Part shown: positions 1 through 54,085 of the stretch, one piece after another | How the letters are laid out: every line of letters starts with the position of its first letter | Numbering within the stretch: the stretch's first letter is position 1 | Assembly (NCBI GenBank): GCA_946627725.1 | Contig: CAMOVW010000001.1 | Location: forward strand, 1-54,085 | DNA length: 54,085 bases | Direction: 5' to 3' | Source of the DNA: an uncultured Clostridia bacterium | GTDB lineage: Bacteria; Bacillota; Clostridia; Oscillospirales; Acutalibacteraceae | Program-made: the position numbers and the translations under genes | Notes under the pieces: generated by a model | What the model saw: the letters and a program-made list of their open reading frames with translations, nothing else | The model's database searches: none | Told to the model about the DNA's origin: nothing

Positions 1-55
1 CCCGCCGGTTACGGGCCGAAACGATCCCGCCGGGATCGTCGCGGAAAACCGCAAC
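1..55. repeat. 55-nt terminal direct repeat, identical to 54031..54085 (circular-contig style overlap)
   Basis: Read directly: nt 1-55 (cccgccggttacgggcc...gcggaaaaccgcaac) recur exactly at 54031-54085. Joining the ends recreates the gene-element-gene layout seen at 2231-2347 and 53294-53413. Confidence 0.85.
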
Positions 56-87
56 ACCACGAAATCATTTTGAAGGAGGCCAACACC

Positions 88-987
88 ATGAAATACACCG
101 AGAAAACCGCCGCCGCCGTGCTCAATTCCCTGCTCCGCGCCGCGCGGAAAACGCCCCGCGAAAGCCTGCACGACGCCTGGACGGATGAACAAGGCCGGAC
201 TTGCGCAATGGATGGATACCGCGCCTATTGTCTGAACGCCGCCCCCGCCGGGATGAAAGCAACTTGGACGAGCCGCCCCGATCCGGCCCGCGCTGCCGCC
301 CGCGCCGCTGATAATAATAAAATCCTGGCCCACGTTTTCAACGCCCTGGACGCCGGAAAAACGGTTGAAATGCCAGCCCCGGACGCGGACGCCGTGAAAT
401 CATTCATGGCCGCCGACAAGGAGCAGGGCGGGCGCGGGGTATATGACCTTGGAAAAGACTTTCCCGCCGTGAACGTCAAGTATTTGTGGGATATAATCAG
501 GCTTTTCCCGGTTGCGAAATGGTATGTTCTGGCCGATCCTTACGCCCGCATGGTTAGCCCCGTTTTCATCGTCGCCGACGAGGGCCGCGCCTGCCTGCTG
601 CCGATCCGGCAGGATAACAAGCCCTGGAAAGCCCCGGAAGCGCCCGCCCCGGCCCCTGCCGAAAAGCCCGCCGCCGATGAACGCCCCGAAAACATTCCCG
701 CCGATGAAAACCCCTGGAAGTGTGACTATTTTGTGTACTCCCGCCCCACCGGCGAAAAGCGTTTCCTGTTGACAAATCTCCGCGAGGGCACCGTGGGCAT
801 GAAAAAGTTTTACGCCCCGATGTACAAGGAAAAGCACCTGGAGCAAATCAAGGAAATGCTTGACCTTGCCGCCGCTGAAAACCCCGGCGCGGTTTTCCAG
901 CTCCGCAAGCTGGACGGGAAAAAGGTTGTATATACCGCCGTCCCGACGGTTACGCCGGAAATGTTCGCCGCAATGATCGCCGCTTGA
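88..987 (+). CDS. early protein with sliding-clamp (DnaN)-like N-terminal region; function unknown
   Basis: ORF 70..987 trimmed to ATG 88 behind GGAGGCCAACACC. Clamp-like strings AMDGYRAY, FPAVNVKYLWDII and ACLLPIR, then a Pro/Ala linker (ERPENIP) and a C-terminal domain. Confidence 0.65.
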   Translation: MKYTEKTAAAVLNSLLRAARKTPRESLHDAWTDEQGRTCAMDGYRAYCLNAAPAGMKATWTSRPDPARAAARAADNNKILAHVFNALDAGKTVEMPAPDADAVKSFMAADKEQGGRGVYDLGKDFPAVNVKYLWDIIRLFPVAKWYVLADPYARMVSPVFIVADEGRACLLPIRQDNKPWKAPEAPAPAPAEKPAADERPENIPADENPWKCDYFVYSRPTGEKRFLLTNLREGTVGMKKFYAPMYKEKHLEQIKEMLDLAAAENPGAVFQLRKLDGKKVVYTAVPTVTPEMFAAMIAA

Positions 988-1040
988 TTATTCCATCCGC
1001 CCGCCCGTGGGCATTGTACGCGGGCAAGGAGGCCGCCCCG

Positions 1041-1457
1041 ATGAAGTATTATTATTTATATATCCCCGCTTTGGTTTTCTTCCTGCTGCCCCTGCTCAAC
1101 GGCCTGCGTGCTTCCGTCGCGGCCCGCGCCGCTGCCCGCGAGAAGGAAGCGAAGCGCGCCGCCGCTGCCGCTGCGAAGGAGGCCGCCGAGCAGGAGAAGA
1201 AAGCCCGCCAGGAGGCCCGCGCCGCCGCTGCCACCGATCCGGCCCAGGAGCCGAAGCGCAAGCGCGGACGCCCGCGCAAGAATCCCCCGCCGGAGCAACG
1301 CCCCGAAATCATTTTGCCAGAGGAAGCGCCCGCCCCCGTCCAGGAGGAGCCGCCCGCCGTCCAGATTATGACGATCCAGCGCGCAAGCATTTTCCCGAAT
1401 GTTGACAAGATGGAGCCGCCCTGCACCCCGGAAGAATTTGCGAAAAAATTTTGCTGA
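1041..1457 (+). CDS. membrane-anchored Ala/Lys-rich protein with AT-hook-like KRKRGRPRKNP
   Basis: ORF 984..1457 trimmed to ATG 1041 behind GGAGG. N-terminal hydrophobic helix YLYIPALVFFLLPLL, a charged coiled region and the linker QRPEIILPEE. Confidence 0.6.
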   Translation: MKYYYLYIPALVFFLLPLLNGLRASVAARAAAREKEAKRAAAAAAKEAAEQEKKARQEARAAAATDPAQEPKRKRGRPRKNPPPEQRPEIILPEEAPAPVQEEPPAVQIMTIQRASIFPNVDKMEPPCTPEEFAKKFC

Positions 1458-1477
1458 AAAAAATTTGCGAAAAGGGG

Positions 1478-1530
1478 TTGACAAACGGGGTACACCGTGT
1501 TACAATCCCAAACGTGGACGGGGTACACCG
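1478..1530 (+). promoter_or_regulatory. early promoter P1 with two direct ACGGGGTACACCG repeats
   Basis: TTGACA 1478-1483, 17-nt spacer, TACAAT 1501-1506. The 13-mer occurs at 1485-1497 and 1518-1530. Phased A-tracts lie upstream (1440-1475). Confidence 0.75.
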
Positions 1531-1570
1531 AACACAACGCCGCAAAAACATTTTGAAGGAGGCCAACACC

Positions 1571-2233
1571 ATGAAAACCACCATCAACGCCATGTGCCCC
1601 GATTGCACCCGGTTCGGGAAGGATTGCCAGGGGACGAGCTGCCAGACCTGGACGGGCTGCATTTACAAGCAGCGCGCCGACGCCGACAAGACGATCTGCA
1701 AGCCGAAGCTGATTTATCAGCCGGACGCGCCCGAAGATGCCCGCTACAATGTCCAGCTGTGGCACAGCTACGACGGCGGCAAGACCTTCTATTATGCCGG
1801 TTATGGTCGCTTCTTCAAGGACTTCTACGAGGCGGAAGCGTGGCGGAAGCAGCAGCGTAAAAACCTGTCCTACGATCTCATGTTTGGCTGCCTGGGCAAC
1901 GGGACAACGGTTTGCAACATGGCCCGCGAGGAGCACGGCGACTATCCCACCATTGCCCACATTGACGATTGCGGCGCGGTTCGCTGGTACGTCGATGCAA
2001 AGAAGCTCCCGCCCTACGTCCTGGAGGACGTAAACGCCGCCGCGCTGCGGGATATGGCGGAGTTCAAGGAAAAGTTTTTGAAGCTCACCCCGCTGGAAGC
2101 CCTGCGCGCCGTGTATGATACTTTCCCCATGAACACGATCCGGAACGACATAAGCAAAGAGACTGTCCCGGCGCTGTATGAAATCTATACCGAGTTCATG
2201 GCCCAGCATGGCTACATGATGCCGGAACAGTAA
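1571..2233 (+). CDS. hypothetical early protein (Cys-rich N-terminus)
   Basis: ORF 1451..2233 trimmed to ATG 1571 behind GGAGGCCAACACC. Balanced amino-acid composition. Confidence 0.7.
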   Translation: MKTTINAMCPDCTRFGKDCQGTSCQTWTGCIYKQRADADKTICKPKLIYQPDAPEDARYNVQLWHSYDGGKTFYYAGYGRFFKDFYEAEAWRKQQRKNLSYDLMFGCLGNGTTVCNMAREEHGDYPTIAHIDDCGAVRWYVDAKKLPPYVLEDVNAAALRDMAEFKEKFLKLTPLEALRAVYDTFPMNTIRNDISKETVPALYEIYTEFMAQHGYMMPEQ

Positions 2234-2347
2234 CGCCGCAAAATCATTCCGCCCGATGATGGCCCGCCGGTTACGGGCCGAAACGATCCTGCCGGGGTCG
2301 TCGCGGAAAACCAACGCCGCAAGATTATTTTCAAGGAGGCCAACACC
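2231..2347 (+). repeat. long-form intergenic element, copy B (two hairpins 2261-2279 and 2283-2301)
   Basis: Shares AACGCCGCAAAATCATTCCGCCCGATGATGGCCCGCCGGTTACGGGCCGAAACGATCC...GCGGAAAACC...AAGGAGGCCAACACCATG with the copies at 53294 and 54003/1. Confidence 0.8.
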
Positions 2348-2827
2348 ATGACCGTCAACAAAACCCGCTATTCCAGCTATAACTACAAGCGCCTTGCGCC
2401 CTTCCTGGATGCCGTGCGCGAGCTGCCGGAACAGTCCTTCACCTTCACCCGCGAGGGCTACGAGCCGCTTTCCATCGAGAACCTGGAATACACCTTCAAG
2501 GGCTACCCCGTTTGGGGCATGATGCACACCTACGACATGAACGGCGATACCATGCGCGACCCGGACATGACCTTCCTTGTGGACTTCTCAACCGGCAATA
2601 TCATCCCGCACACCTTCCAGCAGGATAATTGCCCCTTCACGAAGTATGGCACCCTGTATCAGGAGGTTTGGGAGGACGAAGGACATTGGCGGCCCAGCCT
2701 GCGCGCCCAGCTCGACCGCTTCTTGAAAGACTGGATCACCAACATTCTGGATCAAGGCTTCAAGCCGGAGCAGGCCGCGGAAAACGAAGTCACCCCGGAA
2801 CAGTTTGCCGAAGCTGTCACCGAATAA
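2348..2827 (+). CDS. hypothetical early protein
   Basis: ATG behind the conserved GGAGGCCAACACC. 159 aa with ordinary composition (YDMNGDTMRDPDMTF motif). Confidence 0.7.
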   Translation: MTVNKTRYSSYNYKRLAPFLDAVRELPEQSFTFTREGYEPLSIENLEYTFKGYPVWGMMHTYDMNGDTMRDPDMTFLVDFSTGNIIPHTFQQDNCPFTKYGTLYQEVWEDEGHWRPSLRAQLDRFLKDWITNILDQGFKPEQAAENEVTPEQFAEAVTE

Positions 2828-2860
2828 CGCCGCGAAATCATTTTGAAAGGAGCTTTGACA

Positions 2861-3238
2861 ATGGCTTATGATAATATCCGCCGCCTGCTGAAAGACGGCT
2901 ACCCCTGGAAGATTAAGGGCAACGGAGGATATACCGCCTATCTGGTAGACATTCAGCCCCTTGTCGATCATGACTACGAAGCGATTTACCGTTATCCCGG
3001 CGGGGATTGCTGCCATGACCTGGAATCCATCAAGTCGTATTTTACCATTCTTGAGCAGTTCCCGCCGGAAGATGAAGAACAGCCGCGCCCTGTCAAATAT
3101 GGCCCGTATCTCATTGTCTGGCTTGACAGATATGATTGCTGGTGTATTTATGACGACGGCGGAAACAAAGTCCGCGAGCCGCATTGGGCGACCATCGAGG
3201 AGGCCAGGGCTGCCATCATTTCCCGCGAAGCGCTGTAA
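2861..3238 (+). CDS. hypothetical early protein
   Basis: ORF 2843..3238 trimmed to ATG 2861. The conserved leader AACGCCGCGAAATCATTTTGAAAGGAG lies upstream. Confidence 0.65.
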   Translation: MAYDNIRRLLKDGYPWKIKGNGGYTAYLVDIQPLVDHDYEAIYRYPGGDCCHDLESIKSYFTILEQFPPEDEEQPRPVKYGPYLIVWLDRYDCWCIYDDGGNKVREPHWATIEEARAAIISREAL

Positions 3239-3289
3239 TCAATAATTAGCCCGCCCGTGGGCATATACGCGGGCAGAAGGAGGTACACC

Positions 3290-3553
3290 ATGATTTTTCA
3301 CATTACGCCGAACATCTGCGAAACTGCCCTTGTCGTCGATGAATTGCCGGAAATCGGCAAACCGTTCTGCTGCGGCCCGTATATCGCCGCCCGCGTCCTG
3401 TCCTTGGAGCCGTGCCCGTACACTTGCCCGCAAGACGAGCACCAGGAAGCCCTGCAATATGCTGTGTGGCGTGTCAACTATGAACCCGTTTCCGACCCGC
3501 ACGATGATTATTTCTACGTCGCCATTCATGAGCCAGAATCCGAAACCATATAA
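3290..3553 (+). CDS. hypothetical early protein
   Basis: ORF 3257..3553 trimmed to ATG 3290 behind GAAGGAGGTACACC. Confidence 0.6.
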   Translation: MIFHITPNICETALVVDELPEIGKPFCCGPYIAARVLSLEPCPYTCPQDEHQEALQYAVWRVNYEPVSDPHDDYFYVAIHEPESETI

Positions 3554-3586
3554 CGCCGCGAAATCATTTTGAAAGGAGCCAACACC

Positions 3587-3790
3587 ATGAAAGCCAACAC
3601 CACCATTGCGAAGATTGCCCATTCCATCCGCCGCTTCTTTGTCGGCGAAGCGTACACCGTCGCCGCGTGCCTGCCCGGTTACGGCACGTTCACCTGCACC
3701 ATCAAGGCCCCGAACCGGCAGCGCGCCATGCAGGAAGCGGAAGCGATGGCCGATCCCGGTTTTGTCCTGTCCTGCGAGCTGGCCGCATGA
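3587..3790 (+). CDS. hypothetical small early protein
   Basis: ORF 3569..3790 trimmed to ATG 3587 behind the conserved leader and GGAGCCAACACC. Confidence 0.55.
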   Translation: MKANTTIAKIAHSIRRFFVGEAYTVAACLPGYGTFTCTIKAPNRQRAMQEAEAMADPGFVLSCELAA

Positions 3791-3807
3791 TCCCGTCGGG
3801 CCGCGCG

Positions 3808-3836
3808 TTGACAAACGGGGTACACTAATTTATAAT
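3808..3836 (+). promoter_or_regulatory. early promoter P2 (one ACGGGGTACAC copy in the spacer)
   Basis: TTGACA 3808-3813, 17-nt spacer AACGGGGTACACTAATT, TATAAT 3831-3836. Confidence 0.75.
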
Positions 3837-3862
3837 ATAGGCATCGAAAGGAGGCCGACACC

Positions 3863-4069
3863 ATGCCGAGAGGAAACACACCCGAACAGCGACGCGCAAA
3901 GAATATTCTTGGCGAGAAGTGGGACAAGGAAAACACCCGTCAAGTCAAGTTCAAGTTCAACATCCGCACCGATGCGGACATTATCGCCCATCTGGAAGCC
4001 CAGCAGAACATCCAGGGCTATGTGAAGCGCCTGATCCGGGACGACATCGCCCGCAGCAGCAAAGGATAA
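3863..4069 (+). CDS. small basic protein, possible ribbon-helix-helix type DNA binder
   Basis: First gene after P2. 68 aa, basic N-terminus followed by helices (VKFKFNIRTDADIIAHLEAQQNIQGYVKRLIRDDI). The fold call is inference only. Confidence 0.5.
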   Translation: MPRGNTPEQRRAKNILGEKWDKENTRQVKFKFNIRTDADIIAHLEAQQNIQGYVKRLIRDDIARSSKG

Positions 4070-4088
4070 CAAGCAGGAGGCCAACACC

Positions 4089-4325
4089 ATGAGAGAGTAT
4101 TTTGTAAACGTGATCGCCGATGTCATTCCTGGGGATAGCCCCTATCAGCAGACAGTCGTTGCAGCGTACCACGTTCAAGCAGACGCCGAGAAGCACGCCG
4201 CCGATGTGGCAGTTGCAGAAATGATAAAGAGCAATCGCCCGATAGACACCATGACGATCAAGCAAAGCGCCGTTTATCCCGTTGATGAAATGCCGCTCCT
4301 GACGTACCATCCGGCGGAGCCGTAA
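4089..4325 (+). CDS. hypothetical small protein
   Basis: ATG behind GGAGGCCAACACC, 78 aa. Confidence 0.55.
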   Translation: MREYFVNVIADVIPGDSPYQQTVVAAYHVQADAEKHAADVAVAEMIKSNRPIDTMTIKQSAVYPVDEMPLLTYHPAEP

Positions 4326-4354
4326 GAAATCAGCTTGAAAGGGGCGACGTTACC

Positions 4355-4561
4355 GTGCTGAAAGGATTTTATATCATCCAGCGTTTCGATGGAGAAAAGT
4401 GGGTGGATTATTCTTGCCATTACTTCTTTTCACCGATAAGCAAGGTGTTAAGGCAATACAAGTATTTCAAGGAGAAACACCCAGCGGAACGGTTTCGGAT
4501 TGCGAAAGGTAAAGAGGACATAGGGGCTTTCTTCAACCACGCGACGCAAGGCCGCGACTAA
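4355..4561 (+). CDS. hypothetical small protein (lower-GC segment)
   Basis: GTG start behind GAAAGGGG. 68 aa. The local drop in GC suggests an acquired gene. Confidence 0.5.
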   Translation: MLKGFYIIQRFDGEKWVDYSCHYFFSPISKVLRQYKYFKEKHPAERFRIAKGKEDIGAFFNHATQGRD

Positions 4562-4578
4562 TCCGACCAAACCATTCT

Positions 4579-4617
4579 AACGTGCATCTTTCCCGAAAAG
4601 GTGCGCGTTATTTTTAT
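4579..4617 (+). terminator. intrinsic terminator closing the plus-strand early operon
   Basis: 13-bp stem AACGTGCATCTTT / AAAGGTGCGCGTT (two G-U pairs), 5-nt loop, then ATTTTTAT. Confidence 0.7.
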
Positions 4618-4792
4618 GCCCCCCAGGAGGCCCGCGCGCTCACTCCCGGCTTTGTCATAATAGGAGGTTGTGTTAAACGCATACGGAGGAAATCGCTTCC
4701 TATTTTATGCGCTAAAAAATAGGCCGGTTTTGGGTGTTGTGTTTTACCATGCCCCGATATGACAAACACAAGCCCCCACGGCCTGCAAATAG

Positions 4793-4827
4793 GCATAAAA
4801 AGAGCGCCCCCGGATCGCTCCGAGGGC
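4793..4827 (-). terminator. intrinsic terminator after the recombinase cassette
   Basis: Minus strand GCCCTCGG-AGCGAT-CCGGGGGC followed by GCTCTTTTTAT. Confidence 0.6.
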
Positions 4828-4833
4828 TGTTCT

Positions 4834-5055
4834 TTACTTCCTGCCTTGCTTCTGACTGTACTGTTTGATCGCCATAGCGCGCTTCATGCCGTGTGTGGCG
4901 GCCTCTTTCAGTGCCCTTTCCTCCGCTCGCTCCTTTCTCCGCCTCTCGCACCAGGCGGCAAACCGGGCGTATTTCTCGCAATCTGCGTGACACGTTGCCG
5001 ATCTTTCCGGGCAATCCTTTACGCATGGATTGTCTACCACGTCGCCCCTGTTCAT
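4834..5055 (-). CDS. small Cys-rich protein translationally coupled to the tyrosine recombinase
   Basis: ATG 5055 overlaps the recombinase stop as ATGA. 73 aa starting MNRGDVVDNPCVKDCPERSATCHADCEKY. The long ORF 4834..5241 is an upstream extension. Confidence 0.55.
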   Translation of the reverse strand: MNRGDVVDNPCVKDCPERSATCHADCEKYARFAAWCERRRKERAEERALKEAATHGMKRAMAIKQYSQKQGRK

Positions 5056-5660
5056 GCCCGCGCCCGCTTTCCCGTCAGCATGTTCAGCTTCATAAGGCTT
5101 TCGTCGATATTCTCCTGGATTACGCCGATGTAAACGAGCGTTTCCCGCTGGTAGCTGTGGCACAATATCCTTTGCAAGCTCACCACGTCGCCGGTCATTT
5201 TGTAATAGTGATAGCCGAAGGTCTTTCGCAGCGTATGGCACCCGATCCGTTCCTCCACGCCTGCCTCACGGGCTATGTGATTGATGATCTGATAGCACCG
5301 CTGCCGCGATATGGGCCGGTATTTGTGGGTAGCACTGTCCTTCTGGCGGCTCTGGAAGATATACTCGTCCGCCTTTCTTCCGGCCAGCAGGCGGTTGATC
5401 TCCCGCCGAGCCTGGGGGTTTATCAGTATGCGGGCTTCCTTCCCGGTTTTCTTGGCCTGTATCTGCGCGTAGTCCTTGCCCCTCAAATCCTGCACCTTGA
5501 ACCGCCGGAAGTCACTCACGCGCAGGCTGGTATTAAAGCCAATCAGCAAGATCAATTCCCAGCACACTTCCCCCATTTTCCTGTGCTTGTCGTGCTCCCG
5601 CGCAATGTCGTAACACTTTTGCAATACATCCAGGTCGCGGATGGGCTGTACAACCTTCAT
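5052..5660 (-). CDS. small tyrosine recombinase (phage-integrase family catalytic domain only, 202 aa)
   Basis: Strings LRVSDFRRF, CHTLRKTFG and LCHSYQRETLVYIG fit the R..HxxR..H..Y catalytic pattern. RBS GGAGTG. Confidence 0.85.
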   Translation of the reverse strand: MKVVQPIRDLDVLQKCYDIAREHDKHRKMGEVCWELILLIGFNTSLRVSDFRRFKVQDLRGKDYAQIQAKKTGKEARILINPQARREINRLLAGRKADEYIFQSRQKDSATHKYRPISRQRCYQIINHIAREAGVEERIGCHTLRKTFGYHYYKMTGDVVSLQRILCHSYQRETLVYIGVIQENIDESLMKLNMLTGKRARA

Positions 5661-5698
5661 GTGTTTTCACTCCATTCAATTATGACAAATATAAACGG

Positions 5699-5739
5699 TC
5701 AAAAAGAGAAAGCCCCGGCAAGGGCCGTTCCTGCCGGGG
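5699..5739 (-). terminator. intrinsic terminator ending the late/lysis operon
   Basis: Minus strand CCCCGGCA...TGCCGGGG stem followed by CTTTCTCTTTTT, directly after the stop at 5748. Confidence 0.6.
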
Positions 5740-5747
5740 CGCGTCTG

Positions 5748-6260
5748 TCATTCCTTGATAGGCTCCTCCGCCGTGTCGGGCGGTTCGTTCGTGCCTCCCT
5801 GGGTAATGACGCGGATGTAATCTTCTTTCGTCTTGCAGCCCTCCGCGTCGATCCCGTTGTCCTCGCAGAAAAGCGCGATGGTTTCCAGCGGCCAATCCTC
5901 CAGCGGGGCTATCACGTCGCCCTCAACCGGCGTAATGCCGCCGTCCGTGGCCTGCGAAATGGTGATCTCCCTCGTCTTATCGTGATTGAAGTATTCAGAT
6001 ACGGCGGCTTCGATCTCGTCCACGTCAACGTCGAATCCATTTTCCAGCAGCTTTTTGCGCACATATTCCAGCTTCTTGTGGCCCTCTCCGGCCCCGTAGA
6101 GCTGTTCCGCCGCAAAAACGAGCACCTTCACCATGGCGCGAAGGTTATTCTGCTGGCTTTCCGTGGTCTTGCTCCTGATCCACGGAATGAGCTTGTAGGT
6201 CACAAGCGCCGCAAGCAGCGCGATAATGGCCTGGAATACAGGTGTAAGGTCAATGTTCAT
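5748..6260 (-). CDS. holin-like membrane protein (LL-H holin type N-terminus)
   Basis: N-terminal TM helix FQAIIALLAALVTYKLIPW, then AEQLYGAGEGHKKLEYVRKKL as in LL-H-type holins. Acidic C-terminal tail. Confidence 0.6.
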   Translation of the reverse strand: MNIDLTPVFQAIIALLAALVTYKLIPWIRSKTTESQQNNLRAMVKVLVFAAEQLYGAGEGHKKLEYVRKKLLENGFDVDVDEIEAAVSEYFNHDKTREITISQATDGGITPVEGDVIAPLEDWPLETIALFCEDNGIDAEGCKTKEDYIRVITQGGTNEPPDTAEEPIKE

Positions 6261-6328
6261 GAACTGTCCTCCTCATCTTGATTTCCTGCGGCGCGGTTGC
6301 CTCCGTAGCCGGACGTGCCGCCGGTTGT

Positions 6329-6352
6329 AAAACCGCGAGCGCTCGCGGTTTT
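6329..6352. terminator. perfect palindrome AAAACCGCGAGC/GCTCGCGGTTTT (bidirectional hairpin)
   Basis: Read directly. Overlaps the stop of 6351..6680. The same GCGAGCGCTCGC core recurs at 22202 and 34542. Confidence 0.5.
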
Positions 6353-6680
6353 ACTGTCTGCCGATGTTCCCCTGCAAATAGTGCATGATGTCGTCACGCG
6401 CTTTTTGCATCTGCTCCCCGTTCCCGTTGTGCAGCTCATGATCCAGCAAGGCCATTATGCCAGAGCAGAGCACTTGATTGCTTTCCTGCAAGTTCTGAAT
6501 GGCCTTGTCGTGGGCGTCGAGCCGTGACTTATCGGCGGCGAGCTTCTTTGCTGTGTCGGTGCTGGGCGTCCGCCACTTCTTGAAGATGTCGATCACCTTA
6601 TCCACCGTGACGATTGCCGCGAATACGGCCAGCAGCACAACCACGGTGTTCATAAGCTGATCCGGCGTTACCTTGTCCAT
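6351..6680 (-). CDS. membrane-anchored lysis-cassette protein
   Basis: ATG 6680 behind GGGGGTG. TM helix TVVVLLAVFAAIVTV. Sits directly downstream of the endolysin. Confidence 0.6.
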   Translation of the reverse strand: MDKVTPDQLMNTVVVLLAVFAAIVTVDKVIDIFKKWRTPSTDTAKKLAADKSRLDAHDKAIQNLQESNQVLCSGIMALLDHELHNGNGEQMQKARDDIMHYLQGNIGRQ

Positions 6681-6685
6681 AGATT

Positions 6686-8161
6686 TCACCCCCTAACTTC
6701 CGCATACTTGCCGCTGATCCAGGCGACTTGCTTCTTGTACACCACCGCGTGCCAGCCGTTTTCTGCGGTCGCCACCCATTCCAGCATCGTACCCTTGGAA
6801 ACGGCGGTGATCCGGCTAAAGTTCGTGCCATTTCCTACGCGCACATTTACGCTGCTCGCAGTCACGACAACCGTCTTTCCCTTCGGTTCCTCGCCGGTTT
6901 CCGGCTTGTCGGGTTCGGGCTGGGTGGGTGTCGGCTGGATGGTGGTGCCTGCGGAATAGTTGGGGCGTCCGTACCCTGCGATACGGTTATAGTTGAGCTT
7001 GTATTTCTTCTTGGCGACGCCTCCGCCATTGGCGACAACGCCGCTCGCGGTGCTGGTGTTGCCCTCTACGGTGTACACATAGGAGTTATCCACCTTGTAC
7101 ACAAGGCCGGTGTGAGAAATGGCGCTGCCACCGATCCCGTCCGCCGGATAGAAGAAAATCTGGTCGCCGGGTTCCGGGCTTTCAAACAGTCTGCCCTTGG
7201 CCTTGTAATACTGGCGGCTGTATTTGCATCCGGCCCCGCAGCTTTTCGTCGGCTGGCACAGCAGCGCGCGCCCGTCGTCCACGCCGTAAGCCTGCACGAA
7301 GCACCAGTCCACAAACACGTCGCACCAGGCGACGCCCTGCTTCCTGCCGTTGTAGAATCCGGGAATGGCGTCCATGTCGCGGGCGTACTTGGTGTAGTTC
7401 TTCTTGCCCGCGTTCCCCGTCTTGCTGTCCAGGTCTTTGTTGCTGGCCTTTTCCAGATAGCCCTCCTCGGCTAAAGCGATGTCGATTACCTTCTGCCGGT
7501 CAAATCCCATGTTTCCCGCCTCCTCGTTTTCGTCGGTGTTGTCCTCGGTTTCCTCGGTGTCCTCCGCCTCCTGGGTGAACCATTCCAGAGGCTTGTCGCC
7601 GTAGAGCATATCCAAATCCACGTTGCCGCTGATCCCGTTTACGCGGCCCTTGCTGGTGTATTGCCAAAGGTCGCAGTAGTATTTCGGCGCGTAGGATTTC
7701 GCGGGCACGCTGCCGTCGTTCTTCCCCCAATGCGGAATCCACATGATGTCACAAATGGAGATTGCCTTTCCTGCCCATTTGTAGCGGGTGTTGATGTACA
7801 GGCCGATCTTTTCACAGCCCAGCTTTCGCAGCTCCTCCAGGAAAGCGACGCATACGGCCTCGGTAGTCGTCGCCGTCTGCGCGCTGTATTCGATGTCCGC
7901 GATGTAGAAAAGCGGCCTGCGCTTCGCCTTGTTCGCGCACTCCACGAAGAACCAGGCTTCTGTTCTGGCCGCCTCGGCGGTTCCGGCCTTGACGTAGTGA
8001 TACGCGCCGTATGGAATCCCGCAGGCTTCCGTGTATTCAAGATAGCGCTTGTCCGCGTTGCCGCCGACGCTGGCGCGGAAAATCGCCATCTCCAGATCGT
8101 CCCTTGCCTTGCTCCAGTCGATAGCCCCCTGATAATGGCTGATGTCTGCAATCTTTTTCAC
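6686..8161 (-). CDS. endolysin: GH25 muramidase + CHAP + SH3-like wall-binding domains
   Basis: N-terminus ADISHYQGAIDW (GH25). Middle AWCDVFVDWCF...ISHTGLVY (CHAP Cys/His). C-terminus VNVRVGNGTNFSRI...GWHAVVY (SH3-like). GTG start behind GGAGGA. Confidence 0.9.
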   Translation of the reverse strand: MKKIADISHYQGAIDWSKARDDLEMAIFRASVGGNADKRYLEYTEACGIPYGAYHYVKAGTAEAARTEAWFFVECANKAKRRPLFYIADIEYSAQTATTTEAVCVAFLEELRKLGCEKIGLYINTRYKWAGKAISICDIMWIPHWGKNDGSVPAKSYAPKYYCDLWQYTSKGRVNGISGNVDLDMLYGDKPLEWFTQEAEDTEETEDNTDENEEAGNMGFDRQKVIDIALAEEGYLEKASNKDLDSKTGNAGKKNYTKYARDMDAIPGFYNGRKQGVAWCDVFVDWCFVQAYGVDDGRALLCQPTKSCGAGCKYSRQYYKAKGRLFESPEPGDQIFFYPADGIGGSAISHTGLVYKVDNSYVYTVEGNTSTASGVVANGGGVAKKKYKLNYNRIAGYGRPNYSAGTTIQPTPTQPEPDKPETGEEPKGKTVVVTASSVNVRVGNGTNFSRITAVSKGTMLEWVATAENGWHAVVYKKQVAWISGKYAEVRG

Positions 8162-8164
8162 GCC

Positions 8165-8314
8165 TTATCCTCCTTTTTTGCGCTTTCGTCGTATTCCGTG
8201 CGGATAGTGCGTCCATGCGATGCCGACAATGCAAACCACGCTGAAAAGAATAAATAAAAGGGCCAGCGCCCCTATAAAGATCGCTGCTTCCAGCAGTTCA
8301 CGCGGCAATTTCAT
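8165..8314 (-). CDS. 49-aa single-TM protein (holin-like), absent from the ORF track
   Basis: Hand translation MKLPRELLEAAIFIGALALLFILFSVVCIVGIAWTHYPHGIRRKRKKGG. ATG 8314 overlaps the RT stop as ATGA. Ends 3 nt before the endolysin GTG. Confidence 0.55.
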   Translation of the reverse strand: MKLPRELLEAAIFIGALALLFILFSVVCIVGIAWTHYPHGIRRKRKKGG

Positions 8315-9654
8315 AAATAGACCACCTCCGCGCTGGCGCACCAGTCGTCATAGCGCGCCCTGATGTCCTCCTCCATCCCGTCGAACGGCTCCACGCCTCG
8401 CACAACGAGCATTTCCACGTCGTAGTCTGTCGCGCCATCCTCCGTCGACAGTGGCAGCACATGGGGCCGCAGATACACGTCCACCGTGCCGTCCTCCTGC
8501 TCCTGGATGGTATAAAAATGCCGCCTCCCCGGCGGCTGATCGCTCTCAATATTCATATTGTCGCACCTTTGAAGTACAAAGTGTTCCTCGATCCAGCGGA
8601 TCATGTTGTGACCGTTACAATGCTTGCACATCCCGATATAGCAGATCACGCTTTCCATCGCCGCGTCATAGCTGATTTGCCATGCGGCAAAGGCCTCCAT
8701 GATGAAGCGCAGGCTCCGCTTGATGTGCGTCGTGGTCTTTCGCCTCATGCGGATGCCGTGCGGCGTCAGCAGATAGCCCACGAACTCAACCGGGGCCGTC
8801 GCCTTTTGGATTCGGCTTTTCGGGCTGATGTCAAGCAGCAGCTCGTCCCGTAGGAAGGTTTCGATGGCGGCGAATATTCGCTTTGCGTTTTCTTTGCCTT
8901 TGACAAGGATGCAGAAATCGTCCATGTAGCGCACATAGTAGTGTACTTTCAGCGTGCGCTTGATGAATTGATCCAGCTTATCCAGAAACAGGTTGGCCGT
9001 TTCCTGGCTCGTCAGGTTGCCGATGGGCATACCCACATCATAGAGCCGCCGCCATCGTGGGCAATCATCCGGCTTCATCCCCGGAGGCAGGCCGAAAGGC
9101 ACGTCCGGGTTATTGATGATCGTCCGCATAAGCCAGCGAAACCAGGCGTCGTCTGATACCTCGTCGTAGGTATTCAGCACCTTCCCGTGTTCAACCCGGT
9201 AAAAGTATTTGCTGATGTCGCCCTTGATAAGATACCATTCGTCCGCGTCCGGCTTCCGGCTGATCTTCTGCTGCCAGTTTTGCAGGCACTCCGCCGCTGG
9301 CAGCGTTCCTTTGCCCTTCCGGCACCCGTAGCTGTGCGTGATATATCGCTTGTCCAGATATGGGTTGATTTGCCGGTAGATGGCCCATTGCACAACGCGA
9401 TCCCGAAAGCCCAGCGCCATGACGAGCCTCGGCTTCGGGTAGCGTACATAAAATTCCCGATATGGCCCCACCTTGTAGGTCATATCCAGTAGCTCTTTCT
9501 GTATCTGGTGCAGATTCGCGCCCAGGTTGAAAGAGAAGTCCAAAACCTCATTGCGATACCGTTTCCCCTTTGCGGCGTCCCGGTAAGCGCCCATCAGGTT
9601 TTCAAAATCACAGATGCGGTCTTTCAGATTGTGCAGCCCTTCCAAAACATTCAC
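8311..9654 (-). CDS. diversity-generating retroelement reverse transcriptase
   Basis: RT motifs PIGNLTSQ and YVRYMDDF. Sits downstream of TR. Start uncertain: GTG 9654 is favoured, although the ORF stays open to 9870. About 85-95 extra C-terminal residues. Confidence 0.9.
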   Translation of the reverse strand: MNVLEGLHNLKDRICDFENLMGAYRDAAKGKRYRNEVLDFSFNLGANLHQIQKELLDMTYKVGPYREFYVRYPKPRLVMALGFRDRVVQWAIYRQINPYLDKRYITHSYGCRKGKGTLPAAECLQNWQQKISRKPDADEWYLIKGDISKYFYRVEHGKVLNTYDEVSDDAWFRWLMRTIINNPDVPFGLPPGMKPDDCPRWRRLYDVGMPIGNLTSQETANLFLDKLDQFIKRTLKVHYYVRYMDDFCILVKGKENAKRIFAAIETFLRDELLLDISPKSRIQKATAPVEFVGYLLTPHGIRMRRKTTTHIKRSLRFIMEAFAAWQISYDAAMESVICYIGMCKHCNGHNMIRWIEEHFVLQRCDNMNIESDQPPGRRHFYTIQEQEDGTVDVYLRPHVLPLSTEDGATDYDVEMLVVRGVEPFDGMEEDIRARYDDWCASAEVVYL

Positions 9655-9917
9655 CCCGCCCTGTGAACTGCCGCGCGTGACGTGTTCCGTCAGGCATAGA
9701 CTGTAATGCCCCAAAATCGCTTTAGGGTATGCTGCGGACAGCCATAGCCCGTTGCCCTTCCGGGCGCTTCGCGGTGATTCCTGCCGCGTGTTTCCTGCGG
9801 AGCGTTCTTGCCGCCGCGCGTCAGGATTTTTGTTTAGCCCCTTCGGGCCGAGGAAACGCACCCCTCCCATCAGCGGATGGCCGCTGATTCGTAATCTCGC
9901 GGCGCGTAATATATGCT
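9655..9917 (-). ncRNA. DGR spacer region between TR and RT (probable part of the TR-containing RNA)
   Basis: No RBS-supported coding. Hairpin ATCAGCGG-CCAT-CCGCTGAT on the minus strand near 9870-9890. The position matches the Sp region of known DGR RNAs. Confidence 0.5.
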
Positions 9918-10037
9918 GGGAGCGGGGGCGGCACCCATAGTTGTTGTTGGCGTTGCCGCGCTCGTTGTTGGCATTGACATAGCCAAGCCCCGCGTTGCTG
10001 CCGTTGTTGTAGTTGCCGCCGCGACGGGGGAAGCGCT
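9918..10037 (-). repeat. DGR template repeat (TR)
   Basis: 120 nt collinear with VR (offset 728 nt). The sense strand is rich in AAC codons (…GGC AAC TAC AAC AAC GGC AGC AAC…AAC GCC AAC AAC AAC TAT…). Confidence 0.9.
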
Positions 10038-10066
10038 AAAGAACGCATGGATTCAGACCGTCCAAA

Positions 10067-10489
10067 TCACGGCGCGTTCCCTCTGCTATCGCCACTCTTG
10101 CGGCCAGATACGCTATTCATCCAGCCGCCGATCAAAGCCCCGATCTCGTCAATCTTCTTTGACCATTCGCCGTAGCTCTGATCCGTGAGCAATCGCCTTG
10201 TTTTTCCGCTCTTGTCCGTGAAAATGATCTTGTTCGCCTGCTGGATGAAGATGTCCAGCACGGCCTTGCTGGTGTCCAGGTCGGCCAGCGTGCTTTTGTT
10301 CATGTACCGCAGGCGGGCCTTTGTCGCCAGCCGCAGCATCGTGTACATTTCCTGCATGATGTCCACGCCCAGGCTCCGCTTATGGAAGCTCGGCCAGCGC
10401 TCCACGATGGGGCGCGCGTATTGGATCATGTCGTCGATCTTCTGGCAGCATGGCCCCGGATTGCTCCTGTCGTACTTAAATTCCGGCAT
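10067..10489 (-). CDS. avd: accessory variability determinant (Avd-like helical bundle protein)
   Basis: 140 aa helical protein sitting between the target gene and TR, as in canonical DGRs. Confidence 0.75.
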   Translation of the reverse strand: MPEFKYDRSNPGPCCQKIDDMIQYARPIVERWPSFHKRSLGVDIMQEMYTMLRLATKARLRYMNKSTLADLDTSKAVLDIFIQQANKIIFTDKSGKTRRLLTDQSYGEWSKKIDEIGALIGGWMNSVSGRKSGDSRGNAP

Positions 10490-10583
10490 ATCATTCTCTC
10501 CGTCCGGCGGATATTATTTTCCCCATCACGCGCGCGTCATGGAAACTATTAACGCGCGCGTGATAACGGGGAAAGGGGTTGAT

Positions 10584-10608
10584 GGGGCACGCCCTATCGG
10601 GCGGCCCC
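10584..10608 (-). promoter_or_regulatory. GC-rich hairpin with 4-nt loop downstream of VR (DGR target-site structure candidate)
   Basis: Minus strand GGGGCCGCCC-GATA-GGGCG(T)GCCCC: 10 bp with one bulge, 37 nt 3' of the VR end. Confidence 0.55.
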
Positions 10609-10640
10609 GGTCAGGGGTTCAGTATTCAGTTTCCAGGGGT

Positions 10641-11855
10641 TCAGAGGGAGCGGGGGCGGCACCCATAGTAGTTGAAGACGTGGCCGCGCTCGTCGAAGGC
10701 ACTGACATAGCCAAGCCCCGCGCCGCTGCCGTTGAGGAAGGAGCCGCCGCGACGGGGGAAGCGCTCGCCTGCCACGAAGTTGACGTAGTAATAGCCGGGG
10801 GTATCGTCGCCCGCTCCGGTCTTGATAAGGCCCAGCTCGTAAACGATGCTCGGCACATAAGGCAGGCGCGTGGTGTTCACCGCGACCGTGCTGAAACTCT
10901 CGCCCTTGCTGCCCACGGTCAGGTCGTCGCATTGCGTGTCCAGGGTGATATGCCCGTTCAGCCAGTTCCAATGAAGCGTGCCAGCCGTGCCGGGGGCGAC
11001 GAGGGTATAGCCGTTGTCGCTGGTGTTCGGCAGGATCGCGCGCCACGCGGCGGAAGAAGCGGACAGGTCGGCGTCCGGGTCGGCGGCGTTGTTGTTCTCC
11101 AGGATTTGCAGCTCACAGTCCACGATGCGGTAGCCGTACTGCTGTTCCAGGCTGGAGCCGATGATGTCCGCCAGCAGGGCCGGGTCGCTGCCCAGATACC
11201 AGTCCAGCGGGCCGGTGCCGTTCAGCGTCCGATAGCCGGTCTGATGGGCCGCGTCGGGCGTGCCGTCGTTGCTGGTGCCGCCCACAAACTTGCCCTTCTC
11301 CCAATAGGTCGGGGCCAGGTCGGGCCGCAGCTCCGCCGCCGTGGTGTGGGCAATCAGGCACTTGTAAATGTACCCGTTGTAGGCTCTTTCCGTGTTCACG
11401 GACAGCGCCTTGCCGGTTTCCCAGGCGCTCGCGTCCTGGTGTGCCTGCCCCCAGGCGGTATTTCCGTGCGGCTTCCAGCCGTTTTTCTGCGCCAGCAGCT
11501 TGATAAAGCCGTAGTCCGCACAGGTCATGCCGGTAATGCCGGGGCCAGCCAGCTTCATGCGGGAAAGGCACTGATCCGCGCCCAGGGTCCGGGCCGGGTT
11601 GATGTTCGGCAGGCTCACCAGCGCGCCGCCGGAAACGCCGTTCTCGCCGCCCTTGTACTTGCCCAGCAGAATGTAATCCTGCTCCACGCCATTGATGATA
11701 AAGGCCGGGTGCGTGTGCTCCGGCAGCCCCGCCACCAGATCGGAGCTTTTCATTTTGGGGAATTTGACGAAGATACCGGCCACGTTGCCGTCCGCGTCGT
11801 ACTTCACGACGTTACCGTACTTCTTCGCCAGAAATTCAAGAGGGCTGTTATTCAT
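10641..11855 (-). CDS. DGR target protein: distal tail-fibre / receptor-binding protein with C-terminal variable region
   Basis: 404 aa. The last 40 codons are VR (…RRGGSFLNGSGAGLGYVSAFDERGHVFNYYGCRPRSL). Follows the fibre genes. Internal YNGYIYKCLIAH…YWEK carbohydrate-binding-like motif. Confidence 0.85.
   Translation of the reverse strand: MNNSPLEFLAKKYGNVVKYDADGNVAGIFVKFPKMKSSDLVAGLPEHTHPAFIINGVEQDYILLGKYKGGENGVSGGALVSLPNINPARTLGADQCLSRMKLAGPGITGMTCADYGFIKLLAQKNGWKPHGNTAWGQAHQDASAWETGKALSVNTERAYNGYIYKCLIAHTTAAELRPDLAPTYWEKGKFVGGTSNDGTPDAAHQTGYRTLNGTGPLDWYLGSDPALLADIIGSSLEQQYGYRIVDCELQILENNNAADPDADLSASSAAWRAILPNTSDNGYTLVAPGTAGTLHWNWLNGHITLDTQCDDLTVGSKGESFSTVAVNTTRLPYVPSIVYELGLIKTGAGDDTPGYYYVNFVAGERFPRRGGSFLNGSGAGLGYVSAFDERGHVFNYYGCRPRSL
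10646..10765 (-). repeat. DGR variable repeat (VR)
   Basis: 120 nt versus TR gives 16 mismatches. 15 are at TR sense-strand adenines. The 3' end TGCCGCCCCCGCTCCC is identical in both. Confidence 0.9.
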
Positions 11856-12018
11856 CCGTGCCGCCCTCCTCCATCATTTCGACGAGTTCCTGGTACTCCT
11901 CCACGGTGATGCGGTCAGCCATCAGGAAAACGTCGAGCTTCTGCAAGGTGGATTCGCGGTCAAGATTGCCCTTCTTGATGCCGTTCTCGATGATCCGCTT
12001 CATCAGCTTGTAAGTCAT
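11848..12018 (-). CDS. small XkdX-like tail-fibre-associated protein (paralogue 2)
   Basis: ATG 12018 behind GGAGGTAAACACC. MTYKLMKRIIENGIKKGNL…ITVEEYQELV. The ORF-track entry 11848..12099 is an upstream extension. Confidence 0.5.
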   Translation of the reverse strand: MTYKLMKRIIENGIKKGNLDRESTLQKLDVFLMADRITVEEYQELVEMMEEGGTDE

Positions 12019-12095
12019 GGTGTTTACCTCCATTCCTTTCAGAATTTTGTTATACTGCCGGTCAATGATCTTCCCGGCGATCCAGGCCGTCAGGC

Positions 12096-12257
12096 TCATT
12101 CGTCCATCAGCCCCACAAGCTCCCTGTACTGGTCGGCGGTCAGCCGGTCAGCGGCCAGAAAGGCGTCCAGCTTGTCCATGATCCCGGCCCGCTTTTCCTC
12201 CAGCGTGCCGTCCTTCTTCGCGTTCAGAATGATCCGCTTCATCAGGTTATAGGCCAT
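12096..12257 (-). CDS. small XkdX-like protein (paralogue 1), absent from the ORF track
   Basis: Hand translation MAYNLMKRIILNAKKDGTLEEKRAGIMDKLDAFLAADRLTADQYRELVGLMDE. RBS GGAGGG. Clearly similar to the next gene. Confidence 0.5.
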   Translation of the reverse strand: MAYNLMKRIILNAKKDGTLEEKRAGIMDKLDAFLAADRLTADQYRELVGLMDE

Positions 12258-12260
12258 CTT

Positions 12261-12491
12261 TTATCCCTCCTTTTCTCCGAGTTCCAGCATCGTAACCTCA
12301 TACAAGGTTTCGGCCATCAGCTCGTCGTGTTCGTTGATCTGGGCGCGCAGGGCCTTGAAAGGGGCCAGCTCCGCTTCCCATGCTTCCTTGCGCTTGCGAT
12401 CCCATTCCTCCGGGTCGTCCTCCGGCACGTCGGGCATAACTTCCTCCGCCGTGATTTCCTCCTCCGGGGTCAGGATTTCGTTTTCATCCAT
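12261..12491 (-). CDS. acidic small protein in the fibre module
   Basis: 76 aa, tightly packed within the operon. Confidence 0.5.
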   Translation of the reverse strand: MDENEILTPEEEITAEEVMPDVPEDDPEEWDRKRKEAWEAELAPFKALRAQINEHDELMAETLYEVTMLELGEKEG

Positions 12492-12510
12492 CGGGGTGTC
12501 CTCCTCTCAA

Positions 12511-12798
12511 TCAGCTTGTCAGGGTCGCAACCTGGGCTTCCAGGGTTTCGATCCGTTTCTGTGCGTCCCGAACCTCCGCCTGGTGAATCGTCATGAGCAT
12601 ATCGTAGGCGATGCTGATATGCTGCAAGGCTTCATCCATGGTATTGAAGTTGGTCGCGCTCTGTGCCGTGCCCTGCTGGATCACCGTTCCGGGCGCGGGC
12701 GTAAAGGTCTTGCTCCCGTCGCTGTTGGTCGCTTCGGTGTACGTCCTGGGGCGCTGCACCACATGGTCTTTCCATCCGATCCGCTTGTTGTAGCTCAT
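12511..12798 (-). CDS. short tail-fibre-like protein
   Basis: WKDHVVQRPRTY…GTVIQQGTAQSATNFNTMDEAL resembles the N-termini of Firmicutes prophage fibres. C-terminal coiled coil. Confidence 0.45.
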   Translation of the reverse strand: MSYNKRIGWKDHVVQRPRTYTEATNSDGSKTFTPAPGTVIQQGTAQSATNFNTMDEALQHISIAYDMLMTIHQAEVRDAQKRIETLEAQVATLTS

Positions 12799-12818
12799 AC
12801 TGTTTTCACCTTCTCTCT

Positions 12819-13178
12819 TTACAGCGCGTCATACGCGCCCGTCCTGCTGGTGTTCTCCGTGACCTGGAACAGTTGGAACCGGCAAACATACAAAATGCCC
12901 TCGGTGGCGTCCGCCCTCGCAATGCTCACCGCCTTGCTGCCGATCCTCACGCCGTTGTGGTCGTACAGCTCGACGCCCGTCACCGTAATGTTGCCGCTTA
13001 CGGTGTGGTCAATCAGGAATGTCACTTCCACAACGCCGCTGTTCAGCACTTCGGCCTTTTCGATCTTTGCCTGATACCAAGTGCTCCCCACCTTGTACCG
13101 CGCGTAGGAAGGATCGTTCTTGATCTCCTTCCGCTTCGCCGCAAGGTAGGTGCTGTCCAGCGTGAATACATCCGCCAT
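12819..13178 (-). CDS. baseplate/fibre-associated protein
   Basis: 119 aa lying between the gpI-like gene and the fibre genes. Confidence 0.5.
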   Translation of the reverse strand: MADVFTLDSTYLAAKRKEIKNDPSYARYKVGSTWYQAKIEKAEVLNSGVVEVTFLIDHTVSGNITVTGVELYDHNGVRIGSKAVSIARADATEGILYVCRFQLFQVTENTSRTGAYDAL

Positions 13179-13198
13179 TGTCTTAATCCTCCTTTTCG

Positions 13199-14095
13199 TC
13201 AGATTTCATCCGCGCCGCACATCTTGTAAAGGATTCGGGCGTATGTGTCCTCCGCGTGTGCGGCCTGGATGTCGTTTTCTCCGACGATGCCCAGGGTGTT
13301 TTCCTGCGGGATGGTGCCCGCCTGCACGCCCTCGCTCGTCATGGGGTAGCCGAAAGGATAGGCCGCCGCGTCGCCGCGCATACCGGCCTTTGCTTCGCCC
13401 ACAGCGCCCAGGGTGTTGATCTCCGGGCGCGTGCCGGTCATGGGGTACGGGAAGCGGTGGCTCTCGGCCTCCGCCCCGATGCCCGCTTTCATGCTCTCGT
13501 CGATGATGCCGATGGTGTTCTCCTGCGGCCAGCGTCCGGCCCAGTTCTCCGTGCCGGTCAGCGGGTAGCCGAAGTGCGCCAGAACCTCGCCCGTGGCGAT
13601 GATCCCGATCTTGCACTTGCTTCCGATGCGCAGGCTGTCAAGCACGCTGCGCACGTTCTTTGCCGTGCCGATGGCCTTTCTTGCCCACGCCTCGTTTTCC
13701 GGCGTCCATTCTCCTTCCACAGTCACGCGGAAGTGATACGGGTCGCCGCCGTACTGCCAGTTTTCTTCCAGGTCAACGGCCCCGAAGTAGCTGCCGATGT
13801 ACTGATAAACCGCCTGCGGCGTGCCGAACAGGCGGTACAGCGGGATCGCGTTCTTGATCCATTGGCGCTTTGTTTCCAGGTCGGCGTTGTAGTCGTACAG
13901 GCAGTTTGTTTCCCAGGCCAGTTCATCAAGCCGCCATTCTGGCATCGTGTCGTAGTTCAGCACGCAATCGACGCCCTGCTGGATCGTGTCGTTCATGATC
14001 TGCACAGCAGCCTCGATGGCCTTTGCCACGGCGTACCCGTTCTTGTCTTGCAGAATAAAGCGCGGGACGTGCCTTGTTACGTCAAACGTGAACAT
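13199..14095 (-). CDS. baseplate protein, P2 gpI-like, with C-terminal triple repeat
   Basis: MPEWRLDELAWETNCLYDYN…KRQWIKNAIPLYRLFGT matches the gpI pattern. Follows gpJ. Confidence 0.7.
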   Translation of the reverse strand: MFTFDVTRHVPRFILQDKNGYAVAKAIEAAVQIMNDTIQQGVDCVLNYDTMPEWRLDELAWETNCLYDYNADLETKRQWIKNAIPLYRLFGTPQAVYQYIGSYFGAVDLEENWQYGGDPYHFRVTVEGEWTPENEAWARKAIGTAKNVRSVLDSLRIGSKCKIGIIATGEVLAHFGYPLTGTENWAGRWPQENTIGIIDESMKAGIGAEAESHRFPYPMTGTRPEINTLGAVGEAKAGMRGDAAAYPFGYPMTSEGVQAGTIPQENTLGIVGENDIQAAHAEDTYARILYKMCGADEI

Positions 14096-14110
14096 TCTTC
14101 GTCACCGCCT

Positions 14111-15208
14111 TTATGAAAGGGCCGTCAAGGTGATAGTGCCCTTGCATCGCTGGCTGGCCCCGATCTCGGTATAGGTGACGGCCCCGCCGTTGAAGTTGCT
14201 GCCGTCGCCCCAGGTAACGCGCGTCGCGCCCGCCTGGTAGATGGCCGCCATCAGCCGGTCAGGATTGAAAGCCCGCCCGATTACCTGATCCTGCCACGTC
14301 TGGTAGTCGCTCACCGCTGCCGCAATCGCCGCGCTTGTGGCGCTGCTGTTGTCGCTCGCATAGCGCACGTTCAGCGTATAGGCCACGTCCGCCGCGCGGT
14401 AAACGCTCACGTTGTCGGTCAGAGGCCGCACGTCCTCCGCCGAAAGCGCGTCCAGAACGCTTTGCATGATGGCCGCCGCGCCCGTGTCGCTTGCCAGAAG
14501 CAGATATACGCCCACGTTGCCCGCGCCCATGTTCAGCGCCTTGGCGTCCAGAATTTCGGAGCTTACGGCCTTTGCTACGGCTTCGTACTGCTGTTCGGGG
14601 CCGGTGGAAACGCTCGCAAGGCCGTATTCCCGGATGCGGGCGCGGTAGGTTTCGTCGTCCTCCTCCTCGTTTCCGCCGCTGGCGTCTGTCGCCACGATGA
14701 TGCTGTTTACGCCGCTGTTGGTAATTGCAAGGCCCATCTCCGATCCGGCCAGCAGGCCGTTTCCAACGCTGCCCGTGCGGTCTGCGACAACCTCCACCGT
14801 CACCGTCTGCGCGTAGCCCGTCAGGGTCAAATCCTCCACCAGCAGATAGAAGATTTCGCCGTCCGCCGTCATGGCCGTGCCCGCCTCCAGCACGTCGGAT
14901 TTGCCCGTCGCGTTGGTGGTGATGGTCACGGTGGCCGTCGCCGCCGTCGCCTGGATGCGTGGACAGCTCCTTTGCTCGCCCAGCACGTCCAGATAGTCGC
15001 CCACGGCGTAGCGCAGGGTCGCCATGCGCAGGGCGTTATCCACGCCCGCGAAAACCTGTACGATGTCCTCCTGCACGCTCCGCAGCAGCATGTACTTTTC
15101 GTCGCCCGGATAGAGGATGTCGCCGCCCGCCTCGACGTAGTTAATCATCATCTGCTCCCATATCGCGTCAGGGTCATAGGTCAGATAATGAAGCTCGGTA
15201 TTGTCCAT
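14111..15208 (-). CDS. baseplate J-like protein (gpJ/gp47)
   Basis: ORF trimmed to ATG 15208. Size, order after the gp25-like gene, and N-terminal YPGDEKYMLLRSVQEDI…LRYAVGDYLDVLG. Confidence 0.8.
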   Translation of the reverse strand: MDNTELHYLTYDPDAIWEQMMINYVEAGGDILYPGDEKYMLLRSVQEDIVQVFAGVDNALRMATLRYAVGDYLDVLGEQRSCPRIQATAATATVTITTNATGKSDVLEAGTAMTADGEIFYLLVEDLTLTGYAQTVTVEVVADRTGSVGNGLLAGSEMGLAITNSGVNSIIVATDASGGNEEEDDETYRARIREYGLASVSTGPEQQYEAVAKAVSSEILDAKALNMGAGNVGVYLLLASDTGAAAIMQSVLDALSAEDVRPLTDNVSVYRAADVAYTLNVRYASDNSSATSAAIAAAVSDYQTWQDQVIGRAFNPDRLMAAIYQAGATRVTWGDGSNFNGGAVTYTEIGASQRCKGTITLTALS

Positions 15209-15224
15209 GTTTTCACCGTCCTTT

Positions 15225-15545
15225 CTATGCCCCTTCTTCAAAGGTCACTTCGATAATCACTTTGATGTAAACGCTTCCGTCGTCAAGGATGGTCGCCTCC
15301 GCGTCCACCACTTCCACGTCCGGCTCCCACATCATCACGCGGTCAAGTTCCGGCAGCAGCTCCGCCCGCAATTCTTCAATGGGCAGATCATACAGCGCCG
15401 GATCAAACCCAATGTATCGGTCATAGGGCACTTCGCCCATCCTGCACATGAGAAGGTTTTTCGCGTTTTGAAGCGTCCGCTGTACGATGTCGTCCTCCTG
15501 CCAGTCGATGGGAGAGGCGATATTGTCAATCTGATATTGTGCCAT
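15225..15545 (-). CDS. baseplate wedge protein, gpW/gp25-like
   Basis: 106 aa. IVQRTLQNAKNLLMCRMGEVPYDRYIGFD fits the gp25/GPW family pattern. Confidence 0.8.
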   Translation of the reverse strand: MAQYQIDNIASPIDWQEDDIVQRTLQNAKNLLMCRMGEVPYDRYIGFDPALYDLPIEELRAELLPELDRVMMWEPDVEVVDAEATILDDGSVYIKVIIEVTFEEGA

Positions 15546-15557
15546 GCCCGCCCCTCC

Positions 15558-16352
15558 TTACTTTTTCTTAAACAGGCTTGTAACCTTGCTCACAACGCTC
15601 TTGATCTTGCTCACCGCCGAGCTGGTGGTGGTTGCTTTCTTGACGGTGCTCACCGCTTTGGCCGCTGTCGCCACCTTCTTCACGGCGGAAACGCCCGCCT
15701 TGACGGCGCTCGTCACGGCGCTGGCAAGGCTGGTCTTGCCGGTCAGCACGTTCTTGACGGTGGTCACGGCCTTTTTTACGCCATTGACAACCTTCGTCGC
15801 CACGTTCTTGATGCCGTCGGCGATCTTCTGAACGACGTTCGTGTTCTTCGTGGTCGTCGTAGAGGTTTTTTTCACGGAAACCTTTTTGCTCCCGCCGGAG
15901 CTGGAACCTCCTCCGCCACCCCCGCCGGAACTGGAGCCGCCGCCGGACGCGCCGTCGTTCTTGCTGCATTGCTTCATCGTCACCTGTACGTCAGCCTGCG
16001 TCCAGGTGCCCTTGTTTATCAGGCCGATTTCCTTCACCGTCGCGTCCGTCAGCATAAGCTGGCACGTCACCAGCTTTTTGTTGCCGACGTAGAAGTAATC
16101 CTTGCTCCCGGCTCGCGCCTCGGACACGAATTTGAGCGCTTCGCTTCGCACGTCGCACCCCAGGCGGGCGTTAAGGTGGATGGTAAAGCTCACTTCAACC
16201 GGCTTTCCCTTCTTCCGGGAAACGTATTTCTGGCTCCCGTCCTCCTTGTCCTCGGTTTCACTCGATCCCTTGATTTGCAGACCGGTAAAGCTCCGTATCA
16301 GGCTGCTGGACACTTCAAATTTATGCCCGTTCCATCTTCCGATCTCTGCCAT
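15558..16352 (-). CDS. tail protein with gpU/DNA-circulation-like N-domain, Gly/Ser linker and Lys/Val/Thr-rich tail
   Basis: The 130-aa N-domain resembles gpU-type tail proteins by position and pattern. A GGGSSSGGGGGGGSSSGG linker follows, then about 110 aa of low-complexity KVTSA repeats. Confidence 0.5.
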   Translation of the reverse strand: MAEIGRWNGHKFEVSSSLIRSFTGLQIKGSSETEDKEDGSQKYVSRKKGKPVEVSFTIHLNARLGCDVRSEALKFVSEARAGSKDYFYVGNKKLVTCQLMLTDATVKEIGLINKGTWTQADVQVTMKQCSKNDGASGGGSSSGGGGGGGSSSGGSKKVSVKKTSTTTTKNTNVVQKIADGIKNVATKVVNGVKKAVTTVKNVLTGKTSLASAVTSAVKAGVSAVKKVATAAKAVSTVKKATTTSSAVSKIKSVVSKVTSLFKKK

Positions 16353-16355
16353 GTG

Positions 16356-16592
16356 CTACGCCTCCTTCCACGGGGGCACGTCCGGCATTTTGGCCTCCTC
16401 GTCCTCGTCCTCCGGCATTTCGATCACCGGGAGCAGGAGCATTTCGCCGCCCGTGAATACCGGGATCGTGCAAAGGTGAGGGTTGGCGTTCAGAAGCTCG
16501 GCGGCGTATTTTTCATCGCCGTAAAGCAGCAGCGCCACGCTGTCGAAGGTTTCCCCGGCGCTGCAAGGGTAGCCCTTTCCGCTAAGCGTCAT
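16356..16592 (-). CDS. tail protein X-like (LysM-like, P2 gpX type)
   Basis: ATG 16592 overlaps the tape-measure stop as ATGA. GETFDSVALLLYGDEKYAAELLNANPHL fits the gpX pattern. Confidence 0.65.
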   Translation of the reverse strand: MTLSGKGYPCSAGETFDSVALLLYGDEKYAAELLNANPHLCTIPVFTGGEMLLLPVIEMPEDEDEEAKMPDVPPWKEA

Positions 16593-19500
16593 GAATACAC
16601 CTCCACTTGATCCCGCATCTTCTTTTCCTCGTACCATTTATCCAGCCGCTTCTTGTCCTCCTGGAGCACCTGATCGACGCCCGTTGCGTCCGCCGCGTGG
16701 ATGGTCGGGCTGTAAATGATCGTCGTCGGCTGGTTGTCCGGGTTGCTGTTCAGTCCGCCGAACCGGGCCAGGATGTCCGGCCAGGTGAAGCCGCTGGCCT
16801 CCCTCGCCGCGTTCAGCAGGGCCGCCGTCCGTTCGCTGTGTTCCTCCGGGATGGCCCATTCCGGCCCAGCCTCGCCGAATATGGAAGCGCTGGTCGCGCG
16901 TCCGCCCTCGGCAAACAACTTTCGTCCCGTGATGTTGACCGTGATCGTCCGCCCGTTATAGCTGCTGATGATGGCCGCCAGGGAGGAAGCGTTGCCCGTC
17001 ACATTCTCGGTCAGCACGCGCCCGTCCTGATCCGTGATGGTCATTGTGAGGTCGGTCGCGTCGCCGCTGACGTACTCCATCAGGGTTTGCCCGTCCGCGC
17101 CGTCGATGGTGGCCGTCAGCTCCGTTGCGTCTGCGCCAACGTCCACCGTTACACCCTGATCTTGCAGGCTGGTCATGGCGTCCTCGCCCTCAACCCTCGG
17201 CTGAATAGGCACCGCGATAGGCTCCATGTCTGGCATTTCGCCCTCCTGGAAATCCGGCTCAACAGGAACGGTGATCTTGTAGTCCTCTGCGTGTTGGCTG
17301 GCTTCTCCAAAGAGCAAATCCCAGGCCGCAAAATCATAATTATATGCGTTTCCTTTTTGCGCGAGGAAAGAACTGCTGTCCGCAAGAATCCGATCAAAGT
17401 CGTAATTCTGCATGAGCCGTTCAATAATGTTGTCGTATTCTCTTGCGGCGTTGCCTTTGAGGCTTGCCCCGCTAATCGCCCTTACGGTTCCTTCGTTGAC
17501 GCTTTGCCCGATAGCGTCAAAGTAACCTTGCAGGCTGCTTCCTTTGCCAAAGGCTGCGACAGTCGCCCTTGCAATGCTTACGTCGTAATCTTGGTTGCGC
17601 ATCCCCTCCATCATGGCAAGGTTTCTTTGATACTCACCATATTTCATGATGCCAGCGCCGGTGTTCTCATTGATCTGGCCGGTTGTTGTAAAATCGCTGC
17701 CGTTAAGGAACGATGTCAGCCAATCGTCTTTTATCTGTACTGTCGAAAAGCCATTGACAAGCTGCTCCATGGCCAGCGCGTTTCTCATGCGCTGCGCCAT
17801 TTCGCTATTGCCGATGCTTTCGTAGTAGTCGATCCTGTCCGCTACACCCTGCTCACCGCCCATGCTGGCAATCATATAGCCCATCATTCGGCCAAGATGT
17901 CCACGGTCTGTGTCGTTGCTTCCGCCCGTATCTGAATAGCGGGAGCCGCCCATGATGCCATAGATGGTATCAAGCGCCGTTTGCGCGTCAACCGTTCCGT
18001 TTAGGTACTGTTGCGCCCAGGTAGCAAGTTTGGCATAGTTTTCGCTCTGCCCGCTCTGCTGGATTTGACTGTCCCAAAGAGTAAACAGGAAATCGTCATA
18101 CGCGCTGTTTACGCGCATCTGCTCCTGCCGATGCAGGGCCTCGGCCCGCGCCAGGGTTTCGGCGTCCGCGCCTCGATACTGCGCCCGGAAATACTCGGTT
18201 TGGAATCGTTCTTCCTGATCTGCAAGAATCTGGTCGCGTTCGCTGGTCGCCGTTGTGGCAAGCGTCTGAATGTCCTCCAGGCTCGCGCCCTGGGCCTGTT
18301 TCAGCCACTTGCCCATTTTGATATAATCTTCTTCGCTCTGGGCCTCGGCTGCCGCGCGGGCAATGGCGTCATTGTAGGATCGCATATAGGACAGAATGTT
18401 TTGATATTCGTCGTTGCTGATCTGTCCGTCTGCAAAGGCGCTCGTCATGGCCGCTCGCAGGCCCTCGCTGATGCTGGATGCCTCGGCCAATGCGTCCTCG
18501 TATGCCTGGTTTGTCAGCTCGATAATCTGTGCGTAGGCCGGATCGTATTCCGCCGTGCCGTCGCCGCCGAAAAGCGTCTGCCAGTAGCTCATGCTGGCCG
18601 CCGTGCTTTGGGTGATGGCCTCCTGTACGGCGGTGTACATGTCGATACCGAGCTGTTGAAGCTGCTGTTTGTCCGCTTCCGTCAGCTTCGTGTTGGTAAG
18701 CATGTCCTGGAACAGGGTCGCGCTGAACGTGCTGCTGGCCGTCTGGTAGCTCGTAACCGCGTTATCAAGGGCGGTTTTGAAGCCGTCAACCTCTGTATAG
18801 GCGGCCTTGAAATCTTCGCCCAAGCTCTTGACGTAGCTCTGGATGCCCTGCGTGTCCAGCTCCATGTTGCCGAAGTTCTTTGCGAAATCCGCTTCTTCCA
18901 ACTGCTGGATGGCCGCCGCCGCCGCTGTTAGGGCGATAAGGCCCATTCCGATGCCGCCCGCAGGCGTCAGCAGATAGCCGATCATGCGGAAAGCGCCGCC
19001 CGCCAGCATCAGGCCGGGGCCAGCCGCCGCGATCACTTCAAGGCCCGTCACCAGCGCGGAAAGCTGTTCTTCGGGCAGTTCGGCAATCTTGTCCACCATA
19101 CTGCCGATAAATCCCGTTGCGGTTTCTACCTGGCCGGAAAGCTCCTCGCCGACGAGCTGCTTTAGGCGCTCCACCTTGCTTTCAAAGGTTTCAATCTTGC
19201 CGTCCAGCGTGTCCATCATGGTTTCTGCGGCATACTGGCCGTAGCCCTCGGCGTCGCCGCCGCGCATGGCTTCGTACAGGCCGTCGTAGCCCTCCGCCGC
19301 GCCTCGCAGCAGGGTCAATGCCTCGGTGATGGTTCTGGTCGGGAAGATGGCGGAAAGCACGCCCAGCGCATCGCCGTTGCGGTCTATGTTCTCATAGCCG
19401 CCCGCAATGTCGCCCAGGGCGACGTACAGCTCCCGGTAGATGTCCAGCACGTTCTTCATCTGGCCCTTTTGCGGCCCGTCCTGATAAAACGCGCTGAATC

Positions 19501-20302
19501 CGTGGGCTGCCAGCTCTGCGTTGGCTGCCGCCAGCGCCTCGTCGCCCAGGATGGACGCCGTTTCCGTGCTGGTCGCGCCGAGCTGCGCCATGGCCTTTCC
19601 GGCCTTGTCCGTCGGGGCAATCAGGCGCATCATGGAGTTGCGGATCATGGTGCCCGCTTCGCTGCCGACGGAACCGGCGTTCGCCGTCACGGCGATAAGC
19701 GTCATAAGCTCCTCGGTGTTGCCCGCAAAGCGCATCGTGCTGCCCATGCGCAGCATGGCGTCGCCAAATTCGCCGATGGTGCTTGCGCTGCTGTTCGCCG
19801 CGAAAGCCCACAGGTCGATAAAGTGGCCCATGTCCTCAAATCCGATGCCCGCCGCGTTGGTGCTCTTGACGATGTAGTTTACCGCCTCGGACAGGTCAAG
19901 CCCGCCCGCCTGGGCAAGCTGCATCGCCGCCGGGATGCCGCTCATGATCTGGTCGAAATCCCAGCCTGCATGTGCCGCCTCGGATATGGCGTTTGCTACG
20001 TCGTTTGTGTGGAAGATCGTCGTCGCGGCCCACTCCGTCGCCGCAACGTCAAGCTGGCTCATGACGGTGTTAAGCTGCTGTGTGCCCCGTCCGTAGGTGG
20101 TGGAAAGGGCCACCTGGGCGTCCGCCATGCTCTTTTCGTATTCACGATAGACGTTTACGCTGTCCTTGCCGAAGTTGATAAGCTGCTGGCTGACGCCGTT
20201 TACCATGCTTCCGAGTTCGGTCAACGTCGCGCCTACCTGGGAAAAACCGTTACCTACTCGCGCGTTTATCGCAATAACGGTTTCAAGCGTTTGGCTCGCC
20301 AC
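16589..20302 (-). CDS. tail tape measure protein
   Basis: 1237 aa, Ala/Gly-rich and helical. Sits in the tail module. Confidence 0.9.
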   Translation of the reverse strand: MASQTLETVIAINARVGNGFSQVGATLTELGSMVNGVSQQLINFGKDSVNVYREYEKSMADAQVALSTTYGRGTQQLNTVMSQLDVAATEWAATTIFHTNDVANAISEAAHAGWDFDQIMSGIPAAMQLAQAGGLDLSEAVNYIVKSTNAAGIGFEDMGHFIDLWAFAANSSASTIGEFGDAMLRMGSTMRFAGNTEELMTLIAVTANAGSVGSEAGTMIRNSMMRLIAPTDKAGKAMAQLGATSTETASILGDEALAAANAELAAHGFSAFYQDGPQKGQMKNVLDIYRELYVALGDIAGGYENIDRNGDALGVLSAIFPTRTITEALTLLRGAAEGYDGLYEAMRGGDAEGYGQYAAETMMDTLDGKIETFESKVERLKQLVGEELSGQVETATGFIGSMVDKIAELPEEQLSALVTGLEVIAAAGPGLMLAGGAFRMIGYLLTPAGGIGMGLIALTAAAAAIQQLEEADFAKNFGNMELDTQGIQSYVKSLGEDFKAAYTEVDGFKTALDNAVTSYQTASSTFSATLFQDMLTNTKLTEADKQQLQQLGIDMYTAVQEAITQSTAASMSYWQTLFGGDGTAEYDPAYAQIIELTNQAYEDALAEASSISEGLRAAMTSAFADGQISNDEYQNILSYMRSYNDAIARAAAEAQSEEDYIKMGKWLKQAQGASLEDIQTLATTATSERDQILADQEERFQTEYFRAQYRGADAETLARAEALHRQEQMRVNSAYDDFLFTLWDSQIQQSGQSENYAKLATWAQQYLNGTVDAQTALDTIYGIMGGSRYSDTGGSNDTDRGHLGRMMGYMIASMGGEQGVADRIDYYESIGNSEMAQRMRNALAMEQLVNGFSTVQIKDDWLTSFLNGSDFTTTGQINENTGAGIMKYGEYQRNLAMMEGMRNQDYDVSIARATVAAFGKGSSLQGYFDAIGQSVNEGTVRAISGASLKGNAAREYDNIIERLMQNYDFDRILADSSSFLAQKGNAYNYDFAAWDLLFGEASQHAEDYKITVPVEPDFQEGEMPDMEPIAVPIQPRVEGEDAMTSLQDQGVTVDVGADATELTATIDGADGQTLMEYVSGDATDLTMTITDQDGRVLTENVTGNASSLAAIISSYNGRTITVNITGRKLFAEGGRATSASIFGEAGPEWAIPEEHSERTAALLNAAREASGFTWPDILARFGGLNSNPDNQPTTIIYSPTIHAADATGVDQVLQEDKKRLDKWYEEKKMRDQVEVYS

Positions 20303-20328
20303 AATCTCACCGCCCTTTTATCCTGCGG

Positions 20329-20529
20329 TCATTCCCCGCAGAGTATTTTTCCCGTGCCATCCGGGAACAGAAAGAAATACACCATGTCGCCCTTGGCGTA
20401 GGTGCTGCTGTCTATGGGTTTGATCGGGGGCGTTTCGATGCCGTCCCGGTCATAGGAGGCCACATAATAGGCCCCGTCCGCCGCCACATCCAGAATGTAG
20501 CCGCGCTCTATGCTCACGCCTTTGTCCAT
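20329..20529 (-). CDS. small OB-fold-like spike/gpV-like protein
   Basis: ATG 20529 behind GGAGGCGGAG. 66 aa: ERGYILDVAADGAYYVASYDRDG…GDMVYFFLFPDGTGKIL. Confidence 0.45.
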   Translation of the reverse strand: MDKGVSIERGYILDVAADGAYYVASYDRDGIETPPIKPIDSSTYAKGDMVYFFLFPDGTGKILCGE

Positions 20530-20542
20530 GCTCCGCCTCCTG

Positions 20543-21457
20543 CTATTGGATGGTGTAGATACACCTGTACAGCTTCGCCCTGGATTTTCGGTTGTAAAAG
20601 TCGTGCTCTGCTTCCTCAATGATCCAGTCCCCGGTTGCGTCCGTGCCGCCCACGATGTCGATGCGCGTCATGGAGGAAAAGCCGGGGTTAAATTCGCTCT
20701 CGATGGTCAGCGTTTCCGCCTGCCGGTTGTGGTGCATCAGCACACCCCGCGCCCATCGTCCAGCCTGGATGTCGTTTCTGGCCGGTAGATTGATCGTGAT
20801 TTGCTGGTGCGTGCTCGCCACAAGCAAGTCCTCCGCCGTCGCCTTGGCAAACGGCGTCTTGACGGTCACGCTCTTGTAGGTCGCTCCGCCTCGCCGGTAT
20901 TCCGTCCCTGCCTGCTTCGCGCCTATTTCAATGGTCTGGTATGCGGGCCGCGTCTGCGCGTAGGAAATTCCGATGGCGGTATAGCGCCCGTTTACGCATT
21001 TCAGCGCCGCGCCCTCAAATTTCAGCAGCCTGTAAAGGAGCGCCGCCGCGCTCTCGTTCTCCTGCTGGATGTATGGGATCACCGCCTGCCCGTCGATGCC
21101 GAAGATGGCAAAATCCATCCCCGACGCCATGCCGCAGGCCCGCATGATCTCCTCGATGGTCTTTCCCGTGAAGCTCCTGTATTGCTTCTTTCGGGCCGCG
21201 CAGGGAAGCGCCGTCGCCAGGATGCGGAAATGCCCGTCCTCCGGCAGCACCGTATTCAGATACATAATTCCCGTATCATACCCGTTGTGGGAAACAATGA
21301 TCTGGTCGTCCTCCTCCGGCCCCCAGTTGTACCATCCGGCGGCGTTGTCAAATTCGATTTCCAGGCTGTCGCAGCGCCCGCCGCTGGTGTCCCGCGCGAT
21401 GCACTTCCGAACCTGTACCATGCCCGTGATGTCCGCGCCCTGGTAGTAAATCTCCAC
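20543..21457 (-). CDS. baseplate hub protein, late-control gpD-like
   Basis: GADITGMV…DSLEIEFDNAAGW, KTIEEIMRACG and IQQENESAAALLYRLLKFEG parallel P2 gpD. GTG 21457 behind GGGAGG. Confidence 0.7.
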   Translation of the reverse strand: MEIYYQGADITGMVQVRKCIARDTSGGRCDSLEIEFDNAAGWYNWGPEEDDQIIVSHNGYDTGIMYLNTVLPEDGHFRILATALPCAARKKQYRSFTGKTIEEIMRACGMASGMDFAIFGIDGQAVIPYIQQENESAAALLYRLLKFEGAALKCVNGRYTAIGISYAQTRPAYQTIEIGAKQAGTEYRRGGATYKSVTVKTPFAKATAEDLLVASTHQQITINLPARNDIQAGRWARGVLMHHNRQAETLTIESEFNPGFSSMTRIDIVGGTDATGDWIIEEAEHDFYNRKSRAKLYRCIYTIQ

Positions 21458-21509
21458 GCTGCCGCCTCCCTTCTGCAAAGAAAGGGCGGCGAGGATGCCC
21501 CGCCGCCGC

Positions 21510-21685
21510 TTAATGATTGTTCTTGCGCTTGTCCAGCACGTCGCACACCGCGACGAGCACCCGGTAAAAGCGCCGTATTTCCATCTGCATCAGATCTACA
21601 ATCGACGTGTGCGTTACCATCCCGGCAAGGATCACCTTTTCGAGATACGCAGACGGCCCGCCCGCGTCGATGCGTTGAAAAAAAG
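21510..21685 (-). CDS. -1 frameshift extension of the tail assembly chaperone (gpE'/GT-like)
   Basis: Zero-frame CTT TTT TTC (T7 run at 21678-21684) gives the slippery heptamer T TTT TTC. The -1 frame stays open for 55 codons (QRIDAGGPSAYLEKVILAGMVTHTSIVDLMQMEIRRFYRVLVAVCDVLDKRKNNH) to TAA 21510-21512. Confidence 0.6.
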
Positions 21686-22180
21686 GGTTGCAAGCTGCAC
21701 GCCCTCCACCGCGTCGGTCACGCCGATTTGCGATACGATGTCCTGCATATCCAGCCGGTCAGTCTGCTTCGCCGCCGCCTTGGCGAACAGGGAAAGCGCC
21801 TGTCGGTAGGTAATGCGGTAATTGCCCGTCGCGTTTGGATCGCTGTCCATCGCGTCGGTATATTCCATGCCGTTGAGGGCCGTAAAGTCGTAGATCAATT
21901 CGGTGATTTCCTCGTCACCGCTCTTGATGGGGGTTTCCAGCGTCAGCCTGCCCTTGCCCTGGCTCATGGCAACCTGGGCTTCTTCCGTCCTGCGCCGTAC
22001 CTCCTCCATCTTTTCCTTCATGATTTTTTGCAGCTCCTCCCGCGTGGGCTGGGGCTGTTCCGTCGCCTGCTCCGTGGGGTTCTTCGCCGTCTGCTCCGCC
22101 GGGGCCTCCTGGGGCTTCTCCGCCGGGGTGGCTGCCGCCTGCATCGGCGTCAAATGCTTCTCGTTTTCCATATTGGACAA
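21632..22180 (-). CDS. tail assembly chaperone (gpE / XkdN-like)
   Basis: Lies between the tube gene and the rest of the tail module. 182 aa, ends just after a slippery run. Confidence 0.7.
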   Translation of the reverse strand: MSNMENEKHLTPMQAAATPAEKPQEAPAEQTAKNPTEQATEQPQPTREELQKIMKEKMEEVRRRTEEAQVAMSQGKGRLTLETPIKSGDEEITELIYDFTALNGMEYTDAMDSDPNATGNYRITYRQALSLFAKAAAKQTDRLDMQDIVSQIGVTDAVEGVQLATLFFNASTRAGRLRISKR

Positions 22181-22201
22181 TTCCTTTCTGAAAAATCAGG
22201 C

Positions 22202-22240
22202 GGGGAAAAGCGAAAAGCGCGAGCGCTCGCGCTTTTCCCC
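22202..22240 (-). terminator. strong hairpin between tube and chaperone genes (attenuator/terminator candidate)
   Basis: GGGGAAAAGCG(AAAAG)CGCGAGC/GCTCGCGCTTTTCCCC. On the minus strand it is followed by GCCTGATTTTT. Confidence 0.5.
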
Positions 22241-22262
22241 GTCTGTCGTGTTGGCTTCCTGC

Positions 22263-22778
22263 TTATTTCAGCAGATTGTCAACGGTGCTGGTGCAATCCT
22301 TACCGTTGAACTTGATAAGGCCCGCCATCGCGTCGGCGATGATCGTCACCTTGCCGTTGACTTCCTCCTCATAGCGGAGCACGGAGTATTTCTCGGTGCT
22401 TCCGTAGGGGTTGCCGGTTTCCACGTCGCCCTTCTGGGTTTCGACGTGTACACAGGTGATGCGGAACTTCACGCTCTCATGGGCGATTTCGCCCTTGGGC
22501 ACGTCATAGCGCTGGCGCGCCGTGCGGGCCTCGATGAAGTGCTTGCCGGGTTCCGCGAGGTACTGGCAGTTGACGCCGTTGTTGTGGTAGATGGTGAAGT
22601 CCATCGCGTTCAGATGGGTCACATCCGGCATATCCACGTCCATAGCCATTCCGGCGCTCTTGACGGTGGTCGTGGGGTGCTGGATCGTGGGCAGGCCGAA
22701 CTTGGTCACGTCCTCGATCTCGCGCTTATTGTCCAGGATGCGGTGCTTCTCGATGTTGCAATAAACCTTCTGCGGCAT
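22263..22778 (-). CDS. major tail tube protein (P2 FII-like)
   Basis: 171 aa directly after the sheath gene. The pattern resembles FII. Confidence 0.8.
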   Translation of the reverse strand: MPQKVYCNIEKHRILDNKREIEDVTKFGLPTIQHPTTTVKSAGMAMDVDMPDVTHLNAMDFTIYHNNGVNCQYLAEPGKHFIEARTARQRYDVPKGEIAHESVKFRITCVHVETQKGDVETGNPYGSTEKYSVLRYEEEVNGKVTIIADAMAGLIKFNGKDCTSTVDNLLK

Positions 22779-22797
22779 TGTTCAGTCCCTCCTTTCC

Positions 22798-24282
22798 TTA
22801 GTCGCCCATGCTCTCAAAGTAGGTGACAAAGCCCTCGTCAGTCCAGTTGACGATAGCCGTCAGGCTCTTTGCGAGCGGGGTCGTGGTGATGTCGAACAGG
22901 AAGGAGTAGTCGCCGTTCATGATGTCGCTGCGAGCCTGCGCGTCCGCGTTCAGCGTCACGACGCCACGGGTCAGCGCGCCGATGTTCAGCAGCGCGTCAA
23001 CGCGGGTCTGCTCCTCGGCGATGATGGTCTGAAGATCATTCGCCGTCATGGGCTTGTCAACGTCGGGCGTCCGGCGATGCTGGAAATCATTGCTGATGTA
23101 GTACAGCATCATGCGGTTAGTTTCCGCGACGTTGATCTGGTCGCCGTTGTCCTGGTCGTAGTCGGCGCTGTGGCAGCCCCAGATGGCCCAGCGTCCGCCC
23201 ACATACGCGGCGGAAGCGATGCCGTTCTTGTTCAGCTTCTCGTTGATAATGCTGTCGTCATAGACGCGCCCGGTGTTGGAAGCGCCCAGATACAGGTTTT
23301 CGATGAGGGAACAATCGGTATTGCTCGCGGTCTTGTAGGGGATGCCGTCCTGGGCAAGCAGCAGCTCCTGGAAGTTGGCGGCGGCCAGCACGGACAGATG
23401 GTAAATCTTGCCGTCGGTGCCCTGCGCCAGCGGGAAGAATACCGTTTCGTTCTCCTTGGTGTAGCCGTTGCCGTTCTTGTAGGTCTTGGCCGTGTCCAGG
23501 GTCAGCGGGGTTTCGCCGTTCACGATGGGCAGATCGACGAACATGTACACGTCCCAATGCCCGTTGACCTTCACGCTGTTCTGATACATCGCCGCATGGA
23601 CAGCGGGAACAGAGGAGAAGCCGGGGGCCGCCAGATAGGCGGGGATGTAGCCGGTGAGCTGGTACACGTTCTTGATGGCGAAGATGCCCGTGTTGAGGCC
23701 CAGCCCGTCGGACGCACCGATCACGTCCGCCATGGTGACGGCGCTCGCGTCGATGGTGTTGTAGGTGATGGTCAGGGCAGAAGTCCCCAGCGCCCCGGCG
23801 GTCAGCTCGGAAATGGTGATGGTTTTCTTCTCGACGTTGTACGCAATCGCGTAATCGGTGCCCTTGATCTTGGCGGTGTTGCCGCTCTTGACAACCACGC
23901 TGTCCAGAATGATGTCCTGGGCGGCGGGGATGGTGACGCGGCCATTTTCCGGGGTCTTGCTCACGTTGCCCGCCTCGCTGGCCTTGTGGGTCGCGGGATT
24001 CAGCACGTTGATGAAAACCAGGGGGCCGACGCCCTTGTTTTCCAGATGGACGTGCATCGCCTCGCAGAGCGTGTACTTGTCCCACTCGTCAGAGTAGCCG
24101 AAATACTTCCGCGCCTCGGCGATGTTGTTCACGACGATAGGCTTGTTGACGTTGTTCGCGCCACCCTCCACGTTATGCACGGGGGCCGTGCCAACGTAAA
24201 CGATAGCGCCCTGGCTTTCGTCCGCCACGCGGGAACCGACAGCCTGGATAACGCCATACGCGCCATGCTTGTAATCAGCCAT
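22798..24282 (-). CDS. contractile tail sheath protein
   Basis: 494 aa. N-terminus MADYKHGAYGV…VYVGTAP is typical of sheath proteins. Confidence 0.9.
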   Translation of the reverse strand: MADYKHGAYGVIQAVGSRVADESQGAIVYVGTAPVHNVEGGANNVNKPIVVNNIAEARKYFGYSDEWDKYTLCEAMHVHLENKGVGPLVFINVLNPATHKASEAGNVSKTPENGRVTIPAAQDIILDSVVVKSGNTAKIKGTDYAIAYNVEKKTITISELTAGALGTSALTITYNTIDASAVTMADVIGASDGLGLNTGIFAIKNVYQLTGYIPAYLAAPGFSSVPAVHAAMYQNSVKVNGHWDVYMFVDLPIVNGETPLTLDTAKTYKNGNGYTKENETVFFPLAQGTDGKIYHLSVLAAANFQELLLAQDGIPYKTASNTDCSLIENLYLGASNTGRVYDDSIINEKLNKNGIASAAYVGGRWAIWGCHSADYDQDNGDQINVAETNRMMLYYISNDFQHRRTPDVDKPMTANDLQTIIAEEQTRVDALLNIGALTRGVVTLNADAQARSDIMNGDYSFLFDITTTPLAKSLTAIVNWTDEGFVTYFESMGD

Positions 24283-24301
24283 GGGTTAATTCCTCCTTCA
24301 C

Positions 24302-24958
24302 TTACAAAAGTTTTTCAATGTCCGGGTTGTAGCCCTCGTTGACATGGCAGCCAAAGACGACGTTCACAAACCCGTAATAGATGGGCCGCCTGTCCACGAC
24401 GTAGCTTTGATCCGTGTACAGGCTGTACGTTACGGTGTCCTCCTGCACGAAAAGGTCTGTTTTCGGGATCATCTTCTGTCCCAGCAGCTTTTCCATACAG
24501 TCGTCCATCCAGTTCATCAGCGTAAAAAGGCCCTGCTCCGTACCCTCCAGAATGAGGGACGTATCAAGGCCAGCGCCCTTTTCGCCCACGCTGTCCACGA
24601 AACCAGGAAGCCGGACGCCGGGTTCATATACGCTGAAAAGGATGCTGACGGCAAGGTGCTGGCCCATTTCCTGCGGTCTGTGCACGTTGTTGTAGCGGTC
24701 AAACCGCTTTTCCTCCATGTACTTCGCGTAGGTCTGGTTGGGCATAATCAGGATGCCGGGAACGGTGGAAAGCGGAATCTCTTTCAGATTGCCCGCCTTG
24801 TCCACCCGCGCCGGTGCCCATGCAAGGTACACGGGCGGCTCCTGCCGGTTGATGGTGCCAATGTCCATGTTCTCGGCGGGGGCTTTCATCATGCGGCCCT
24901 TGCACAGCTCCTTGTACGTCCATTTTTTAAGGCCGGTAAGCCTTTCAGAAAACCGCAT
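24302..24958 (-). CDS. neck/tail-completion protein (unassigned)
   Basis: 218 aa between the head and tail modules. Confidence 0.55.
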   Translation of the reverse strand: MRFSERLTGLKKWTYKELCKGRMMKAPAENMDIGTINRQEPPVYLAWAPARVDKAGNLKEIPLSTVPGILIMPNQTYAKYMEEKRFDRYNNVHRPQEMGQHLAVSILFSVYEPGVRLPGFVDSVGEKGAGLDTSLILEGTEQGLFTLMNWMDDCMEKLLGQKMIPKTDLFVQEDTVTYSLYTDQSYVVDRRPIYYGFVNVVFGCHVNEGYNPDIEKLL

Positions 24959-24960
24959 TG

Positions 24961-25305
24961 CTACATGACCTCCCTCGGATCGCGCGCCTCCAGCAGAATA
25001 TCCAGCATCCCCATGTTGATATTGACATCCAGCACGCGCATGGGCTTTCTGTCAAAGAAAACATGGGTGTTCGGCTCCGGCGCTTCTCCGCCGGGGAACT
25101 CGCTTTCGTTGACGTGAATAAGGATTTTCCGGGTGTTTGAATCCCAGGAAATATCATTCACGTTGTTGTTCTTGCGTTTCAGCGCTTCTTCTTCATCGGG
25201 TACACAGGTGATTTCCTCGCCGTTCCAGTAGTGCGTTTCCGCAAAGTGATCCATTTGCAGGAACACGCGGTTGATGTCCTCGGCGATTCGATCTTTCAGC
25301 GCCAC
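24961..25305 (-). CDS. head-tail connector-region protein (unassigned)
   Basis: 114 aa, assigned by operon position. Confidence 0.55.
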   Translation of the reverse strand: MALKDRIAEDINRVFLQMDHFAETHYWNGEEITCVPDEEEALKRKNNNVNDISWDSNTRKILIHVNESEFPGGEAPEPNTHVFFDRKPMRVLDVNINMGMLDILLEARDPREVM

Positions 25306-25308
25306 GGT

Positions 25309-25503
25309 TTACTTCTTCTTCGCGCCCTTGGTTTCCCTGGCAGGCGCTTCCGCCTCCTCGGCGGCTTCCTCGGCGGGCATTTCCTGGGCTTCCTGCGGCT
25401 CGTCCTTGGACGGGATCACGGCCTTGCCCTGTTCGATCATGCGCGCGCCGTAGCTGTCATTGACTTCAATGACTTTTTTGCTGCGGAGTTCCAAAACCTT
25501 CAC
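25309..25503 (-). CDS. small acidic structural-module protein
   Basis: 64 aa, ATGA-type coupling with the upstream gene. Confidence 0.5.
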   Translation of the reverse strand: MKVLELRSKKVIEVNDSYGARMIEQGKAVIPSKDEPQEAQEMPAEEAAEEAEAPARETKGAKKK

Positions 25504-25904
25504 TTGGTTTTACCTCCTTTCGCCGCCTTTCCGGCGCTCTTGCGGGCCGCCGTCCGGGCAGGCTTTTTCTCCTCGGCGGGGGCAGTTACCAGGCCGTCCA
25601 TCACGTCGATTTCGGGGGCCTCCGCCTCCTCGTCGATCTCGTCCTCCGGCTCCTCGTCCTGCGGTTCCTCCTCGGCGGCTTCCGGCTCCTGCTCGTCGTC
25701 AAGCGCGGCGGGGGTTTCCGGCTCGTCGGTGCCCTCCGGCTCCTCCTCGGTTTCCTCCGGCGCGGCGGGCCGTCCGGGAGCAGGCGCGGCCTTGCGGATC
25801 GCGCCTGCCTCCAGCAGCCATTTCACCTCATCGGCGGGCAGATTATCAGGCAGGATTTCGCCGGGTGTATATTTCTTGCCGATATACTTGATGGCGATAT
25901 ACAT
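25500..25904 (-). CDS. acidic low-complexity protein after the capsid gene
   Basis: 134 aa with Glu/Pro-rich centre and a basic C-terminus. Confidence 0.5.
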   Translation of the reverse strand: MYIAIKYIGKKYTPGEILPDNLPADEVKWLLEAGAIRKAAPAPGRPAAPEETEEEPEGTDEPETPAALDDEQEPEAAEEEPQDEEPEDEIDEEAEAPEIDVMDGLVTAPAEEKKPARTAARKSAGKAAKGGKTK

Positions 25905-25925
25905 TCTGGCTTTCTCCTTTCTGCC

Positions 25926-26963
25926 TTACAGCACCGTCGCCACGCACCAGCCGTCCACATTCTCCGGGACGACAGTCGGGCAGGAAGTCAGACGGTTCTT
26001 GATGGAATTGCCGTCGATGCTGCCGTAGCGCAGGGGCACCTGCTTCTTGATGTAGGTCTTGTGCTGGGCGTTCACGCCCGGTTCCTCGACCTGGGTCACG
26101 GGGCCAAAATACATTTTCAGCATGTCGGCGCTGCCCGCAATCAGGGTGCCGGACGGGATCACGGCCTTGGCGGTGCCGTCGTCGTCGATGAAGGTGCCGC
26201 TCATGCTGTACATCTCCACGCCGTCGCTGTTCCAGCCGATGAAGCGGATGCCGCTTCCGCGATACTGGGTGTTGATCTTGCCCATGTCGATGTTGCGCCC
26301 GTCGAACTGCTTGATATACTTGCTGTTGTCGATCATGGCGTCCGCCACGTCGGGAGCCATGAAGATGCGATCCACATAGCCCAGGCCGTCGTACACCAGA
26401 TCGAAGATGCTGCGCATATCGGCGTCGATCTTCGCACCGGCCTGATCCCATTTGGTCTGGGGCACATAGTTGTTGGTGAAGCCATAGTCGGCAATCATGC
26501 TCGCCTCGATGCCCCGGCCCTCGTTGGTGTAGTTGAACACGGACAGCTTGCCGGTGAGGATCACCTGGCGCACCATCCACTCATACCGGCGCTGAATGGC
26601 CTTGCGCATGTCCACAAGGTCTTTCGCCATCATCTTGCGCTCGCGCTCCTGGGGCGTCATAGCGCCCAGCACGCGCTCACCGAACATCCGGCCTTTGAGG
26701 TTGCTGTCCTCGATAATGCGCTCCGGGGCCACGCAGCAGAAGCCGATTTCGCGGGTTTCGTAGCCGTCGCGATCCATCAGGACGCCGCCAGCGCCGGGGC
26801 GCACGGTAGGAGCCATGCGGCGGCTGCCCTTGCGGAAGTCCCAGATGGCCTTTTCGTCCTCGACGGTGCCAGCGTCACGGCAGAAGAAGTCAAACAGCGC
26901 GGAATACTCGCGGGGCAGAAGCTCGATAGCCGCGAGCTGCGCACGGGTGGAATAAATATCCAT
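25926..26963 (-). CDS. major capsid protein (lambda gpE family)
   Basis: 345 aa. N-terminus MDIYSTRAQLAAIE parallels lambda E (MSMYTTAQLLAANE). Follows the decoration gene. Confidence 0.9.
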   Translation of the reverse strand: MDIYSTRAQLAAIELLPREYSALFDFFCRDAGTVEDEKAIWDFRKGSRRMAPTVRPGAGGVLMDRDGYETREIGFCCVAPERIIEDSNLKGRMFGERVLGAMTPQERERKMMAKDLVDMRKAIQRRYEWMVRQVILTGKLSVFNYTNEGRGIEASMIADYGFTNNYVPQTKWDQAGAKIDADMRSIFDLVYDGLGYVDRIFMAPDVADAMIDNSKYIKQFDGRNIDMGKINTQYRGSGIRFIGWNSDGVEMYSMSGTFIDDDGTAKAVIPSGTLIAGSADMLKMYFGPVTQVEEPGVNAQHKTYIKKQVPLRYGSIDGNSIKNRLTSCPTVVPENVDGWCVATVL

Positions 26964-27000
26964 AGTCGGTTAATCTCCTTTCGCTTTGTTTCGGCCCTTA

Positions 27001-27426
27001 TCAGGAGCCGGTCACGGTGTTGGTGAAGGTGGTCGTGCTCTCCTTCTTGTCGAACACGATGCCCTGCTGCCGCAGGATCACCTTGTGGGCGTCGGTCAGG
27101 GCCGCACCGGCAGCCAGCTTCACAACGCCGTCGATGAAGCAGCCCGCGCGATAGGCAAGGCCGTCCTCGGCAACGGCAGTTACGCCGGAAGCCGGGGCGT
27201 TGCCGGAGGCGACGGCCTCTTTCAGCACCGCGAGCTGGTTGGTGTTCACAACCTGGGCGGCGGCGGCGGGTGCCCACAGGCCGGAAGCCTTGCGGTACAT
27301 CAGCGTACCGGCGGGAATGTCGCCGTTGCCGGGTTCGCAGGGAATGGCGATCTTGTCCGCGCCCTGCGGGTCGGCCAGCAGATTGACGGGGGTGCTGGTG
27401 CCGATCACTCCATAGATTTCAGCCAT
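27001..27426 (-). CDS. head decoration protein (lambda gpD-like)
   Basis: 141 aa between protease/scaffold and capsid genes, with a gpD-like pattern. Confidence 0.7.
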   Translation of the reverse strand: MAEIYGVIGTSTPVNLLADPQGADKIAIPCEPGNGDIPAGTLMYRKASGLWAPAAAAQVVNTNQLAVLKEAVASGNAPASGVTAVAEDGLAYRAGCFIDGVVKLAAGAALTDAHKVILRQQGIVFDKKESTTTFTNTVTGS

Positions 27427-27462
27427 TGTTAATGTCCTCCTTTACGTTCTTCTGGCCGGAAA

Positions 27463-28647
27463 TCAGAACATGGTTTCGTTGCCGCTGCCCGCGTACTGCT
27501 TGGCATACTCGGCAACGGCCTTCGCGTTGTCCTGGATTTCCTGTTCCTCGGTCTTATGGTTGCTGGCGGGTTCTCCGCCGGGGACGTTCTGCGCGGGGGC
27601 GGTTTCCTGCTGCCGCGCGGCCATGAAGCCAGCGCCCTTGGCTTTCTTGGCCTGGACGAGCTGCTTCACGAAGTCGGCGGGGCTGGTGCCGTTGGCCTTG
27701 GCCTGGGCGGCCAGCTCCTCATAGCCCGGATCGGTCAGGGCGTCGATCTCGTCCTGGCGCGCGCGCTCGGCGGCAACCGCGCTCTGCTGAATCTGCTCAA
27801 GCAGCGCCGGGTTTTCCGCACGAAGCTGATCCACGTTGATGTCCTTGATGTCCATGGTGTCATGTTCCTCCTCGTGTTGATTTATTTCAGTCGAGGCCCC
27901 GGCAACTGGAGCTTCGTGACTGACGGTAGGGGTGGGGGCCGCCGGTTCGGTGTCCTTCTCGGCAATCTGTTCCGGCACGGCCTTGTACAGGTTGCGCATG
28001 GTCGCCATGACGCGGCTCGTCACGCACGCGGCGGCGGGCGTTTCGCCCTTGACCTCGGCTTCCAGAACCTCGTCCGCGAAGCCGTATTCCACGGCCTGAT
28101 CCGCCGTGAACCACGTTTCCGCGTCCATCCAGTCCTTGATCTGCTCCTCGGCCTGCCCCGTGCGTTTCATGTAAAAGCCCCGCGACATCTTTTCGATGTT
28201 GCGGAGCCGGTCAATGGTGTGTTCAAGCTCGTTGGCGTTGCCCAGCGCGTAGCACCAGGGGTTGTGAATCATGTATTCGCTTCCCTCGGCAATGGCGACG
28301 TGTGCCCCCGGCAGGGTGGCAATATCCGTCGCCGCGCTGGCGCACATCCCTTCAATGCGGATGTTGATTTCCTCAAATCCGGCATTGGCAAGGATGCTCC
28401 GCATGGCGACGCTCTCCGTGCAAACGCCGCCGGGGCTGTTGATCCGAAGCAGCAGCTTCTTGGCTCCGGCTTTCAGCACGTCCTTGATGGCTTTGTCGAA
28501 GTCGGCGGCGCTCTTGTCCTCCTCGCTCCACTTCCACCATTTCGGCCCGTCCTCCACAATTTCGCCGTACAGCATCACTTCCGCCGTGTCGCTGTTCTCG
28601 GCCTCCATGTGGACGTTGTATGCCAGTCTGAAAATATCTCTCGGCAT
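27463..28647 (-). CDS. ClpP-family head maturation protease fused to a scaffold-like C-terminus
   Basis: RINSPGGVCTES, GMCASAAT and MIHNPW match the ClpP Ser/His motifs. Coiled C-terminal half. Confidence 0.85.
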   Translation of the reverse strand: MPRDIFRLAYNVHMEAENSDTAEVMLYGEIVEDGPKWWKWSEEDKSAADFDKAIKDVLKAGAKKLLLRINSPGGVCTESVAMRSILANAGFEEINIRIEGMCASAATDIATLPGAHVAIAEGSEYMIHNPWCYALGNANELEHTIDRLRNIEKMSRGFYMKRTGQAEEQIKDWMDAETWFTADQAVEYGFADEVLEAEVKGETPAAACVTSRVMATMRNLYKAVPEQIAEKDTEPAAPTPTVSHEAPVAGASTEINQHEEEHDTMDIKDINVDQLRAENPALLEQIQQSAVAAERARQDEIDALTDPGYEELAAQAKANGTSPADFVKQLVQAKKAKGAGFMAARQQETAPAQNVPGGEPASNHKTEEQEIQDNAKAVAEYAKQYAGSGNETMF

Positions 28648-30302
28648 TACTCCTCGTCCTCCTCTTTCTCCTCGTCGTCGGCCTGCTGGCCGTTGTCGCT
28701 CTCCTGCGCGGCTCCGCCCATTTCGGCCCTTTCGGCGATTTCCTTCTTGCGCTGCCGCACGATGGCCGATCTGTCGTTGCCGTTGTATTCCATGGCTTCC
28801 TGTTCCTCGGTGGTGATGTTGTTGCGGATGCGAACCTCCGCCGCGTTGACCTCTTTCAGCGGGTCAACATGGCCCATGCTCGCGCCCATCCAACTGCACC
28901 CGCACCAGGCGAGCCGCACGGCTGGATCGTCGAAAAAACCGGGCGCGTCAATGCGTCCGGTTGCCACGGCCTCGGAAAGCCATTGCTCGTAGATCGGTTG
29001 GTTGAAAGCGGTATTGAACCGCGTCCTGTACACCCTCACCGTCCGCCAGAAATCCAGCAGCGCGGCGCGGGCTGCCGTGTAGTTGCTCTCATACTTCTTG
29101 ATAAGCACTTCCTTGGGGATGCCCATAGAGGAGGCAATCACGGTAATACAGGTGTTGACGAAGCTCTCAAACTGCGTGTCGCTGCGCTTCGGGTCAACGG
29201 TGGTTACGTCCTTTCCGGGCGGCAGATCATAGATCGCGCCGGGGGCAAGCTCCAATTTCAGCTCGTCGTCCGTAACCTTCTCGTCCTCGTTTACCGCGTC
29301 CTCCATGCCCGCCTTGCCGTCGTCCTCCTTGGACGTGATAAACAGCGTCAGCATGGCGGAAACAACCTTTCCTGCAAGCTCCGCGTTCATGTACCGCGTG
29401 AATTGCTTGATAAGCTCGATCTCCGCCGAAACGAAGGGGATGCCGCGCCTCTGCTCCGGCCTCTCGTAGGTCATGACTTGCAGGATGTTCGGGTAGCCCG
29501 TGTCCTTGCCGTAGGCGTCAATGGGCGTCCACTTCAATTCGCTGCTGTCGTTGCCCGCGTTCGGGCTGCGGCTGGCGATGTGATACTTGATTACGGCCCC
29601 TTCCTTGTCGATCTCCACGCCGTCGATGATCCGGCCCCCGCTCTCGGTTTCCGTGCTCTCGCTGCTGCCGGAGCTGTCCGGGTTGCAGATGCGGTCTGCC
29701 TCCAAAAGGCGGATGGTGGTCTGGTAGGGTGTCCGCTTGTTTGGCTTCATCCCGAACAGGGCGAACACGTCCCCGGACATGAGCACGGACAGAAAAGCGA
29801 GCTGCTGCAATCCGTAAAAGTTTTGCTGCCGCTGCGCGTCGCACATGGTATTGTCGGCCCACAGCTTCCACTCCCGAAGGATGGCCTGCTCTGCTTCCTC
29901 CCGCGCCTTGTCCGTCATGCCCAGGAAAGCGCCGTCAATCTTGGGCTTGGGCTGGATGCCCCATCCCACAACGGAGGTTGTCAGGGTTTCCGGCCCGCTT
30001 CTGGCAAGGCCGCCGCCCTCGTAAAGATCGCGCGCCCGTTGCCGTAGGGTGGAGCTTTGGAGGTCAATATCGTCCTCCGCGTTGCCCGCGTCCACAATCC
30101 AGCCGACCAGGCTGTTGAGCGTCTGGCTGGCCCCGTGGCTCGCGTAGCTCATACGCGGGCCGCTGCGGCCCCTCTCGCGGCTTTCCGCCGTGCCCTGCTC
30201 CTTGGCCCTTTCCTCGCGCAGGCGCTTGTTATAGGCGTCATTCCCGCGCTTTGGGCTGAACAGGTAAAGGGCGCGCTCTCTGAATTTCGGTCTTTCGTTC
30301 AT
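28647..30302 (-). CDS. portal protein (lambda gpB family)
   Basis: 551 aa between gpW and the protease, with a portal-type N-terminal pattern. Confidence 0.9.
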   Translation of the reverse strand: MNERPKFRERALYLFSPKRGNDAYNKRLREERAKEQGTAESRERGRSGPRMSYASHGASQTLNSLVGWIVDAGNAEDDIDLQSSTLRQRARDLYEGGGLARSGPETLTTSVVGWGIQPKPKIDGAFLGMTDKAREEAEQAILREWKLWADNTMCDAQRQQNFYGLQQLAFLSVLMSGDVFALFGMKPNKRTPYQTTIRLLEADRICNPDSSGSSESTETESGGRIIDGVEIDKEGAVIKYHIASRSPNAGNDSSELKWTPIDAYGKDTGYPNILQVMTYERPEQRRGIPFVSAEIELIKQFTRYMNAELAGKVVSAMLTLFITSKEDDGKAGMEDAVNEDEKVTDDELKLELAPGAIYDLPPGKDVTTVDPKRSDTQFESFVNTCITVIASSMGIPKEVLIKKYESNYTAARAALLDFWRTVRVYRTRFNTAFNQPIYEQWLSEAVATGRIDAPGFFDDPAVRLAWCGCSWMGASMGHVDPLKEVNAAEVRIRNNITTEEQEAMEYNGNDRSAIVRQRKKEIAERAEMGGAAQESDNGQQADDEEKEEDEE

Positions 30303-30316
30303 CCGTCACGCCCTCC

Positions 30317-30559
30317 TCACAGATCGCGCGGCACCACGCGGGTCACGCGCTTGGTTCTCACTTCGCCGGACAGGGCTTCCACCAGATTGCCGAAATAGTT
30401 GATCGCGGCCCTGATGTCCTCCATGTCAACAAGCGTACATTCCCGCGTGCCCACACGGTAGCTTGTCACCTGTCCGCTCGCCAAAGCCTTTTCGGCGCTT
30501 TTCCACAGTTCCAGCATTTCCCTGGCTTCCGCCAGCGTGTATGCGGAGATTGCCGCCAT
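30317..30559 (-). CDS. head-tail joining protein gpW-like
   Basis: 80 aa between terminase and portal. Similar in pattern to lambda W. Confidence 0.7.
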   Translation of the reverse strand: MAAISAYTLAEAREMLELWKSAEKALASGQVTSYRVGTRECTLVDMEDIRAAINYFGNLVEALSGEVRTKRVTRVVPRDL

Positions 30560-30574
30560 GCTTTCACGCTCCTT

Positions 30575-32437
30575 TTATACTTGGATTCCCCGGCTCACCA
30601 CGCGGCGCTGTCTCCGCTTGGTTTCCTCGGTCTTGGTGATGATCTTCTTCGGCTCCTCGATGCCGTTCACGATGCGCTCCAGCTCGTCAAACCGCCAATG
30701 GAAGTAGCGGTAGGCCATGCGCGCGTAATTGCGGCAGTCCAGCGGTTCGTTGCGCTCGTAGAATTGTTCCCATACGATCACGCCCTGGCCGCCGCGCCGG
30801 TGTATCTCCATCCGCTCCGAAATCAGGCCCTTGAAATACTCCATGTCATAGCCTGCTCGGTAGTCGATGGGGAAGTGCATGTAGTTGGGGCCGGGTTCCT
30901 CCACGGCGGCCTCGTACATGATGCCCTCCTTGCCAGCGTCAACGCCCAGCATGAATTTAGCACCTTCGCCCTGGCCGCGCTTCATGGGGCGGCACTCCGG
31001 CTTTCCTTCGCCCTTCTCGCCCTTGATAGGCCAGATGCGCTTGCTCGCCCGCTTCGCACAGGCTTTGTATATGGCCGTCGTGAAGTGGCCGCCGGAGTCA
31101 ATGAACGTCGCAAGGATTTTCATTTTCATGCCGTTGGCAAGCCGCCATTCACGATCCAGCAGTGCGTCCACTTCCTCCCAAACGCCGGGAGCGTCGGCCC
31201 GTCCAGGGATCACGCCCCGGCTGATGCCCCAGCTTTGCCCGTTCCGATCCCAGCCCACAACCTCGTATTCCAGGCGGTTATCCTGCGTGTCCATGCCCAT
31301 TGTCAGCAGCAGAACGCCCGTCGGCACCTCCGCGTCGTAGTGCTCGCGGCGCTTGTACAGCGTTTCGTCAAGTCCGCTGTTGGTGTGTACCTCCCAGCTT
31401 TCGCCCAAAATCGTGTTGTAGAAGGTCTTTAGCTTCTCCGGGTCTTTATGGGCTTTGAGGAATTTCCAGACAATATCCTTCCAGTCGCTCCAGGGCGACA
31501 TAAAGGCGTTGAGGCGGAAGGAGCGGATGCCGTTCTGAATGGCTTTCGGGTTCTTCTGCACCCATTTGGCAGGCAGGCGCTTGCACTCGTATTCGCCGAT
31601 GTCGCGCTTGCACGTCGGGCACCGCCACGTTACAACCTTGACGTGATAATCCTCGTCGCCGCCCTCGTTCACATAGTCCTCTTTCTCGAAGTGGATGTCA
31701 GCGAAGCGGATGTAGTTGTAGGTGTGACAATGCGGGCACTCGGTATGCCATTCCTCCTGTGTGCCGTTCATGTAATCCGTTTCAATCTTGGATTTCCCCT
31801 TTATCGTCGGCGTGCTGGTCTTAACTATCTTGCGGTTATGCCGGAAAGTTTCGGTTCGGCGCTCGGCCAATTCCTGCGGGTCGCCCTCTGTTCCGGCGCT
31901 GGCCGGGAAGCGGTCTGTTTCGTCCATGAAGATGTACCTCACCGGCTTACTGGATAGGTCGGCGGGGCTGTTGGCCCCGATGATGGCAAGGCTGCCGCCG
32001 GGAAAGGTTTTCATGCTGATGGTGTTTGCCGCGTCGCGGCTCCGCGCCTTGAACACTTTTTCCCGCAGCGTCGGGCACGCCTGGATCATGGGGGCGATAC
32101 GCCGCTTGGAATAGTCCTCCGCCACCTTGTCCGTCGGCTGAATGTAGAGCATCGGGCCGGGGTCGTTGTCGATGGCGCACCCCATCATGTTCAGCTCGAT
32201 TTCGGATTTGCCCACCTGGGCGCTCGCCATAATCACGATCTGCCATATTCCCGGCTGGGTGAAGGCGTCCATAATCTCCCGCTGATAGGGGGCGCGGTCA
32301 GTTCGCCATGCGCCGGGTTCCGCGCTGCTCTCCGAAACGAGCACGCGGTTTGCGTCCGCCCATTCCGACACCGTTTGCTGTGCCGGGGGCCGGAACATCG
32401 AATAGGTGTATCGGGCGAGTTCGGCTATGGCGCTCAT
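30575..32437 (-). CDS. terL: terminase large subunit (lambda GpA family)
   Basis: 620 aa. Walker A-like ASAQVGKSE. The N-terminal region is typical of GpA. Confidence 0.95.
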   Translation of the reverse strand: MSAIAELARYTYSMFRPPAQQTVSEWADANRVLVSESSAEPGAWRTDRAPYQREIMDAFTQPGIWQIVIMASAQVGKSEIELNMMGCAIDNDPGPMLYIQPTDKVAEDYSKRRIAPMIQACPTLREKVFKARSRDAANTISMKTFPGGSLAIIGANSPADLSSKPVRYIFMDETDRFPASAGTEGDPQELAERRTETFRHNRKIVKTSTPTIKGKSKIETDYMNGTQEEWHTECPHCHTYNYIRFADIHFEKEDYVNEGGDEDYHVKVVTWRCPTCKRDIGEYECKRLPAKWVQKNPKAIQNGIRSFRLNAFMSPWSDWKDIVWKFLKAHKDPEKLKTFYNTILGESWEVHTNSGLDETLYKRREHYDAEVPTGVLLLTMGMDTQDNRLEYEVVGWDRNGQSWGISRGVIPGRADAPGVWEEVDALLDREWRLANGMKMKILATFIDSGGHFTTAIYKACAKRASKRIWPIKGEKGEGKPECRPMKRGQGEGAKFMLGVDAGKEGIMYEAAVEEPGPNYMHFPIDYRAGYDMEYFKGLISERMEIHRRGGQGVIVWEQFYERNEPLDCRNYARMAYRYFHWRFDELERIVNGIEEPKKIITKTEETKRRQRRVVSRGIQV

Positions 32438-32440
32438 GCG

Positions 32441-32968
32441 TTATACCTCCTCGTCGCCCTCCTCCTCGCTTTCTTCGCTGCTCTCCTCCGCCGCGTAGGT
32501 TGGCAGGGGAGTATCGGCGATTTCCTCCAGCGCTGCGCGGATTTCCTTGCCGATCATGTCCGCGATCACTTCCGCGTTATCCTGCATCAGCAGCATGGGG
32601 GCAAGTTTACTCGGAAGGTGGATCATGTTTTGCATGACGGTGTTTGCGATGTCGCCCCAAAGCCGCTTCACGTCCTGCACGTCGATCAACTGGCCGCGCA
32701 TCCGGGCTACTTCCAGCTCGGTTTTCTGCGTCTTGACCACTTCATGCCGCGCCTTTACCGTGTCCAGGTCGTCCACTTCGGAGGCTTCATTGTTGACGTT
32801 GTAATCAACCCACCGCTGCACAAAAATAGCGAGGTCGTACTTGCCGCCCTCGCTCTCTACAAACAGTTTCTTTTCCTGCGGTTGATCCCGGTCTATGTCG
32901 TACAACCGCCGGTATGTATAGCCTGCGATCTGCGCAAGCTCTTTTTTTGTCATGCCAGGAATCGCCAT
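32441..32968 (-). CDS. terS: terminase small subunit
   Basis: 175 aa directly upstream of terL. N-terminal HTH-like MTKKELAQIAGYTYRRLYDI and an acidic tail. Confidence 0.7.
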   Translation of the reverse strand: MAIPGMTKKELAQIAGYTYRRLYDIDRDQPQEKKLFVESEGGKYDLAIFVQRWVDYNVNNEASEVDDLDTVKARHEVVKTQKTELEVARMRGQLIDVQDVKRLWGDIANTVMQNMIHLPSKLAPMLLMQDNAEVIADMIGKEIRAALEEIADTPLPTYAAEESSEESEEEGDEEV

Positions 32969-32970
32969 GC

Positions 32971-33588
32971 TTACACCCTCATAGCCCGCATAAACTCATG
33001 TTCGATGCGCTGCTTCATGTACTCCAGGATGTCCTTCTGCACTTCCGCCTCGCTTCGGTTCATGGGCATCTGCGGAATGGCGATACCGACAACCTTCTTG
33101 ATGGGGAAGCGCCGTTTCCCGGCGCGGGTGAAGGTCAGGCCGCCCAGCTTGCTTCCCAGGTTACGGAAAGGAGGCTGGCCGCCGTAGCTGCCCATGGTGG
33201 CCGGAAGCGTGCTCACGCCCGCCTTGACGACGCGGCCCTTGACGCGGTATTTTCTCCGCAGGCTGTTCCAGCCGTGCGCGCCGCCGCTGGCGCTGTACCG
33301 TCCGCCGATGCTGCCCCGGCTGTCCCGGATGGGGATAGTGCATCCCAGGCCGCCCGCGCTGGATGTCATTTTCGCGTTTCCCACGGCGCTGCTGATCTGC
33401 CCCGCCTTAACGTGGTATTCATGGGGAAGGTCTTGCCGCAGGATCATCTTCACATGGCCGCCCGTCCGCTGGAAGATGGAATACATGATCTGGTTAAACC
33501 GCTCCGGCGTAACCACCGCTTTCAGCGCGTTCACCTTATCCTGCAATTCGCTGGCGTCGATTTCCAGGTATATGCTCGGATTTGCCAC
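32971..33588 (-). CDS. first late-operon protein, minor-tail-protein-Z-like (uncertain)
   Basis: GTG 33588 behind GGGGGTGGAA. Gly/Ser/Arg-rich middle and FPIKKVVGIAIPQM as in gpZ-type proteins. Confidence 0.45.
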   Translation of the reverse strand: MANPSIYLEIDASELQDKVNALKAVVTPERFNQIMYSIFQRTGGHVKMILRQDLPHEYHVKAGQISSAVGNAKMTSSAGGLGCTIPIRDSRGSIGGRYSASGGAHGWNSLRRKYRVKGRVVKAGVSTLPATMGSYGGQPPFRNLGSKLGGLTFTRAGKRRFPIKKVVGIAIPQMPMNRSEAEVQKDILEYMKQRIEHEFMRAMRV

Positions 33589-33607
33589 GTTTCCACCCCC
33601 CTCACGG

Positions 33608-33642
33608 GCATAAAAATAAGCGGGCAACGATGTGTTGTCCGC
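33608..33642 (-). terminator. terminator-like hairpin in the late-operon leader
   Basis: Minus strand GCGGACAAC-ACATC-GTTGCCCGC (one mismatch) followed by TTATTTTTAT. Lies between the promoter and the first late gene. Confidence 0.55.
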
Positions 33643-33665
33643 TTTCCACTTCTGGCGACGTTATC

Positions 33666-33694
33666 ATAATAGCACATTCGGCTTTTTATTTCAA
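33666..33694 (-). promoter_or_regulatory. late-operon promoter candidate
   Basis: Minus strand TTGAAA (33694-33689), 17-nt spacer, TATTAT (33671-33666). A/T-rich upstream tract. Confidence 0.55.
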
Positions 33695-33726
33695 CCCGCT
33701 TTTTGGAAAAATTTTTGGGCCTGTTT

Positions 33727-34239
33727 TTATCCCTTCTGCACAACGATATAGCGCTCCTGCCACTTCACCGCCGCCATGCTCGGCGCGTCCTCCACGGCCC
33801 GCCGCGCCCGGTCAAACCCGCGCCACGTCATGTTAAGCTCCTGCCTGATTTTCACATCCGGCACGTCCATGACATACTTCATCATGACAAAGGTTCGCAT
33901 GGTCTGGCTCTCGATGCTGTTCAGTATCTTTTGAGCCTTGCGGAGCTGCCGCGCGTACTCCTTGCATTGCGTTTCCTGCTCCTCGTCCAGCTCGGACAGC
34001 ATGGCAAAGGCGCTGTCAAGTCCCTTTGGCAGGCCGCCGCCTCCAGGCATCCCCGTCAAGTGCTGGGTGATGTTCGTCATTCTGTCGCGCTGCCAGTCCC
34101 GCCGCTCCTCGATCTGGCGTACCATCTGCATGATGTACAGGATTTCGGACAGCAAAGGGATGTCCCTGTTGCGTACCTCAACCGGCCTTTGCTCCTTCTC
34201 CACGGCCCCGCCCTGGGCAGGCGCTTTCTCGTTGCTCAT
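33727..34239 (-). CDS. sigma-70 region-4-like / DUF1492-type putative late-gene regulator
   Basis: LTGMPGGGGLPKGLD followed by a C-terminal HTH-like MMKYVMDVPDVKIRQELNMTWRGFDRARRAV. Last gene before the late promoter. Confidence 0.5.
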   Translation of the reverse strand: MSNEKAPAQGGAVEKEQRPVEVRNRDIPLLSEILYIMQMVRQIEERRDWQRDRMTNITQHLTGMPGGGGLPKGLDSAFAMLSELDEEQETQCKEYARQLRKAQKILNSIESQTMRTFVMMKYVMDVPDVKIRQELNMTWRGFDRARRAVEDAPSMAAVKWQERYIVVQKG

Positions 34240-34242
34240 GGT

Positions 34243-34524
34243 TCATCCCTCCAACTGGCGCTTTTTCATGCTCTTTTTGTAGGCAAGCCGTTCTCTGAAA
34301 TGATCCGCCCTGCCGATGTGGATTTTCCCAGCTTCTATTTCATCGTCAATGAAAATCCGAATACCTGACAGCGCGTACATCGCGGAGTACGGTTGCGGTT
34401 CCCCGATCTCTTTCTTCAAGGCTTCGTATGTTTCGCCGTTCATAGCTACGGCGTCCGCATGAAGCCCTACCTCCGCCATATCGCGCCCGATCATCTCTTG
34501 AATCTCTGCCAGAATACGCCTCAT
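34243..34524 (-). CDS. hypothetical protein
   Basis: ATG 34524 behind GGAGGAC. Confidence 0.5.
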   Translation of the reverse strand: MRRILAEIQEMIGRDMAEVGLHADAVAMNGETYEALKKEIGEPQPYSAMYALSGIRIFIDDEIEAGKIHIGRADHFRERLAYKKSMKKRQLEG

Positions 34525-34541
34525 AATTCCGTCCTCCAAAT

Positions 34542-34557
34542 CCGCGAGCGCTCGCGG
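34542..34557. promoter_or_regulatory. palindrome CCGCGAGCGCTCGCGG (shared hairpin core)
   Basis: Read directly. Intergenic between 34568..35065 and 34243..34524. Confidence 0.45.
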
Positions 34558-34567
34558 TTTTCTATGT

Positions 34568-35065
34568 TCAAAACTTCCTCGGCGGGTCTGCGTATCTCGG
34601 CGTCCCGCAATCTCTGTCAGGCAGATTTACGAAACACGATTCCCCATCCGGCAGTTCCGCATAGTCCATATCGGGTAGCGGGATATACCCGGAAATATCG
34701 TAGCCGTGGAAACCACCGCAGAAAGGGCATCGAATACCGAAGGGCACCGGCTTTCTATCTGGGCAGTTCTTTTCTTCCAGTCCCTTTTCAAGGTACATAA
34801 CCCATCGTGCGCCGCAATCCTGGCAGCCGTAGATCATCGCCCCGTGAATGATGATCTTTCTCTCAAAATGTACAGGCTCTTTTCTCATGGATTCCATGAT
34901 TGCCAGCATCATGTCCTCGCGGCGTGTTTTTGCCAGGGCGGCCCGCGCCGCCTGCTCCGCTTTCTCTTTGGCCTTACGCTTGTTGGCTGTGCATGGCTTC
35001 CGGCAATACTTCGCCCGTCTGCAATCCTTGCAGTTTCCGCTATCCTTCCACGCTTCTTCGCTCAT
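34568..35065 (-). CDS. Cys-rich (zinc-binding-like) protein
   Basis: 165 aa carrying several CxxC pairs. Confidence 0.55.
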   Translation of the reverse strand: MSEEAWKDSGNCKDCRRAKYCRKPCTANKRKAKEKAEQAARAALAKTRREDMMLAIMESMRKEPVHFERKIIIHGAMIYGCQDCGARWVMYLEKGLEEKNCPDRKPVPFGIRCPFCGGFHGYDISGYIPLPDMDYAELPDGESCFVNLPDRDCGTPRYADPPRKF

Positions 35066-35367
35066 ACATACCCCGCTTTCTTCGCCCGTTTCTCCCAGCG
35101 ATTTTGTGCTCTATCATCCCAGCCCTTAATCACGTCTTCCACACAGTCAAGGCAATCATGGATATAGTACGGCGCACCGTCGATAAAGCACTTTTCGCCG
35201 AGCGCCTGATCTCCCGCGTGGATTGTAGCCCCGCAATAATGGCACGTCGTATCTTTCCGAACCTTAACGAGCTTGCTATGATAACACTCCAAATAGTCGT
35301 CCATATCGTCAGTTGGCATCATAAGGTCTTTATATTCGTCCGGCTTATACTTTGCCTGTCTGCTCAT
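35062..35367 (-). CDS. Cys-rich small protein
   Basis: ATG 35367 behind GGAGG. Contains CHYCG…CLDC. Confidence 0.5.
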   Translation of the reverse strand: MSRQAKYKPDEYKDLMMPTDDMDDYLECYHSKLVKVRKDTTCHYCGATIHAGDQALGEKCFIDGAPYYIHDCLDCVEDVIKGWDDRAQNRWEKRAKKAGYV

Positions 35368-35563
35368 TGATAAGCGCCTCCATCCGCTTTTCAAGCTCCC
35401 GGTGTTCCTTACTGGTTTCCCGCGTCTTGCACCTTTGATATTCCTGCCGCCCCTCCCATACTGTCATAACGCTATGCCAAGATAGGGCAACCTTCTTCGC
35501 CGTGCATACGCCCTTGTCGTTGTTGAACGCGCATCCAACATCAGCGCAGTATATCTTTGCCAT
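35345..35563 (-). CDS. DUF1540-like Cys-rich protein
   Basis: The start MAKIYCADVGCAFNNDKGVCTAKKVAL fits the DUF1540 pattern. Confidence 0.5.
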   Translation of the reverse strand: MAKIYCADVGCAFNNDKGVCTAKKVALSWHSVMTVWEGRQEYQRCKTRETSKEHRELEKRMEALINEQTGKV

Positions 35564-35714
35564 CGTCGCCCTCCTTCGCTTTCGCCTCAAAGAATCTTTT
35601 GCACTCTCCGCAGCACATGGCAAAGTACATCCCGTTTTCGCCGTTCTTTTTCAGCGGCGTACCAAACAGAAGTTTGACTTCCCCACAAGACCAGCACTTG
35701 CCTTTTGTCGGCAT
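35541..35714 (-). CDS. 57-aa zinc-ribbon-like protein, absent from the ORF track
   Basis: Hand translation MPTKGKCWSCGEVKLLFGTPLKKNGENGMYFAMCCGECKRFFEAKAKEGDDGKDILR. ATG 35714 abuts the methyltransferase stop. Confidence 0.4.
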   Translation of the reverse strand: MPTKGKCWSCGEVKLLFGTPLKKNGENGMYFAMCCGECKRFFEAKAKEGDDGKDILR

Positions 35715-37292
35715 TTATCCCGCCTCCTTGCAAAGCTCCGGCAGATTGGCCCGGACAAGCGCCGTCGGGATCGGCGGGCACCCCGCGTTTCCGCAGCGCG
35801 CCACCTGTTCGGATTTCGGATAGGGTTTCCCGTCCGCATCCACGTCGATGATGTAATCCTTCGGGAAGCCCTGGGCATTGAAAAGCTCCCTCGGTGTCAG
35901 CATCCGCAGGCCAATATCGACGATCTGGTAATCCTGCCCGCGCACGGTCACAAGGCCCATTCTGTCCTTTGCTGTCACCGTCGGGGCCGGTTTGTCGCAT
36001 GGCACAGCGTTATCGCCGTTTCCGTAATACTTTACCAGGAAAGCGCATACCTCGCCGAAGTGGTTTGTCTGCGCCGTCATGGTGTTCAGCGGCTTCGTCA
36101 CTTCCTGCCCGACGCTGTAATGGTTGAATTGCGTCACGGCCACGGCGCACACCGCGTTATGGTCGATGGCCGTCACCGTCGGCAGGGGCTTGTTCACACC
36201 AGCGGCCACGTTATCCCCGCCGTAATATTTGCTTATGAAGGTTGATACCAGCCCGTAGCGGTTGCTGGCGTCCACCGTCATAAGCGGATCGTCTACTTCC
36301 TGGCCGCGCACATCGCCGCCCTGCTCGTCGTGGTATTGGATCAGGTTCGGCGCTATTCTATCTTCTCCGTCCACGCTCACGATGAACGGGTGCGGGTTCT
36401 CAATGACAAACTTCTGGATGCCGCGCGCAATCCTGCGCATGGTCGCGTCTGCAAGCGGCCTCACGGCCCGGATGCCGTACTGCTCGTAGATTTCCTCGCT
36501 CGTCGCAAAGATGGACGGGCAGGGCAGAGAAAAGTCCAACACGTCCGCAACCGGCTTCCAGGGTTTCTTCATCCCTGCCGCCACTTCCAGGCTGTCCGGG
36601 TCGCCATGTGTCGCTTTCGGCCAGATAATCGGCTTTCCGTCGCACCTGGCAATCAGAAAAAAGCGCTTTCGGATCGTCGGCGCGCCGTAATCACAGGCCC
36701 GCAGCTCCCGATGTTCGACGTGATAGCCCAGCCCCATAGCCAGCTTCATAGCCTGCTGTGCGTCCGGCTTCAAGAAATCGCACGCCTCATGAAAGGCCGG
36801 GTGATCCAATGCGATGCCGGTTGTCAGCATGGAGACAAAGCCCTTGAAGGTTTCCCCGGCACGCGCCGGGTCTGGCACGGTCTTTCCGTCCTTTCGTTTC
36901 ATCAGCGGCCCCCAGGTCTGTATTTCCTCCACGTTCTCCATCATAATCACGCGGGGCCGCACCGTCATAGCCCAGCGCAGGATCACCCAGGAAAGGCCCC
37001 GGATATGCTTGCTGACGGGTTTTCCTCCCTTCGCCTTGGAAAAGTGCTTGCAATCCGGCGAAAACCATGCCAGCCCAACGGGATGCCCTTCGCAGGCTTC
37101 CACGGGATCGACCATCCAAATATCTTCCGTGTAGTGCTTGCTCGTCGGATGATTGGCCCGGTGCATGGCGATGGCGGCAGGATCGTGATTGATCGCCACG
37201 TCCACGCTCCGGCCTATGGCTATCTCAATTCCGGTGCTCGCGCCTCCGCCTCCAGCAAAATTGTCCACAACGATTTCTCCCGTGCTGTTCAT
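35715..37292 (-). CDS. DNA (cytosine-5) methyltransferase
   Basis: VDNFAGGGG (motif I), SPDCKHFS (IV), MENVEEI (VI), RKRFFLIA (VIII) and CGNAGCPPI (X). A long variable region lies between VIII and IX. Confidence 0.9.
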   Translation of the reverse strand: MNSTGEIVVDNFAGGGGASTGIEIAIGRSVDVAINHDPAAIAMHRANHPTSKHYTEDIWMVDPVEACEGHPVGLAWFSPDCKHFSKAKGGKPVSKHIRGLSWVILRWAMTVRPRVIMMENVEEIQTWGPLMKRKDGKTVPDPARAGETFKGFVSMLTTGIALDHPAFHEACDFLKPDAQQAMKLAMGLGYHVEHRELRACDYGAPTIRKRFFLIARCDGKPIIWPKATHGDPDSLEVAAGMKKPWKPVADVLDFSLPCPSIFATSEEIYEQYGIRAVRPLADATMRRIARGIQKFVIENPHPFIVSVDGEDRIAPNLIQYHDEQGGDVRGQEVDDPLMTVDASNRYGLVSTFISKYYGGDNVAAGVNKPLPTVTAIDHNAVCAVAVTQFNHYSVGQEVTKPLNTMTAQTNHFGEVCAFLVKYYGNGDNAVPCDKPAPTVTAKDRMGLVTVRGQDYQIVDIGLRMLTPRELFNAQGFPKDYIIDVDADGKPYPKSEQVARCGNAGCPPIPTALVRANLPELCKEAG

Positions 37293-37729
37293 GCTTCCAT
37301 CCTTCCTGTCGCTTTCAGCAGCTTCTTTCCGATGCTGTGTGCCACGCCTCCGATATTGTTAAGGCTCGTCCGCCCGTCCTGCCATTTTTCCTTGAAAGCC
37401 TCGGCCTTTGCCGGATCGTCGATGGCCTCCAGGGCGGCGTTGTATCTCGCCCTGTCCTCAAAGTGCCCCAGCATGAAGGACGCCAGCGCGTCGCCGACCT
37501 CTTTCTTTCTGGCCGCCATGCCCTCCGTCGGCGTCCTGCCGAACTCCTCTTGATACCACTCGTCGAAGCCGCCAAACATGAAGATCGGCACCCTGTCCGC
37601 CTCGGCCTCGTCCTTCGTTTCCGCTCCGAAAGAAAGGCTCAAATTCCCAATGACCAGTGCGGCAACCTCTTTGTCTGCCGCAACAAATGTATATGGATCG
37701 CTCGGATTGATAAGCTCATACTCCGTCAT
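37289..37729 (-). CDS. hypothetical protein
   Basis: ATG 37729 overlaps the upstream stop as ATGA. The ORF-track entry 37289..37987 is an upstream extension. Confidence 0.55.
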   Translation of the reverse strand: MTEYELINPSDPYTFVAADKEVAALVIGNLSLSFGAETKDEAEADRVPIFMFGGFDEWYQEEFGRTPTEGMAARKKEVGDALASFMLGHFEDRARYNAALEAIDDPAKAEAFKEKWQDGRTSLNNIGGVAHSIGKKLLKATGRMEA

Positions 37730-37938
37730 AACGCCTTTTTCTCCTTCATCAAATCGAATAGTGTCAACTGGCCTTTTGCGGGCTTTTCCCGCTGCCGCGT
37801 CGGCTCCTGCCGGAATGGGTACAGGTTGCATCCCTTGATCCTGCAATTCTGTACCTCCTTCCGGCTGCCTCCGCTGCACTCCAGGCAATGCCGGTGTATG
37901 GCAACCAGCAATTCGTCGGGTGTTGGCTTTGTGCTCAT
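37726..37938 (-). CDS. small zinc-finger-like protein
   Basis: HRHCLECSGG…CRIKGC. Confidence 0.55.
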   Translation of the reverse strand: MSTKPTPDELLVAIHRHCLECSGGSRKEVQNCRIKGCNLYPFRQEPTRQREKPAKGQLTLFDLMKEKKAL

Positions 37939-38219
37939 AGGTCATATTCACCCTTTTGCAGATACTCGATTTCCCGCAAAAGGTCATTGACCATTACCTG
38001 ATAGACGCGCTCCCTGGTGTGCTGTTTGCCCCATAGGGGCCGGTTTTTCCCGTTGCGCTTCTCCCATGTCTTGACGCATTTCGGACAGTAGAAAGCATCC
38101 CCGAAGCTGTCCCATCCCGCATTGACAATCTCCTCCGCCGGTTCCGTCCGACTGAACCTGTCATACTTGAATTTCCTGCTTCTGTGTCCGCAGCAGGAGC
38201 ACATGATCTGCAAATACAT
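37935..38219 (-). CDS. small zinc-finger-like protein
   Basis: CSCCGH…YCPKC. Confidence 0.55.
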   Translation of the reverse strand: MYLQIMCSCCGHRSRKFKYDRFSRTEPAEEIVNAGWDSFGDAFYCPKCVKTWEKRNGKNRPLWGKQHTRERVYQVMVNDLLREIEYLQKGEYDL

Positions 38220-38235
38220 AGTGGTGTCGGCCTCC

Positions 38236-38760
38236 TTATTTCTCTATCTTCTGCACTCGTTCAAACGGTTCATCAAGCAGCAGTTCAAGCCCGGTCTTTG
38301 CCAGCACTTCGTCGCACAGCTCCGAATGATTGAGCGCCCAAATGATCTTCTCGTCCACGGCCTTGATGGCCCGGAAAGCCCGGTTTTCTCCGAAGCCAAA
38401 TTCATCATGCAGCGCAAGGATGATCCCCGCGTAACAGCACTTGATGATCGGCTCCGCTGCCTGCCGGAAGCCCTCTTGGCGGCCTTCCTCGCGGGCGTTG
38501 TCCAAATCCTGTGCGGTGATCCCGTTGTGCTCAATGATCTTGCGCACCTGTTCGCGCACTTCCATCTTCCGGCGAAATTTCTCCTGGTTCGCCGCCATCA
38601 TGCCCGAAAAGCCCGCGCGGCCCTCTTGAATATCCTTCAATTCCCGCTCGATGCGTTTTAGCTCGTCCTTGCTCATTTCCACCTGGGGCTGCAAGGTTTT
38701 CAGTTGCTCGCTCGCGGCGTGTGCACGCATCTGTCTGCGGCGTTCTGCTCTGTTTGCCAT
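38236..38760 (-). CDS. hypothetical protein
   Basis: ATG 38760 behind GGAGGCCAACACCACAC. Confidence 0.55.
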   Translation of the reverse strand: MANRAERRRQMRAHAASEQLKTLQPQVEMSKDELKRIERELKDIQEGRAGFSGMMAANQEKFRRKMEVREQVRKIIEHNGITAQDLDNAREEGRQEGFRQAAEPIIKCCYAGIILALHDEFGFGENRAFRAIKAVDEKIIWALNHSELCDEVLAKTGLELLLDEPFERVQKIEK

Positions 38761-38779
38761 GTGTGGTGTTGGCCTCCTT

Positions 38780-39547
38780 TCACTTCCACGGAAATTCCTG
38801 CCGGAAATCTTCACCCATCAACGCCCGCAGGCTCTCTTTCATGAAAATGGGCTTCTTGCGCTTGTCGCACTCCTCGGCCAGCTCCATGATCCAGCCTTTT
38901 TCCGGGATAACCTTGTCTTTCCTGTTGCCCGTTTCCGCGCCCACGATTACCCAATCCGTCAGGGCTACGCTCCCGTGTGCGCTGCTTTTGCCAAACCGTT
39001 CAAGGATCGGCTCAATGGACAAGAAGGTGTGATAATACCGTCCCTCCTGTGACGGCCTGCTCCAAAATGCCGGATCGTCGGCCCTCGGTGTCGATGTGCC
39101 GTACCAGAAATTATCCTCGGCAACCAGGATGTTTTTCAGCGCGGCGCGCGGGTATCTCTTTGGGTTCTTGGTCAGGAACATGTAGCGGTGCTGCGGAGCC
39201 GCAAGGCAGGCCGTGAAAATCTGGTCGATCCATTCATCCGGCACCCACTCGCCGAACATATCCGCCATGCTGCACACGAAAATGGTCTGCGGCTTCTTCC
39301 AGTCCTGCGGGATTTTCAGCCTGTACTTGTGATACGTCGGGTCGAACCTGTACGGATAGGGGTTGATCGTCCCATCCTCCCGCCGAATCGGCGCGTCCAG
39401 AATATACAGGTGGTCGTGCCCGGTGATGATCTTCCCGCCGAACCTCCGCGCCATGCCCGCCGCGTAGCAGTAGGGACATCCATGCAGGCAGCCCGTAATC
39501 GGATTCCAGGAGCTATCACACCAGTCAATCTTTGTTTTCCTGCCCAT
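38780..39547 (-). CDS. phage Gp37/Gp68 family protein (DUF5131)
   Basis: KIDWCDSSWNPITGCLHGCPYCYA is the family signature. Confidence 0.85.
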   Translation of the reverse strand: MGRKTKIDWCDSSWNPITGCLHGCPYCYAAGMARRFGGKIITGHDHLYILDAPIRREDGTINPYPYRFDPTYHKYRLKIPQDWKKPQTIFVCSMADMFGEWVPDEWIDQIFTACLAAPQHRYMFLTKNPKRYPRAALKNILVAEDNFWYGTSTPRADDPAFWSRPSQEGRYYHTFLSIEPILERFGKSSAHGSVALTDWVIVGAETGNRKDKVIPEKGWIMELAEECDKRKKPIFMKESLRALMGEDFRQEFPWK

Positions 39548-39549
39548 AC

Positions 39550-40047
39550 TCAATCCCTCACATTATGGATCGTCACTTTGATGTGCCGACCTAAAAAGTC
39601 AAGTCCACGTCGTGTCAGGTAATAATACGGCATTTTCCCGGACGCTTCCGGTTCCAGCTTTTCCGCAAGCCCTAACACCCCGCTAAAATAGTCCAGATAC
39701 TTGTTGAAGCCCGCCCAATAGTTGCGATACGGCTTGTAAAACAATTTTCCGTGACGCCTGTATGGCTTATGCTTGAACATGTCCAAACCGATCATGTGGC
39801 GCATGTCGTCCAAGGCTTTTTCCAGCTTCCAGCCTTTGTTATCAAAATCCATCTGGATTCCCATATCGTCGCCCATGTCGCCGAGATAATCCGAGTATTC
39901 TTCGTCCATTTTTTCAAGCTGCCGACGGGTGAGAGTGCATCCATCTTCTCCGTCTTTCCACGTCGTTTCTTTCCCTGTCCCTGGACAATCCGGGTAATCT
40001 CCTGCTTCGCTCTGTGGAGGATTCCACGGACACTTGCTGCATTTCAT
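39550..40047 (-). CDS. hypothetical protein
   Basis: ATG 40047 behind GGAGGCCAACACC. Confidence 0.55.
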   Translation of the reverse strand: MKCSKCPWNPPQSEAGDYPDCPGTGKETTWKDGEDGCTLTRRQLEKMDEEYSDYLGDMGDDMGIQMDFDNKGWKLEKALDDMRHMIGLDMFKHKPYRRHGKLFYKPYRNYWAGFNKYLDYFSGVLGLAEKLEPEASGKMPYYYLTRRGLDFLGRHIKVTIHNVRD

Positions 40048-40063
40048 GGTGTTGGCCTCCTTG

Positions 40064-40474
40064 TCAGTTTTCTTGTCTGGTGTTGTCCCGAACGTCATGC
40101 TCTGCCGCCCGTCTGATCTCCGGCTTTAATACCTTTTCAAAGATCAACGGGCACTCAAAGCACCGTTCCTTGTCGCAATTCTCCTCGTAGTCCTCCTCCG
40201 AGCACTTTCCTTCGTGGTACAGGTCGTTGCACAGGTCGGAAAGCCACTCCCAAACTTCATCAAGGCTGTACTCGTCGCCGTCGTACCAATCGGAGGCCAG
40301 ATAGGCTTCCAGCAGCGCGTCGCAATGGATGTGCTGATGAAAGGTGTTTATCTCCCCGTCGTACTTCTGGCTTACAAAGACATATTCGCGGCCTTTGAGG
40401 ATCGGCTTTCCGCACACGTCGCACTTGTGGTCTTTCCGTGCCTTTCGCTGCTCCGTTCTGGAAAATTCAAGCAT
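40064..40474 (-). CDS. Cys/His-rich hypothetical protein
   Basis: ATG 40474 behind GGAGGCCAGCACC. Confidence 0.55.
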   Translation of the reverse strand: MLEFSRTEQRKARKDHKCDVCGKPILKGREYVFVSQKYDGEINTFHQHIHCDALLEAYLASDWYDGDEYSLDEVWEWLSDLCNDLYHEGKCSEEDYEENCDKERCFECPLIFEKVLKPEIRRAAEHDVRDNTRQEN

Positions 40475-40754
40475 GGTGCTGGCCTCCATCTTCGGTTTTC
40501 AGCGGGCGAAGGAACAGATAGCGGACGCGGTTCCGCAACCTCATGGTTGATATTCTGTTTTCCAGTTCTGCCCTATTACGCATGAAGTATGTCAAGCGCT
40601 GCGCGCACGTCCGGCAAAGGGTGAGGCTTTGAATGTCGTTCATGTCGTCGCACGTTCGGCGCTCAACAATTCTGTATTCTCGTCCTCCGAAAAAGTCCTT
40701 AAGGTCAAATCCCTTAACGTCTACTCCGCAGATGTCGCAGTATTCCTTCGTCAT
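40467..40754 (-). CDS. small Cys-rich protein
   Basis: ATG 40754 behind GGAGGCCAGCACC. Contains CDICG…CRTC. Confidence 0.5.
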   Translation of the reverse strand: MTKEYCDICGVDVKGFDLKDFFGGREYRIVERRTCDDMNDIQSLTLCRTCAQRLTYFMRNRAELENRISTMRLRNRVRYLFLRPLKTEDGGQHHA

Positions 40755-40772
40755 GGTGCTGGCCTCCTCTCG

Positions 40773-41171
40773 TCAGAACGGCAGTTCTTCGTCGTCCACG
40801 GGTACAAATCCATCGTCCGGCGGCGGCGCTTCCTGGTCGCCCTCGTCCTCGGCCCTGCTGCTCAAATACTCGATCTCCTTCACCTGGCGAATCTCCATGC
40901 TCGCCCTCGGCTGGCCGTCGTTTCCCATGTAGGGGCGGCCCTCCACAGGGCCGGTCACGGCCACCTTGCGGCCCTTCGTCAGGTATTTCATGGCGTTGTC
41001 TGCCGCCCGTTCCCAAAGCGTCACCCGGAAATACTCGGCCACCTTCTTGCCTTTCACATAGCGGTTTGTCGCCACGGTGAAGTCGCAGACGGTGGATGTG
41101 CCGTTGGCCGTGTTCACCACCCGGCTTTTCGGGTTTGCCGTCAGGTTTCCGATGATGTGTAATGTGTTCAT
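40773..41171 (-). CDS. ssb: single-stranded DNA-binding protein
   Basis: OB-fold start MNTLHIIGNLTANP and an acidic tip DDEELPF. Confidence 0.9.
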   Translation of the reverse strand: MNTLHIIGNLTANPKSRVVNTANGTSTVCDFTVATNRYVKGKKVAEYFRVTLWERAADNAMKYLTKGRKVAVTGPVEGRPYMGNDGQPRASMEIRQVKEIEYLSSRAEDEGDQEAPPPDDGFVPVDDEELPF

Positions 41172-41635
41172 AGCTCGTCCTCCGTGTCCGGCAGATACAT
41201 CGTCTGCCCGTCCTCAATGGCTGAAAAGCCCATTTTACCGCTGCCCAGGTTTGCCATATACGGCCCTTGCAGGATCGTATCAAGGCTCAATTCGTGCGAA
41301 TCGCCGTCCCCGCGCAGCCTGTAAGCGTTTGCCGCAATGTATTCCTTGGCCTTTTGAACCTCCGGCGGGTCTGGAAACAGGCTTGTGCCGCTGAACGTAG
41401 ATTGATAGTACATAGCCTTGACCTTCTCCCTGATCTCCGCAACCGTGGGAAGCCACTTGCTTGTCGTCAGCAGTTGCATAAAGGCCAGCATGACAATATC
41501 CGCCGGGATGTCTTGCAGGGCGAAGGCCCAGCTTTGCACCAGCATGATCTTCTCCTGCTTCGTCATGGTCTTAAAGGCGTAGCTGTAATTGGCCTTTGCC
41601 AATGCCAGCAGCTTGTTCGCGTCGTCTGCCGTCAT
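41168..41635 (-). CDS. helicase-loader-like protein (G39P type)
   Basis: The N-terminal pattern LLALAKANYSYAFKTMTKQEKIMLVQSWAFALQDIP…PTVAEI resembles G39P-family loaders. Lies next to the initiator. Confidence 0.5.
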   Translation of the reverse strand: MTADDANKLLALAKANYSYAFKTMTKQEKIMLVQSWAFALQDIPADIVMLAFMQLLTTSKWLPTVAEIREKVKAMYYQSTFSGTSLFPDPPEVQKAKEYIAANAYRLRGDGDSHELSLDTILQGPYMANLGSGKMGFSAIEDGQTMYLPDTEDEL

Positions 41636-41641
41636 GCCGCG

Positions 41642-42373
41642 TCACCCCCTGTCGTCCCAGGGGAGCGGTACAAGCCCCTCCGCGCCAGTGAAGTCGCTGT
41701 CCAGATCGACAAGCCCGAAGCCTCCGCGCTGTCGTTGCCGCATTTGATCGACGATGGCCGCCGCCCGCGCGCGCCCGCGCAGCGGTTCCCCTGCATTTTC
41801 CCTTGTTTCTGCTCCTGCTTTTACCGTCCCCTGGTTTATATTTATATTAAATACATCAGGGTTAGAGGAAGAAGATAAGGGATCGCCTACACAATCAGGT
41901 GCATTTTTGCCCCTGGTCGGCGGTAGATCGGGAACAGTACCGGGTGCGGTATCGCCTACACAATCGGGTACACAATCACCTACACTATCGCCTACACAAT
42001 CGGGTGCAATTCTGTCCCCGTTTCCCTGCGTATCAGGTACAATTTTGTACCCGATGTAACGTAGATAAAAAATGCGGTACTCTGGATCGCTCTTGCGGCC
42101 ATCACCTTTCTTAAAGTCCACCAGGCCGATTTGCTTAAACCGGTTTCTGATTGTCCGTATATTTCTTTCTTCCAAACCAGACCATGCCGCTATTTCCGAA
42201 TTTGACACCGGGAAAAAGTCGTCGGGCCACTCATGGTTCGGGCTTCTCTGTGCCCATGTGTTCGCAACATGGAACAACCCCAGCCAGAACATCCTTTCGT
42301 AGCTTGTCAGACCGTTTCTTCTGCCAAATTCCATGAACAGGTTGATTTGTTGAACGAAATTAACTTGGCTCAT
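41642..42373 (-). CDS. replication initiator / replisome organiser-like protein
   Basis: Winged-helix-like N-terminus. The central region is encoded by the iterons (APDCVGD repeats). Confidence 0.6.
   Translation of the reverse strand: MSQVNFVQQINLFMEFGRRNGLTSYERMFWLGLFHVANTWAQRSPNHEWPDDFFPVSNSEIAAWSGLEERNIRTIRNRFKQIGLVDFKKGDGRKSDPEYRIFYLRYIGYKIVPDTQGNGDRIAPDCVGDSVGDCVPDCVGDTAPGTVPDLPPTRGKNAPDCVGDPLSSSSNPDVFNININQGTVKAGAETRENAGEPLRGRARAAAIVDQMRQRQRGGFGLVDLDSDFTGAEGLVPLPWDDRG
41835..42008. other. candidate origin: AT-rich tract plus three 21-nt iterons inside the initiator gene
   Basis: tttatatttatattaaatacatc at about 41836-41858. TCGCCTACACAATC(A/G)GGT(G/A)CA at 41883-41903, 41952-41972 and 41988-42008, with a partial copy at 41973-41987. 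Confidence 0.55.
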
Positions 42374-42397
42374 GGTGTTGGCTCCTTCACGCGCGGG

Positions 42398-42811
42398 TTA
42401 TGTTCTCCCGGTACTTCCGAAACCGGCGTCCCCGCGTTCTCCGCCGTCGATCTCGTCCACGATTTCCACCGGCTCGTACAGCACGGGCAGGATTACAAGC
42501 TGGCTGATCTTATCGCCCTTCCTGATCGTGTAGTCGCGCCCGCCGTGGTTGTACAGTTTCACGGTGATTTCGCCGCTGTACCCCTCGTCAATCAGGCCGG
42601 TGCTGGTGATCCCGTGCTTGACGTTCAGCCCGCTTTTGCTCACCAGGAGGCCCGCGCAGCCGTGCGGAAGCTGGACGTGGACGCCCGTCTTGAAGGTGGC
42701 GTCGCCCTTCGCTTCGATGATCCGATCCTCCAGCGCGTACAGGTCAAGCCCCGCGTCGATGTCGTGGGCGCGCGTCGGCTGGATCGCGCCTGGGTCAAGT
42801 TTGATTTTCAT
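42398..42811 (-). CDS. dut: dUTP diphosphatase
   Basis: GLIDEGYSGEI and RGDAGFGSTG motifs. Confidence 0.9.
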   Translation of the reverse strand: MKIKLDPGAIQPTRAHDIDAGLDLYALEDRIIEAKGDATFKTGVHVQLPHGCAGLLVSKSGLNVKHGITSTGLIDEGYSGEITVKLYNHGGRDYTIRKGDKISQLVILPVLYEPVEIVDEIDGGERGDAGFGSTGRT

Positions 42812-42858
42812 ACTTTCTTGCTCCTTTCAGCAGATGGAGATATACTGCACTCACGCGG

Positions 42859-43422
42859 TTAATCCAACGGGCGGGCAGGCGCTTCTTCACCATCCACACC
42901 CGAAGATTGTTCAGCCAGTTCAGCACGTTTTCTCGCCTCCTTCACCACGTCGCGGACGGTCAGCGCATCGCTCCACATCCCGATCTGCTGCAAGGCGACG
43001 TTGTACTCATGCTTCGGGACTTCCCGCAGGCCGGAAACGCCATACCGGGACAGTACAGCCTTGCGGATCGCGTTTCCCAGCTTCACCGTCGCCTTGCTGT
43101 CGTCCACGTCCCGCTTGTCCAGCAGATCGCGGGCGCGGGCGCGGATGGCGTCGTTGAGGTAGGAAACCTGTTTCCCGGAAACCGGCGTTTGAAGCCGGAT
43201 TTGCTTTTCCAGCGCTTCCAGCCGGTCATTCTGGACGGATTGCGCGGCGGAAAGCTGTTCCAGGGCCGCCGTGTTGTTTTCCAGCATCTTGCCGATGGTC
43301 TGCATGACGGGGCGCAACAGTTCTGTAATGACTTCACCGAGGGTTTCCACGGGCACCAGCGCCGTGCTGTGTTCAAGACCGCCGACCTTATCCGATTCGA
43401 CGTGAATCATTTCTTTACTCAC
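42859..43422 (-). CDS. ORF6C-domain-like phage protein
   Basis: 187 aa, helical. The family call is tentative. Confidence 0.45.
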   Translation of the reverse strand: MSKEMIHVESDKVGGLEHSTALVPVETLGEVITELLRPVMQTIGKMLENNTAALEQLSAAQSVQNDRLEALEKQIRLQTPVSGKQVSYLNDAIRARARDLLDKRDVDDSKATVKLGNAIRKAVLSRYGVSGLREVPKHEYNVALQQIGMWSDALTVRDVVKEARKRAELAEQSSGVDGEEAPARPLD

Positions 43423-44368
43423 TGTAAATCACCGTCCCGTCAATCATCGTCGCTTCCAGCACCTTGCGGCTGTCCTCCGCCCACTTTTCCACCGTTTCCA
43501 GCAATACGCTGTATTCCTGCTTCTGGTCGTAGGGCATGGAGGCAAATACCATCCTCATGTGCGGCAGGCGGGCAACCGTCCCGATAAACGCCCGCACGGC
43601 GGACGCGAAAGCATCCGGCGTCAGTTGATCCGCAGGCACGCGCTCTGCGTCGCCCTTGGCAATGGCGCTCTGAACGTTCAAAAGCTCCTGCTGGGCGCGG
43701 TTGATGTCCTCCTGCTGTTCGGCCAGAAGGTCGTCCCGTTCCTGGATTTCCCGATGCAAATCTGCGTTTTCCCTGGAAAGCCGCCGCTGTTCCGCCAGGG
43801 CCTCGGTGCCCACGGCGGCCAGCCGCTCAACCTCCGTCCGTTGCTGGGCGATGGTTTCCCGGCTCTTTGCCAGCTCGTCCGTCAGTTCCGGGGGGATTTC
43901 CGGCGGCCTGCTCTCCGCTTCCTCGGCGCGGCGCTCGGCATCCATGCGGGCCTTACGCTCCCGGTCAATCTCCGCCTGCGCTTCCTCCCGCGCCTTTTTC
44001 ACGGCCTCCTGCACTTCCCGCGTCGTCATGGCGGAAACGTCGTGCTCCTCCATGAACTTTTCTTCCGTCCCGGCGGGAAGGGGCAGGAGTTTGAAAGTTT
44101 TGGCCTGTCCCAGCCCTTCAAACTGCGGTTTCCCGCCGAAGCGCTTATAGGCCGCCATCATGTCCTGCGCGGTGCGCTCGCTCACGTCGGCGTTTTCCTC
44201 CACCCACTTGCCAAACTGGCCGTGTGGTATGATCTCCTTCGCCTCGGTGAACACACGGGCGAGCTGCCACATATTCATGTTGATGTTCATGCGCAGCGTT
44301 CGCGCCTGCATCGCAAGGCCGTCAAGCACGCTGATTTCCTGGGTTTCGGTGTTGGCTAATTCCGTCAT
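43415..44368 (-). CDS. DUF3102-like protein with long coiled coil
   Basis: ATG 44368 behind AGGAGGAA. WQLARVFTEAKEIIPHGQFGKWVEENADVSERTAQDMM fits DUF3102. Confidence 0.6.
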   Translation of the reverse strand: MTELANTETQEISVLDGLAMQARTLRMNINMNMWQLARVFTEAKEIIPHGQFGKWVEENADVSERTAQDMMAAYKRFGGKPQFEGLGQAKTFKLLPLPAGTEEKFMEEHDVSAMTTREVQEAVKKAREEAQAEIDRERKARMDAERRAEEAESRPPEIPPELTDELAKSRETIAQQRTEVERLAAVGTEALAEQRRLSRENADLHREIQERDDLLAEQQEDINRAQQELLNVQSAIAKGDAERVPADQLTPDAFASAVRAFIGTVARLPHMRMVFASMPYDQKQEYSVLLETVEKWAEDSRKVLEATMIDGTVIYSE

Positions 44369-44376
44369 GTTTCCTC

Positions 44377-44748
44377 CTAATCTGCGTTTGCACGCAATTC
44401 CTGGTAGTTGTCCGGCGGAGCGGGTCGCGGTGCCCACTTCCGCACGTCGCTGGGCTTTTCCACCTGATGCCAGCCACGCACGCGCAGATCGCCGTGACTG
44501 TCAATGACGAGGATGCAGGATTGAGGGTCTGCGTCCTCCTTGGTCGGCAGCCTGTCGTGCGGGTCGATCCACTCCGTCGGCGGCTCCTGCCAGTACACAT
44601 TGAAGCGGTTTTCGCGGGCTTTGAGGGTGCTGTACACCATGGCCCCTTGAAAGACGTGCCACACGATGATGCAGCGCGCGTCCTCCTTGTTCTCTGCAAT
44701 CGGACAGGTGGATATGTCCTTCCATCCGTTATTGCCCATCCTGCCCAC
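44377..44748 (-). CDS. DUF551-like phage protein
   Basis: Start is GTG 44748 or ATG 44739. W…DRLP…VLV pattern. Confidence 0.5.
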   Translation of the reverse strand: MGRMGNNGWKDISTCPIAENKEDARCIIVWHVFQGAMVYSTLKARENRFNVYWQEPPTEWIDPHDRLPTKEDADPQSCILVIDSHGDLRVRGWHQVEKPSDVRKWAPRPAPPDNYQELRANAD

Positions 44749-45004
44749 CCTTTGCCGGGGCTTCCAGAATGATCCCGCGCTTTTTCAGCTTCTCCGCCCA
44801 TACAGCCTTTGTCATGTCCGTACAATGGCTCATGGCGTCCCACCAGCTCGGAAAGCGCTTGTTCGCCTTGAAGAACTGGTTTTGATAGTACAGGCTGTCC
44901 CTGTCGTGTGGGTCGCGCTCGTCGTGCTTCGTCGCGCAGACGGGGCACGTTCCGGGCACCGGCGCTGTGATCCTGATTTCATCCATGCCGTCAGATGGAC
45001 GCAT
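44729..45004 (-). CDS. hypothetical protein
   Basis: ATG 45004 behind AAGGAGG. First gene after the non-coding island. Confidence 0.5.
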   Translation of the reverse strand: MRPSDGMDEIRITAPVPGTCPVCATKHDERDPHDRDSLYYQNQFFKANKRFPSWWDAMSHCTDMTKAVWAEKLKKRGIILEAPAKGGQDGQ

Positions 45005-45259
45005 GGCAACCTCCTTTCTTGTGGTGTTGGCAAATGCCCGTCTTTCCGGGCTGTCATGGCTGCCGGACGGCGGCTCACAGGCCGCCATTATCCGGCAAAA
45101 TGGGCCGGTCTTTCCCGGCTGCCATCCGTCGCTCTCCGAACGTCACGCCTGTACGTCTTCGCTGCTTTGTCGGAAAGTAGCTTCTCCGGCGTCCGAGTCC
45201 CTGCAACGTCCAGGTTAGGCGTTTGCGGGGTTGCGTAACCTGAAAGAAAGTTGTTCCCC

Positions 45260-45341
45260 TGGTGTGAGCGCCCGGATTTGAACCGGGAGCGGCGTCTTTC
45301 AGCCGTTTGCCATTGGCAATCTTTCAGCCAATCACGCCCGC
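45260..45341 (-). ncRNA. tRNA-like module A (T-arm + 3' acceptor strand + CCA, no matching 5' strand found)
   Basis: Minus strand …GGCGT…ACGCC GCT CCCGG-TTCAAAT-CCGGG CGCTCAC A CCA. Shares GCGGGCGTGAT and the trailing CCAGGGG with module B. Confidence 0.35.
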
Positions 45342-45439
45342 ATGTTTGCCGGTCTTTCCCGGCTGCCAGCCGCGCTTAATTCTCGGCTGTCACGGATGTA
45401 CTTTTTAACGATGGCCCCGACACATCGGAGGCGTCCCCC

Positions 45440-45577
45440 TGGAGCTGCGGGGCGGAATCGAACCGCCCAGACGTGCGTTCGGCGTGATTTTCGGTATAGT
45501 TAAGGAGGTCAATCCCAACGAAGAAGATCATCTGCAATGGTTCTTATCATCACGCCCGCCTGCAAACCTGCCGCAGC
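45440..45577 (-). ncRNA. tRNA-like module B, 138 nt (closed acceptor stem, canonical T-arm, encoded CCA, non-canonical interior)
   Basis: 5' GCTGCGG pairs 7/7 with CCGCAGC before T-CCA. T-arm GGCGG-TTCGATT-CCGCC. Internal 8-bp helix GGCGTGAT/ATCACGCC (45549-45556 with 45481-45488). No D or anticodon arm fits. Confidence 0.4.
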
Positions 45578-45580
45578 GCG

Positions 45581-45643
45581 TCAGCTCGTCTTAATGATCC
45601 ATGCGATAAACAGCACGATCAAAACCCACCAATACCACGCCAT
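45581..45643 (-). CDS. 20-aa hydrophobic mini-ORF (MAWYWWVLIVLFIAWIIKTS)
   Basis: GGAGG lies 8 nt upstream of ATG 45643. The stop is 3 nt before module B. Too short to appear in the ORF track. Confidence 0.35.
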   Translation of the reverse strand: MAWYWWVLIVLFIAWIIKTS

Positions 45644-45657
45644 AGCTCGCGCCTCCG

Positions 45658-45948
45658 TCAATCGTACACTTCCCGAAGATTCTTCTCGCACCAGTTGAGC
45701 GCCAGGTTGTACCGCAGCGTCGCGCAGTACACCAATTCGCTGTTGGCGTCGATCCGCACAACCTCGGCGATGCGGTTCCTGTCCCCGGAAAAACCGACAA
45801 AGATTTTATCGTCCCAGCGTGTCGTCCCGTTCCGGCGCTTCGCCGCCGTCCAGACGCTCGCAATCGTGCTCAACTTTCCTTCCTTCACGAAAGCGGCCAA
45901 TTCCCGCAGTTGATCCGGGTTTTCGATGTGAAAGCGCTTCGCGGCCAT
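45658..45948 (-). CDS. hypothetical early protein
   Basis: 96 aa with ordinary composition. Confidence 0.6.
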   Translation of the reverse strand: MAAKRFHIENPDQLRELAAFVKEGKLSTIASVWTAAKRRNGTTRWDDKIFVGFSGDRNRIAEVVRIDANSELVYCATLRYNLALNWCEKNLREVYD

Positions 45949-45949
45949 G

Positions 45950-46498
45950 CTATACCTCCTGTATCTCGATCCCCCAGCAGGCTTTCATCTGCTTTTTCTT
46001 GTTGATGTACACCCGGTTTTGCTTCGTCGCGGGGCTTTTTGCGTCGTACACCCCTTCAATGGAGAAATCCGGCCTGATGGTCACAAAGTCCGCGACGTAC
46101 ACGATCCCGCCGGGAAGGTCAAATTTCACCTGGCGGCAGACGGTTTTCAGCTCTCCGGCCCGCACGCGGAGCATCAATTCCTGGTAAATGTTCGCCTCAT
46201 GTTGGCTGTCAAACTTGATCCCGTCGATCTCCACCCGCTTATTGCCGTACTTCTGGCGTTTCGGCGCGTTCTTCCGCGCCATTGCGGCGGCGATGTCGCC
46301 TACATCCGCGCTCGCCATATCGGCCACCGATACCCCGGACGCCCGTGCGGGCTGGCAGCACGTCGGCGCGGCCTGTGCCCGCCCGGAATAGTCCGGCTTC
46401 TGGACGATGCGCTGCTTGTGTCGCCGCTGAAACTCGGCGTATTCCTCCTCGGTCATGCGGAGCGCCATTTCTTCCACCAGCCTTTCAGCCTCTCCCAT
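45950..46498 (-). CDS. DUF1064-like (putative resolvase/endonuclease) protein
   Basis: KYGNKRVEIDGIKFDSQHEANIY…YVADFV signature. Start uncertain. Confidence 0.7.
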   Translation of the reverse strand: MGEAERLVEEMALRMTEEEYAEFQRRHKQRIVQKPDYSGRAQAAPTCCQPARASGVSVADMASADVGDIAAAMARKNAPKRQKYGNKRVEIDGIKFDSQHEANIYQELMLRVRAGELKTVCRQVKFDLPGGIVYVADFVTIRPDFSIEGVYDAKSPATKQNRVYINKKKQMKACWGIEIQEV

Positions 46499-46962
46499 GT
46501 GGATTGATAGGGAGCCGGTATAACCGCTATCTCACCCGGCTTGCACAGGGAAACGTCGGGAACGTCCACGACCTTGACGCTCGTCCTTTGCCAGCTCTTG
46601 ATGGATAGGCTGCCCGTTTGGTATTCCCTGCGTACAATCGTCGTCGCGTTGTCGGTGTTGGAAACCAGCACGGATTTATCGTCCCAATACTCGGTGGCGT
46701 AGATTTTCCGGCTGTTATTTCCGAAATATGCCTTGTTCTCCTCCAGATTGTCGTTCACGGCGTCGAATTTCAGCCCATGATTGAGGCACCACATCACCGC
46801 CGCCTTTAGCTGCTCGCCCTCCCGGCACGACCAGAGGATCAGCTTCGCGCCCTCGGCCTGCTGTCGGATAAGCTCATTGATAACCTGTTGGCGCGGCGCG
46901 CCGATGTCCGGCCATTTTCCGCCGCACAGGCAGCCGTCAAAATCCACGGCGATGATCTTCAT
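46453..46962 (-). CDS. HAD-superfamily-like phage protein
   Basis: The N-terminus KIIAVDFDGCL…LILWSCREG…WCLNHGLKFDAVNDN is typical of this phage family. Confidence 0.6.
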   Translation of the reverse strand: MKIIAVDFDGCLCGGKWPDIGAPRQQVINELIRQQAEGAKLILWSCREGEQLKAAVMWCLNHGLKFDAVNDNLEENKAYFGNNSRKIYATEYWDDKSVLVSNTDNATTIVRREYQTGSLSIKSWQRTSVKVVDVPDVSLCKPGEIAVIPAPYQSTWERLKGWWKKWRSA

Positions 46963-47177
46963 ACCTCAACCCCCGCTTCCTTGCATCCGTCCATGTAGGC
47001 TTTCATCCGCATGGCAAACAGATTGCCGATGTCCTCAATAACCTTCTGCTCGGCCTCCGCCGCGCCGTCGCTCGCCTTGATGTACAGCGGCACCGCAGGC
47101 AGATAATCCCCGGTAGCGGGATCGCGCAGGGCGGTATATCCAATCTGGATGTATTCATCCTTCTTTTCCGCCGCCAT
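46959..47177 (-). CDS. hypothetical small protein
   Basis: ATG 47177 behind AAGGAGG. Confidence 0.5.
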   Translation of the reverse strand: MAAEKKDEYIQIGYTALRDPATGDYLPAVPLYIKASDGAAEAEQKVIEDIGNLFAMRMKAYMDGCKEAGVEV

Positions 47178-47179
47178 GA

Positions 47180-47392
47180 TTACACAGCCTCCTTGGCTGG
47201 TTTGTAGTGGTACAGCTCCTCCGGGGTTTTCTTCAACACCTGGCACAGTCCGAAAAACTCATCCACGTCAACCTTGCGCTTACCGGCGAGCATGGCGCTG
47301 AAAGTAGGCTCGCTCATGCCGATACGGTCAGCGATGTACTTCTGCTTCAAGCCGCTGTCTGCGACTGCCGCGCTGATGCGTTCATTAACCAC
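47180..47392 (-). CDS. Cro-like XRE-family HTH regulator
   Basis: 70 aa. LKQKYIADRIGMSEPTFSAMLAGKR helix-turn-helix. Divergent from the repressor. Confidence 0.8.
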   Translation of the reverse strand: MVNERISAAVADSGLKQKYIADRIGMSEPTFSAMLAGKRKVDVDEFFGLCQVLKKTPEELYHYKPAKEAV

Positions 47393-47413
47393 GCTGTTAT
47401 CCTCCTCTCTTTT

Positions 47414-47430
47414 CTTCGGAATCTCCGAAG
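47414..47430. promoter_or_regulatory. operator O1 (CTTCGGA-ATC-TCCGAAG)
   Basis: Perfect 7+3+7 palindrome just downstream of the cro-side -10. Confidence 0.6.
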
Positions 47431-47439
47431 TGTAGATAC

Positions 47440-47468
47440 ATTATAATTCGGCGTCGCCGTATTGTCAA
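47440..47468 (-). promoter_or_regulatory. early lytic promoter (cro side)
   Basis: Minus strand TTGACA (47468-47463), 17-nt spacer, TATAAT (47445-47440). Confidence 0.75.
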
Positions 47469-47475
47469 CAGAAAA

Positions 47476-47492
47476 ATTCAGAATTTCCGAAG
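47476..47492. promoter_or_regulatory. operator O2 (ATTCAGA-ATT-TCCGAAG)
   Basis: Imperfect copy of O1, lying between the two -35 boxes. Confidence 0.5.
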
Positions 47493-47499
47493 TTTTTTA

Positions 47500-47528
47500 T
47501 TGCAAAGGGCCTCCCGATACGATATAAT
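47500..47528 (+). promoter_or_regulatory. repressor-side promoter
   Basis: TTGCAA 47500-47505, 17-nt spacer, TATAAT 47523-47528. Confidence 0.7.
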
Positions 47529-47557
47529 CAAAGAGAACAACGCAAGGAGGCGATTTT

Positions 47558-47929
47558 GTGGGAGAAATAAGAAAGACCGTAGGAGAGAATATTAAGAAGG
47601 TCTGCCAACTAAAGGGAATACGACAGGTTGATATATCGGAGCACATGAAGGTGTCACAGGGCACGGTTTCCAATTGGTTCAAAGGCACGAACTCAATAGA
47701 TATTGAAAACCTCGCCGAATTGTGCTCTTTCCTCGGCGTTTCATTGGATCAGATTTTCGGCGTGGCCCCGCTGACGCCAGAAGTTACATTGTCACAGGAA
47801 GAAACCGACCTTTTGAGCATGTTCCGTGCTTTGAACAGCCAGGGGAAGGATATGCTCATGAGCACAGCCCGCGCTTTTGCGGGCAATCCTGATATGCAAA
47901 AAGAAAGTACGAAGTCAAAGATGGCGTGA
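47558..47929 (+). CDS. CI-like XRE-family repressor (no peptidase domain)
   Basis: GTG start behind AAGGAGG. N-terminal HTH QVDISEHMKVSQGTVSNWFKG. Confidence 0.8.
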   Translation: MGEIRKTVGENIKKVCQLKGIRQVDISEHMKVSQGTVSNWFKGTNSIDIENLAELCSFLGVSLDQIFGVAPLTPEVTLSQEETDLLSMFRALNSQGKDMLMSTARAFAGNPDMQKESTKSKMA

Positions 47930-47966
47930 TCTACCCGGAACGATGGTGGAAAGGAAGGGAAATCCC

Positions 47967-48545
47967 ATGAAGAAGATAATCGCCCTGGTGCTCGTGCTGC
48001 TGATGCTGCCCGCCGTCGCCTCCGCAGAAAAAACGGATAGGCGCGGGCTTGTGGAGTTTATCGAGCTGTACGCCTCGCGTTTCGCCGTATTCGCCCATGA
48101 AAACGGGCTGGAATTTGACACAGCCCCGTTGTCGTCGCTTCCGCCGTGGAAAAGCGGCGATCTGCTCATGTTTGAAACGAGCGCCGGGACGGCTGGCGTC
48201 TATCCCGGCGGCTATGATCTGCACGATCTGGTTATGACCTTTTACTCGTTGTCGGACGACGATGCAGACAATGAGCTGTATGCTACAAGCTGCGTAATTG
48301 CCATATCCGCCCTTGAATTTGATGCGCAGTATGAAGTCGGCCCGTCCCTTGCAAGGAAATCCGCCGTCGAAGATGCAGCCGCCATATTTGAAGAAATGGG
48401 AAACGGGCTGGAAGAAGCGCTGACGCAATCAATGGAGGAAGGGGGGCGCGTCCTCATATACTCCGGGAACTATGATTATTATGCCGAATACGCCACCATG
48501 GGCAACCGTGACTTCGTATATCTGATAGCAGAAGAAAGACAATAA
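47967..48545 (+). CDS. secreted protein (lysogeny-module moron)
   Basis: ATG 47967. Signal peptide MKKIIALVLVLLMLPAVASA. Lies between repressor and integrase. Confidence 0.65.
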   Translation: MKKIIALVLVLLMLPAVASAEKTDRRGLVEFIELYASRFAVFAHENGLEFDTAPLSSLPPWKSGDLLMFETSAGTAGVYPGGYDLHDLVMTFYSLSDDDADNELYATSCVIAISALEFDAQYEVGPSLARKSAVEDAAAIFEEMGNGLEEALTQSMEEGGRVLIYSGNYDYYAEYATMGNRDFVYLIAEERQ

Positions 48546-48659
48546 AAAAATGCCCGCCCCGGTTTCCCAGGACGGGCCGCAAAATCAGCCAACACCACTT
48601 GTCCGATTTGCTATTCCATTATAGCGCGGCGAGGGTTATTTGTCAAGGAGCGAAAACGC

Positions 48660-50276
48660 ATGAAAACCGTTAAAACCCAAAGCGGCGCGACGAAAGCGGT
48701 AATCTATGCCCGCTATTCGTCCCACGGCCAGACGGAGCAATCCATAGAGGGCCAGTTGCATGATAACTACGCCTGGGCGAAACAGCAAGGGATCACCGTC
48801 ATAGGCGAATATATAGACCGCGCCCTGACCGGCACAAAGGACGCCCGCCCGGACTTCCAGCGAATGATTGAGGACGCGGCCAAGCGCCAGTTTGAAATGG
48901 TGATCGTCTGGAAGCTGGACAGGTTCGCCCGCAATCGCTACGACAGCGCCATCTACAAGGCCCGTCTGAAAAAGTACGGCGTCAAGGTCGTGTCCGTAAA
49001 AGAGAACATCACCGACAGCCCGGAAGGAATTATCCTGGAAGGGCTGCTGGAGAGCATGGCGGAATACTACTCGGCCAATCTTTCGCAGAACGTCAAGCGC
49101 GGACTGCGCGAGAGCGTGGAAAAGGGGTATTACTGCGGCGGAAGCATCCCATACGGCTACAAGGCGGAAAACCACCGCCTTGTCCCGGACGAGAAAACCG
49201 CGCCCATCATCCGCTATGTGTTTGAGGAGTACGCCAAGGGCACGTCCAAGAAGGAGATCATCGACGAGCTGAACCGGCGCGGCGTGCGCAACGGGAAGGG
49301 AAACCCGCTGACATATACATCCTTCCAGCATGCCCTACGCATGACCACCTATATAGGGGAGTATGTCTATCAGGGAAAGGTCGTGCCCTGCGCCGATCCT
49401 CTGGTGACGCGGGAAGTGTTTGACAAGGTGCAGGCCCGCCTTGACCGGCGCGCTCATGCTCCCGCCGCTGCCAAGGCTCGCGTCCCGTATCTGCTGCAAG
49501 GGAAAGCCTGGTGCGGCCTGTGCGGCGCGCCCATGTTTGGGGAAAGCGGCACGTCGCACACCGGCGCGCTTCACACCTATTACTGCTGCTACAATCGGAA
49601 ACGGAAAAAGGGATGCAAGAAGAAAACCGAGCGCCGCGATAAGCTGGAAACCTTCATCGTCGCCCGGACGATGGATTATATCTTGACGCCATCCCGTATG
49701 AACAGGATAGCAAAGGCCGTCGTGCAGGAGTATTACAAGGAGTTCTCCGGCTCCCGCGTGGAGAATATGGAAAAGGCCATCGCACAGATAGACCGGGAAA
49801 TGGACAAGCTGGTGGACGCCCTGATTGACGCGCCCAAGGCCGCACACAAGAAAATCTATGCCCGTATGGAAGCGCTGGAAGCGCAGAAAGCGGAATTTGA
49901 AACCGACGCGGCCAAGCTGCGCGTCGCAATGGGCCTCCGCCTGACGGAAAAGGAAGTCGTGTCCTGGCTAAAGACCTTCCGCGACGGCGATCCAGACGAT
50001 CCCGATTTCCGCCGCCGCCTGGTGGACATCTTCATCAATGCCGTGTACGTCTACGACGACAGGATCATAGTCTTTTACAACATCCGGGGAGGCAAACAGG
50101 TGTCGAGCAAAGACCTGTACGAAGCCCTGGAAAGCCCGAAAGATAAAGAAAATTCCAAACCCGAAACAGGTTCGGATTTGGAATCATCTGGCGGGGCGGG
50201 TAATTCTAAATCCGAACCCGAATTTGTATTTGTGCATGGCGTCTTTGGGTGCATTTTCCCATGGGGCGAGGGATGA
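48660..50276 (+). CDS. int: large serine recombinase (integrase)
   Basis: AVIYARYSSHGQ catalytic-Ser region, resolvase and recombinase domains, Cys cluster (CGLCG…YYCCYNRKRKKGC) and a coiled coil. Confidence 0.95.
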   Translation: MKTVKTQSGATKAVIYARYSSHGQTEQSIEGQLHDNYAWAKQQGITVIGEYIDRALTGTKDARPDFQRMIEDAAKRQFEMVIVWKLDRFARNRYDSAIYKARLKKYGVKVVSVKENITDSPEGIILEGLLESMAEYYSANLSQNVKRGLRESVEKGYYCGGSIPYGYKAENHRLVPDEKTAPIIRYVFEEYAKGTSKKEIIDELNRRGVRNGKGNPLTYTSFQHALRMTTYIGEYVYQGKVVPCADPLVTREVFDKVQARLDRRAHAPAAAKARVPYLLQGKAWCGLCGAPMFGESGTSHTGALHTYYCCYNRKRKKGCKKKTERRDKLETFIVARTMDYILTPSRMNRIAKAVVQEYYKEFSGSRVENMEKAIAQIDREMDKLVDALIDAPKAAHKKIYARMEALEAQKAEFETDAAKLRVAMGLRLTEKEVVSWLKTFRDGDPDDPDFRRRLVDIFINAVYVYDDRIIVFYNIRGGKQVSSKDLYEALESPKDKENSKPETGSDLESSGGAGNSKSEPEFVFVHGVFGCIFPWGEG

Positions 50277-50306
50277 AATCGCCCAAACCATCAATTTCAT
50301 TTTCAG

Positions 50307-50347
50307 AACCGGCGGCATGGAAAGCCAAACCCAGCCGCCGGTTTTTC
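50307..50347 (+). terminator. intrinsic terminator after int
   Basis: AACCGGCGGC…GCCGCCGGTT 10-bp stem followed by TTTT. Confidence 0.7.
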
Positions 50348-50356
50348 ACGTTTCTA

Positions 50357-51480
50357 ATTATCCGCGCGCGCACGCGCGAGGGGGCCGTTTGTGGCCGTCC
50401 AGGTGAATGAAATTCATAAAAAAAATAAAAAAATTAGTGAAATGGTGGGCTCCCAGCGCCCGCGAGAGAGGAAAATGACGCGCGCAGTACCTACACGCGG
50501 AAGCGGGCGCGCGCGTACACGCGCGGGCGTGCGAGCGCGCGGCGCGACGCGAGCGCAGGGGCGCGGGGGCGCGTGGGGGCACGCGGCGCGTGACGCAGGG
50601 GCGCAGGGGCGCGCGGATGCGTAGCGCGCTGGCGTTGCGCGTTGCGCGGTAAAAGCAACCCCGTAGGGGTTGCATCCTGGGGCGTGTAGCGCCCGCGTGA
50701 TGGCGCGGTGCGTGGCGCGGGGGCCGCGTGTCCAGGGGCGCGGCGCAGCGGGGCGCGGATCGCGGGCGGGGCCATGGGCGGCCATGGGCGCGGCGCGGGC
50801 CGTCGGGGCAATTCGGCAGCAGGCCGCCGGGGATCGCCGCCGGGGGCCGGGGCCGTCGGGGACGTGTCCAGGATCGCCGCCGGATGGATCGCCCGCCGGG
50901 ACGGTTGACAGCTCCGGCGACGTGTCCAGGCAGCAGGCAGCTCCTCGCGCGCGCCCGCATGGGTAGCCGGGGCGACGTGTCCAGGATCGCCGCCGGGGAT
51001 CGCGGCAGGCAGCAGGGGCCGCCCGCGTCCAGGGGGGCAGGCGTCCAGGGGCGCGGCAGGGGCCGCCGGGGATCGCCGCCCGTAAAGGGGCAGCATGTTT
51101 TTATTTCATTCGGCCCTGATTTTTTCCGCCGGGGATCGCGGGCAACGTGTCCAGGGGGCAGCAGGCCGCCGGGGCCGGGGACGTGTCCAGGGGCAGCAGG
51201 CCGCCGGATGGATCGCGGCAGGCAGCAGGGGCCGCCCGCGTCCAGGGGGCCGGATTATTTCAGCAAGGGCAGCAGGCCGCCGGGGCCGGGGACGTGTCCA
51301 GGGGGGCAGCAGGCCGCCGGATGGTTCGCGGCAGGCAGCAGGGGCCGCCCGCGTCCAGGGGGCCGGATTATTTCAGCGGGGCAGCGGGCCGCCGGGGCCG
51401 TGTCCATTTCGACGGGCGGCAGGGGCGCGGCGCGCATGGGCGGCGCGGGCAGGATCGCGCTCACGCATATACGCGGGAAC
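50357..51480 (+). repeat. extremely GC-rich, G-strand-biased degenerate repeat array (non-coding)
   Basis: (CG)n-like runs at 50357-50640. At least 11 same-strand copies of CG(T/C)GTCCAGG, with recurring GCAGCAGGCCGCCGG and GGATCGC units. All six frames are open and Arg/Gly/Pro-rich. Confidence 0.8.
51157..51377 (+). repeat. two near-identical tandem units of about 110 nt inside the array
   Basis: 51157-51264 versus 51268-51377 differ only by a GG insertion and an A/T change. Each splits into two sub-units of about 55 nt. Confidence 0.85.
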
Positions 51481-51544
51481 ATAAAACGCGCGTGCGCCCG
51501 TTGCCCCTCAAAAAAATTTTTTTATTCCCCGTAGGGGAATACCT

Positions 51545-51585
51545 GGCCCGAAAAACAGGGGTGTTTCCGCACGGGCCGTTTTTTT
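51545..51585 (+). terminator. intrinsic terminator just upstream of P3
   Basis: GGCCCG…CGGGCC stem with inner AAACA/TGTTT pairing, followed by a T7 run. Confidence 0.65.
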
Positions 51586-51678
51586 GTGCTATGCTTTTCA
51601 CGTCGCAAGGCAAGCGGCCCGCCGGGGACGGCGGCAAGCCCCCGAAAAAATTTCCCGAAAAAAATTTTTGAAAAGGGC

Positions 51679-51731
51679 TTGACAAACGGGGTACACCGTG
51701 ATAATATGGGCACCGTGGACGGGGTACACCG
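51679..51731 (+). promoter_or_regulatory. early promoter P3 with two direct ACGGGGTACACCG repeats
   Basis: TTGACA 51679-51684, 17-nt spacer, TAATAT 51702-51707. The 13-mer occurs at 51686-51698 and 51719-51731. A-tracts upstream. Near-duplicate of P1. Confidence 0.75.
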
Positions 51732-51764
51732 AACACAAACGACAAACGACAGGAGGCCAACACC

Positions 51765-52019
51765 ATGAAAAGCTACACCGAAATCAAGCAAGCGCTCCGC
51801 CGGGAAACAAGCGATTCACTCCGCTATTTCACGAAATCATTTCTTGCGACGTACACCGCCGCCCTGGAAGAAAACAAGCGCAACGCGGAAAAGGGGATCG
51901 ACGACAGTTATTGCGATAATGGTATCTGGACGCGGCACGCATGGGACGCCGTGCGCAAGACGGATTTTTACCAGAAAAGCGGCTCCGCCTATTGCGTATT
52001 CCTGCAAATTGTAGCTTGA
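51765..52019 (+). CDS. hypothetical early protein
   Basis: ATG behind GGAGGCCAACACC, 84 aa. Confidence 0.6.
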   Translation: MKSYTEIKQALRRETSDSLRYFTKSFLATYTAALEENKRNAEKGIDDSYCDNGIWTRHAWDAVRKTDFYQKSGSAYCVFLQIVA

Positions 52020-52119
52020 CAAGCCGAAACGCGGCGCGGGCCGCGTCCGCCGGGGATCGCCTCCCGGCGCTGATGATGGCAGGCGAACACAACACCGAAT
52101 TTTTAAGGAGGCCAACACC

Positions 52120-53016
52120 ATGAAGGATCTGTATTCTGAAATCACCAACGGTATCATTGAACAGCTGGAGCAGGGCGTTATCCCGTGGAAAAAGCCCTGG
52201 ACGGGCGTCAATTCCGGCGCTATCAGTCACGCGACGGGCCGCGCGTATAGCCTGCTGAATCAGATGTTGCTTGCCCGCCCCGGTGAATATATCACCTTCA
52301 ATCAGTGCAAGCAGGAGGGCGGCAAGGTCAAGAAGGGCGCGAAGTCAAAAATTGTCGTGTTCTGGAAGGTGCTGCCCCGCGAAAAGAAGGACGCCGACGG
52401 AAACATTATCACCAACGCCGACGGCAAGCCGATCATTGAAGGGCTGCCCGTGCTCCGTTACTTCCAGGTGTTTCATATCGACGATTGCGAAGGGATCGCC
52501 CCGAAATGGGAAAACAAGCTGCCCGCCGTCGCAAGCCCCGACGAACGCGCCGAAAATGTTTTGATGGATTATGTACGCCGGGAAAACATTCGGCTTGAAA
52601 ACGTGATAGGCGACAAGGCGTATTATTCCCCCTCCTGTGACCTTATCCGGCTGCCGATCATGGAGCAATTCGACAGCACCGCCGAATATTACGGCACCGC
52701 GTACCATGAAGCAACCCATAGCACCGGCCACGCAACGCGGCTAAACCGTTTCACCGGGGACGCTGCCGCCGCCGCTTTCGGCTCCGAATCGTACAGCAAA
52801 GAGGAGCTTGTCGCGGAAATCGGCTCCGCCTGCTGCCTGCATGAATTGGGCCTTGAAACGCCGTCCAGCTTCAAAAACTCCGCCGCCTATATTCAGTCCT
52901 GGCTCCGCGTTTTGAAGGACGACAAGCGAATGATTATCAGCGCCGCCGCCCGCGCCGAAAAGGCCGTCAAGCTGATTTTCAACATCACCGACAGCAAGCA
53001 GGCGGACGGGGAATAA
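52120..53016 (+). CDS. ardC: ArdC-like antirestriction protein (ssDNA-binding N-domain + zincin-like protease domain)
   Basis: GVIPWKKPW N-terminal motif and HEATHSTGH (HExxH) in the C-terminal half. Confidence 0.85.
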   Translation: MKDLYSEITNGIIEQLEQGVIPWKKPWTGVNSGAISHATGRAYSLLNQMLLARPGEYITFNQCKQEGGKVKKGAKSKIVVFWKVLPREKKDADGNIITNADGKPIIEGLPVLRYFQVFHIDDCEGIAPKWENKLPAVASPDERAENVLMDYVRRENIRLENVIGDKAYYSPSCDLIRLPIMEQFDSTAEYYGTAYHEATHSTGHATRLNRFTGDAAAAAFGSESYSKEELVAEIGSACCLHELGLETPSSFKNSAAYIQSWLRVLKDDKRMIISAAARAEKAVKLIFNITDSKQADGE

Positions 53017-53065
53017 TCCCCGCCCCCTGCAACGCCCCGAAATCATTTTGAAGGAGGCCAACACC

Positions 53066-53296
53066 ATGAAAAAGCTGCTTGCAATCGTCGCCGCCCTGGC
53101 CCTTGTCGCCGCTGCTTCATTCGCCGCCGGACGGGCCGCCGGTATCCGGCACGCGATAGAGGACGCCGAAATATACACGGTTGAATGTTACGATCCCGAC
53201 AACCCCGACGAAAACGCCCGCCCCGACGGCACCGATCAAACAATCTATATCGAGCTGGACGGGGAAATATACGAGCACGGCATGTATCAGGGATGA
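53066..53296 (+). CDS. small membrane-anchored/secreted protein
   Basis: ORF trimmed to ATG 53066. Begins MKKLLAIVAALALVAAASFAAG. Confidence 0.6.
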   Translation: MKKLLAIVAALALVAAASFAAGRAAGIRHAIEDAEIYTVECYDPDNPDENARPDGTDQTIYIELDGEIYEHGMYQG

Positions 53297-53413
53297 ACGC
53301 CCCGAAATCATTCCGCCCGACGATGGCCCGCCGGTTACGGGCCGAAACGATCCCGCCGGGATCGTCGCGGAAAACCGCAACGCATCGAAATCATTTTGAA
53401 GGAGGCCAACACC
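53294..53413 (+). repeat. long-form intergenic element, copy C (hairpins 53325-53343 and 53347-53365)
   Basis: Contains the same 55-mer as the window ends (53327-53381). Confidence 0.8.
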
Positions 53414-54001
53414 ATGAAAACCGTTTTCACCTTTACCGCCGACAGCATCACCGTCAAGGGCAAGACTTTCCCCGCTGAATACTCCGTTACCCCGTCCGGC
53501 TCCGTGTTCGTGTTCGTCCAGGAGGACGGCAAGCAGGAAAAAACCCGTATTCGCTTCAACCCAGATCATGCCGAATACGCCGCCGCCCTGGCCGCCGCCC
53601 GCAACGAGCAGCCCGCCCCCGCTGCCGATGAACGCCCCGAAATCATTCCCGCCGCCGATCCGGCCCCCGCTGCCGTGGAAGAAACGCCCGCCGCCCCCGC
53701 TGCCGATCCCGCCCCCGTCGCCGACGGAAAAGCGACGCGCGGCCCCGTCCCGGAAAAGACTTTCATCGGCGAAAGCATCACCGGCAACGGCTGGAAAATC
53801 CTTTTTGACGGCGAAACGAGCCGCACACGGATTATCTTTGAGAGCAAGCCCACGGACGCCGCCCGCGCTGCCCTGGACAAGGCCGGTTTCTTCTTCTCCG
53901 CCGCTATGAATAGCTGGAATAAGAAATTGACCTTCAAGGCATACCGCGCCGCGCAAGCCCTGGCCGGTGAATTGTCCGCCCTGTACCCCGCCGCCGCTTG
54001 A
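53414..54001 (+). CDS. hypothetical early protein (beta-rich N-domain, Pro/Ala linker, GFxxS…W C-domain)
   Basis: ORF trimmed to ATG 53414. Linker ADERPEIIPAADP. The C-terminus DKAGFFFSAAMNSWNKKL resembles plasmid/phage DUF3560-type domains. Confidence 0.65.
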   Translation: MKTVFTFTADSITVKGKTFPAEYSVTPSGSVFVFVQEDGKQEKTRIRFNPDHAEYAAALAAARNEQPAPAADERPEIIPAADPAPAAVEETPAAPAADPAPVADGKATRGPVPEKTFIGESITGNGWKILFDGETSRTRIIFESKPTDAARAALDKAGFFFSAAMNSWNKKLTFKAYRAAQALAGELSALYPAAA

Positions 54002-54002
54002 C

Positions 54003-54085
54003 GGCGCGGGAACATTCCGCCCGACGATGGCCCGCCGGTTACGGGCCGAAACGATCCCGCCGGGATCGTCGCGGAAAACCGCAAC
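54003..54085 (+). repeat. long-form intergenic element, copy A (continues at nt 1-87 if the ends are joined)
   Basis: Hairpins at 54029-54047 and 54051-54069. Followed at nt 56-87 by the conserved leader of gene 88..987. Confidence 0.75.

Follow-up and report, generated by a model that had tools for sequence, protein, structure and literature searches.

The window, i.e. the whole 54,085-nt stretch of DNA that was analysed, is the complete, circularly assembled ~54-kb genome of a temperate, contractile-tailed phage of rumen Clostridia. The earlier note had described the phage as a lambda-head/P2-tail mosaic, and Pfam searches bear out both halves of that description: a GpA terminase, a lambda-family portal and capsid E were found for the head, and a P2 FII tube, Baseplate_J and Tail_P2_I for the tail. 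Minus-strand ORFs are present at 10641-11855 (404 aa), 10067-10489 (140 aa) and 8311-9654 (447 aa), and with a pair of repeats they form a diversity-generating retroelement (DGR), the principal features of which are listed below.

10641-11855, minus strand: target gene, encoding a 404-aa TaqVP-like C-type-lectin-fold variable protein (from the ORF and a match to PDB 5vf4).
10646-10765, minus strand: variable repeat (VR), encoding residues 365-403 and the first base of codon 404.
10067-10489, minus strand: avd (accessory variability determinant), 140 aa, on which three libraries agree.
9918-10037, minus strand: template repeat (TR), 120 nt, intergenic, with 28 adenines and 11 Asn codons.
8311-9654, minus strand: DGR reverse transcriptase (RT), 447 aa, starting at GTG 9654 or TTG 9645.

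It is apparent that the cassette runs, on the minus strand, in the order target, avd, TR, spacer and RT, as had been claimed; the spacer, previously put at roughly 260 nt, measures 263 nt. The avd-TR-RT order is that of architecture B1 (PMC5758913). The target gene closes a P2-like baseplate module: it lies directly 3′ of P2 J-like and I-like baseplate genes and ahead of the lysis genes.

A repeat search aligned TR and VR as two ungapped 120-nt sequences, 87% identical, and these are the only two copies of the repeat in the 54-kb window. Base-by-base tabulation of the realigned pair gave 16 mismatches, of which 15 fall at one of the 28 TR adenines (hypergeometric P = 1.1e-10). The coordinates and counts given in the earlier note all hold, as do the codon readings (N Y N N G S N ... 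N A N N ... N A N N N Y in TR; S F L N G S G ... S A F D ... H V F N Y Y in VR). From TR to VR, the adenine-site changes comprise eight A to T, four A to G and three A to C; the sole non-adenine mismatch in the window is a C to T at TR position 88. Recoding of the 11 Asn codons, and of five other codons that contain adenine, can yield about 9e15 possible protein variants, with stop codons never created. VR does occupy the C-terminal 40 codons of the 404-aa protein, but it does not end two codons (6 nt) before the stop, as had been stated: position 10646, where it ends, is the first nucleotide of CTC (L404), the last sense codon, which leaves 2 nt between VR and the TGA at 10643-10641.

The target protein was compared with PDB entries by sequence and by structure. 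Residues 30-401 align, through VR, with TaqVP, the variable protein of a Thermus aquaticus prophage DGR (PDB 5vf4; E=6e-32), and Foldseek returned 5vf4 as the top match of the target model (E=6e-13, probability 1.0, TM about 0.5). As the model is poor (mean pLDDT 63), the fold assignment depends mainly on sequence homology to TaqVP. Both results are in keeping with a C-type-lectin fold, for which the earlier note had proposed a check of the C terminus, and the target can be assigned by homology to the C-type-lectin-fold (FGE-subtype) DGR variable proteins. Nested within it, at about residues 144-186, is a CBM5/12 module (Pfam CBM_5_12, E=3.4e-5, 24.2 bits, slightly below the cutoff of 26.2; PDB 1ed7, E=0.0018).

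Profile searches identified the 140-aa protein as Avd, with matches in Pfam (bAvd, 68.5 bits, cutoff 40), PHROGs (phrog_3206, 'Avd protein of DGR') and NCBIfam (DivGenRetAVD, 69.3 bits, E=2.8e-19, under the equivalog cutoff of 80). The RT matches phrog_1423 (E=1e-110), and its translation contains the IGNLTSQ and YVRYMDDF motifs noted previously; the DGR-clade RT motifs are (I/V/L)GxxxSQ in domain 4 and YxDD in domain 5 (PMC3521204). Its best solved relative is PDB 8ub7 (E=6.7e-40), which the chain numbering (Q187 and Y213-M-D215-D216) identifies as bRT, while the best group II or retron RT scored 1.7e-13. By search scores, bRT is thus closer by 27 orders of magnitude, and the enzyme groups with DGR RTs and not with those of retrons or group II introns, a class assignment made from search E-values and motifs. 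The protein carries a C-terminal extension of ~87 aa (8311-8571). A longer RT ORF, from 9870, was ruled non-coding because of a 1-nt indel at 9669 in one relative, L004.

The same cassette was found in all 15 of the diverged relatives in which the target region is on the contig. Seven related genomes share the same TR and have seven different VRs, three of these alleles having been retrieved without any constraint on the variable part. Over the seven alleles, 100 of the 102 TR/VR differences are at TR adenines and two are elsewhere, and 49% of the TR A sites are substituted. When 64 sequences of the target family were aligned, the 11 most variable columns proved to be the 11 TR Asn codons. TR is identical (120/120 nt) in eight relatives, among them L004, in which the flanks of TR differ by 3-6.5%. 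Genomes L001 and L003 differ at 1 of 1095 nt outside VR and at 14 of 120 nt within it, a contrast which indicates that the DGR was recently active in this lineage. With A-restricted VR turnover across near-identical genomes, the element is a genuine and recently active DGR. The invariant TR, set against seven VR alleles, and the L001/L003 contrast are indirect signs of a presumed unidirectional, RT-dependent mutagenic retrohoming from TR to VR.

The identical GC-rich 3′ end of the two repeats had been considered IMH-like. The identity was upheld, in that the final 22 nt, TATGGGTGCCGCCCCCGCTCCC, GC-rich run included, are the same in TR and VR, and the homology ends exactly after them on both sides. 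This sequence is, however, only the TR/VR-common half of such a signal, and not the complete signal; the VR-specific part consists of a CTG-repeat block and a GC hairpin, both situated beyond the shared end:

10612-10644, minus strand: array of five CTG triplets, CTGAACCC CTGGAAA CTGAATA CTGAACCC CTG.
10584-10608, minus strand: GC-rich hairpin/cruciform candidate, with a 10-bp stem, one bulged T and a GATA loop.

The triplets are spaced 8-7-7-8 nt, starting within the target stop codon. The array is unique in the genome (0.005 expected), and similar CTG arrays were found in distant phage DGRs. Its position, and comparison with BPP-1, suggest that it is the VR-specific half of the IMH-like signal. 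The hairpin is located 37 nt after VR (published range, 4-34 bp) and has no T-run; among the relatives its position is kept, its stems covary and its loops are GATA, GGTA or GGCA. It fits the target-site element defined in PMC3240598. By sequence, the locus has both of the target-site signals of DGRs: VR ends in a GC-rich run (IMH), and a GC stem with a 4-nt GRNA loop follows downstream.

Candidate RNA elements were located around TR, in the 3′ end of avd and in the spacer (Sp):

10071-10081, minus strand: avd 3′-end duplex strand, GGGAACGCGCC, pairing with spacer nt 56-66.
9880-9903, minus strand: spacer stem-loop Sp 15-38, GCCGC..GAT-UACGA-AUC..GCGGC.
9864-9869, minus strand: spacer nt 49-54 (UGGGAG), pairing with the last 5 nt of TR and Sp1.
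9852-9862, minus strand: spacer nt 56-66, GGUGCGUUUCC, the 3′ strand of a cPRT-Stop-like duplex.
9827-9849, minus strand: short hairpin GGCCC-GAAG-GGGCU followed by AAACAAAAA, resembling the BPP-1 Sp 71-78 stem-loop and A80/A81.

The avd:spacer duplex, the counterpart of the 'cPRT Stop' avd:Sp duplex of BPP-1, has 11 pairs, 99% paired across 11 loci, with compensatory change in three. In the Sp 15-38 stem-loop, seven of the eight pairs show compensatory changes, and its position relative to BPP-1 makes it a candidate Avd-binding element. All six pairs of the TR:spacer duplex are kept and one covaries; as this duplex is almost invariant, covariation backs that single pair only. GGGAGGGG is invariant in 12 loci. 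Sp G55 (9863) stands opposite TR G115 (9923), the BPP-1 counterpart being Sp A56/G57 and TR G117, and by this analogy spacer nt 49-54 and the TR end would constitute the template:primer duplex. In most relatives the 9827-9849 site holds a hairpin of another sequence and, after it, an A-rich run, which is not evident in L018; since the aligned sequences are out of register here, this hairpin was left out of the pair counts. For the explicit structure, 98.9% of cells are paired, with 11 compensatory pairs; none of 500 shuffles reached the observed values, and slid controls were 42-55% paired. The order and spacing of the elements agree with BPP-1. Flanking RNA and DNA signals of the BPP-1 type are thus in place, the variable ones backed by covariation, with roles assigned by position.

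The realignment of TR and VR and the checks of RT, Avd and target fold all support what the earlier note had called a complete phage-borne DGR, and we hold it to be very probable that the cassette is a functional BPP-1-type DGR diversifying a TaqVP-like target in this phage. In the proposed mechanism, an RNA that runs from the avd 3′ end through TR into the spacer would fold into four elements: the post-TR stem-loop, the duplex of the TR 3′ end with spacer nt 49-54, that of the avd 3′ end with spacer nt 56-66, and the hairpin with its adenosines. RT-Avd would then use the spacer strand of this TR:spacer duplex to prime cDNA synthesis, by analogy with BPP-1 near Sp G54 and with TR G115 as the first base to be copied, and would copy TR, misincorporating at adenines. 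The cDNA would take the place of VR in the target; the GC-rich end common to both repeats, the downstream block specific to VR and the GATA-loop GC hairpin would guide it.

Other explanations were considered. Were the repeats an ordinary duplication, diverged by chance beside an RT of the retron or group II intron kind that has no connection with them, the top name from NCBIfam, a group II RT at 102.8 bits, would be as expected; NCBIfam is, however, without a DGR-RT model, the score is far under the cutoff of 300, and bRT is a far better match. No intron RNA or retron ncRNA was matched in Rfam. The adenine bias, the bRT match, the VR alleles and the RNA covariation refute this explanation, to which the presence of Avd and of DGR-type cis elements is likewise opposed, and its probability is practically nil. 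A DGR by descent that has fallen silent here would account for the one non-adenine change in VR as ordinary drift since the last homing; the VR differences would be historical, and the alleles of the relatives older or derived from phage recombination. We regard this as most improbable, because the parts are intact (the YMDD and SQ motifs of the RT, a full-length Avd, the RNA and DNA signals), the L001/L003 comparison speaks for very recent turnover in the lineage, and TR, unchanged between flanks that are not, is strongly constrained.

The identity of the target is a separate matter. It had been named the distal tail fibre, and the position of its gene, after the P2 J-like and I-like genes and before lysis, is indeed that of a P2-like fibre gene. 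The P2 gene order is J-I-H-G, and P2-like phages encode fibres after J-I. The homologous gene of Faecalibacterium phage FP_Lagaffe holds the same slot. The name is supported by gene position alone; the protein is globular and TaqVP-like. Searches of Pfam, PHROGs and PDB found no fibre, collar or trimerisation domain in it, its whole length aligns to the monomeric, single-domain TaqVP, no fibre homology is recognisable in the small ORFs neighbouring its gene, and the nested CBM5/12 suggests glycan binding of its own. The searches thus do not support a trimeric fibre protein of the Mtd type, such domains being absent and the closest structure monomeric. It is conceivable, though rather doubtful, that the target has a role unlike that of Mtd, as a globular receptor-binding protein attached to the baseplate or perhaps as a surface or exclusion factor of the lysogen outside the virion, with the DGR itself working as proposed. 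We prefer to regard it as most likely a phage receptor-binding protein, its virion location and receptor binding being predictions from sequence, and its predicted ligand-binding face as what the DGR would diversify. The CBM5/12 beside VR may be a fixed glycan anchor adjoining that variable face.

These results do not add new biology to the DGR concept; the element is well built, but of a familiar and ordinary kind. Ever since BPP-1, phages have been known whose DGRs are directed at receptor-binding proteins of the C-type-lectin type, and a cultured Faecalibacterium phage shows the same arrangement. The value of the element is as a clean natural example, in which a complete 54-kb genome offers one invariant TR against seven public VR alleles, and diverged relatives are numerous enough for covariation to back the BPP-1 RNA architecture in a gut/rumen lineage that is Gram-positive. 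There are two minor extras: the target harbours a nested CBM5/12, and VR is adjoined by a CTG array of five units, hitherto undescribed. The array, in the interval between VR and hairpin, and the module near VR might refine the view of DGR target recognition. We suggest only tentatively, and think it unlikely, that some five YTG triplets at 7-8-nt spacing represent an undescribed DGR cis-element, accompanied by a CBM5/12 glycan anchor. Such an array may supply the half of IMH that is specific to VR across a large group of phage DGRs, and a multimeric protein, e.g. pentameric Avd, might read it in the form of single-stranded DNA or RNA.

Among known systems, the DGR of BPP-1 (mtd-avd-TR-brt) has the same gene order, and in both cases VR is at the C terminus of the target; TR and VR are similar in length, 134 nt in BPP-1 and 120 nt here. 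Avd is present in both, as are the GC-rich end common to the repeats and, beyond VR, a GC hairpin with a GRNA loop. The RT is 30% identical to brt (E=3e-37), with SQ and YMDD motifs in both, and the spacer elements, in the same order, differ little in position, with the putative primer at about Sp 54 here and A56 in BPP-1. Mtd, by contrast, has beta-prism and beta-sandwich trimerisation domains, which the target here lacks N-terminally. The hairpin follows VR at 4 nt in BPP-1 and, unlike in BPP-1 (IMH*), TR here has no counterpart of the VR-specific downstream block. The distance from the TR end to the brt start is 144 nt by record annotation, compared with our longer spacer. The C-terminal RT extension (87 aa), the Gram-positive anaerobic host and the contractile tail are further differences from BPP-1.

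Of the RTs in deposited phages, that of the cultured FP_Lagaffe (MG711461) is the nearest (46% identity), and the genes around it are syntenic with those here: P2 J-like, P2 I-like, small ORFs, Mtd-like target, Avd-like, RT and lysis genes. Its target is 29% identical over the full length and lacks the CBM5/12 insertion; its TR and VR are 115 nt; and similarity to its Avd is confined to the C-terminal helix. After VR it has an array of five 8-nt units (three CTG, two CGG) and a GC-rich hairpin with a 6-nt loop instead of a GRNA tetraloop. Its lysin and integrase types are unlike those here, and sequence identity is only distant. For the target itself the closest comparison is TaqVP, with which homology is full-length at about 24% identity; both have a 40-residue C-terminal VR, an FGE-type C-type-lectin fold and an N-terminal wrap. 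The CBM5/12 of the present target lies within the region equivalent to insert 1′ of TaqVP, which in that protein contacts VR.

The repeat pair of the diversity-generating retroelement (DGR) was realigned base by base. The elements to which the following analyses refer are:

11855-10641, minus strand: target gene (404 aa)
10765-10646, minus strand: variable repeat (VR), at the 3' end of the target gene
10489-10067, minus strand: avd (140 aa)
10037-9918, minus strand: template repeat (TR)
9654-8311, minus strand: reverse transcriptase gene, RT (447 aa)

A repeat search of positions 8000-12500 returned a single long direct repeat, made up of two ungapped 120-nt copies (9918-10037 and 10646-10765) with 87% identity, and these are the only two copies in the whole window. 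It is apparent that the 16 mismatches between TR and VR are concentrated at TR adenines, where 15 of them lie (8 to T, 4 to G and 3 to C); the other is a C to T change. Adenines make up 28 of the 120 TR positions, and the hypergeometric P for at least 15 of 16 mismatches falling on them is 1.1e-10. Homology stops sharply at both edges of the repeats, and the final 22 nt, including a GC-rich run, are identical. The TR translates in frame as RFPRRGG-N-Y-N-N-G-S-N-AGLGYV-N-A-N-N-ERG-N-A-N-N-N-YGCRPRS, and the VR reads S-F-L-N-G-S-G...S-A-F-D...H-V-F-N-Y at the same codons. The coding capacity of the TR is approximately 9e15 protein variants, and stop codons cannot arise from substitution of any of its adenines.

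An earlier note had reported a 120-nt TR/VR pair free of indels, the number and placement of the mismatches, the two codon strings and the common GC-rich 3' end, all of which were reproduced here, as were the ORFs, the spacer of about 260 nt (263 nt as measured) and the IGNLTSQ and YVRYMDDF motifs of the RT. Its placement of the VR end two codons before the stop codon was in error: the distance is 2 nt, since the VR extends one base into the final sense codon, which is followed by TGA.

Related loci, designated by L-numbers, were sought on other assemblies and metagenome contigs. A scan with the TR pattern, with N substituted for every A, identified five, and a second scan with the VR-specific 3' anchor alone identified two more. 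The TR was identical to that of the window at 120 of 120 positions in all eight related loci counted (L001-L005, L058 and L059 are those named, with L001 and L003 entering the count a single time each), including the 27 positions left free in the first scan pattern. In L004 the TR was unchanged despite a divergence of 3-6.5% in avd, spacer and RT. Seven distinct VR alleles were found alongside this one TR, as shown below.

Mismatches between each VR allele and the common TR (at TR adenines/total)
Window: 15/16
L001: 11/11
L002: 13/13
L003: 14/14
L005: 15/15
L058: 15/15
L059: 17/18

The alleles of L002, L058 and L059 are free of ascertainment bias, because the variable part was unconstrained in their retrieval. 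About 49% of TR adenine sites were substituted. Between the target genes of L001 and L003 there is 1 difference in 1095 nt outside the VR, as against 14 in the 120 nt of the VR. A metagenome scan using both VR flanks and 77 free positions gave no matches; this result was disregarded, as L058 and L059 fit the pattern, and negatives from patterns with such long runs of N (77) may be unreliable.

Both L001 (1150-4660) and L003 (4770-8280), which are IMG/VR contigs from the related samples 3300038675 and 3300038673, carry a 1752-nt tandem duplication, equivalent to window positions 12153-10391 present twice and comprising the target gene and the first 33 avd codons. The junction, with approximately 3 nt of microhomology, is the same in both, and the duplicated VRs are identical within each contig and 14 nt apart between the two. 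The duplication is either an artefact of assembly or polishing or the product of concerted evolution of two targets.

The alternative that the RT belongs with retron or group II intron enzymes, which the earlier note had named as a refuting outcome, was weighed in profile and sequence searches. In its favour, NCBIfam, which is without a DGR-RT model, listed group II RT; the score was 102.8 bits and the cutoff 300. The protein matches Pfam RVT_1 and phrog_1423 (E=1e-110), and among all PDB sequences its best match is 8ub7 (328 aa; E=6.7e-40), with group II and retron-type RTs at 1.7e-13 or worse. Entry 8ub7 is bRT, the RT of Bordetella phage BPP-1, as its chain numbering (Q187; Y213-M-D215-D216) equals the published bRT residues; in tblastn, the window RT also matched BPP-1 brt (30% identity, E=3e-37). 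These results place the RT on the DGR side.

The alignment to bRT stops at RT residue 360, leaving a C-terminal extension of approximately 87 residues (8311-8571) for which Pfam gave no family match. Such extensions occur in about 20% of DGR RTs (PMC5758913), and relatives retain this one, with 61-79% identity. Its DNA divergence between L004 and the window is 32%, as against 5.7% for the RT core, and it therefore behaves like a module that evolves separately. Within it, an internal ATG at about 8556 is preceded by a plausible ribosome-binding site (AAAGGTG). A longer RT ORF starting at ATG 9870 is shown to be non-coding by a 1-nt indel that L004 carries at 9669.

The identity of the 140-aa protein as Avd was supported by matches to Pfam bAvd (68.5 bits; cutoff 40), NCBIfam DivGenRetAVD (E=2.8e-19, under the equivalog cutoff) and phrog_3206, "Avd protein of DGR". 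A Pfam search of the ORFs at the window ends found nothing relevant to DGRs.

Residues 30-401 of the target align to PDB 5vf4 (E=6e-32). This entry is the variable protein TaqVP, which has a C-type-lectin fold and comes from the DGR of a Thermus aquaticus prophage (PMC6328139). An AlphaFold2 model of the target was poor (pLDDT 63, from an input alignment of 64 sequences with 75-87% identity) and was used solely for a coarse fold search, in which the top PDB match was again TaqVP (E=6e-13, probability 1.0). The question of the fold is answered by sequence homology to TaqVP, from which the C-type-lectin fold proposed earlier is predicted. In the 64-sequence alignment of the target family (573 hits), variability over the whole protein peaks at the 11 TR Asn codons, which account for exactly the 11 most variable columns.

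Target residues ~144-186 (window 11298-11426) correspond to a CBM5/12 module, with a Pfam score (E=3.4e-5, 24.2 bits) slightly below the cutoff of 26.2, a match to PDB 1ed7 (E=0.0018) and a pLDDT of 80-88. The module is nested in the region equivalent to insert 1' of TaqVP, which in that protein contacts the VR. Among the DGR papers listed by a text search, none refers to a carbohydrate-binding module.

The terminal 55 nt of the window recur exactly (1-55 and 54031-54085), marking a circular assembly, and the window therefore represents a complete phage genome of ~54.03 kb. Its gene content bears out the mosaic of lambda head and P2 tail that had been proposed:

lambda-type head module: GpA terminase, lambda-family portal, Clp-type protease, capsid E
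P2-type contractile tail: sheath, FII tube, tape measure, Baseplate_J, Tail_P2_I
lysis/integration: GH25-SH3 lysin, serine integrase

The DGR lies between baseplate genes on one side and lysis genes on the other. A tail-associated receptor-binding role of the target is supported by gene position alone; the earlier label "distal tail fibre" was not demonstrated, as the protein lacks a fibre domain, the structure closest to it is monomeric and the small neighbouring ORFs gave no homology. PDB searches with the 119-aa, 95-aa and P2 I-like proteins upstream of the target gave no significant match. Directly upstream of the target are two small adjacent paralogous genes (11848-12257; 83 and 53 aa, both phrog_2310), which share a 78-nt DNA repeat with 71% identity. 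The C-terminal half of the P2 I-like baseplate protein (13199-13700) contains three repeats of ~35 aa, FGYP(L/M)TG...ENT(I/L)GI(V/I), at which the receptor-binding protein or its adaptors might dock. A small ORF overlapping the RT stop (8165-8341) is holin-like, with a single transmembrane helix and a basic tail (MKLPRELLEAAIFIGALALLFILFSVVCIVGIAWTHYPHGIRRKRKKGG), and lies immediately upstream of the GH25-SH3 endolysin.

A GC hairpin was found at 10608-10584 (minus strand), 37 nt past the VR: GGGGCCGCCC-GATA-GGGCG(T)GCCCC. It is not followed by a T-run. In relatives with 61-79% RT identity its position is kept (+37 to +45), its stems differ in sequence yet pair, and the loop reads GATA, GGTA or GGCA. 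BPP-1 homing requires a GC stem of 7-10 bp and a GRNA loop (PMC3240598), and the window hairpin matches this requirement. Between the stop codon and the hairpin (10612-10644, minus strand) are five CTG triplets spaced 8-7-7-8 nt, an array that is unique in the window genome (0.005 expected). It sits where the BPP-1 IMH, the target-site signal at the VR 3' end, has a VR-specific 21-mer. YTG arrays of 7-8-nt period occupy the equivalent position in phage DGRs that are only distantly related (Lagaffe, L027, the L029 group and L047); the locations recorded are L056 6116-6160 and, past their VRs, L009-L049. All 50 array gaps are 7, 8, 14 or 21 nt; 46 are 7-8 nt, against 0.24 in shuffles, a contrast inflated by the relatedness of ten of the sequences. 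The DGR target-site paper of Guo et al. makes no mention of such an array. The idea that it acts as a multi-frame stop was dropped, as the conserved part is CTG and not TGA (CTGG and CTGT are the units in Lagaffe and L029).

Between the VR hairpin and avd lies a palindrome (10525-10564) whose arms are 13 bp long (ATCACGCGCGCGT / ACGCGCGCGTGAT) and which overlaps a promoter-like match. It was rejected as a core DGR part, being confined to the window and L012 lineages; in other relatives avd directly follows the hairpin.

RNA structure around the TR was visible only by comparative analysis: folded as a single sequence, the whole spacer was no better than shuffles (z=0.02). Rfam gave no match in 8000-12500 at E up to 1. 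Spacer nt 1-76 are invariant among close relatives. An explicit nested structure was tested on 11 aligned loci, each represented by its avd 3' end, its TR 3' end and 100 nt of its spacer (Sp, spacer nucleotide, counted from the TR end towards the RT):

Duplex: avd 3' end GGGAACGCGCC, at 10081-10071, with Sp 56-66, at 9862-9852
Duplex: TR 3' end with Sp 49-54
Stem-loop: Sp 15-38

In this structure 98.9% of cells were paired, and 11 pairs showed compensatory changes. None of 500 shuffles scored as high, and slid controls gave 42-55% pairing and 0-3 compensatory pairs. The avd:spacer duplex is followed by a short hairpin and then by AAACAAAAA. The order in the window is stem-loop, candidate template:primer duplex, a G opposite a G of the template, upstream:spacer duplex, small hairpin and adenosines, which mirrors in order and position the Avd-binding stem-loop, Sp A56/G57 with TR G117, avd:Sp "cPRT Stop", Sp 71-78 and A80/A81 of the BPP-1 RNA. 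Such elements were already predicted in 207 DGRs, Bacillota included, by Handa et al., so the structure confirms DGR membership and adds no discovery.

A search for near-identical loci in 50,697 deposited phages gave no match. The same cassette was present in 15 of the 15 diverged relatives with the target region on the contig. Relatives occur in rumen Clostridia MAGs, one of them on a 74-kb contig, and one homologue is labelled Oscillospiraceae. The closest RT among deposited phages (46%) is that of Faecalibacterium phage FP_Lagaffe, whose annotated locus is syntenic with that of the window: P2 J-like, P2 I-like, small ORFs, "BPP-1 major tropism-determinant-like protein", Avd-like, RT and lysis genes. 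Its target is 29% identical to that of the window and is without the CBM5/12 segment. The cassette is of architecture B1, the commonest among DGRs (PMC5758913), and the window element is a further DGR of an already known type.

Follow-up and report, generated by a model that had tools for sequence, protein, structure and literature searches.

What might tRNA-shaped genes that cannot decode be doing in the early operon of a prophage? Phage tRNA genes are usually viewed as aids to codon usage, or as replacements for tRNAs that have been cleaved by host defences. The question is raised here by an island in the early operon of a rumen Clostridia prophage, in which the first-pass annotation of our window (the whole 54,085-nucleotide stretch of DNA that was analysed) had seen no credible ORF, two tRNA-like modules and a set of small hairpins.

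An untranslated island with two tRNA-shaped modules

The island is bordered upstream by a gene of unknown function that encodes a 96-amino-acid protein (45658-45948, minus strand) and downstream by a Cys/His-rich gene encoding 92 amino acids (44729-45007, minus strand). The 96-aa protein has an AlphaFold pLDDT of 92.9, and neither Pfam and PHROG families nor a comparison with folds in the PDB provided a match to it, which led us to reject the idea that this neighbour is a recognisable RNA-binding protein. The absence of a credible ORF holds for the structured, non-coding interval 45580-45008 (~575 nt), in which the modules lie on the minus strand, but not for the remainder; a hydrophobic mini-ORF of 20 codons (MAWYWWVLIVLFIAWIIKTS), preceded by a Shine-Dalgarno (SD) sequence, occupies 45643-45581 on the minus strand and so narrows the untranslated stretch to these limits. 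The stop codon of this mini-ORF lies 3 nt before the first module; it is kept in the related loci L124, L195, L196 and L198 and is missing from the L199 clade.

A scan of both strands of the 54 kb for a T arm, an acceptor stem (at least 6/7 pairs) and an NCCA end returned exactly two objects, modules A and B, against an expectation of 0.013, with no more than one object in each of 300 Markov simulations; the two tRNA-like modules first recognised on the minus strand are real, with 5' strands and interiors that are conserved in related phages. Standard tools pass over them. ARAGORN calls no tRNA or tmRNA gene in the window and, once its thresholds are relaxed to 70-80% and introns are permitted, yields only unreliable intron-containing parses of the modules. 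Covariance-model scans, which had been put forward as a check, call no tRNA or tmRNA family: at the gathering threshold Rfam reports for the window only a hammerhead outside the island, and at E<=10 for the island region only a bare tmRNA T-arm match, with none to RF00005. A blastn search of the island against 50,697 GenBank phage records matched nothing.

Module B (45440-45577, minus strand) is a 138-nt tRNA-shaped RNA, and its principal elements are as first described: an acceptor stem GCUGCGG/CCGCAGC paired at 7/7 positions, a discriminator U, an encoded CCA (45442-45440), a T arm GGCGG-UUCGAUU-CCGCC (45467-45451) and an 8-bp interior helix, P2b, formed by GGCGUGAU and AUCACGCC (45556-45549 with 45488-45481). 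To these we add a second helix, P2a (CAGGCG/CGUCUG; 45562-45557 with 45473-45468) directly adjoining the T arm, such that P2a and P2b together make a 14-bp bipartite helix capped by a 60-nt interior. An 8-nt linker, C-A-G-G-U-U-U-G, sits where the D arm would be. The minimum free energy fold recovers acceptor, T arm and P2.

Across ten homologues of module B, 90.9% of alignment cells are paired, compared to 77% for shuffles and 40-50% for slid controls; the covariation score was reached by none of 500 shuffles, 11 pairs are altered on both sides, and compensatory changes fall in all four helices. At pair 3-70 the window has U-A and relatives have G-C, and an additional variant (L279) forms P2a as CGGGUG/CAUCCG. 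The linker pattern C.GG.U is conserved across homologues, and the interior motif CCUCCUU (45508-45502) is invariant. Module B is under clear structural selection. Relatives also carry a short form without CCA, and an exact search for the 3' end of module B in IMG/VR found none. In the first nine loci examined with homologues of the 96-aa gene, a B-type module follows in all nine, either directly or after a mini-ORF; in a larger metagenome set most such loci also continue with B, and a few with another tRNA-like module or with ORFs.

Module A (45260-45341, minus strand) is an 82-nt four-arm tRNA-like RNA. Its T arm (CCCGG-UUCAAAU-CCGGG, 45287-45271) and the ensuing CGCUCAC-A-CCA had been noted, along with the apparent lack of a 5' partner for the latter strand. 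That partner exists: GCGGGCG (45341-45335) pairs with CGCUCAC at 6/7 positions in the window (mismatch C2.A71). The pairing is complete, at 7/7, in L198, L199, L048 and the sibling contig L195, and the L203 copy carries a mismatch at G3.A70. The acceptor strand leads into U8-G9, a 6-bp hairpin with a 9-nt loop, UGAAAGAUU (45332-45312), and a 4-bp hairpin with an 8-nt loop, UGAAAGAC (45305-45290); these contain the two UGAAAGA loops listed earlier as further hairpins of the island. Six copies are 96% identical, including that of L203, where the flanking 96-aa protein is only 58% identical, and acceptor pairs 4-69, 5-68 and 6-67 vary as G-C, G.U, A-U and U.G; the six variants differ too little for a statistical covariation test to prove the fold of A. 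A wider homologue search added one copy, L048, the remaining matches being chance ones in coding DNA.

Both modules share features with canonical tRNAs (RF00005) and with phage tRNA clusters: a 7-bp acceptor, a T arm with a UUCRANY loop, U8, and a discriminator followed by an encoded CCA, which tRNA genes of many Firmicutes also have. In contrast to tRNAs, whose D arm has a 3-4 bp stem and G18G19 in its loop and whose anticodon arm has a 5-bp stem and a 7-nt loop with U33, they have no 5-bp/7-nt anticodon arm and cannot decode; a D stem is missing from B, and in A the 'D' hairpin has 6 bp and the 'anticodon' hairpin 4 bp with an 8-nt loop. Whether A and B are paralogues, as had been suggested, is another matter. 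The shared 11-mer GCGGGCGUGAU is present in both (B 45559-45549, A 45341-45331) but in structurally non-equivalent positions, and the CCAGGGG that follows both modules in the window is not conserved, being CCAAGAC after B in L124/L196 and CCAGUAG and CCAGCCC after the modules of L199; we therefore see no evidence for paralogy.

Both modules recur at the same site in related prophages, between the 96-aa and 92-aa genes, interspersed with genuine tRNA genes and small ORFs. Bona fide tRNAs for Trp, Gln, Phe, Thr and Leu occupy equivalent slots, and island content turns over fast among relatives. Elsewhere in the window's island, the spacer after module A (45125-45259, minus strand) holds a block, CUCGGACGCCGGAGA...CAGGCGUGACGUUCGGAGAG, in common with L126, and shows no significant fold and no HDV-like ribozyme; the 10-bp hairpin reported at 45242-45211 does fold, although no better than shuffles (z -0.8). 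A strong extended hairpin, GCCGGAUAAUGGCGGCC...GCCGCCGUCCGGC (45054-45103, minus strand; -27.6 kcal/mol, z -4.5), is identical in sequence in L124.

A leader hairpin common to many phages

Three GAAAGA-loop hairpins had also been reported in the island, and all three match the pattern CAGCC[S]GGAAAGAC[S]GGC exactly (45365-45348, 45121-45104 and 45053-45036), against 0.49 matches expected when up to three mismatches are allowed. All are on the minus strand. Copy 1 (45347-45368; UGG-CAGCCGG-GAAAGA-CCGGC-A) lies 6 nt upstream of the 5' end of module A, the spacing seen for tRNAs elsewhere; copy 2 (45103-45124; UGG-CAGCCGG-GAAAGA-CCGGC-C) is separated by the extended hairpin from copy 3 (45035-45056; UGA-CAGCCCG-GAAAGA-CGGGC-A), which precedes the ATG of the 92-aa gene by 28 nt, a position that is also occupied by a hairpin in L002, L003, L151, L153, L155 and L156.

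These are not local repeats. The GAAAGA hairpin recurs widely in phages as a strand-specific RNA motif immediately 5' of tRNA-type genes, which is the most general finding of the present analysis. Its 23-nt consensus, c-U-G-R-C-A-[5-bp stem]-GAAAGA-[stem]-A, occurs in >120 viral contigs of 33-68% GC, a collection that under-samples the real variability as it was gathered with a fixed-sequence pattern. In every one of 121 copies the two variable positions of the stem complement each other; hairpin variants carry 11 G.U pairs (7 distinct) and no A.C, and the flanks are U(-3) in 89%, G(-2) in 99%, R(-1) in 100% and A(+1) in 76%. Orientation matches the gene strand 35:1. The G.U-only variants and this strand bias disfavour a DNA palindrome or operator, and a sigma-70 promoter was likewise rejected, as its spacing would place the -10 element within the tRNA and there is no conserved -10.

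An ARAGORN tRNA begins 0-8 nt (mode 5-6) after 25 of 138 non-redundant leader hairpins, an acceptor and T-arm module follows at least 27 of the 138, and an SD sequence with a start codon another 25; the typical distance to the start of a tRNA or tRNA-like gene is 4-8 nt. Behind one conserved leader element, then, non-decoding tRNA-shaped genes are about as common as real tRNAs. Together with the structural selection on B, this suggests that the tRNA fold serves phages as a 'chassis' that provides processing and stability to RNAs with other functions. The hairpin is common to temperate and lytic phages of Firmicutes, Proteobacteria, Cyanobacteria and Bacteroidota, and it is carried, without annotation, by cultured phages that infect E. 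coli, Acinetobacter, Stenotrophomonas, Xanthomonas, Pseudomonas, Cronobacter, cyanobacteria and Bacteroides. Short, exactly conserved and acting at the level of RNA, it is new both to GenBank phage annotation and to Rfam, release 15 of which has no family that covers the hairpins of the window or those of 12 further hairpin-bearing loci; nothing relevant on the hairpin string, on tRNA-leader hairpins or on tRNA-like decoys emerged from the literature searched. Conservation across so wide a range implies a partner that is itself conserved. The ORFs immediately downstream are diverse, and a clustering of 4,307 ORFs in the sequence flanking the hairpin at 123 loci found no co-occurring protein family in more than 13 of them.

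Another small RNA element is known to adjoin phage tRNAs, namely the minimal HDV-like theta ribozymes, which have been proposed to aid tRNA maturation (PMC10879173). A theta ribozyme is located on the 3' side of the tRNA, where its nested double pseudoknot (P1, P1.1, P2 and P3, with the catalytic C in J4/2) begins at the first nucleotide past the tRNA and cleaves itself off there, whereas the leader hairpin has a plain 5-bp stem and precedes the tRNA by 4-8 nt. We considered such a ribozyme after the CCA of A or B and rejected it: a descriptor permissive enough to accept 8% of random windows finds none there, and Rfam gives no HDV-family match in the window.

A model for the array

We propose, and would hold to it with roughly even confidence, that the island is a variable array of tRNA-scaffolded, non-decoding small RNAs, excised in the manner of tRNAs and punctuated by a previously undescribed leader hairpin. 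The island in the window would be one phage's version of a variable tRNA-type RNA array that a family of Clostridia prophages from rumen and gut carries in its early operon. The anatomy, conservation, covariation, strand specificity and genomic associations described above are observed; to these the model adds processing, stability and the proposed activities as predictions. Modules A and B keep the 'top half' of a tRNA (acceptor stem, T arm, a GG-containing partner for the elbow, and encoded CCA). As this half is the part recognised by RNase P, by 3'-end processing enzymes and by the CCA-adding enzyme, we infer that the modules would be excised from the polycistronic early transcript; by analogy with tRNA biology, stable RNAs of ~138 nt (B) and ~82 nt (A) would result. 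The anticodon half may have been swapped for a conserved, family-specific 'effector' domain, which in A would consist of the two small hairpins with UGAAAGA loops and in B of the long two-part helix, with its 60-nt loop displaying CCUCCUU. The resemblance of the latter motif to the anti-SD tail of 16S rRNA suggests that B might pair with, or compete for, ribosome-binding sites. No conserved trans target for the B loop was found in relatives, and CCUCCUU may reflect the opposite strand, because the reverse complement of the B interior reads as an SD sequence with a start codon.

The leader hairpin, in the same model, would be an RNA-level, sense-strand element placed ahead of tRNA genes, tRNA-like genes and small ORFs, and its most likely role would be to mark and insulate each untranslated cassette. 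Following the cut by RNase P, it would remain as a 3'-terminal 'cap' on the upstream RNA, with a tail too short for exonucleases to engage; it may also act in a nut-like manner, helping RNA polymerase to read through stretches that are untranslated, structured or terminator-containing. A purely structural role as a 3' cap leaves the invariant loop and 5' flank of the hairpin unexplained. If the hairpin does control tRNA maturation or read-through, it would add a general element to the known means of phage gene expression, as well as a useful annotation marker for non-coding RNA genes of phages.

We also speculate, in an extension that we regard as improbable, that the pan-phage hairpin engages a universal host machine, either the RNase P holoenzyme or elongating RNA polymerase, with the modules forming a new class of effector RNA and B acting as an anti-SD mimic that hinders translation initiation early in infection. 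Phage tRNA-type RNAs would then gain privileged processing or read-through. The two halves of the hairpin may resemble CR-V and CR-I, the two strands of helix P4 in RNase P RNA, and GGAAAGACC may resemble 23S rRNA 2056-2064; neither likeness serves as evidence here.

Alternative explanations

The alternative that survives best, if still an unlikely one, concerns the hairpin itself, which might primarily be a nut- or put-like antitermination or anti-Rho signal rather than an element for processing and stability. The nut sites (boxA/boxB) of lambda and the put sites of HK022 combine a small stem-loop, a purine-rich loop and an adjacent single-stranded element in early-operon leaders; a lambda-type nut site lies near the promoter and ahead of terminators, and its boxB hairpin is bound by an N protein. 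The 5-bp stem, purine-rich loop and conserved single-stranded 5' element of the leader hairpin presumably recall boxA/boxB. In phage mEp390 and in an E. coli prophage it occurs in a pL-type operon leader just after the cI gene with a terminator downstream; several copies flank an intrinsic terminator in the latter. Overall, terminator-like hairpins are five times commoner downstream of the leader hairpin than of control positions, and its placement before untranslated RNA genes is reminiscent of rrn boxA. However, a terminator lies within 150 nt of only ~7% of copies, most copies are not promoter-proximal, and there are many per operon; the 6-nt loop GAAAGA comes with no boxA consensus and no recognisable N-like partner, the same sequence is found in phages of four phyla that share no protein, and a register of 4-8 nt to tRNA 5' ends would not be expected of nut sites.

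It could also be argued, with little probability in our estimation, that the modules are pure punctuation: cut signals for RNase P and 3' processing that split the early transcript into mRNAs, with interiors that do not matter. The canonical part of each module is indeed confined to the acceptor and T-arm half, the modules lie between ORFs (B starts 3-4 nt past a stop codon), and mitochondrial tRNA punctuation offers a parallel. mascRNA is a tRNA-like processing element, and in engineered tRNA scaffolds a foreign RNA is inserted where the anticodon arm would be. A precedent is provided by plant mitochondrial t-elements (PMC1920247), tRNA-shaped units within longer transcripts that recruit tRNA processing enzymes. 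All of these are eukaryotic, organellar or artificial, whereas the cargo here is conserved and phage-encoded; it is the interiors that are most conserved (CCUCCUU invariant, that of A nearly so), and one cut would need less than two modules and three hairpins in 575 nt.

Should A and B instead be functionless, eroded tRNAs in a cluster under relaxed selection, one would expect much of what relatives display: real tRNAs in the same island, rapid turnover of its content, an acceptor mismatch in the window's copy of A that its sibling does not have, and modules that tRNA models miss. We nonetheless find this decay quite improbable, given that B retains four helices through compensatory changes together with an invariant interior motif, and that A remains near-identical even beside a diverged protein. 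The non-tRNA interiors would not survive erosion, yet covariation is seen in P2a and P2b.

We are more doubtful that B is a tRNA or tmRNA mimic, a decoy that titrates SmpB, EF-Tu, an aminoacyl-tRNA synthetase or a tRNA-targeting defence nuclease. Its architecture, in which the helices covary, may copy the tRNA-like domain of tmRNA, with an acceptor, a short GG-containing linker as the D-loop analogue in place of a D arm, a long P2-like helix replacing the anticodon stem, a T arm and NCCA; in the L159 group the linker, cUGGAU.GCGGG, presumably resembles tmRNA CUGGAUUCGACGGG, and the lone Rfam similarity is to the T arm of tmRNA. Phage tRNAs are also known to counter tRNA-cleaving defences (PMC11555353). 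Against this, B measures 138 nt compared to ~350 nt for tmRNA, and it has no G3.U70 alanine identity, no conserved sense ORF or tag frame and no pseudoknots; the tmRNA models see only its T arm, at 13.7 and 11.6 bits versus thresholds of 84 and 47. Having no anticodon arm, B could not serve as a decoy for anticodon nucleases.

Two further readings turn on the interior of B, and to both we attach very little weight. According to the first, it reflects the opposite strand, where a small antisense ORF would have its SD sequence and start codon; B, when reverse-complemented, reads GGAGG-N7-15-ATG in L153, L155, L156, L003, L157, L159, L199 and L196, and an antisense SD and ATG are found in the unrelated module of L204 as well. 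But near-identical copies differ in the start codon (the window and L198 have ACG, L195 has GCG and L196 has ATG), ORF lengths of 34, 57, 135 and 147 codons are not conserved, the ORF merely shadows the conserved 96-aa gene, and there is no promoter or plus-strand operon that reads through the island. As a general feature beside leader hairpins, antisense genes were rejected, an antisense SD and start being near just 17 of 141 loci and mostly belonging to tiny ORFs.

The second, which we consider equally far-fetched, has B acting in trans on the ribosome-binding site of the gene after the cI-like repressor (start ~47966, plus strand) as a lytic/lysogenic switch. P1 c4 and P22 sar are the models for an antisense switch of this kind; the C4 RNA of P1/P7 is a regulatory RNA released by RNase P from a longer transcript, has a 3' CCA and targets a ribosome-binding region. 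Of the non-self duplexes that the B loop can form anywhere in the window, the best does fall at that translation start (-50.7 kcal/mol), with a local alignment score of 32 compared to a maximum of 31 among 60 shuffles. This significance is marginal, however, and any SD followed by an MKK start looks alike; in five relatives, each with a B variant and a cI region of its own, no comparable complementarity was found, and B has no similarity to C4 in sequence or model, the Rfam C4 family giving no match.

Finally, the proposal that the modules are attachment-site scars, 3' tRNA fragments duplicated by integration, draws on their having the T arm, acceptor 3' strand and CCA that are typically duplicated at tRNA att sites. 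Such a remnant would comprise the 3' part of a tRNA alone, placed beside the integrase at one end of the prophage and identical to the host tRNA; the proposal is barely credible for complete two-stranded modules that lie mid-operon, ~3 kb from a recombinase that is a serine recombinase, that have both acceptor halves and interiors conserved and covarying in relatives, and that occupy the identical internal position in many phages.

Two tRNA-shaped RNAs in an early operon

The best-supported reading of the island between the 96-aa gene (45948-45658, minus strand), which forms its upstream border, and the 92-aa gene (45007-44729, minus), its downstream border, is that it holds tRNA-scaffolded, non-decoding small RNA genes. 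The window, which comes from a prophage or phage genome, carries a cI-like repressor gene (47558-47929, plus), a serine recombinase gene (48660-50276, plus) and a minus-strand early operon whose contents include a Cro-like gene, a DUF1064 resolvase-like gene, DUF3102 and a dUTPase. Past the recombinase gene, a type II hammerhead ribozyme (52022-52088, plus; Rfam RF02276, scoring 56.5 bits where the threshold is 37) lies in the leader immediately 5' of an ORF at 52120-53016 (MKDLYSEITNG...).

The first-pass annotation saw no credible ORF in this stretch; that holds for 573 nt (45580-45008), which are untranslated, but not for the sequence 5' of them, where a 20-codon hydrophobic mini-ORF (MAWYWWVLIVLFIAWIIKTS; 45643-45581, minus) with its own SD separates the 96-aa gene from module B. 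Four related loci (L124, L195, L196, L198) retain the mini-ORF and the L199 clade lacks it. Two of the four are near-identical to the window in DNA: L124, a sheep-rumen Clostridia MAG whose 92-aa protein is 99% identical, and L195, a rumen metagenome contig of 53,981 bp.

A scan of both strands of the whole window for a T arm (5-bp stem, UUCRANN loop), an acceptor pairing at 6/7 positions or better and NCCA returned only module B (45577-45440, minus) and module A (45341-45260, minus), against a chance expectation of 0.013 from 300 Markov simulations. Both are as first described, save that the acceptor of module A does have its 5' side (45341-45335, GCGGGCG). ARAGORN calls no tRNA or tmRNA in the window, and in a covariance-model scan, which the annotation had proposed, the Rfam match on the island is limited to the T arm of module B. 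A strong hairpin lies at 45103-45054 (z -4.5 versus shuffles); that at 45242-45211, previously singled out, is no better than shuffles.

Conservation of modules B and A

A B-type module sits directly 3' of the 96-aa gene in 9/9 loci first examined and in most metagenomic loci; the 96-aa family (homologues P0001-P0034) is tightly linked to these RNA modules. Its predicted alpha/beta fold is confident (pLDDT 92.9), yet without a Pfam, PHROG or PDB relative, and a recognisable RNA-binding fold was rejected or weakened.

In a comparative alignment, a check that the annotation had proposed, the helices of module B covary across ten long-form variants (131-140 nt, mean identity 71%): within the acceptor, P2a (45562-45557/45473-45468), P2b (45556-45549/45488-45481) and T arm, P2a and P2b being the two parts of the long helix, 90.9% of cells pair, versus 77.2% when shuffled and 40-50% with slid partners; both sides have changed in 11 of 26 pairs, and the covariation score was reached by 0/500 shuffles. 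A further variant (L279) has CGGGUG/CAUCCG as P2a. The interior CCUCCUU is invariant, as are C8, G10, G11 and U13 of the linker, which plausibly partners the T loop. Short forms of 100-103 nt (L153, L155, L156, L003, L207) have the acceptor GGGAAUG/CAUUCCC and no CCA; their D arm is normal and covaries (GUGC/GCAC versus GUGU/ACAC), and a stem with a 15-18-nt loop (UCAUG...AACCUCC) replaces the anticodon arm. The layout of module B resembles that of the tRNA-like domain of tmRNA, but without G3.U70, tag ORF or pseudoknots, and it fails tmRNA models.

On the sense strand, the CCUCC motif resembles the 3' tail of 16S rRNA (the L159 version being ACCUCCUUUCU). It could instead reflect the opposite strand, which reads SD-N7-15-ATG, as the SD and start codon of an antisense ORF; this explanation is weakened, as the putative start codon differs among near-identical copies (ACG, GCG, ATG, ACG), the antisense ORF is unconserved in length and just shadows the 96-aa gene, and there is no sign of plus-strand transcription at module B. 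On these grounds, we favour the sense-strand reading. In a search for trans-targets, the best duplex paired the module B interior (45534-45490) with 47950-47992 (plus), around the SD and AUG of the signal-peptide gene immediately after the cI-like repressor; the pairing has one bulge and a few mismatches. Its significance is marginal and five relatives hold no comparable duplex, so we do not rely on it.

The six variants of module A are 96% identical. In the window the acceptor pairs at 6/7 positions, C2.A71 being the mismatch; pairing is complete (7/7) in L198, L199, the sibling contig L195 and L048, the last found independently through the hairpin search; single mismatches occur in the window and L203 copies, the latter adjoining a 96-aa protein 58% identical to the window's. 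Acceptor changes (5-68 G-C/G.U/A-U; 4-69 G.U/G-C; 6-67 C-G/U.G) are compatible with the four-arm fold, but there is too little variation to prove that fold statistically; such conservation itself argues against a pseudogene. Paralogy of A and B, proposed on a shared 11-mer and a shared 'CCAGGGG', was rejected or weakened on those criteria, the second motif being unconserved in relatives. Theta/HDV-like ribozymes after the CCA were rejected or weakened, as was an origin as att remnants, for which the position is wrong, both strands are conserved and the recombinase is a serine recombinase.

A leader hairpin shared among phages

Three hairpins noted earlier (45365-45348, 45121-45104 and 45053-45036, minus) each match CAGCC[S]GGAAAGAC[S]GGC, the GAAAGA leader hairpin, exactly. 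A pattern scan of IMG/VR gave at least 120 loci, with GC contents of 33-68% among the matches listed. The two variable stem positions are complementary in all 121 non-redundant copies listed (79 G/C, 42 C/G, 0 otherwise), and flanks outside the pattern are biased: C(-4) 58%, U(-3) 89%, G(-2) 99%, A/G(-1) 100%, A(+1) 76%. Relaxed searches added the stems AAUCG/CGGUU, UGCGG/CUGCA and GACCG/CGGUC and GAGAGA loops. The presence of G.U pairs (11, 7 distinct) and absence of A.C among variants, together with a 35:1 agreement with local gene strand, show this to be an RNA-level, sense-strand element; a promoter or DNA operator was rejected or weakened.

Among 138 non-redundant copies, an ARAGORN tRNA starts 0-8 nt 3' of the hairpin in 25 (mode 5-6), an acceptor plus T-arm module rejected by ARAGORN follows in at least 27, and an SD and start codon lie within 70 nt in 25; the remainder precede other non-coding sequence. 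Module A, starting 6 nt 3' of the first window copy, keeps the register of tRNAs elsewhere. An intrinsic-terminator-like hairpin begins in the 150 nt 3' of the leader hairpin in 6.8% of cases, versus 1.3% at control positions.

Exact copies, unannotated and intergenic, occur in cultured phages of E. coli (mEp390), Acinetobacter, Stenotrophomonas, Xanthomonas, Pantoea, Aeromonas, Cronobacter, Klebsiella, Pseudomonas, Synechococcus/Planktothrix/Microcystis and Bacteroides. Two pL-type operon leaders, those of mEp390 and of an E. coli prophage, contain the hairpin immediately past the repressor gene: the prophage leader (L243, 1290-1680) has three GAAAGA hairpins and two bare GAGGAAAGACCAA repeats with an intrinsic terminator between, and that of mEp390 (L193, 2100-2700) one hairpin and a terminator about 150 nt later. 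Both have the look of a lambdoid-phage leader for antitermination or processing, as yet uncharacterised. As it was found in only 5/5,426 E. coli genomes, all in prophages (by BLAST, limited by the E-value cut-off), the hairpin is a phage rather than a host element. No protein family co-occurs with it within the flanks, no Rfam family covers it, and its sequence appeared in no relevant paper in our literature search.

Cassette arrays and a proposed role

Related loci were collected from IMG/VR, GTDB genomes and metagenomes by way of homologues of the flanking genes. All of them seem to be Clostridia prophages from rumen or gut, and in them the interval between the 96-aa and 92-aa genes is a fast-changing cassette array. 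It holds bona fide tRNAs (Trp in L125; Gln, Phe and Thr in L126; Leu in L157), several kinds of tRNA-like modules, small ORFs and other conserved non-coding blocks, with the GAAAGA hairpin 5' of most cassettes; with its two modules and three hairpins, the window island is a short example.

The comparisons show anatomy, conservation, covariation, strand specificity and genomic association; on processing, stability, targets and partners, we infer that the canonical top half of each module would recruit the tRNA maturation machinery, that the conserved non-tRNA domains would carry function, and that the leader hairpin may mark each untranslated cassette. Two mechanisms, not mutually exclusive, are considered for the hairpin. 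It could act as a 3' 'cap' on the upstream RNA once RNase P has cut, which would account for the 4-8-nt register and leave the conserved sequence unexplained; or as a nut/put-like signal for reading through stretches that are untranslated or contain terminators, which would account for the lambdoid leaders and leave the register and the many copies per operon unexplained. Sequence identity across phyla implies a universally conserved partner.

Among the other array elements, a conserved non-coding block of ~110 nt (GGGUUUUAGGAAGUCCUGAACGAAGCCCCUCAAGCG...UGUAAUUGCGGUUG; L124, about 2790-2890) precedes the last hairpin in L151, L153, L155, L156, L160 and L207; it has no Rfam match and is absent from the window, whose block at 45195-45125 is different and common to L126. 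An ORF of ~99 aa (MENPIYRIKVE...) 3' of the A-type module in relatives, missing from the window, contains a variable run of 7-10 G (L002, about 3395-3405; also L124, L160, L197, L216, L217); this run may be slippery or phase-variable, or may reflect assembly noise. Further odd tRNA-like gene families occur in viral contigs (L245, L246, L260, L278; L216-L219, L226, L227), among them D-arm-less forms of 66-70 nt and forms with a long GC-rich hairpin instead of an anticodon arm, and non-canonical tRNA-shaped genes seem common in phages.

Follow-up and report, generated by a model that had tools for sequence, protein, structure and literature searches.

A GC-rich non-coding block beside the integrase gene

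The window, the whole 54,085-nt stretch of DNA analyzed here, carries in the left arm of a prophage, 0.3-1.3 kb from attL, a region (50357-51480) bounded on one side by the terminator of the integrase gene and on the other by the terminator and promoters of an operator-controlled ArdC accessory operon. The region is composed of two parts: a conserved non-coding module (50362-50492) and a GC-rich, mostly G-skewed repeat block (approximately 50493-51480), in which direct repeats turn over rapidly and which is seeded with a conserved palindromic hairpin module. It is a real non-coding block of about 1 kb of fast-changing, GC-rich tandem repeats, lying between the integrase gene and the anti-restriction operon, and its carriers are a family of temperate phages of gut Clostridia.

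Consistent with the original prediction of a GC-rich array with a G-rich + strand and two A/T islands, the GC content of the region is 74.2% (496 G and 338 C), compared to 58.3% for the whole window, and in 200-nt segments it reaches 0.83, with a GC skew of +0.10 to +0.28. The + strand has 40 runs of four or more G, compared to 22.4 ± 2.9 in dinucleotide shuffles, and a single run of four or more C. Both A/T islands are seen in the sequence; the second does interrupt the array as had been claimed, whereas the first belongs to the separate conserved module. The tetranucleotide GATC is 5-fold enriched in the block, but it always lies within GGATCGC and is not avoided elsewhere in the genome, and we therefore rejected a cluster of methylation sites.

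The possibility of an assembly artefact is countered by ENA contig L272, which may derive from the same phage population as the window and is 100% identical to it over 50837-54085, tandem repeat included, and by L204 and L273, independent variants that carry the same array with different copy numbers. Searches of GenBank phages in near and distant modes, and of IMG/VR with a 35-nt repeat unit, returned no match to the block, and no description of a block of this kind was found in the literature searched, in line with the initial failure to assign it to any known phage element. Among the Rfam 15 covariance models, the best scores inside the region were 16-18 bits against thresholds of 50-81; the only family passing its threshold, Hammerhead_II, lies outside the region, and an Rfam search of ten related loci gave no match in their blocks.

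The proposal that no frame is coding was confirmed, since GC content is flat across codon positions (0.74-0.80, compared to 0.57/0.40/0.73 in int), but the accompanying statement that all six frames are open was not, each frame containing 2-9 stop codons. ORFs of 77-268 aa do occur, some of them 200-268 aa long, an A or G always precedes TGAATG, and some changes over the first ~20 codons look synonymous, as would be expected if the GC-rich region encoded a protein rich in Arg, Gly, Pro and Ala, or a small basic one initiated at the RTG at 50403. Such a protein is nonetheless almost certainly not encoded. The small ORF from 50403, (V/M)NEIHKK..., was rejected because 7 of 39 distinct copies have in-frame stops, at codon 9 or 13, and because the frame changes between lineages, with the invariant CAGTACCT falling in different frames. 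Furthermore, no Shine-Dalgarno sequence stands at a proper distance, neither of the repeat periods, 113 and 38 nt, can be divided by 3, which misfits a reading frame, and the indels that separate the region from that of 97%-identical L204 measure 1, 2, 7 and 17 nt, in addition to 36 and 57 nt. We therefore found neither a conserved frame, nor codon-position bias, nor indels in threes.

Repeats, hairpins and flanking signals

The region is bracketed on the + strand by two hairpins, as originally described, although they differ in strength. The intrinsic terminator of the integrase gene (50305-50348) is strong, with a stem of 10-12 bp at 50305-50345 followed by U5 (-25.3 kcal/mol, z = -4.97). 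In the terminator-like hairpin on the right (51544-51585), GGCCCG...CGGGCC followed by U7, the stem at 51544-51578 is less stable (-14.4 kcal/mol, z = +0.4).

The conserved non-coding module that follows the left terminator (50362-50492, + strand, about 135 nt) has invariant blocks across 15 aligned phage types and at least about 30 distinct copies. It starts with an alternating CG box (50362-50381), a small variable hairpin and RTGAATGAAATYCAT (50403-50417), and continues with the A-tracts that constitute the first A/T island, GGGCTCNCAGCGCC-CGC (50447-50463) and CAGTACCT (50485-50492) at fixed spacing. The window contains no second copy of this module or of its core, and the notion that block and operon were inserted as a separate element was rejected on these grounds.

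Beyond the module lies a low-complexity tract on the + strand (50493-50643; periods 2, 8, 24 and 40) that can be aligned with L004 and L204. Here TRF detected GC- and GCGCAGGG-type repeats at 50503-50616, bearing out the (CG)n-like character that had been assigned to the 5' part, and the alternating purine-pyrimidine runs of this tract are, judging from their sequence, of the kind that can form Z-DNA. It is followed by the hairpin module, GGTAAAA-GCAACCCC-GTA-GGGGTTGC-ATCCTGGGG (50644-50684, + strand), which occurs once or twice per element in constant orientation and for which a covariance model (R1) yielded 30 full-length matches in 18 loci. In the resulting alignment, 98.7% of the cells are paired, four of the eight pairs present compensatory changes and none is a G-U pair. 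With strictly Watson-Crick covariation and mostly GNA triloops, these modules look like DNA palindromes.

The remainder of the block comprises an older, degenerate part of the array (50685-51094, + strand), with the oriented motifs (A)CGTGTCCAGG, GGATCGCC and GGCAGCAGG; the second A/T island (51095-51127), T-rich on the + strand and holding ATTTCATTC, the inverse of the GAATGAAAT of the module; and a young tandem repeat on the + strand (51156-51400). The second island is kept in L204 and L273, and T-rich islands are also present in L023, L027 and L121. The young repeat corresponds to the two nearly identical end units of about 110 nt noted before: TRF reports 2.2 copies, matching at 95%, of a 113-nt unit that is itself made of three sub-units of about 38 nt, and strains differ in the number of copies. 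In phages sharing an identical ArdC, 363, 250, 245 or 216 nt separate the A/T island from the 3' anchor. Across relatives, the young tandem copies are 82-100% identical and their units, 30-113 nt long, are lineage-specific.

The recurrence of CG[TC]GTCCAGG in one orientation was also verified, with 10 copies on the + strand, at the positions first given, and none on the - strand, the copy at 51040 being a shorter variant, GCGTCCAGG. Successive copies are 136, 58, 55, 48, 16, 106, 36, 55, 56 and 57 nt apart, and the spacings of 55-58 nt are real. Compared to the mean of 1000 dinucleotide shuffles, GTCCAGG was seen 12 times with 0.11 expected, GGATCGC 10 times with 0.27 expected and GGCAGCAGG 9 times with 0.07 expected; AGCGG and GCGCGTG are distributed 20:1 and 19:3 between the strands. 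A cluster of Chi-like sites is unsupported, as the repeat-derived counts are not independent and, going by the gene map, the orientation of the G-rich motifs is the wrong one for the free end that a lambda-type terminase leaves in a cos phage. An origin of the repeat units from a tRNA 3' half (GGTGTCCAGGGT, matching a tRNA-Lys) was likewise rejected, since matches of 10-12 nt between GC-rich blocks and unrelated tRNAs arise by chance on both strands. Nor does the region resemble a CRISPR array, in which near-identical repeats of 23-50 nt alternate with unique spacers of similar length: its units abut head to tail without unique spacers, and no cas genes were seen.

Downstream of the array, a conserved 3' module (51441-51541, + strand) carries CACGCATATACGCGGGAACATAAAACGCGCGTGCGCCCGTT, A7T7 and the hairpin TTCCCC-GTA-GGGGAA (51525-51539). 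It is kept in the window, L204 and L004, and distant phage types have equivalent 3' hairpins with altered stems. Past the right terminator, the segment 51584-51707 (+ strand) holds an extended -10-like element, TGTGCTATGCT, kept in all types, and a strong promoter, TTGACA-17-TAATAT (51679-51707; 10 of 12 matches plus TG in a consensus scan), accompanied by operator-like GGGGTACACCG repeats. This promoter is predicted to drive an 84-aa ORF, the hammerhead ribozyme and the ArdC operon, and the same promoter/operator combination is found at 1456-1499 and 3808-3825. The consensus scan revealed no sigma-70-type promoter upstream of or inside the block on either strand. On the + strand, the G-rich block folds no better than its shuffles (z = +0.54). 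A C-rich Rho-loading region for leftward transcripts was rejected, the minus-strand RNA being 30% G and somewhat structured (z = -1.9), with no leftward promoter found.

Attachment site and conservation among related phages

It had been suggested that the array might harbor the attP of the adjacent large serine integrase. Comparison of the window with the attL of L273 and the empty attB of L283, L284 and L280 (in which ARAGORN identifies a tRNA-Ser(gga)) instead places attP within the 3' end of the integrase ORF, at 50169-50218 and about 140 nt upstream of the region, as inverted arms GGTTCGGATTTGGAAT and ATTCTAAATCCGAACC separated by an 18-nt spacer. The attL of L273 is identical to the window from 50186 on, and the empty attB loci share only ATCTGGCGG (50186-50194), the crossover core common to attP and attB, which lies at the 3' end of tRNA-Ser(GGA). 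In three other phage types, a tRNA is directly followed by the last ~25 integrase codons. The sites of large serine integrases, in which imperfect inverted half-sites surround a central crossover, measure 40-50 bp (10.1101/2025.05.02.651858), and no used dyad-symmetric site of this size was found in 50357-51480.

An attP within the region is thus practically discounted, even though the region adjoins int, L073-type and L220-type contigs at first sight part ways at the module core, and seven contigs, among the matches listed, end at or within ~30 nt of that core (...CAGCGCC). We rejected the core itself (...GGGCTCNCAGCGCC) as attP, since L073 is an integrase-less, tmRNA-proximal solo module and the true junctions lie inside int; the contig ends reflect the passage from a conserved module to variable sequence. 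The block resembles serine integrase attP sites in adjoining the integrase gene, and differs from them in that the role of attP belongs to the 50-bp site with inverted arms in the integrase ORF. Fixing the real attP and attB of this integrase family, with tRNA targets and attP inside the integrase ORF, matters for the annotation of prophage boundaries and for integrase mining. The lysogen junctions lie outside the region; the block remains wholly within the prophage, and it is kept in the lysogens L273, L134, L051 and L058.

Besides the conserved module, found in at least about 30 distinct related elements, a block is present at the same place in at least 11 related elements with more than 700 nt past the module and in at least five shorter partial contigs. 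These share a common architecture of covarying palindromic hairpin module, lineage-specific repeats, hairpin, terminator and promoter. The GC content of the block is 67-79% across relatives, above that of both phage and hosts, whose flanks are 54-68% GC. The G-rich strand is usually the same: of 15 block-bearing elements sampled, 12 agree in polarity, with a GC skew of +0.12 to +0.20, and G exceeds C in all eight complete blocks measured (seven phage types), whereas L058, L121 and L134 show almost no skew. Furthermore, the short oriented motifs GTGTCCAGG and GGATCG are common to the window, L004, L023 and L027, and are shared by phages with integrases only 59-68% identical.

This conservation coexists with marked variation. 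Phages with identical ArdC can have blocks of different length, and lineages differ in their first downstream genes. One relative among the matches listed, L097, has the module, the terminator and the promoter but not the block, which is hence dispensable, and in the L073-type solo module the block is almost wholly deleted.

The claim that the region is prone to form R-loops or G-quadruplexes was upheld in part. R-loop-forming sequences are defined by a G-cluster initiation zone and an elongation zone in which G makes up 40% or more of the non-template strand. The window presents nine G-cluster initiation motifs on the + strand and none on the - strand, with 46% G in a 600-nt sample, and the window, L204 and L004 each show 7-9 motifs on + against 0 on -, at 46% G. 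Other lineages, in contrast, have 0-3 initiation motifs or motifs on both strands, three of them with about zero skew; the more distant relatives with a block have few G-clusters. The G-quadruplex component fared worse: where such an element would hold multiple G3+N1-7 x4 motifs, the region has a single canonical one (50764-50788).

Candidate functions of the block

Our favored explanation, which we regard as possible rather than probable, is that the composition of the block makes it a polar barrier acting in cis ahead of the repressed ArdC operon. The block would act in cis through bulk physical properties and not through specific sequence, these properties being high duplex stability, alternating-CG tracts, perfect palindromes and a G-rich non-template strand for rightward transcription. 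Such a barrier would stall or terminate transcription coming from the integrase/attP side and absorb negative supercoiling generated by the strong downstream promoters, leaving the accessory operon functionally separate from the int/attP region or the host flank. Several observations are consistent with a polar barrier: the bracketing + strand terminators, the near-consensus promoter and its operator-like repeats that come directly after the block, the absence of extra RNA folding in the G-rich strand, the resemblance of the hairpin modules to DNA palindromes, retention in lysogens, the shared skew polarity, and the preservation of place and architecture despite unrelated repeats in L004, L023, L056, L121, L144, L159 and L220. 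Other observations weigh against it. In lysogens of the window type, no host gene next to attL is directed toward the block, since the tRNA-Ser and its neighbor both point away from it, and protection from host read-in therefore cannot be the general reason for its presence. Two intrinsic terminators are already in place, abundant G-clusters are confined to the window group and L220, and L097 does without the block. Moreover, the shared GTGTCCAGG and GGATCG motifs fit sequence-specific recognition better than a bulk property, and the length polymorphism and lineage-specific units are equally expected of a neutral minisatellite.

The same G-clusters invite comparison with immunoglobulin class-switch regions and G-rich transcription-blocking sequences, which likewise present degenerate repeats on the kilobase scale with G-clusters on one strand, that strand being non-template for the flanking direction of transcription. 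These systems are, however, eukaryotic or shown with model polymerases, whereas the block has a single canonical G4 motif and does not conserve its G-clusters in distant relatives.

A neutral or selfish minisatellite, that is, a dispensable, repeat-prone intergenic locus that grows and shrinks by slippage and unequal recombination and has no function, is conceivable but rather doubtful. Its GC-richness and skew would then stem from seed sequences or biased gene conversion. The four length alleles among phages with identical ArdC, the near-identity of young copies in lineage-specific units, the loss of the block in L097 and most of it in L073, and the many contigs that break in or at the block would all follow. 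They are set against the retention of 0.6-1.1 kb, ~2% of a size-limited phage genome, in at least ~10 diverged lineages; a block GC content 10-20 points above phage and host, which runs against the usual AT-biased mutation pressure; the conserved flanking architecture and internal hairpin module with its compensatory changes; and the constancy of strand polarity in 12 of 15 elements. The same balance appears in comparison with bacterial VNTR loci, which share the strain-level copy-number polymorphism, young near-identical units and assembly breaks, but not the conserved flanks, internal hairpin, extreme composition and polarity across diverged lineages. In practical terms, the block could serve, by virtue of its strain-level length polymorphism, as a natural VNTR marker with which to follow these phages, and the block and its preceding module break short-read metagenome assemblies, fragmenting viral contigs and hiding the linkage between integrase and anti-restriction operon.

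An iteron- or centromere-like array, in which the motifs would bind a phage-type-specific or host protein to assemble a nucleoprotein complex for regulation, replication or segregation, is in our judgment unlikely. It would account for the 9-12 copies in one orientation of GTCCAGG, GGATCGC and GGCAGCAGG, each expected fewer than 0.3 times, for their survival in the degenerate part of the array, where flanking sequence has diverged, for the GTGTCCAGG and GGATCG motifs common to L004, L023 and L027, and for unit sizes like those of known arrays, such as F sopC with its 43-bp units. To search for a cognate binder, we relied on Pfam and/or PHROGs scans of 34 ORFs, a subset of the phage ORFs that includes all predicted + strand genes in 47558-50276 and in the stretch that starts at 51765 and, the map being circular, runs through its origin to 3553. 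These 34 ORFs yielded no Rep, ParA/ParB, ParM/R or TubZ/R domain, so that, relative to a partition centromere, the array is present without Par or Tub partners. The replication module (DnaD-like, G39P-like and SSB) lies on the other strand at 40.8-42.4 kb, ~4-12 kb from the block. Iteron origins carry at least three direct repeats of ~17-22 bp in helical phase, but the units here measure 36-113 nt at irregular spacings out of helical phase, no Rep-family domain was found in the neighboring ORFs, and no DnaA box was found in the block even when one mismatch was allowed. With regard to an AT-rich unwinding element, two short A/T islands do exist in the region. Distant lineages have entirely different units and variable first downstream genes, and hence no co-varying binder is evident; the motifs are also absent from the other intergenic regions of the phage. 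Compared to F sopC, the P1 incA/oriR iterons and P4 crr, the block is likewise an array of non-coding oriented direct repeats in intergenic DNA of a mobile element, with tens of bp per unit, a short conserved core in each and several hundred bp in total. It differs in lacking an identified Rep/Par gene, DnaA boxes and helical phasing, in being 75% GC and not AT-rich or neutral, in having units unrelated between sister lineages, and in varying in copy number between near-identical phages.

Quite unlikely, in turn, is that the block represents a new class of phage cis-element, a non-B-DNA cassette combining Z-DNA-capable alternating-CG tracts, cruciform-capable palindromes and an R-loop-prone G-rich strand, and serving as a polar topological or transcriptional insulator or as an R-loop-based initiator. 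In this reading, selection on physical behavior and not on sequence would maintain place, composition, polarity and hairpin while the repeats turn over. If functional, the block would constitute a cis element defined by composition or structure and conserved across a family of phages from Clostridia of the gut and rumen; phage elements of this kind are not known to have been described.

Less likely still is a + strand, G-rich non-coding RNA of ~1 kb ending at the 51544-51585 terminator, for instance a sponge for an RNA-binding protein or sRNA. A second terminator directly after the block, where the integrase terminator already precedes it, would suit such a transcript, as would the common direction of all motifs and the arrangement in L056 and L097, where the module is followed within ~70-100 nt by a hairpin and T-run, as in a small RNA gene. 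The absence of a promoter in the consensus scan, a + strand fold no better than shuffles, the lack of Rfam matches, hairpin modules free of G-U pairs and the lack of sequence conservation across lineages argue against it.

Very unlikely, finally, is a replication origin or recombination initiator of the R-loop (RNA-primed) type, in which rightward transcription, with the G-rich strand as non-template, would leave a stable RNA-DNA hybrid, the displaced strand folding into the hairpin modules and recruiting the primosome. The conservation of GNA-triloop, DNA-type palindromes and the restriction of the R-loop-forming signature to the + strand in the window group would agree with an origin of this type, but no promoter transcribing the block was found, L023, L027, L056 and L159 have no G-clusters, and the absence of the block from L097 indicates that it is dispensable. 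The phage also has an SPP1-like replication module elsewhere, and phages with such a module usually keep their origin there. A parallel is provided by the cluster A mycobacteriophages, whose prophages are extrachromosomal and for which an expressed non-coding RNA was shown to be necessary for replication (PMC7157519). The phage described here, unlike these, integrates, has a protein-based replication module and bears a block without evident promoter or RNA. The likeness is that of an RNA-based prophage origin in a temperate phage, set in a non-coding region beside the position of the integration (or parABS) cassette (PMC7157519).

Composition and coding potential of the repeat region

The 55-nt direct repeat at the two ends of the window (1-55 = 54031-54085) establishes that it is circularly closed, and hence a complete phage genome of ~54 kb. 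Among its genes are those for a lambda-type large terminase and portal, for the DnaD-like, G39P-like and SSB proteins that make up an SPP1-like replication module, and for a C5 DNA methylase of 525 aa (35715-37292), as well as cI/cro-like HTH genes. Along the + strand, a cI-like gene (47558-47929) is followed by a lipoprotein-like ORF, a large serine integrase with Resolvase, Recombinase and Zn_ribbon_recom domains (48660-50276), the GC-rich region at 50357-51480, a near-consensus sigma-70 promoter (51679-51707), an 84-aa ORF, a type II hammerhead ribozyme (52022-52088; Rfam RF02276) and an ArdC-like anti-restriction gene (52120-53016), the last three of which are predicted to be driven by this promoter.

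The original prediction described the region as a GC-rich, strand-biased repeat array flanked by terminators, and this description holds. Its GC content is 74%, compared to 58% for the genome, with 496 G and 338 C, and it presents 40 runs of at least four G on the + strand (22 +/- 3 expected from shuffles) against a single run of at least four C. The motifs GTCCAGG, GGATCGC and GGCAGCAGG occur 12, 10 and 9 times, exclusively on the + strand, compared to means of 0.11, 0.27 and 0.07 in 1000 dinucleotide shuffles. TRF reports a 113-nt unit near the array end (51156-51400; 2.2 copies, 95% identity) with a 38-nt sub-period, as well as CG/GCGCAGGG repeats at 50503-50616. A strong terminator lies upstream of the region and a weaker one, followed by U7, lies downstream. 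Since an ENA contig is identical across 3249 nt including the tandem repeat, and independent variants also carry the array, it is not an artefact of one assembly.

The region was also proposed to be non-coding, which is borne out by a flat GC content across codon positions and by repeat periods that are not multiples of three, even though the claim that all six frames are open was an overstatement. Indels with respect to L204, a related contig with 97% identical flanks, include lengths of 1, 2, 7 and 17 nt. A short candidate ORF, (V/M)NEIHKK..., starting at the RTG at 50403, was discarded, because 7 of 39 distinct copies contain in-frame stops at codon 9 or 13 and the invariant CAGTACCT downstream falls in different frames between lineages; the base 5' of the TGAATG at this start is a purine in every copy. 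Rfam searches returned no match within the block, either at the gathering threshold or with E relaxed to 5. Folding of the G-rich strand is no better than that of shuffles (z = +0.54); for the C-rich strand it is slightly better (z = -1.9).

The conserved module and the integration site

The first A/T island (~50405-50445) supplied a DNA search pattern that identified ~30 distinct related elements in IMG/VR, MAGs and metagenomes, including human gut; the MAGs, which come from goat, roe deer and rabbit, are assigned to Clostridia, Oscillospiraceae and Eubacteriales. The left part of the region, at 50362-50492, is conserved in sequence. This module consists of an alternating-CG box, RTGAATGAAATYCAT with A-tracts, GGGCTCNCAGCGCC-CGC and CAGTACCT at fixed spacing, with the invariants TGAATGAAATNCATAAAAAA, CCGC and CAGTACCT holding their spacing over ~130 nt. 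One relative, L097 (20-300), carries the module without the GC-rich block, and contigs of the L073 type (5050-5330) carry a solo module beside the host tmRNA, in the order smpB, tmRNA, ~390 nt, module, pmbA/tldD. Solo modules between tmRNA and pmbA are found in at least 10 host contigs without phage, and 7 short-read contigs stop at, or within ~30 nt of, the ...CAGCGCC core of the module. The heptamer ATGAAAT/ATTTCAT, which may be a protein-binding motif, occurs four times in 830 nt (50273, 50294, 50407 and 51103; ~0.2 expected from its genome-wide frequency) as two inverted pairs, located around the integrase stop and terminator, in the module and in the second A/T island (51095-51127).

An attP at the module was initially inferred from one diverging contig type and the many contigs ending there, but was ruled out by the L073-type contigs, which lack an integrase, and by true junctions lying inside the integrase gene. 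In three MAG contigs, the left junction reads tRNA (Ala-cgc, Ala-ggc or Lys-ctt), ~9 nt and the last ~25 integrase codons, continuing with terminator, module and block. We sought window-type junctions in contigs encoding an identical ArdC protein. In one of them (L273, 1080-1100), host DNA extends through ...gatgctaa, followed by identity with the window from 50186 onward. The empty sites (L283, L284 and L280, 2292-2382) place attB at the 3' end of tRNA-Ser(GGA), where ATCTGGCGG is all that they share with the phage. In the window, the 18 nt separating two near-perfect inverted arms (50169-50184 and 50203-50218) contain this core, and 50169-50218 is by its sequence a serine-integrase attP of the classical 50-bp form, lying within the integrase ORF. 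The GC-rich region thus does not contain attP, contrary to the suggestion that it might; its position in the prophage, counted from the left end, is about +170 to +1290 nt.

Integration at the tRNA-Ser(GGA) 3' end removes the last ~27 integrase codons, including the family-conserved tail KSEP.(F/Y)VF..G(V/I)FGC. In an attR deduced from window and attB sequences, the prophage integrase is predicted to end in ...ESSGGELGI and a stop codon, and this truncation could alter integrase activity or stability. An antisense hairpin with a T-run inside the gene (50185->50151) would provide a new tRNA terminator after integration. In L056, which is distantly related and has a different large serine recombinase, a near-full-length tRNA-like sequence (5113-5173, - strand; Rfam tRNA, 35 bits) directly follows the integrase stop and is presumably the attP of that phage, carrying a tRNA copy.

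The repeat block across relatives and its possible function

The remainder of the region (~50493-51480) is a hypervariable block found at the same place in L004 and L023, relatives with 59-68% identical integrases, and in the distant types L056, L121, L144, L159 and L220, where it spans 0.6-1.1 kb of GC-rich, lineage-specific tandem repeats with periods of 30 to 113 nt. Block GC content is 0.67-0.79 and host flanks are 54-68% GC, placing the block above both phage and host. GC skew has the same polarity in 12 of 15 elements, at +0.12 to +0.20, and is close to zero in the remaining three; the G-cluster excess is restricted to the window group and L220. At the 3' end, the relatives present an A/T run with a CCCC-GTA-GGGG-type hairpin, a terminator and a TGnTATGMT element. 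A hairpin module with consensus GCGATAAAG-GCAACCCC-GTA-GGGGTTGC-TTCCTGGGG is present once or twice in each block; its covariance model yields 30 full-length matches, which share one orientation and without exception fall within these blocks. Pairing reaches 98.7% in the stem, with compensatory changes in 4 of 8 pairs, no G-U pairs and mostly GNA triloops, a pattern more suggestive of a DNA palindrome than of an RNA helix. The block is a genuine, family-wide, non-coding element. We found no account of such a block in the literature searched and no homologue among GenBank phages; it is an unusual conserved feature that is easy to test.

What the lineages have in common is the place, the architecture, the high GC content, the palindromic module and, in most cases, which strand is G-rich, whereas the repeat sequences differ. 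This points to a function exerted through bulk physical properties. The location of the block between two terminators and directly 5' of strong operator-controlled promoters tentatively suggests that transcription and supercoiling meet a polar barrier or insulator here. However, in a window-type lysogen no host gene reads into the block, two terminators already stand there, and L097 lives without the block, which is dispensable in that element. Among phages with identical ArdC protein, 363, 250, 245 or 216 nt separate the second A/T island from the 3' anchor, and many contigs begin within the block or end just 5' of it. The block behaves like a VNTR, and with such length polymorphism and lineage-specific units it might, although we consider this doubtful, be a neutral minisatellite.

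Oriented motifs common to relatives with 59-68% integrase identity count against the barrier and would fit a protein-binding array, and iteron and centromere arrays are the closest systems in form, yet no Rep or Par partner was found in the 34 ORFs scanned, the block contains no DnaA boxes and its spacing is irregular, making this reading unlikely. A G-rich non-coding RNA is improbable, given the lack of a promoter and of extra structure. In composition, the block of the window group, though not of the other lineages, resembles R-loop-forming G-rich repeat regions. In position, it recalls the RNA-based origins of cluster A mycobacteriophages, which lie next to the integration/parABS cassette (PMC7157519). 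An R-loop-type origin is very improbable, as no promoter for it was found and the replication module sits elsewhere in the phage.

Neighboring regulatory and sequence features

The hammerhead ribozyme (54-58 bits), which separates the 84-aa first ORF from the ArdC-like gene, is kept in close relatives (L204:5729-5794, L273:2782-2848) and is missing from L004, whose ArdC gene lies directly 3' of the promoter. The promoter/operator sequence TTGACAAACGGGGTACACCGTG is present in three copies along the + strand accessory operon (51657-51700, 1456-1499 and 3808-3825), which suggests a single repressor for three promoters. The cI/cro intergenic region harbors a perfect 17-bp palindrome, CTTCGGAATCTCCGAAG, at 47414-47430 and a half-matching second copy at ~47479-47494; these are probably immunity operators and are unrelated to the block motifs. 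Lastly, CTAG is wholly missing from the window (~192 expected from composition), as is GAATTC (8 expected), suggesting strong counter-selection by host restriction systems, and GATC shows no avoidance (283 versus 192 expected).

Follow-up and report, generated by a model that had tools for sequence, protein, structure and literature searches.

Palindromic operator-like boxes on three predicted strong promoters of a rumen Clostridia phage, with a 68-residue protein as candidate repressor

We have analyzed a stretch of 54,085 nt (the whole of which is called the window here) whose last 55 nt are an exact copy of its start. This terminal repeat indicates that the contig is circular, with a length of about 54.0 kb. 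The carrier is a circular, 54-kb temperate phage of rumen Clostridia. Near-identical DNA is present in two Clostridia MAGs, from sheep rumen and roe deer omasum, as well as in many ruminant gut metagenomes; a DNA similarity search returned no similar phage among cultured phages. A Cro/cI-type divergent pair is located at 47180-47392 (minus strand) and 47558-47929 (plus strand), and a serine recombinase at 48660-50276. Along the plus strand arm, cI is followed by a gene for a 192-aa protein, by the recombinase and by a GC-rich repeat region of 1.1 kb, after which comes an accessory operon with three promoters, in the order P3-P1-P2. This operon starts at 51679, crosses the circular junction, ends at a terminator (4578-4610) and occupies the cI/recombinase side of the genome; that it is an early operon was an assumption of the original prediction. 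The rest of the genome consists mostly of long ORFs on the minus strand. One of these (491 aa, 6686-8161) appears lysin-like on visual inspection, and the minus strand genes that were checked also include a retroelement with a bAvd protein.

All genes of the accessory operon lie on the plus strand. The first gene behind P3 (51765..52019) encodes 84 aa, belongs to no family and is absent in some relatives: a metagenome variant skips from 51768 to 52021, and in the close relative L003 ardC lies directly behind P3. Next comes a type II hammerhead ribozyme (52022..52088; Rfam RF02276, 56.5 bits against a gathering score of 37, E 4.5e-9), which falls within the predicted P3 transcript just upstream of ardC and is also found in the MAG relative L126. 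The ArdC-like anti-restriction gene (52120..53016) matches PF08401 (8.7e-25) and PF18818 (1.3e-36), and its product combines an ArdC N-terminal domain with a zincin-like metallopeptidase domain. Two further ORFs with conserved RBS, of 76 aa and 195 aa (53066..54001), complete the P3 genes on this side of the junction, past which the P3 operon continues with 88-987 and 1041-1457. P1 is followed by five genes (1571-2233, 2348-2827 with a DUF6908 match, 2861-3238, 3290-3553 and 3587-3790). Directly behind P2, as always in the relatives, is a gene for a basic protein of 68 aa with a pI of 10.2 (3863..4069), the candidate repressor discussed below; "the 68-aa protein" always refers to this product. 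The last two genes behind P2, of 78 aa and 68 aa (4089..4561), are not conserved beside it in relatives, and a terminator-like hairpin with a 14-pair stem and a T-run (4578..4610) ends the plus strand operon. Relatives carry different genes behind the same promoter module, and a conserved linker/RBS marks points at which gene cassettes are swapped between them. The operon also contains three intergenic copies of a hammerhead-like motif whose stems covary in our own alignment; an Rfam search with this repeated element gave no call even at E 10.

The three promoters share the 18-mer TTGACAAACGGGGTACAC, which occurs in exact form at 1478, 3808 and 51679, in each case on the plus strand; a search of the window found no further site even at 3 mismatches (0.06 expected). 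All three have the -35 hexamer TTGACA (P1, 1478..1483; P2, 3808..3813; P3, 51679..51684) and a 17-nt spacer. They do form one module with a shared operator, as originally predicted. P2 reaches a promoter score of 12/12 with the -10 hexamer TATAAT (3831..3836). P1 scores 11/12 (-10 TACAAT, 1501..1506) and P3 scores 10/12 (-10 TAATAT, 51702..51707), and both carry a TG extension of the -10 hexamer, at 1498-1499 and 51699-51700, respectively. The three are predicted to be very strong promoters of the housekeeping sigma factor (sigma-70/sigma-A), and a promoter of this consensus type does not need an activator. UP-element-like A/T tracts precede P3 (51644..51677; GAAAAAATTT, GAAAAAAATTTTT and GAAAAGGG, read directly) and P1 (1440..1477, overlapping the 3' end of the gene at 1041-1457), with an UP-like stretch, AAAAAAATTTTTGAAAA, at about -57 to -41. 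By the general consensus we take the tracts of P1 and P3 to be an UP element. They had been described as phased A-tracts, but the tract starts lie 13 nt apart and not one helical turn. P2 has no such tracts and a coding region is immediately upstream of it. Contigs from RNA-labelled wastewater runs extend straight across the promoter, which means that these runs contain DNA and are uninformative on start sites, and four true metatranscriptomes had no coverage of the promoter region.

Superimposed on these promoters is a 13-mer, ACGGGGTACACCG, which is found in exact form at 1485, 1518, 51686 and 51719, and with 2 mismatches at 3815. At up to 2 mismatches the window holds 9 matches where 1.1 are expected, a number reached by 0 of 100 shuffles. 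The 13-mer is part of a 14-bp imperfect palindrome with the core GGGGTACACC and the ideal form GGTGTACACC; the box as a whole can be written as an imperfect palindrome of 14-16 bp, AACGGgGTACaCCGTG. Five copies of the box are distributed over the three promoters. In P3, O1 (ACGGGGTACACCGT, 51686..51699) occupies the 17-nt spacer on its -35 side and adjoins the TG of the extended -10, while O2 (ACGGGGTACACCG, 51719..51731) lies at about +5 to +18, counted from a start deduced from the -10 hexamer. P1 has the same arrangement, with O1 (ACGGGGTACACCGT) at 1485..1498 and O2 (ACGGGGTACACCG) at 1518..1530, and the spacing between O1 and O2 is exactly 33 nt in both promoters. The segment from 51640 to 51731, to which the original prediction referred, corresponds to the P3 module, with the UP element at one end and O2 at the other. 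P2 has, as had been noted, only the spacer copy, a single box at 3815..3827 with a degraded right half (ACGGGGTACACTA, or ACGGGGTACACCA in L002). Self-complementarity decreases from O1 (12/16) through O2 (10/16) to the P2 box (8/16). Each box is itself palindromic, and the "direct repeat" of the original description therefore amounts to two copies of a dyad. From their predicted positions, O1 and O2 would allow a protein bound to them to exclude RNA polymerase or to block its progress. They are also distinct, as expected, from the operators of the cI/cro switch: TTCGGA-N3-TCCGAA occurs only at 47415 and 47477 and is absent from P1-P3. No relevant description of the palindrome as an operator emerged from a search of the literature.

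Comparison of P1 with P3 indicates which parts of the module have been preserved. The two were thought to be near-duplicates over about 110 nt, but they are only about 73% identical overall and the boxes alone are fully identical. The -35 hexamer plus O1 is identical at 21/21 positions and O2 at 13/13, versus 31/45 in the A/T-rich upstream part, 11/19 (58%) between the boxes and 12/23 after O2. The boxes are therefore islands of complete identity in a diverged pair whose other segments are 52-69% identical. A dyad that overlaps the core promoter or the start, that is repeated on the promoters presumed to be co-regulated, with the same placement in L128, L132 and L199, and that is kept more strongly than its surroundings has the properties of an operator.

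The same pattern is seen among relatives. In close relatives (IMG/VR contigs and two MAGs) the boxes are kept while the downstream genes differ, and the inter-box segment exists in at least four versions. When metagenome variants and close relatives are taken together, 8 inter-box positions change, and the boxes are intact except for two single changes. Metagenome contigs contribute one variant inside a box, 51723 G>A in P3 O2, which is of low depth and affects a non-symmetric base; P3 O1 is invariant across all relatives and metagenome variants seen. In the distant relatives L128 and L132 the gene order is the same and the promoters cannot be aligned, and even there the box is conserved where the promoters are. 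L128, with a regulator 66% identical to the 68-aa protein, has TTGACAGGGTGAACACCG...GGGTGAACACCC, 37 nt apart, and TTGACAAACAGTGTACACCA ahead of the gene for this regulator. L132 (regulator 56% identical) has TTGACATGGGTGTACACCCA...AGGGTACACCCA, with the second box about 34 nt downstream; the perfect palindrome TGGGTGTACACCCA adjoins the -35 hexamer, and the promoter of the regulator gene carries a split dyad, GGGTGTATAC-N-GTATACACCC, around the -10 hexamer. A/T tracts similar to those of P3 precede these diverged promoters. Since L128 and L132 share the box in promoters that have otherwise diverged, the conserved core can be defined as GGTGTACACC; the spacing is not conserved. Of the proposal that the two boxes lie three helical turns apart, the distance of 33 nt is exact in P1 and P3, but helical phasing has to be rejected, with spacings of 33, 37, about 34 and 26 nt in four lineages (the last in L199). 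A range of 26-37 nt lends no support to cooperative binding on one face of the DNA. The original interpretation was right in substance and wrong in two details, the direct repeat and the helical phasing.

The small basic protein encoded behind P2 had been named as one candidate for the regulator. Among relatives P2 and this gene are constant and the adjacent genes differ; in L128 it is the last gene of the plus strand, and in L204 and L155 it lies downstream of a gene for ArdC or an ArdC N-terminal domain. Of the phage proteins compared with family libraries, mostly others than the products of the long minus strand ORFs, just three more could be recognised as DNA-binding: cI, Cro and a DUF1492 late regulator. 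The order of elements predicted for the 68-aa protein is an N-terminal helix, an extended segment (QVKFKFN) and two helices. An AlphaFold2 monomer model (mean pLDDT 85.5) has a helix at residues 7-24, a confident extended segment at 25-37 with V-K-F-K-F alternation, and helices at 38-46 and 50-66; a monomer cannot form the ribbon. The extended segment and the two helices after it follow the ribbon-helix-helix (RHH) order, and the protein is probably a dimer of this type with an N-terminal helical arm. Similarity searches had little to add on the fold. The protein matches no Pfam or NCBIfam family and no PHROG function, although 3 of 32 family members have weak Pfam matches to BrnA or RHH_7 (E 0.02-0.08). 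Profile searches of PDB chains with two alignments gave only noise and no RHH protein; Foldseek found 0 hits in the PDB and only uncharacterised proteins in BFVD; and hhalign against Arc and CopG, with hand-entered sequences, gave nothing (Arc probability 0.1%). The family has no name in the libraries searched; the protein collection holds 74 clusters of homologues, and at least 454 viral contigs encode relatives. A search of 50,697 phage records gave one weak match to the family, plasmids gave one as well, and a tblastn search of 72,556 plasmids gave no Bacillus match.

The association between the palindrome and this family was examined in 80 viral loci with a homologue of the 68-aa protein, of which 69 are non-redundant. 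Within 100 nt upstream of family genes, the half-site GTACACC/GGTGTAC is 7-fold more frequent than expected (6 versus 0.88, P 3e-4). The pattern TTGAC[AT]-N0-14-GTGTACAC is present in 8 of the 69 family loci versus 0 of 118 control viral loci, which have the same total length and are unmatched to the family loci for host or habitat. At ten loci a palindrome promoter lies on the same strand as the family gene and 27-2701 nt upstream of it, with only same-strand ORFs between. A scan of viral contigs with the 14-mer ACGGGGTACACCGT yielded, apart from the close relative L003 and among the matches listed, one match each in unrelated contigs, and these served only as control loci. Among 14 palindrome loci, the 68-aa family is the only protein common to more than six; the one six-locus cluster is an antisense ORF of the 68-aa gene itself. 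The candidate has thereby gained in standing, its homologues being the only gene common to unrelated contigs that bear the palindrome, as far as comparison of these sequences can tell. The palindrome promoters of the unrelated loci L204 and L155 have a gene for ArdC or its N-terminal domain as the first gene behind them. Several observations speak against the association. A homologue in L130 has the same predicted strand residues and no such palindrome within 10 kb or in its own promoter, and 63 of 73 upstream regions of family members lie inside operons, with no box directly upstream. When the test was reversed, with TTGACA-N13-GGTGTACACT as the query, a family gene was present in 5 of 120 fetched stretches versus 0 of 118 controls, and in a 217-kb contig, where such promoters number at least five, no family gene is visible in the roughly 10.7 kb examined.

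Details of the dyad also appear to vary with the protein, and its position varies with the promoter. The octamer GTGTACAC is the top enriched palindromic 8-mer at loci where the strand of the protein reads Q.K.K.N (9/18 versus 9/51), and a dyad is commoner with a Q.K.K.N strand as well (12 of 18 loci versus 17 of 51). The outer bases of the dyad appear to follow residue 31, with GGTGTACAC[CT] accompanying K, AGTGTACACT accompanying N and TGTGTACACA accompanying A, a suggestive trend in a small sample of sequences. We do not rely on an apparent covariation of K29 to H with GTGTACAC to GTGCGCAC (GTGCGCAC in 7 of 11 such loci versus 8 of 58 others), since four loci hold GTGCGCAC in one shared promoter and are not independent. 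The dyad adjoins the -35 hexamer in the window and in L199, is in mid-spacer in L186, L190 and L169, covers the -10 hexamer in L153, L155, L189, L204 and L146, and elsewhere follows the start. Such variation suits an operator and not a contact site for polymerase. In several lineages the box is found on the promoter of the 68-aa gene itself, which is a signature of autoregulation.

On balance we favor the 68-aa protein as the most likely binder of the palindromic boxes, in an autoregulated switch of the Aca/Reg576 kind that would gate three strong promoters. A genome entering a cell that lacks the protein would fire P1, P2 and P3 together, and the resulting burst would yield the ArdC-like anti-restriction protein, the other accessory proteins and the regulator. 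As the regulator accumulated, it would close P1 and P3, each with two good sites, while its own promoter P2, with a single degraded site, would be throttled less tightly. The regulator, at a low steady level, could then keep the regulon shut, also in the lysogen, and the cI operators would have no part at P1-P3.

Other binders can be envisaged. The boxes could be operators of a host-encoded regulator, for instance a dimer of the GntR/HutC type, through which the accessory operon would follow a physiological signal of the host. This is a live rival because the core, G-GT-G-TA-C-AC-C, fits the GT-N-TA-N-AC signature that we assume for operators of HutC and other GntR-type proteins. A host factor would also account for the 115 of 120 palindrome loci without a family gene in the fetched stretch, among them the promoters (at least five) of the 217-kb contig, and for L130, which has the gene and not the box. 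We nevertheless regard it as unlikely: contigs that are otherwise unrelated have the box together with the 68-aa gene, on the same strand and in every case upstream of it; it is present on that gene's own promoter in several lineages; and its outer positions change with the predicted strand residues, if in a small sample. Still less likely is binding by another protein of the phage (cI, Cro or an unannotated small protein), with the gene behind P2 merely one of those regulated. Sequence and structure searches do not confirm the fold of the 68-aa protein, and about half of the small proteins of the phage are without a family assignment, which leaves room for such a protein; but cI and Cro have different operators of their own, confined to their intergenic region, no other protein is common to more than six of the 14 box loci, and it is P2 and the regulator gene that stay constant while the neighbours vary.

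An explanation with no dedicated regulator would treat the module as a mobile promoter cassette copied by recombination, in which the second 13-mer is a local duplication and conservation reflects recent descent or promoter strength. Close relatives are indeed nearly identical overall, the module precedes different genes with swaps at the conserved linker/RBS, and in several contigs the palindrome overlaps the -10 hexamer (GGTG-TACACT), so that part of it doubles as a promoter element there. Recent copying is hard to reconcile, however, with boxes that are perfectly kept beside 58% identity in the 19 nt between them, or with a palindrome that recurs in promoters without alignable flanks and at variable positions (on the -35 side, in mid-spacer, over the -10 and after the start). 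Dyad symmetry, moreover, plays no role in recognition by sigma factors. We consider the cassette explanation improbable. The slightest chance is given to the idea that O2 works at the level of the transcript and not as DNA, by acting from the 5' UTR on stability or translation or as a site for protein binding. O2 does lie within the predicted transcript, structured RNA elements, hammerheads among them, are abundant in the operon, and Aca proteins can also bind RNA motifs in 5' UTRs (PMC13551039). Against this, O1 and the P2 box are upstream of the predicted starts and so outside their own transcripts, and the 5' UTRs fold no better than shuffled sequences (z -0.2 and -0.3).

Control by the 68-aa protein would have several counterparts among known systems. 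One with a similar layout is the experimentally tested Reg576 establishment regulon of the Bacillus pumilus plasmid p576 (pLS20 family clade II), in which four strong sigma-A promoters share one operator and some of them carry a second operator just after the start site (PMC6294495, PMC8708921). The repressor's own promoter is less strictly repressed there, ardC belongs to the regulon, and the cargo is variable and mosaic (PMC6294495, PMC8708921); an X-ray structure of Reg576 has been reported (PMC6294495). The Reg576 operator consists of two directly repeated heptamers, TTATCCC-N2-TTATCCC, that lie just ahead of the -35 hexamer (PMC8708921). The phage operon resembles this regulon in its several strong promoters, shared operator, second site after the start, small candidate repressor with its own promoter, ardC and mosaic cargo, as well as in the predicted burst on entry followed by shutoff, which for the phage is deduced from sequence. 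It differs in that the carrier is a temperate phage and not a conjugative plasmid, and in that the operator is a palindrome inside the spacer and not a heptamer pair upstream of the -35 hexamer. Homology to Reg576 finds no echo in our searches, which returned no RHH protein from the PDB chains and no Bacillus match from the plasmids.

The anti-CRISPR-associated (Aca) regulators offer a second parallel. Aca14, an experimentally tested protein from Pasteurella multocida, is an RHH protein with an extra helical extension; it controls neighbouring operons too, and its inverted repeat is AT-rich and overlaps the -10 hexamer (PMC13551039). As with Aca proteins, the candidate here is a small regulator encoded at the 3' end, or close to it, of an operon with an anti-defence gene, its gene lying in the last promoter unit (P2) of the ArdC operon, and an inverted repeat overlaps the core promoter of its own operon (P2) and is also present on P1 and P3 and at ten further loci. 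The 68-aa model likewise has an extra N-terminal helix. The recognisable cargo, in contrast, is the anti-restriction protein ArdC and not an acr gene, the host belongs to the Clostridia, and the box is GC-rich and adjoins the -35 hexamer, with a second copy after the start.

In the immI region of phage P22, Arc and Mnt control an antirepressor gene at one divergent promoter pair. If the predicted fold is correct, the phage studied here would similarly have a second, RHH-based repression circuit apart from its cI-type switch, closing strong promoters soon after infection; it would govern three cassettes with accessory and anti-restriction genes instead of an antirepressor, through a protein that has no sequence similarity to Arc (hhalign probability 0.1%, with a hand-entered Arc sequence). 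On the IncW plasmid R388, ArdK controls ardC and the leading-region promoters, and negative feedback gives a transcriptional overshoot. The phage operon similarly has ardC and establishment genes behind promoters that one small repressor may shut, and an overshoot would be expected; R388 differs in being a Gram-negative conjugative plasmid. The mosaic organization, finally, recalls the promoter-early stem-loop (PeSL) cassettes of T4-type phages, repeated modules of promoter plus hairpin that flank small early accessory genes, which they appear to shuffle. In the phage operon the swap points are marked by the promoter module, the hammerhead-like hairpins and the conserved linker/RBS, but PeSLs lack a repressor operator, and there is nothing ribozyme-like in their hairpins.

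Should the 68-aa protein be the repressor, the operon would be a phage counterpart of the establishment regulons of plasmids and of acr-aca operons. The logic of strong promoters, negative feedback and weaker autoregulation is well known, so that the gain would be one of breadth and not of a new principle. For phages of rumen and gut Clostridia, no described regulatory circuit was found in the libraries and literature searched. ArdC, or an ArdC N-terminal domain, was met three times independently behind palindrome promoters. The operator is short, recognisable and tied to a family that occurs in hundreds of viral contigs, and the two together could therefore serve a guilt-by-association search for anti-restriction and other counter-defence genes. 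More tentatively, and with rather less confidence than we place in the regulator itself, the family, with relatives in at least 454 viral contigs, may be widespread in Firmicutes phages of gut and rumen as a master switch, so far unrecognised, that governs anti-restriction or "establishment" regulons; the GTGTACAC-type operators, the hammerheads between the genes and the linker/RBS would then make up a modular, recombination-prone platform for expression. If this is true, the platform could be used as bait for new anti-defence genes.

Within the transcript predicted from promoter P3, between its first gene (51765..52019, +, 84 aa) and ardC (52120..53016, +), lies a type II hammerhead ribozyme (52022-52088, +), which scores 56.5 bits with the Rfam model RF02276, whose gathering score is 37. 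The sheep-rumen MAG relative L126 (L numbers denote other DNA compared with the window) also has a type II hammerhead, at 1581-1646 on the minus strand. In a population variant the first P3 gene is deleted (51768->52021), and this deletion ends exactly at the ribozyme.

A second, hammerhead-like motif is present in three intergenic copies on the plus strand of the window (2245-2312, 53309-53376 and 54013-54080), and further copies are found in L003/L140 (L003 is a close relative), L127, L131, L132, L142, L144 and L151, with 1-4 copies per contig. Its consensus is UUCCGC-C(U/C)GANGA-U-[hairpin]-GAAAC-[hairpin]-GUC-GCGGAA, with stem I open. Among 16 distinct copies, pairing is maintained in 96% of cells and compensatory double changes occur at 7 pairs; 0/500 shuffles reach the observed level, and slid controls gave 0-1. 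Rfam made no call for this motif, matches up to E = 10 included. It may be an unmodelled variant of the hammerhead. At core position 4, 10 copies have U and 6 have C, the latter including all three in the window; copies with C4 may cleave slowly or not at all.

Most plus strand genes, and a few minus strand genes, are preceded by a conserved linker/RBS, AACGCCGCGAAATCATTTTGAAGGAGGCCAACACCATG. It is located at 53-103, 1536-1586, 2313-2363, 3552-3602, 52083-52126, 53029-53072 and 53377-53420 on the plus strand, and at 40045-40060, 40472-40487 and 40752-40767 on the minus strand; its 16-mer core has 14 matches in the window versus 0.06 expected. In metagenome contigs many different sequences are joined at both of its edges, and the depth of the linker is 5-10 times that of its flanks. 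The linkers appear to be recombination points of gene cassettes.

Between the serine recombinase gene and P3 is a non-coding region of 1.1 kb (50400-51500) with 64% GC, dense with degenerate repeats (GACGTGTCCAGG, GGCCGCCGGGG; 113-nt units). Counterparts exist in the distant relatives L128 (4280-4640) and L132 (1940-2500), with which the start of the region is conserved (CGCGCGCACGCGCGAGGGG...GTGAATGAAAT), and the MAG contig break falls within it. Its possible roles include those of an origin, a partition site and an attachment region.

Several other minus strand features deserve mention. The stretches 8311-9870 and 10067-10489 likely form a diversity-generating retroelement, in which a gene for a bAvd accessory protein (PF22296, 8.5e-19) adjoins an apparent reverse transcriptase ORF; the same pairing is found in L128, with an RVT_1 match on record. 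The probable late activator is a DUF1492 protein (PF07374; 33727-34239), encoded upstream of the gene for the putative small terminase; this family includes ArpU-type late-gene regulators. A consensus promoter (12/12; 48618-48646) separates the gene for the 192-aa protein from that for the recombinase. About 40 nt beyond it comes a hairpin resembling a strong terminator (48552-48577), so that any RNA made from it could be very short; no annotated feature lies opposite such an RNA.

Two further observations concern other contigs. A 217-kb viral contig (L236, L268; IMGVR_UViG_3300032038_009890) carries at least five TTGACA-N9-TATAGGTGTACACTTATA promoters in ~11 kb, where TATAGGTGTACACTTATA forms a near-palindrome of 18 bp that covers the -10; this ~11-kb stretch encodes no homologue of the 68-aa candidate repressor. 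Contigs whose homologue has H, not K, at strand position 29 have a common promoter with GTGCGCAC (L149 136, L173 441, L175 1487, L187 43), located after the -10 and flanked by GAGCACATAA repeats. H29 paired with GTGCGCAC may represent a switch in specificity at the centre of the operator, from TA to CG, but the four copies come from a single lineage.
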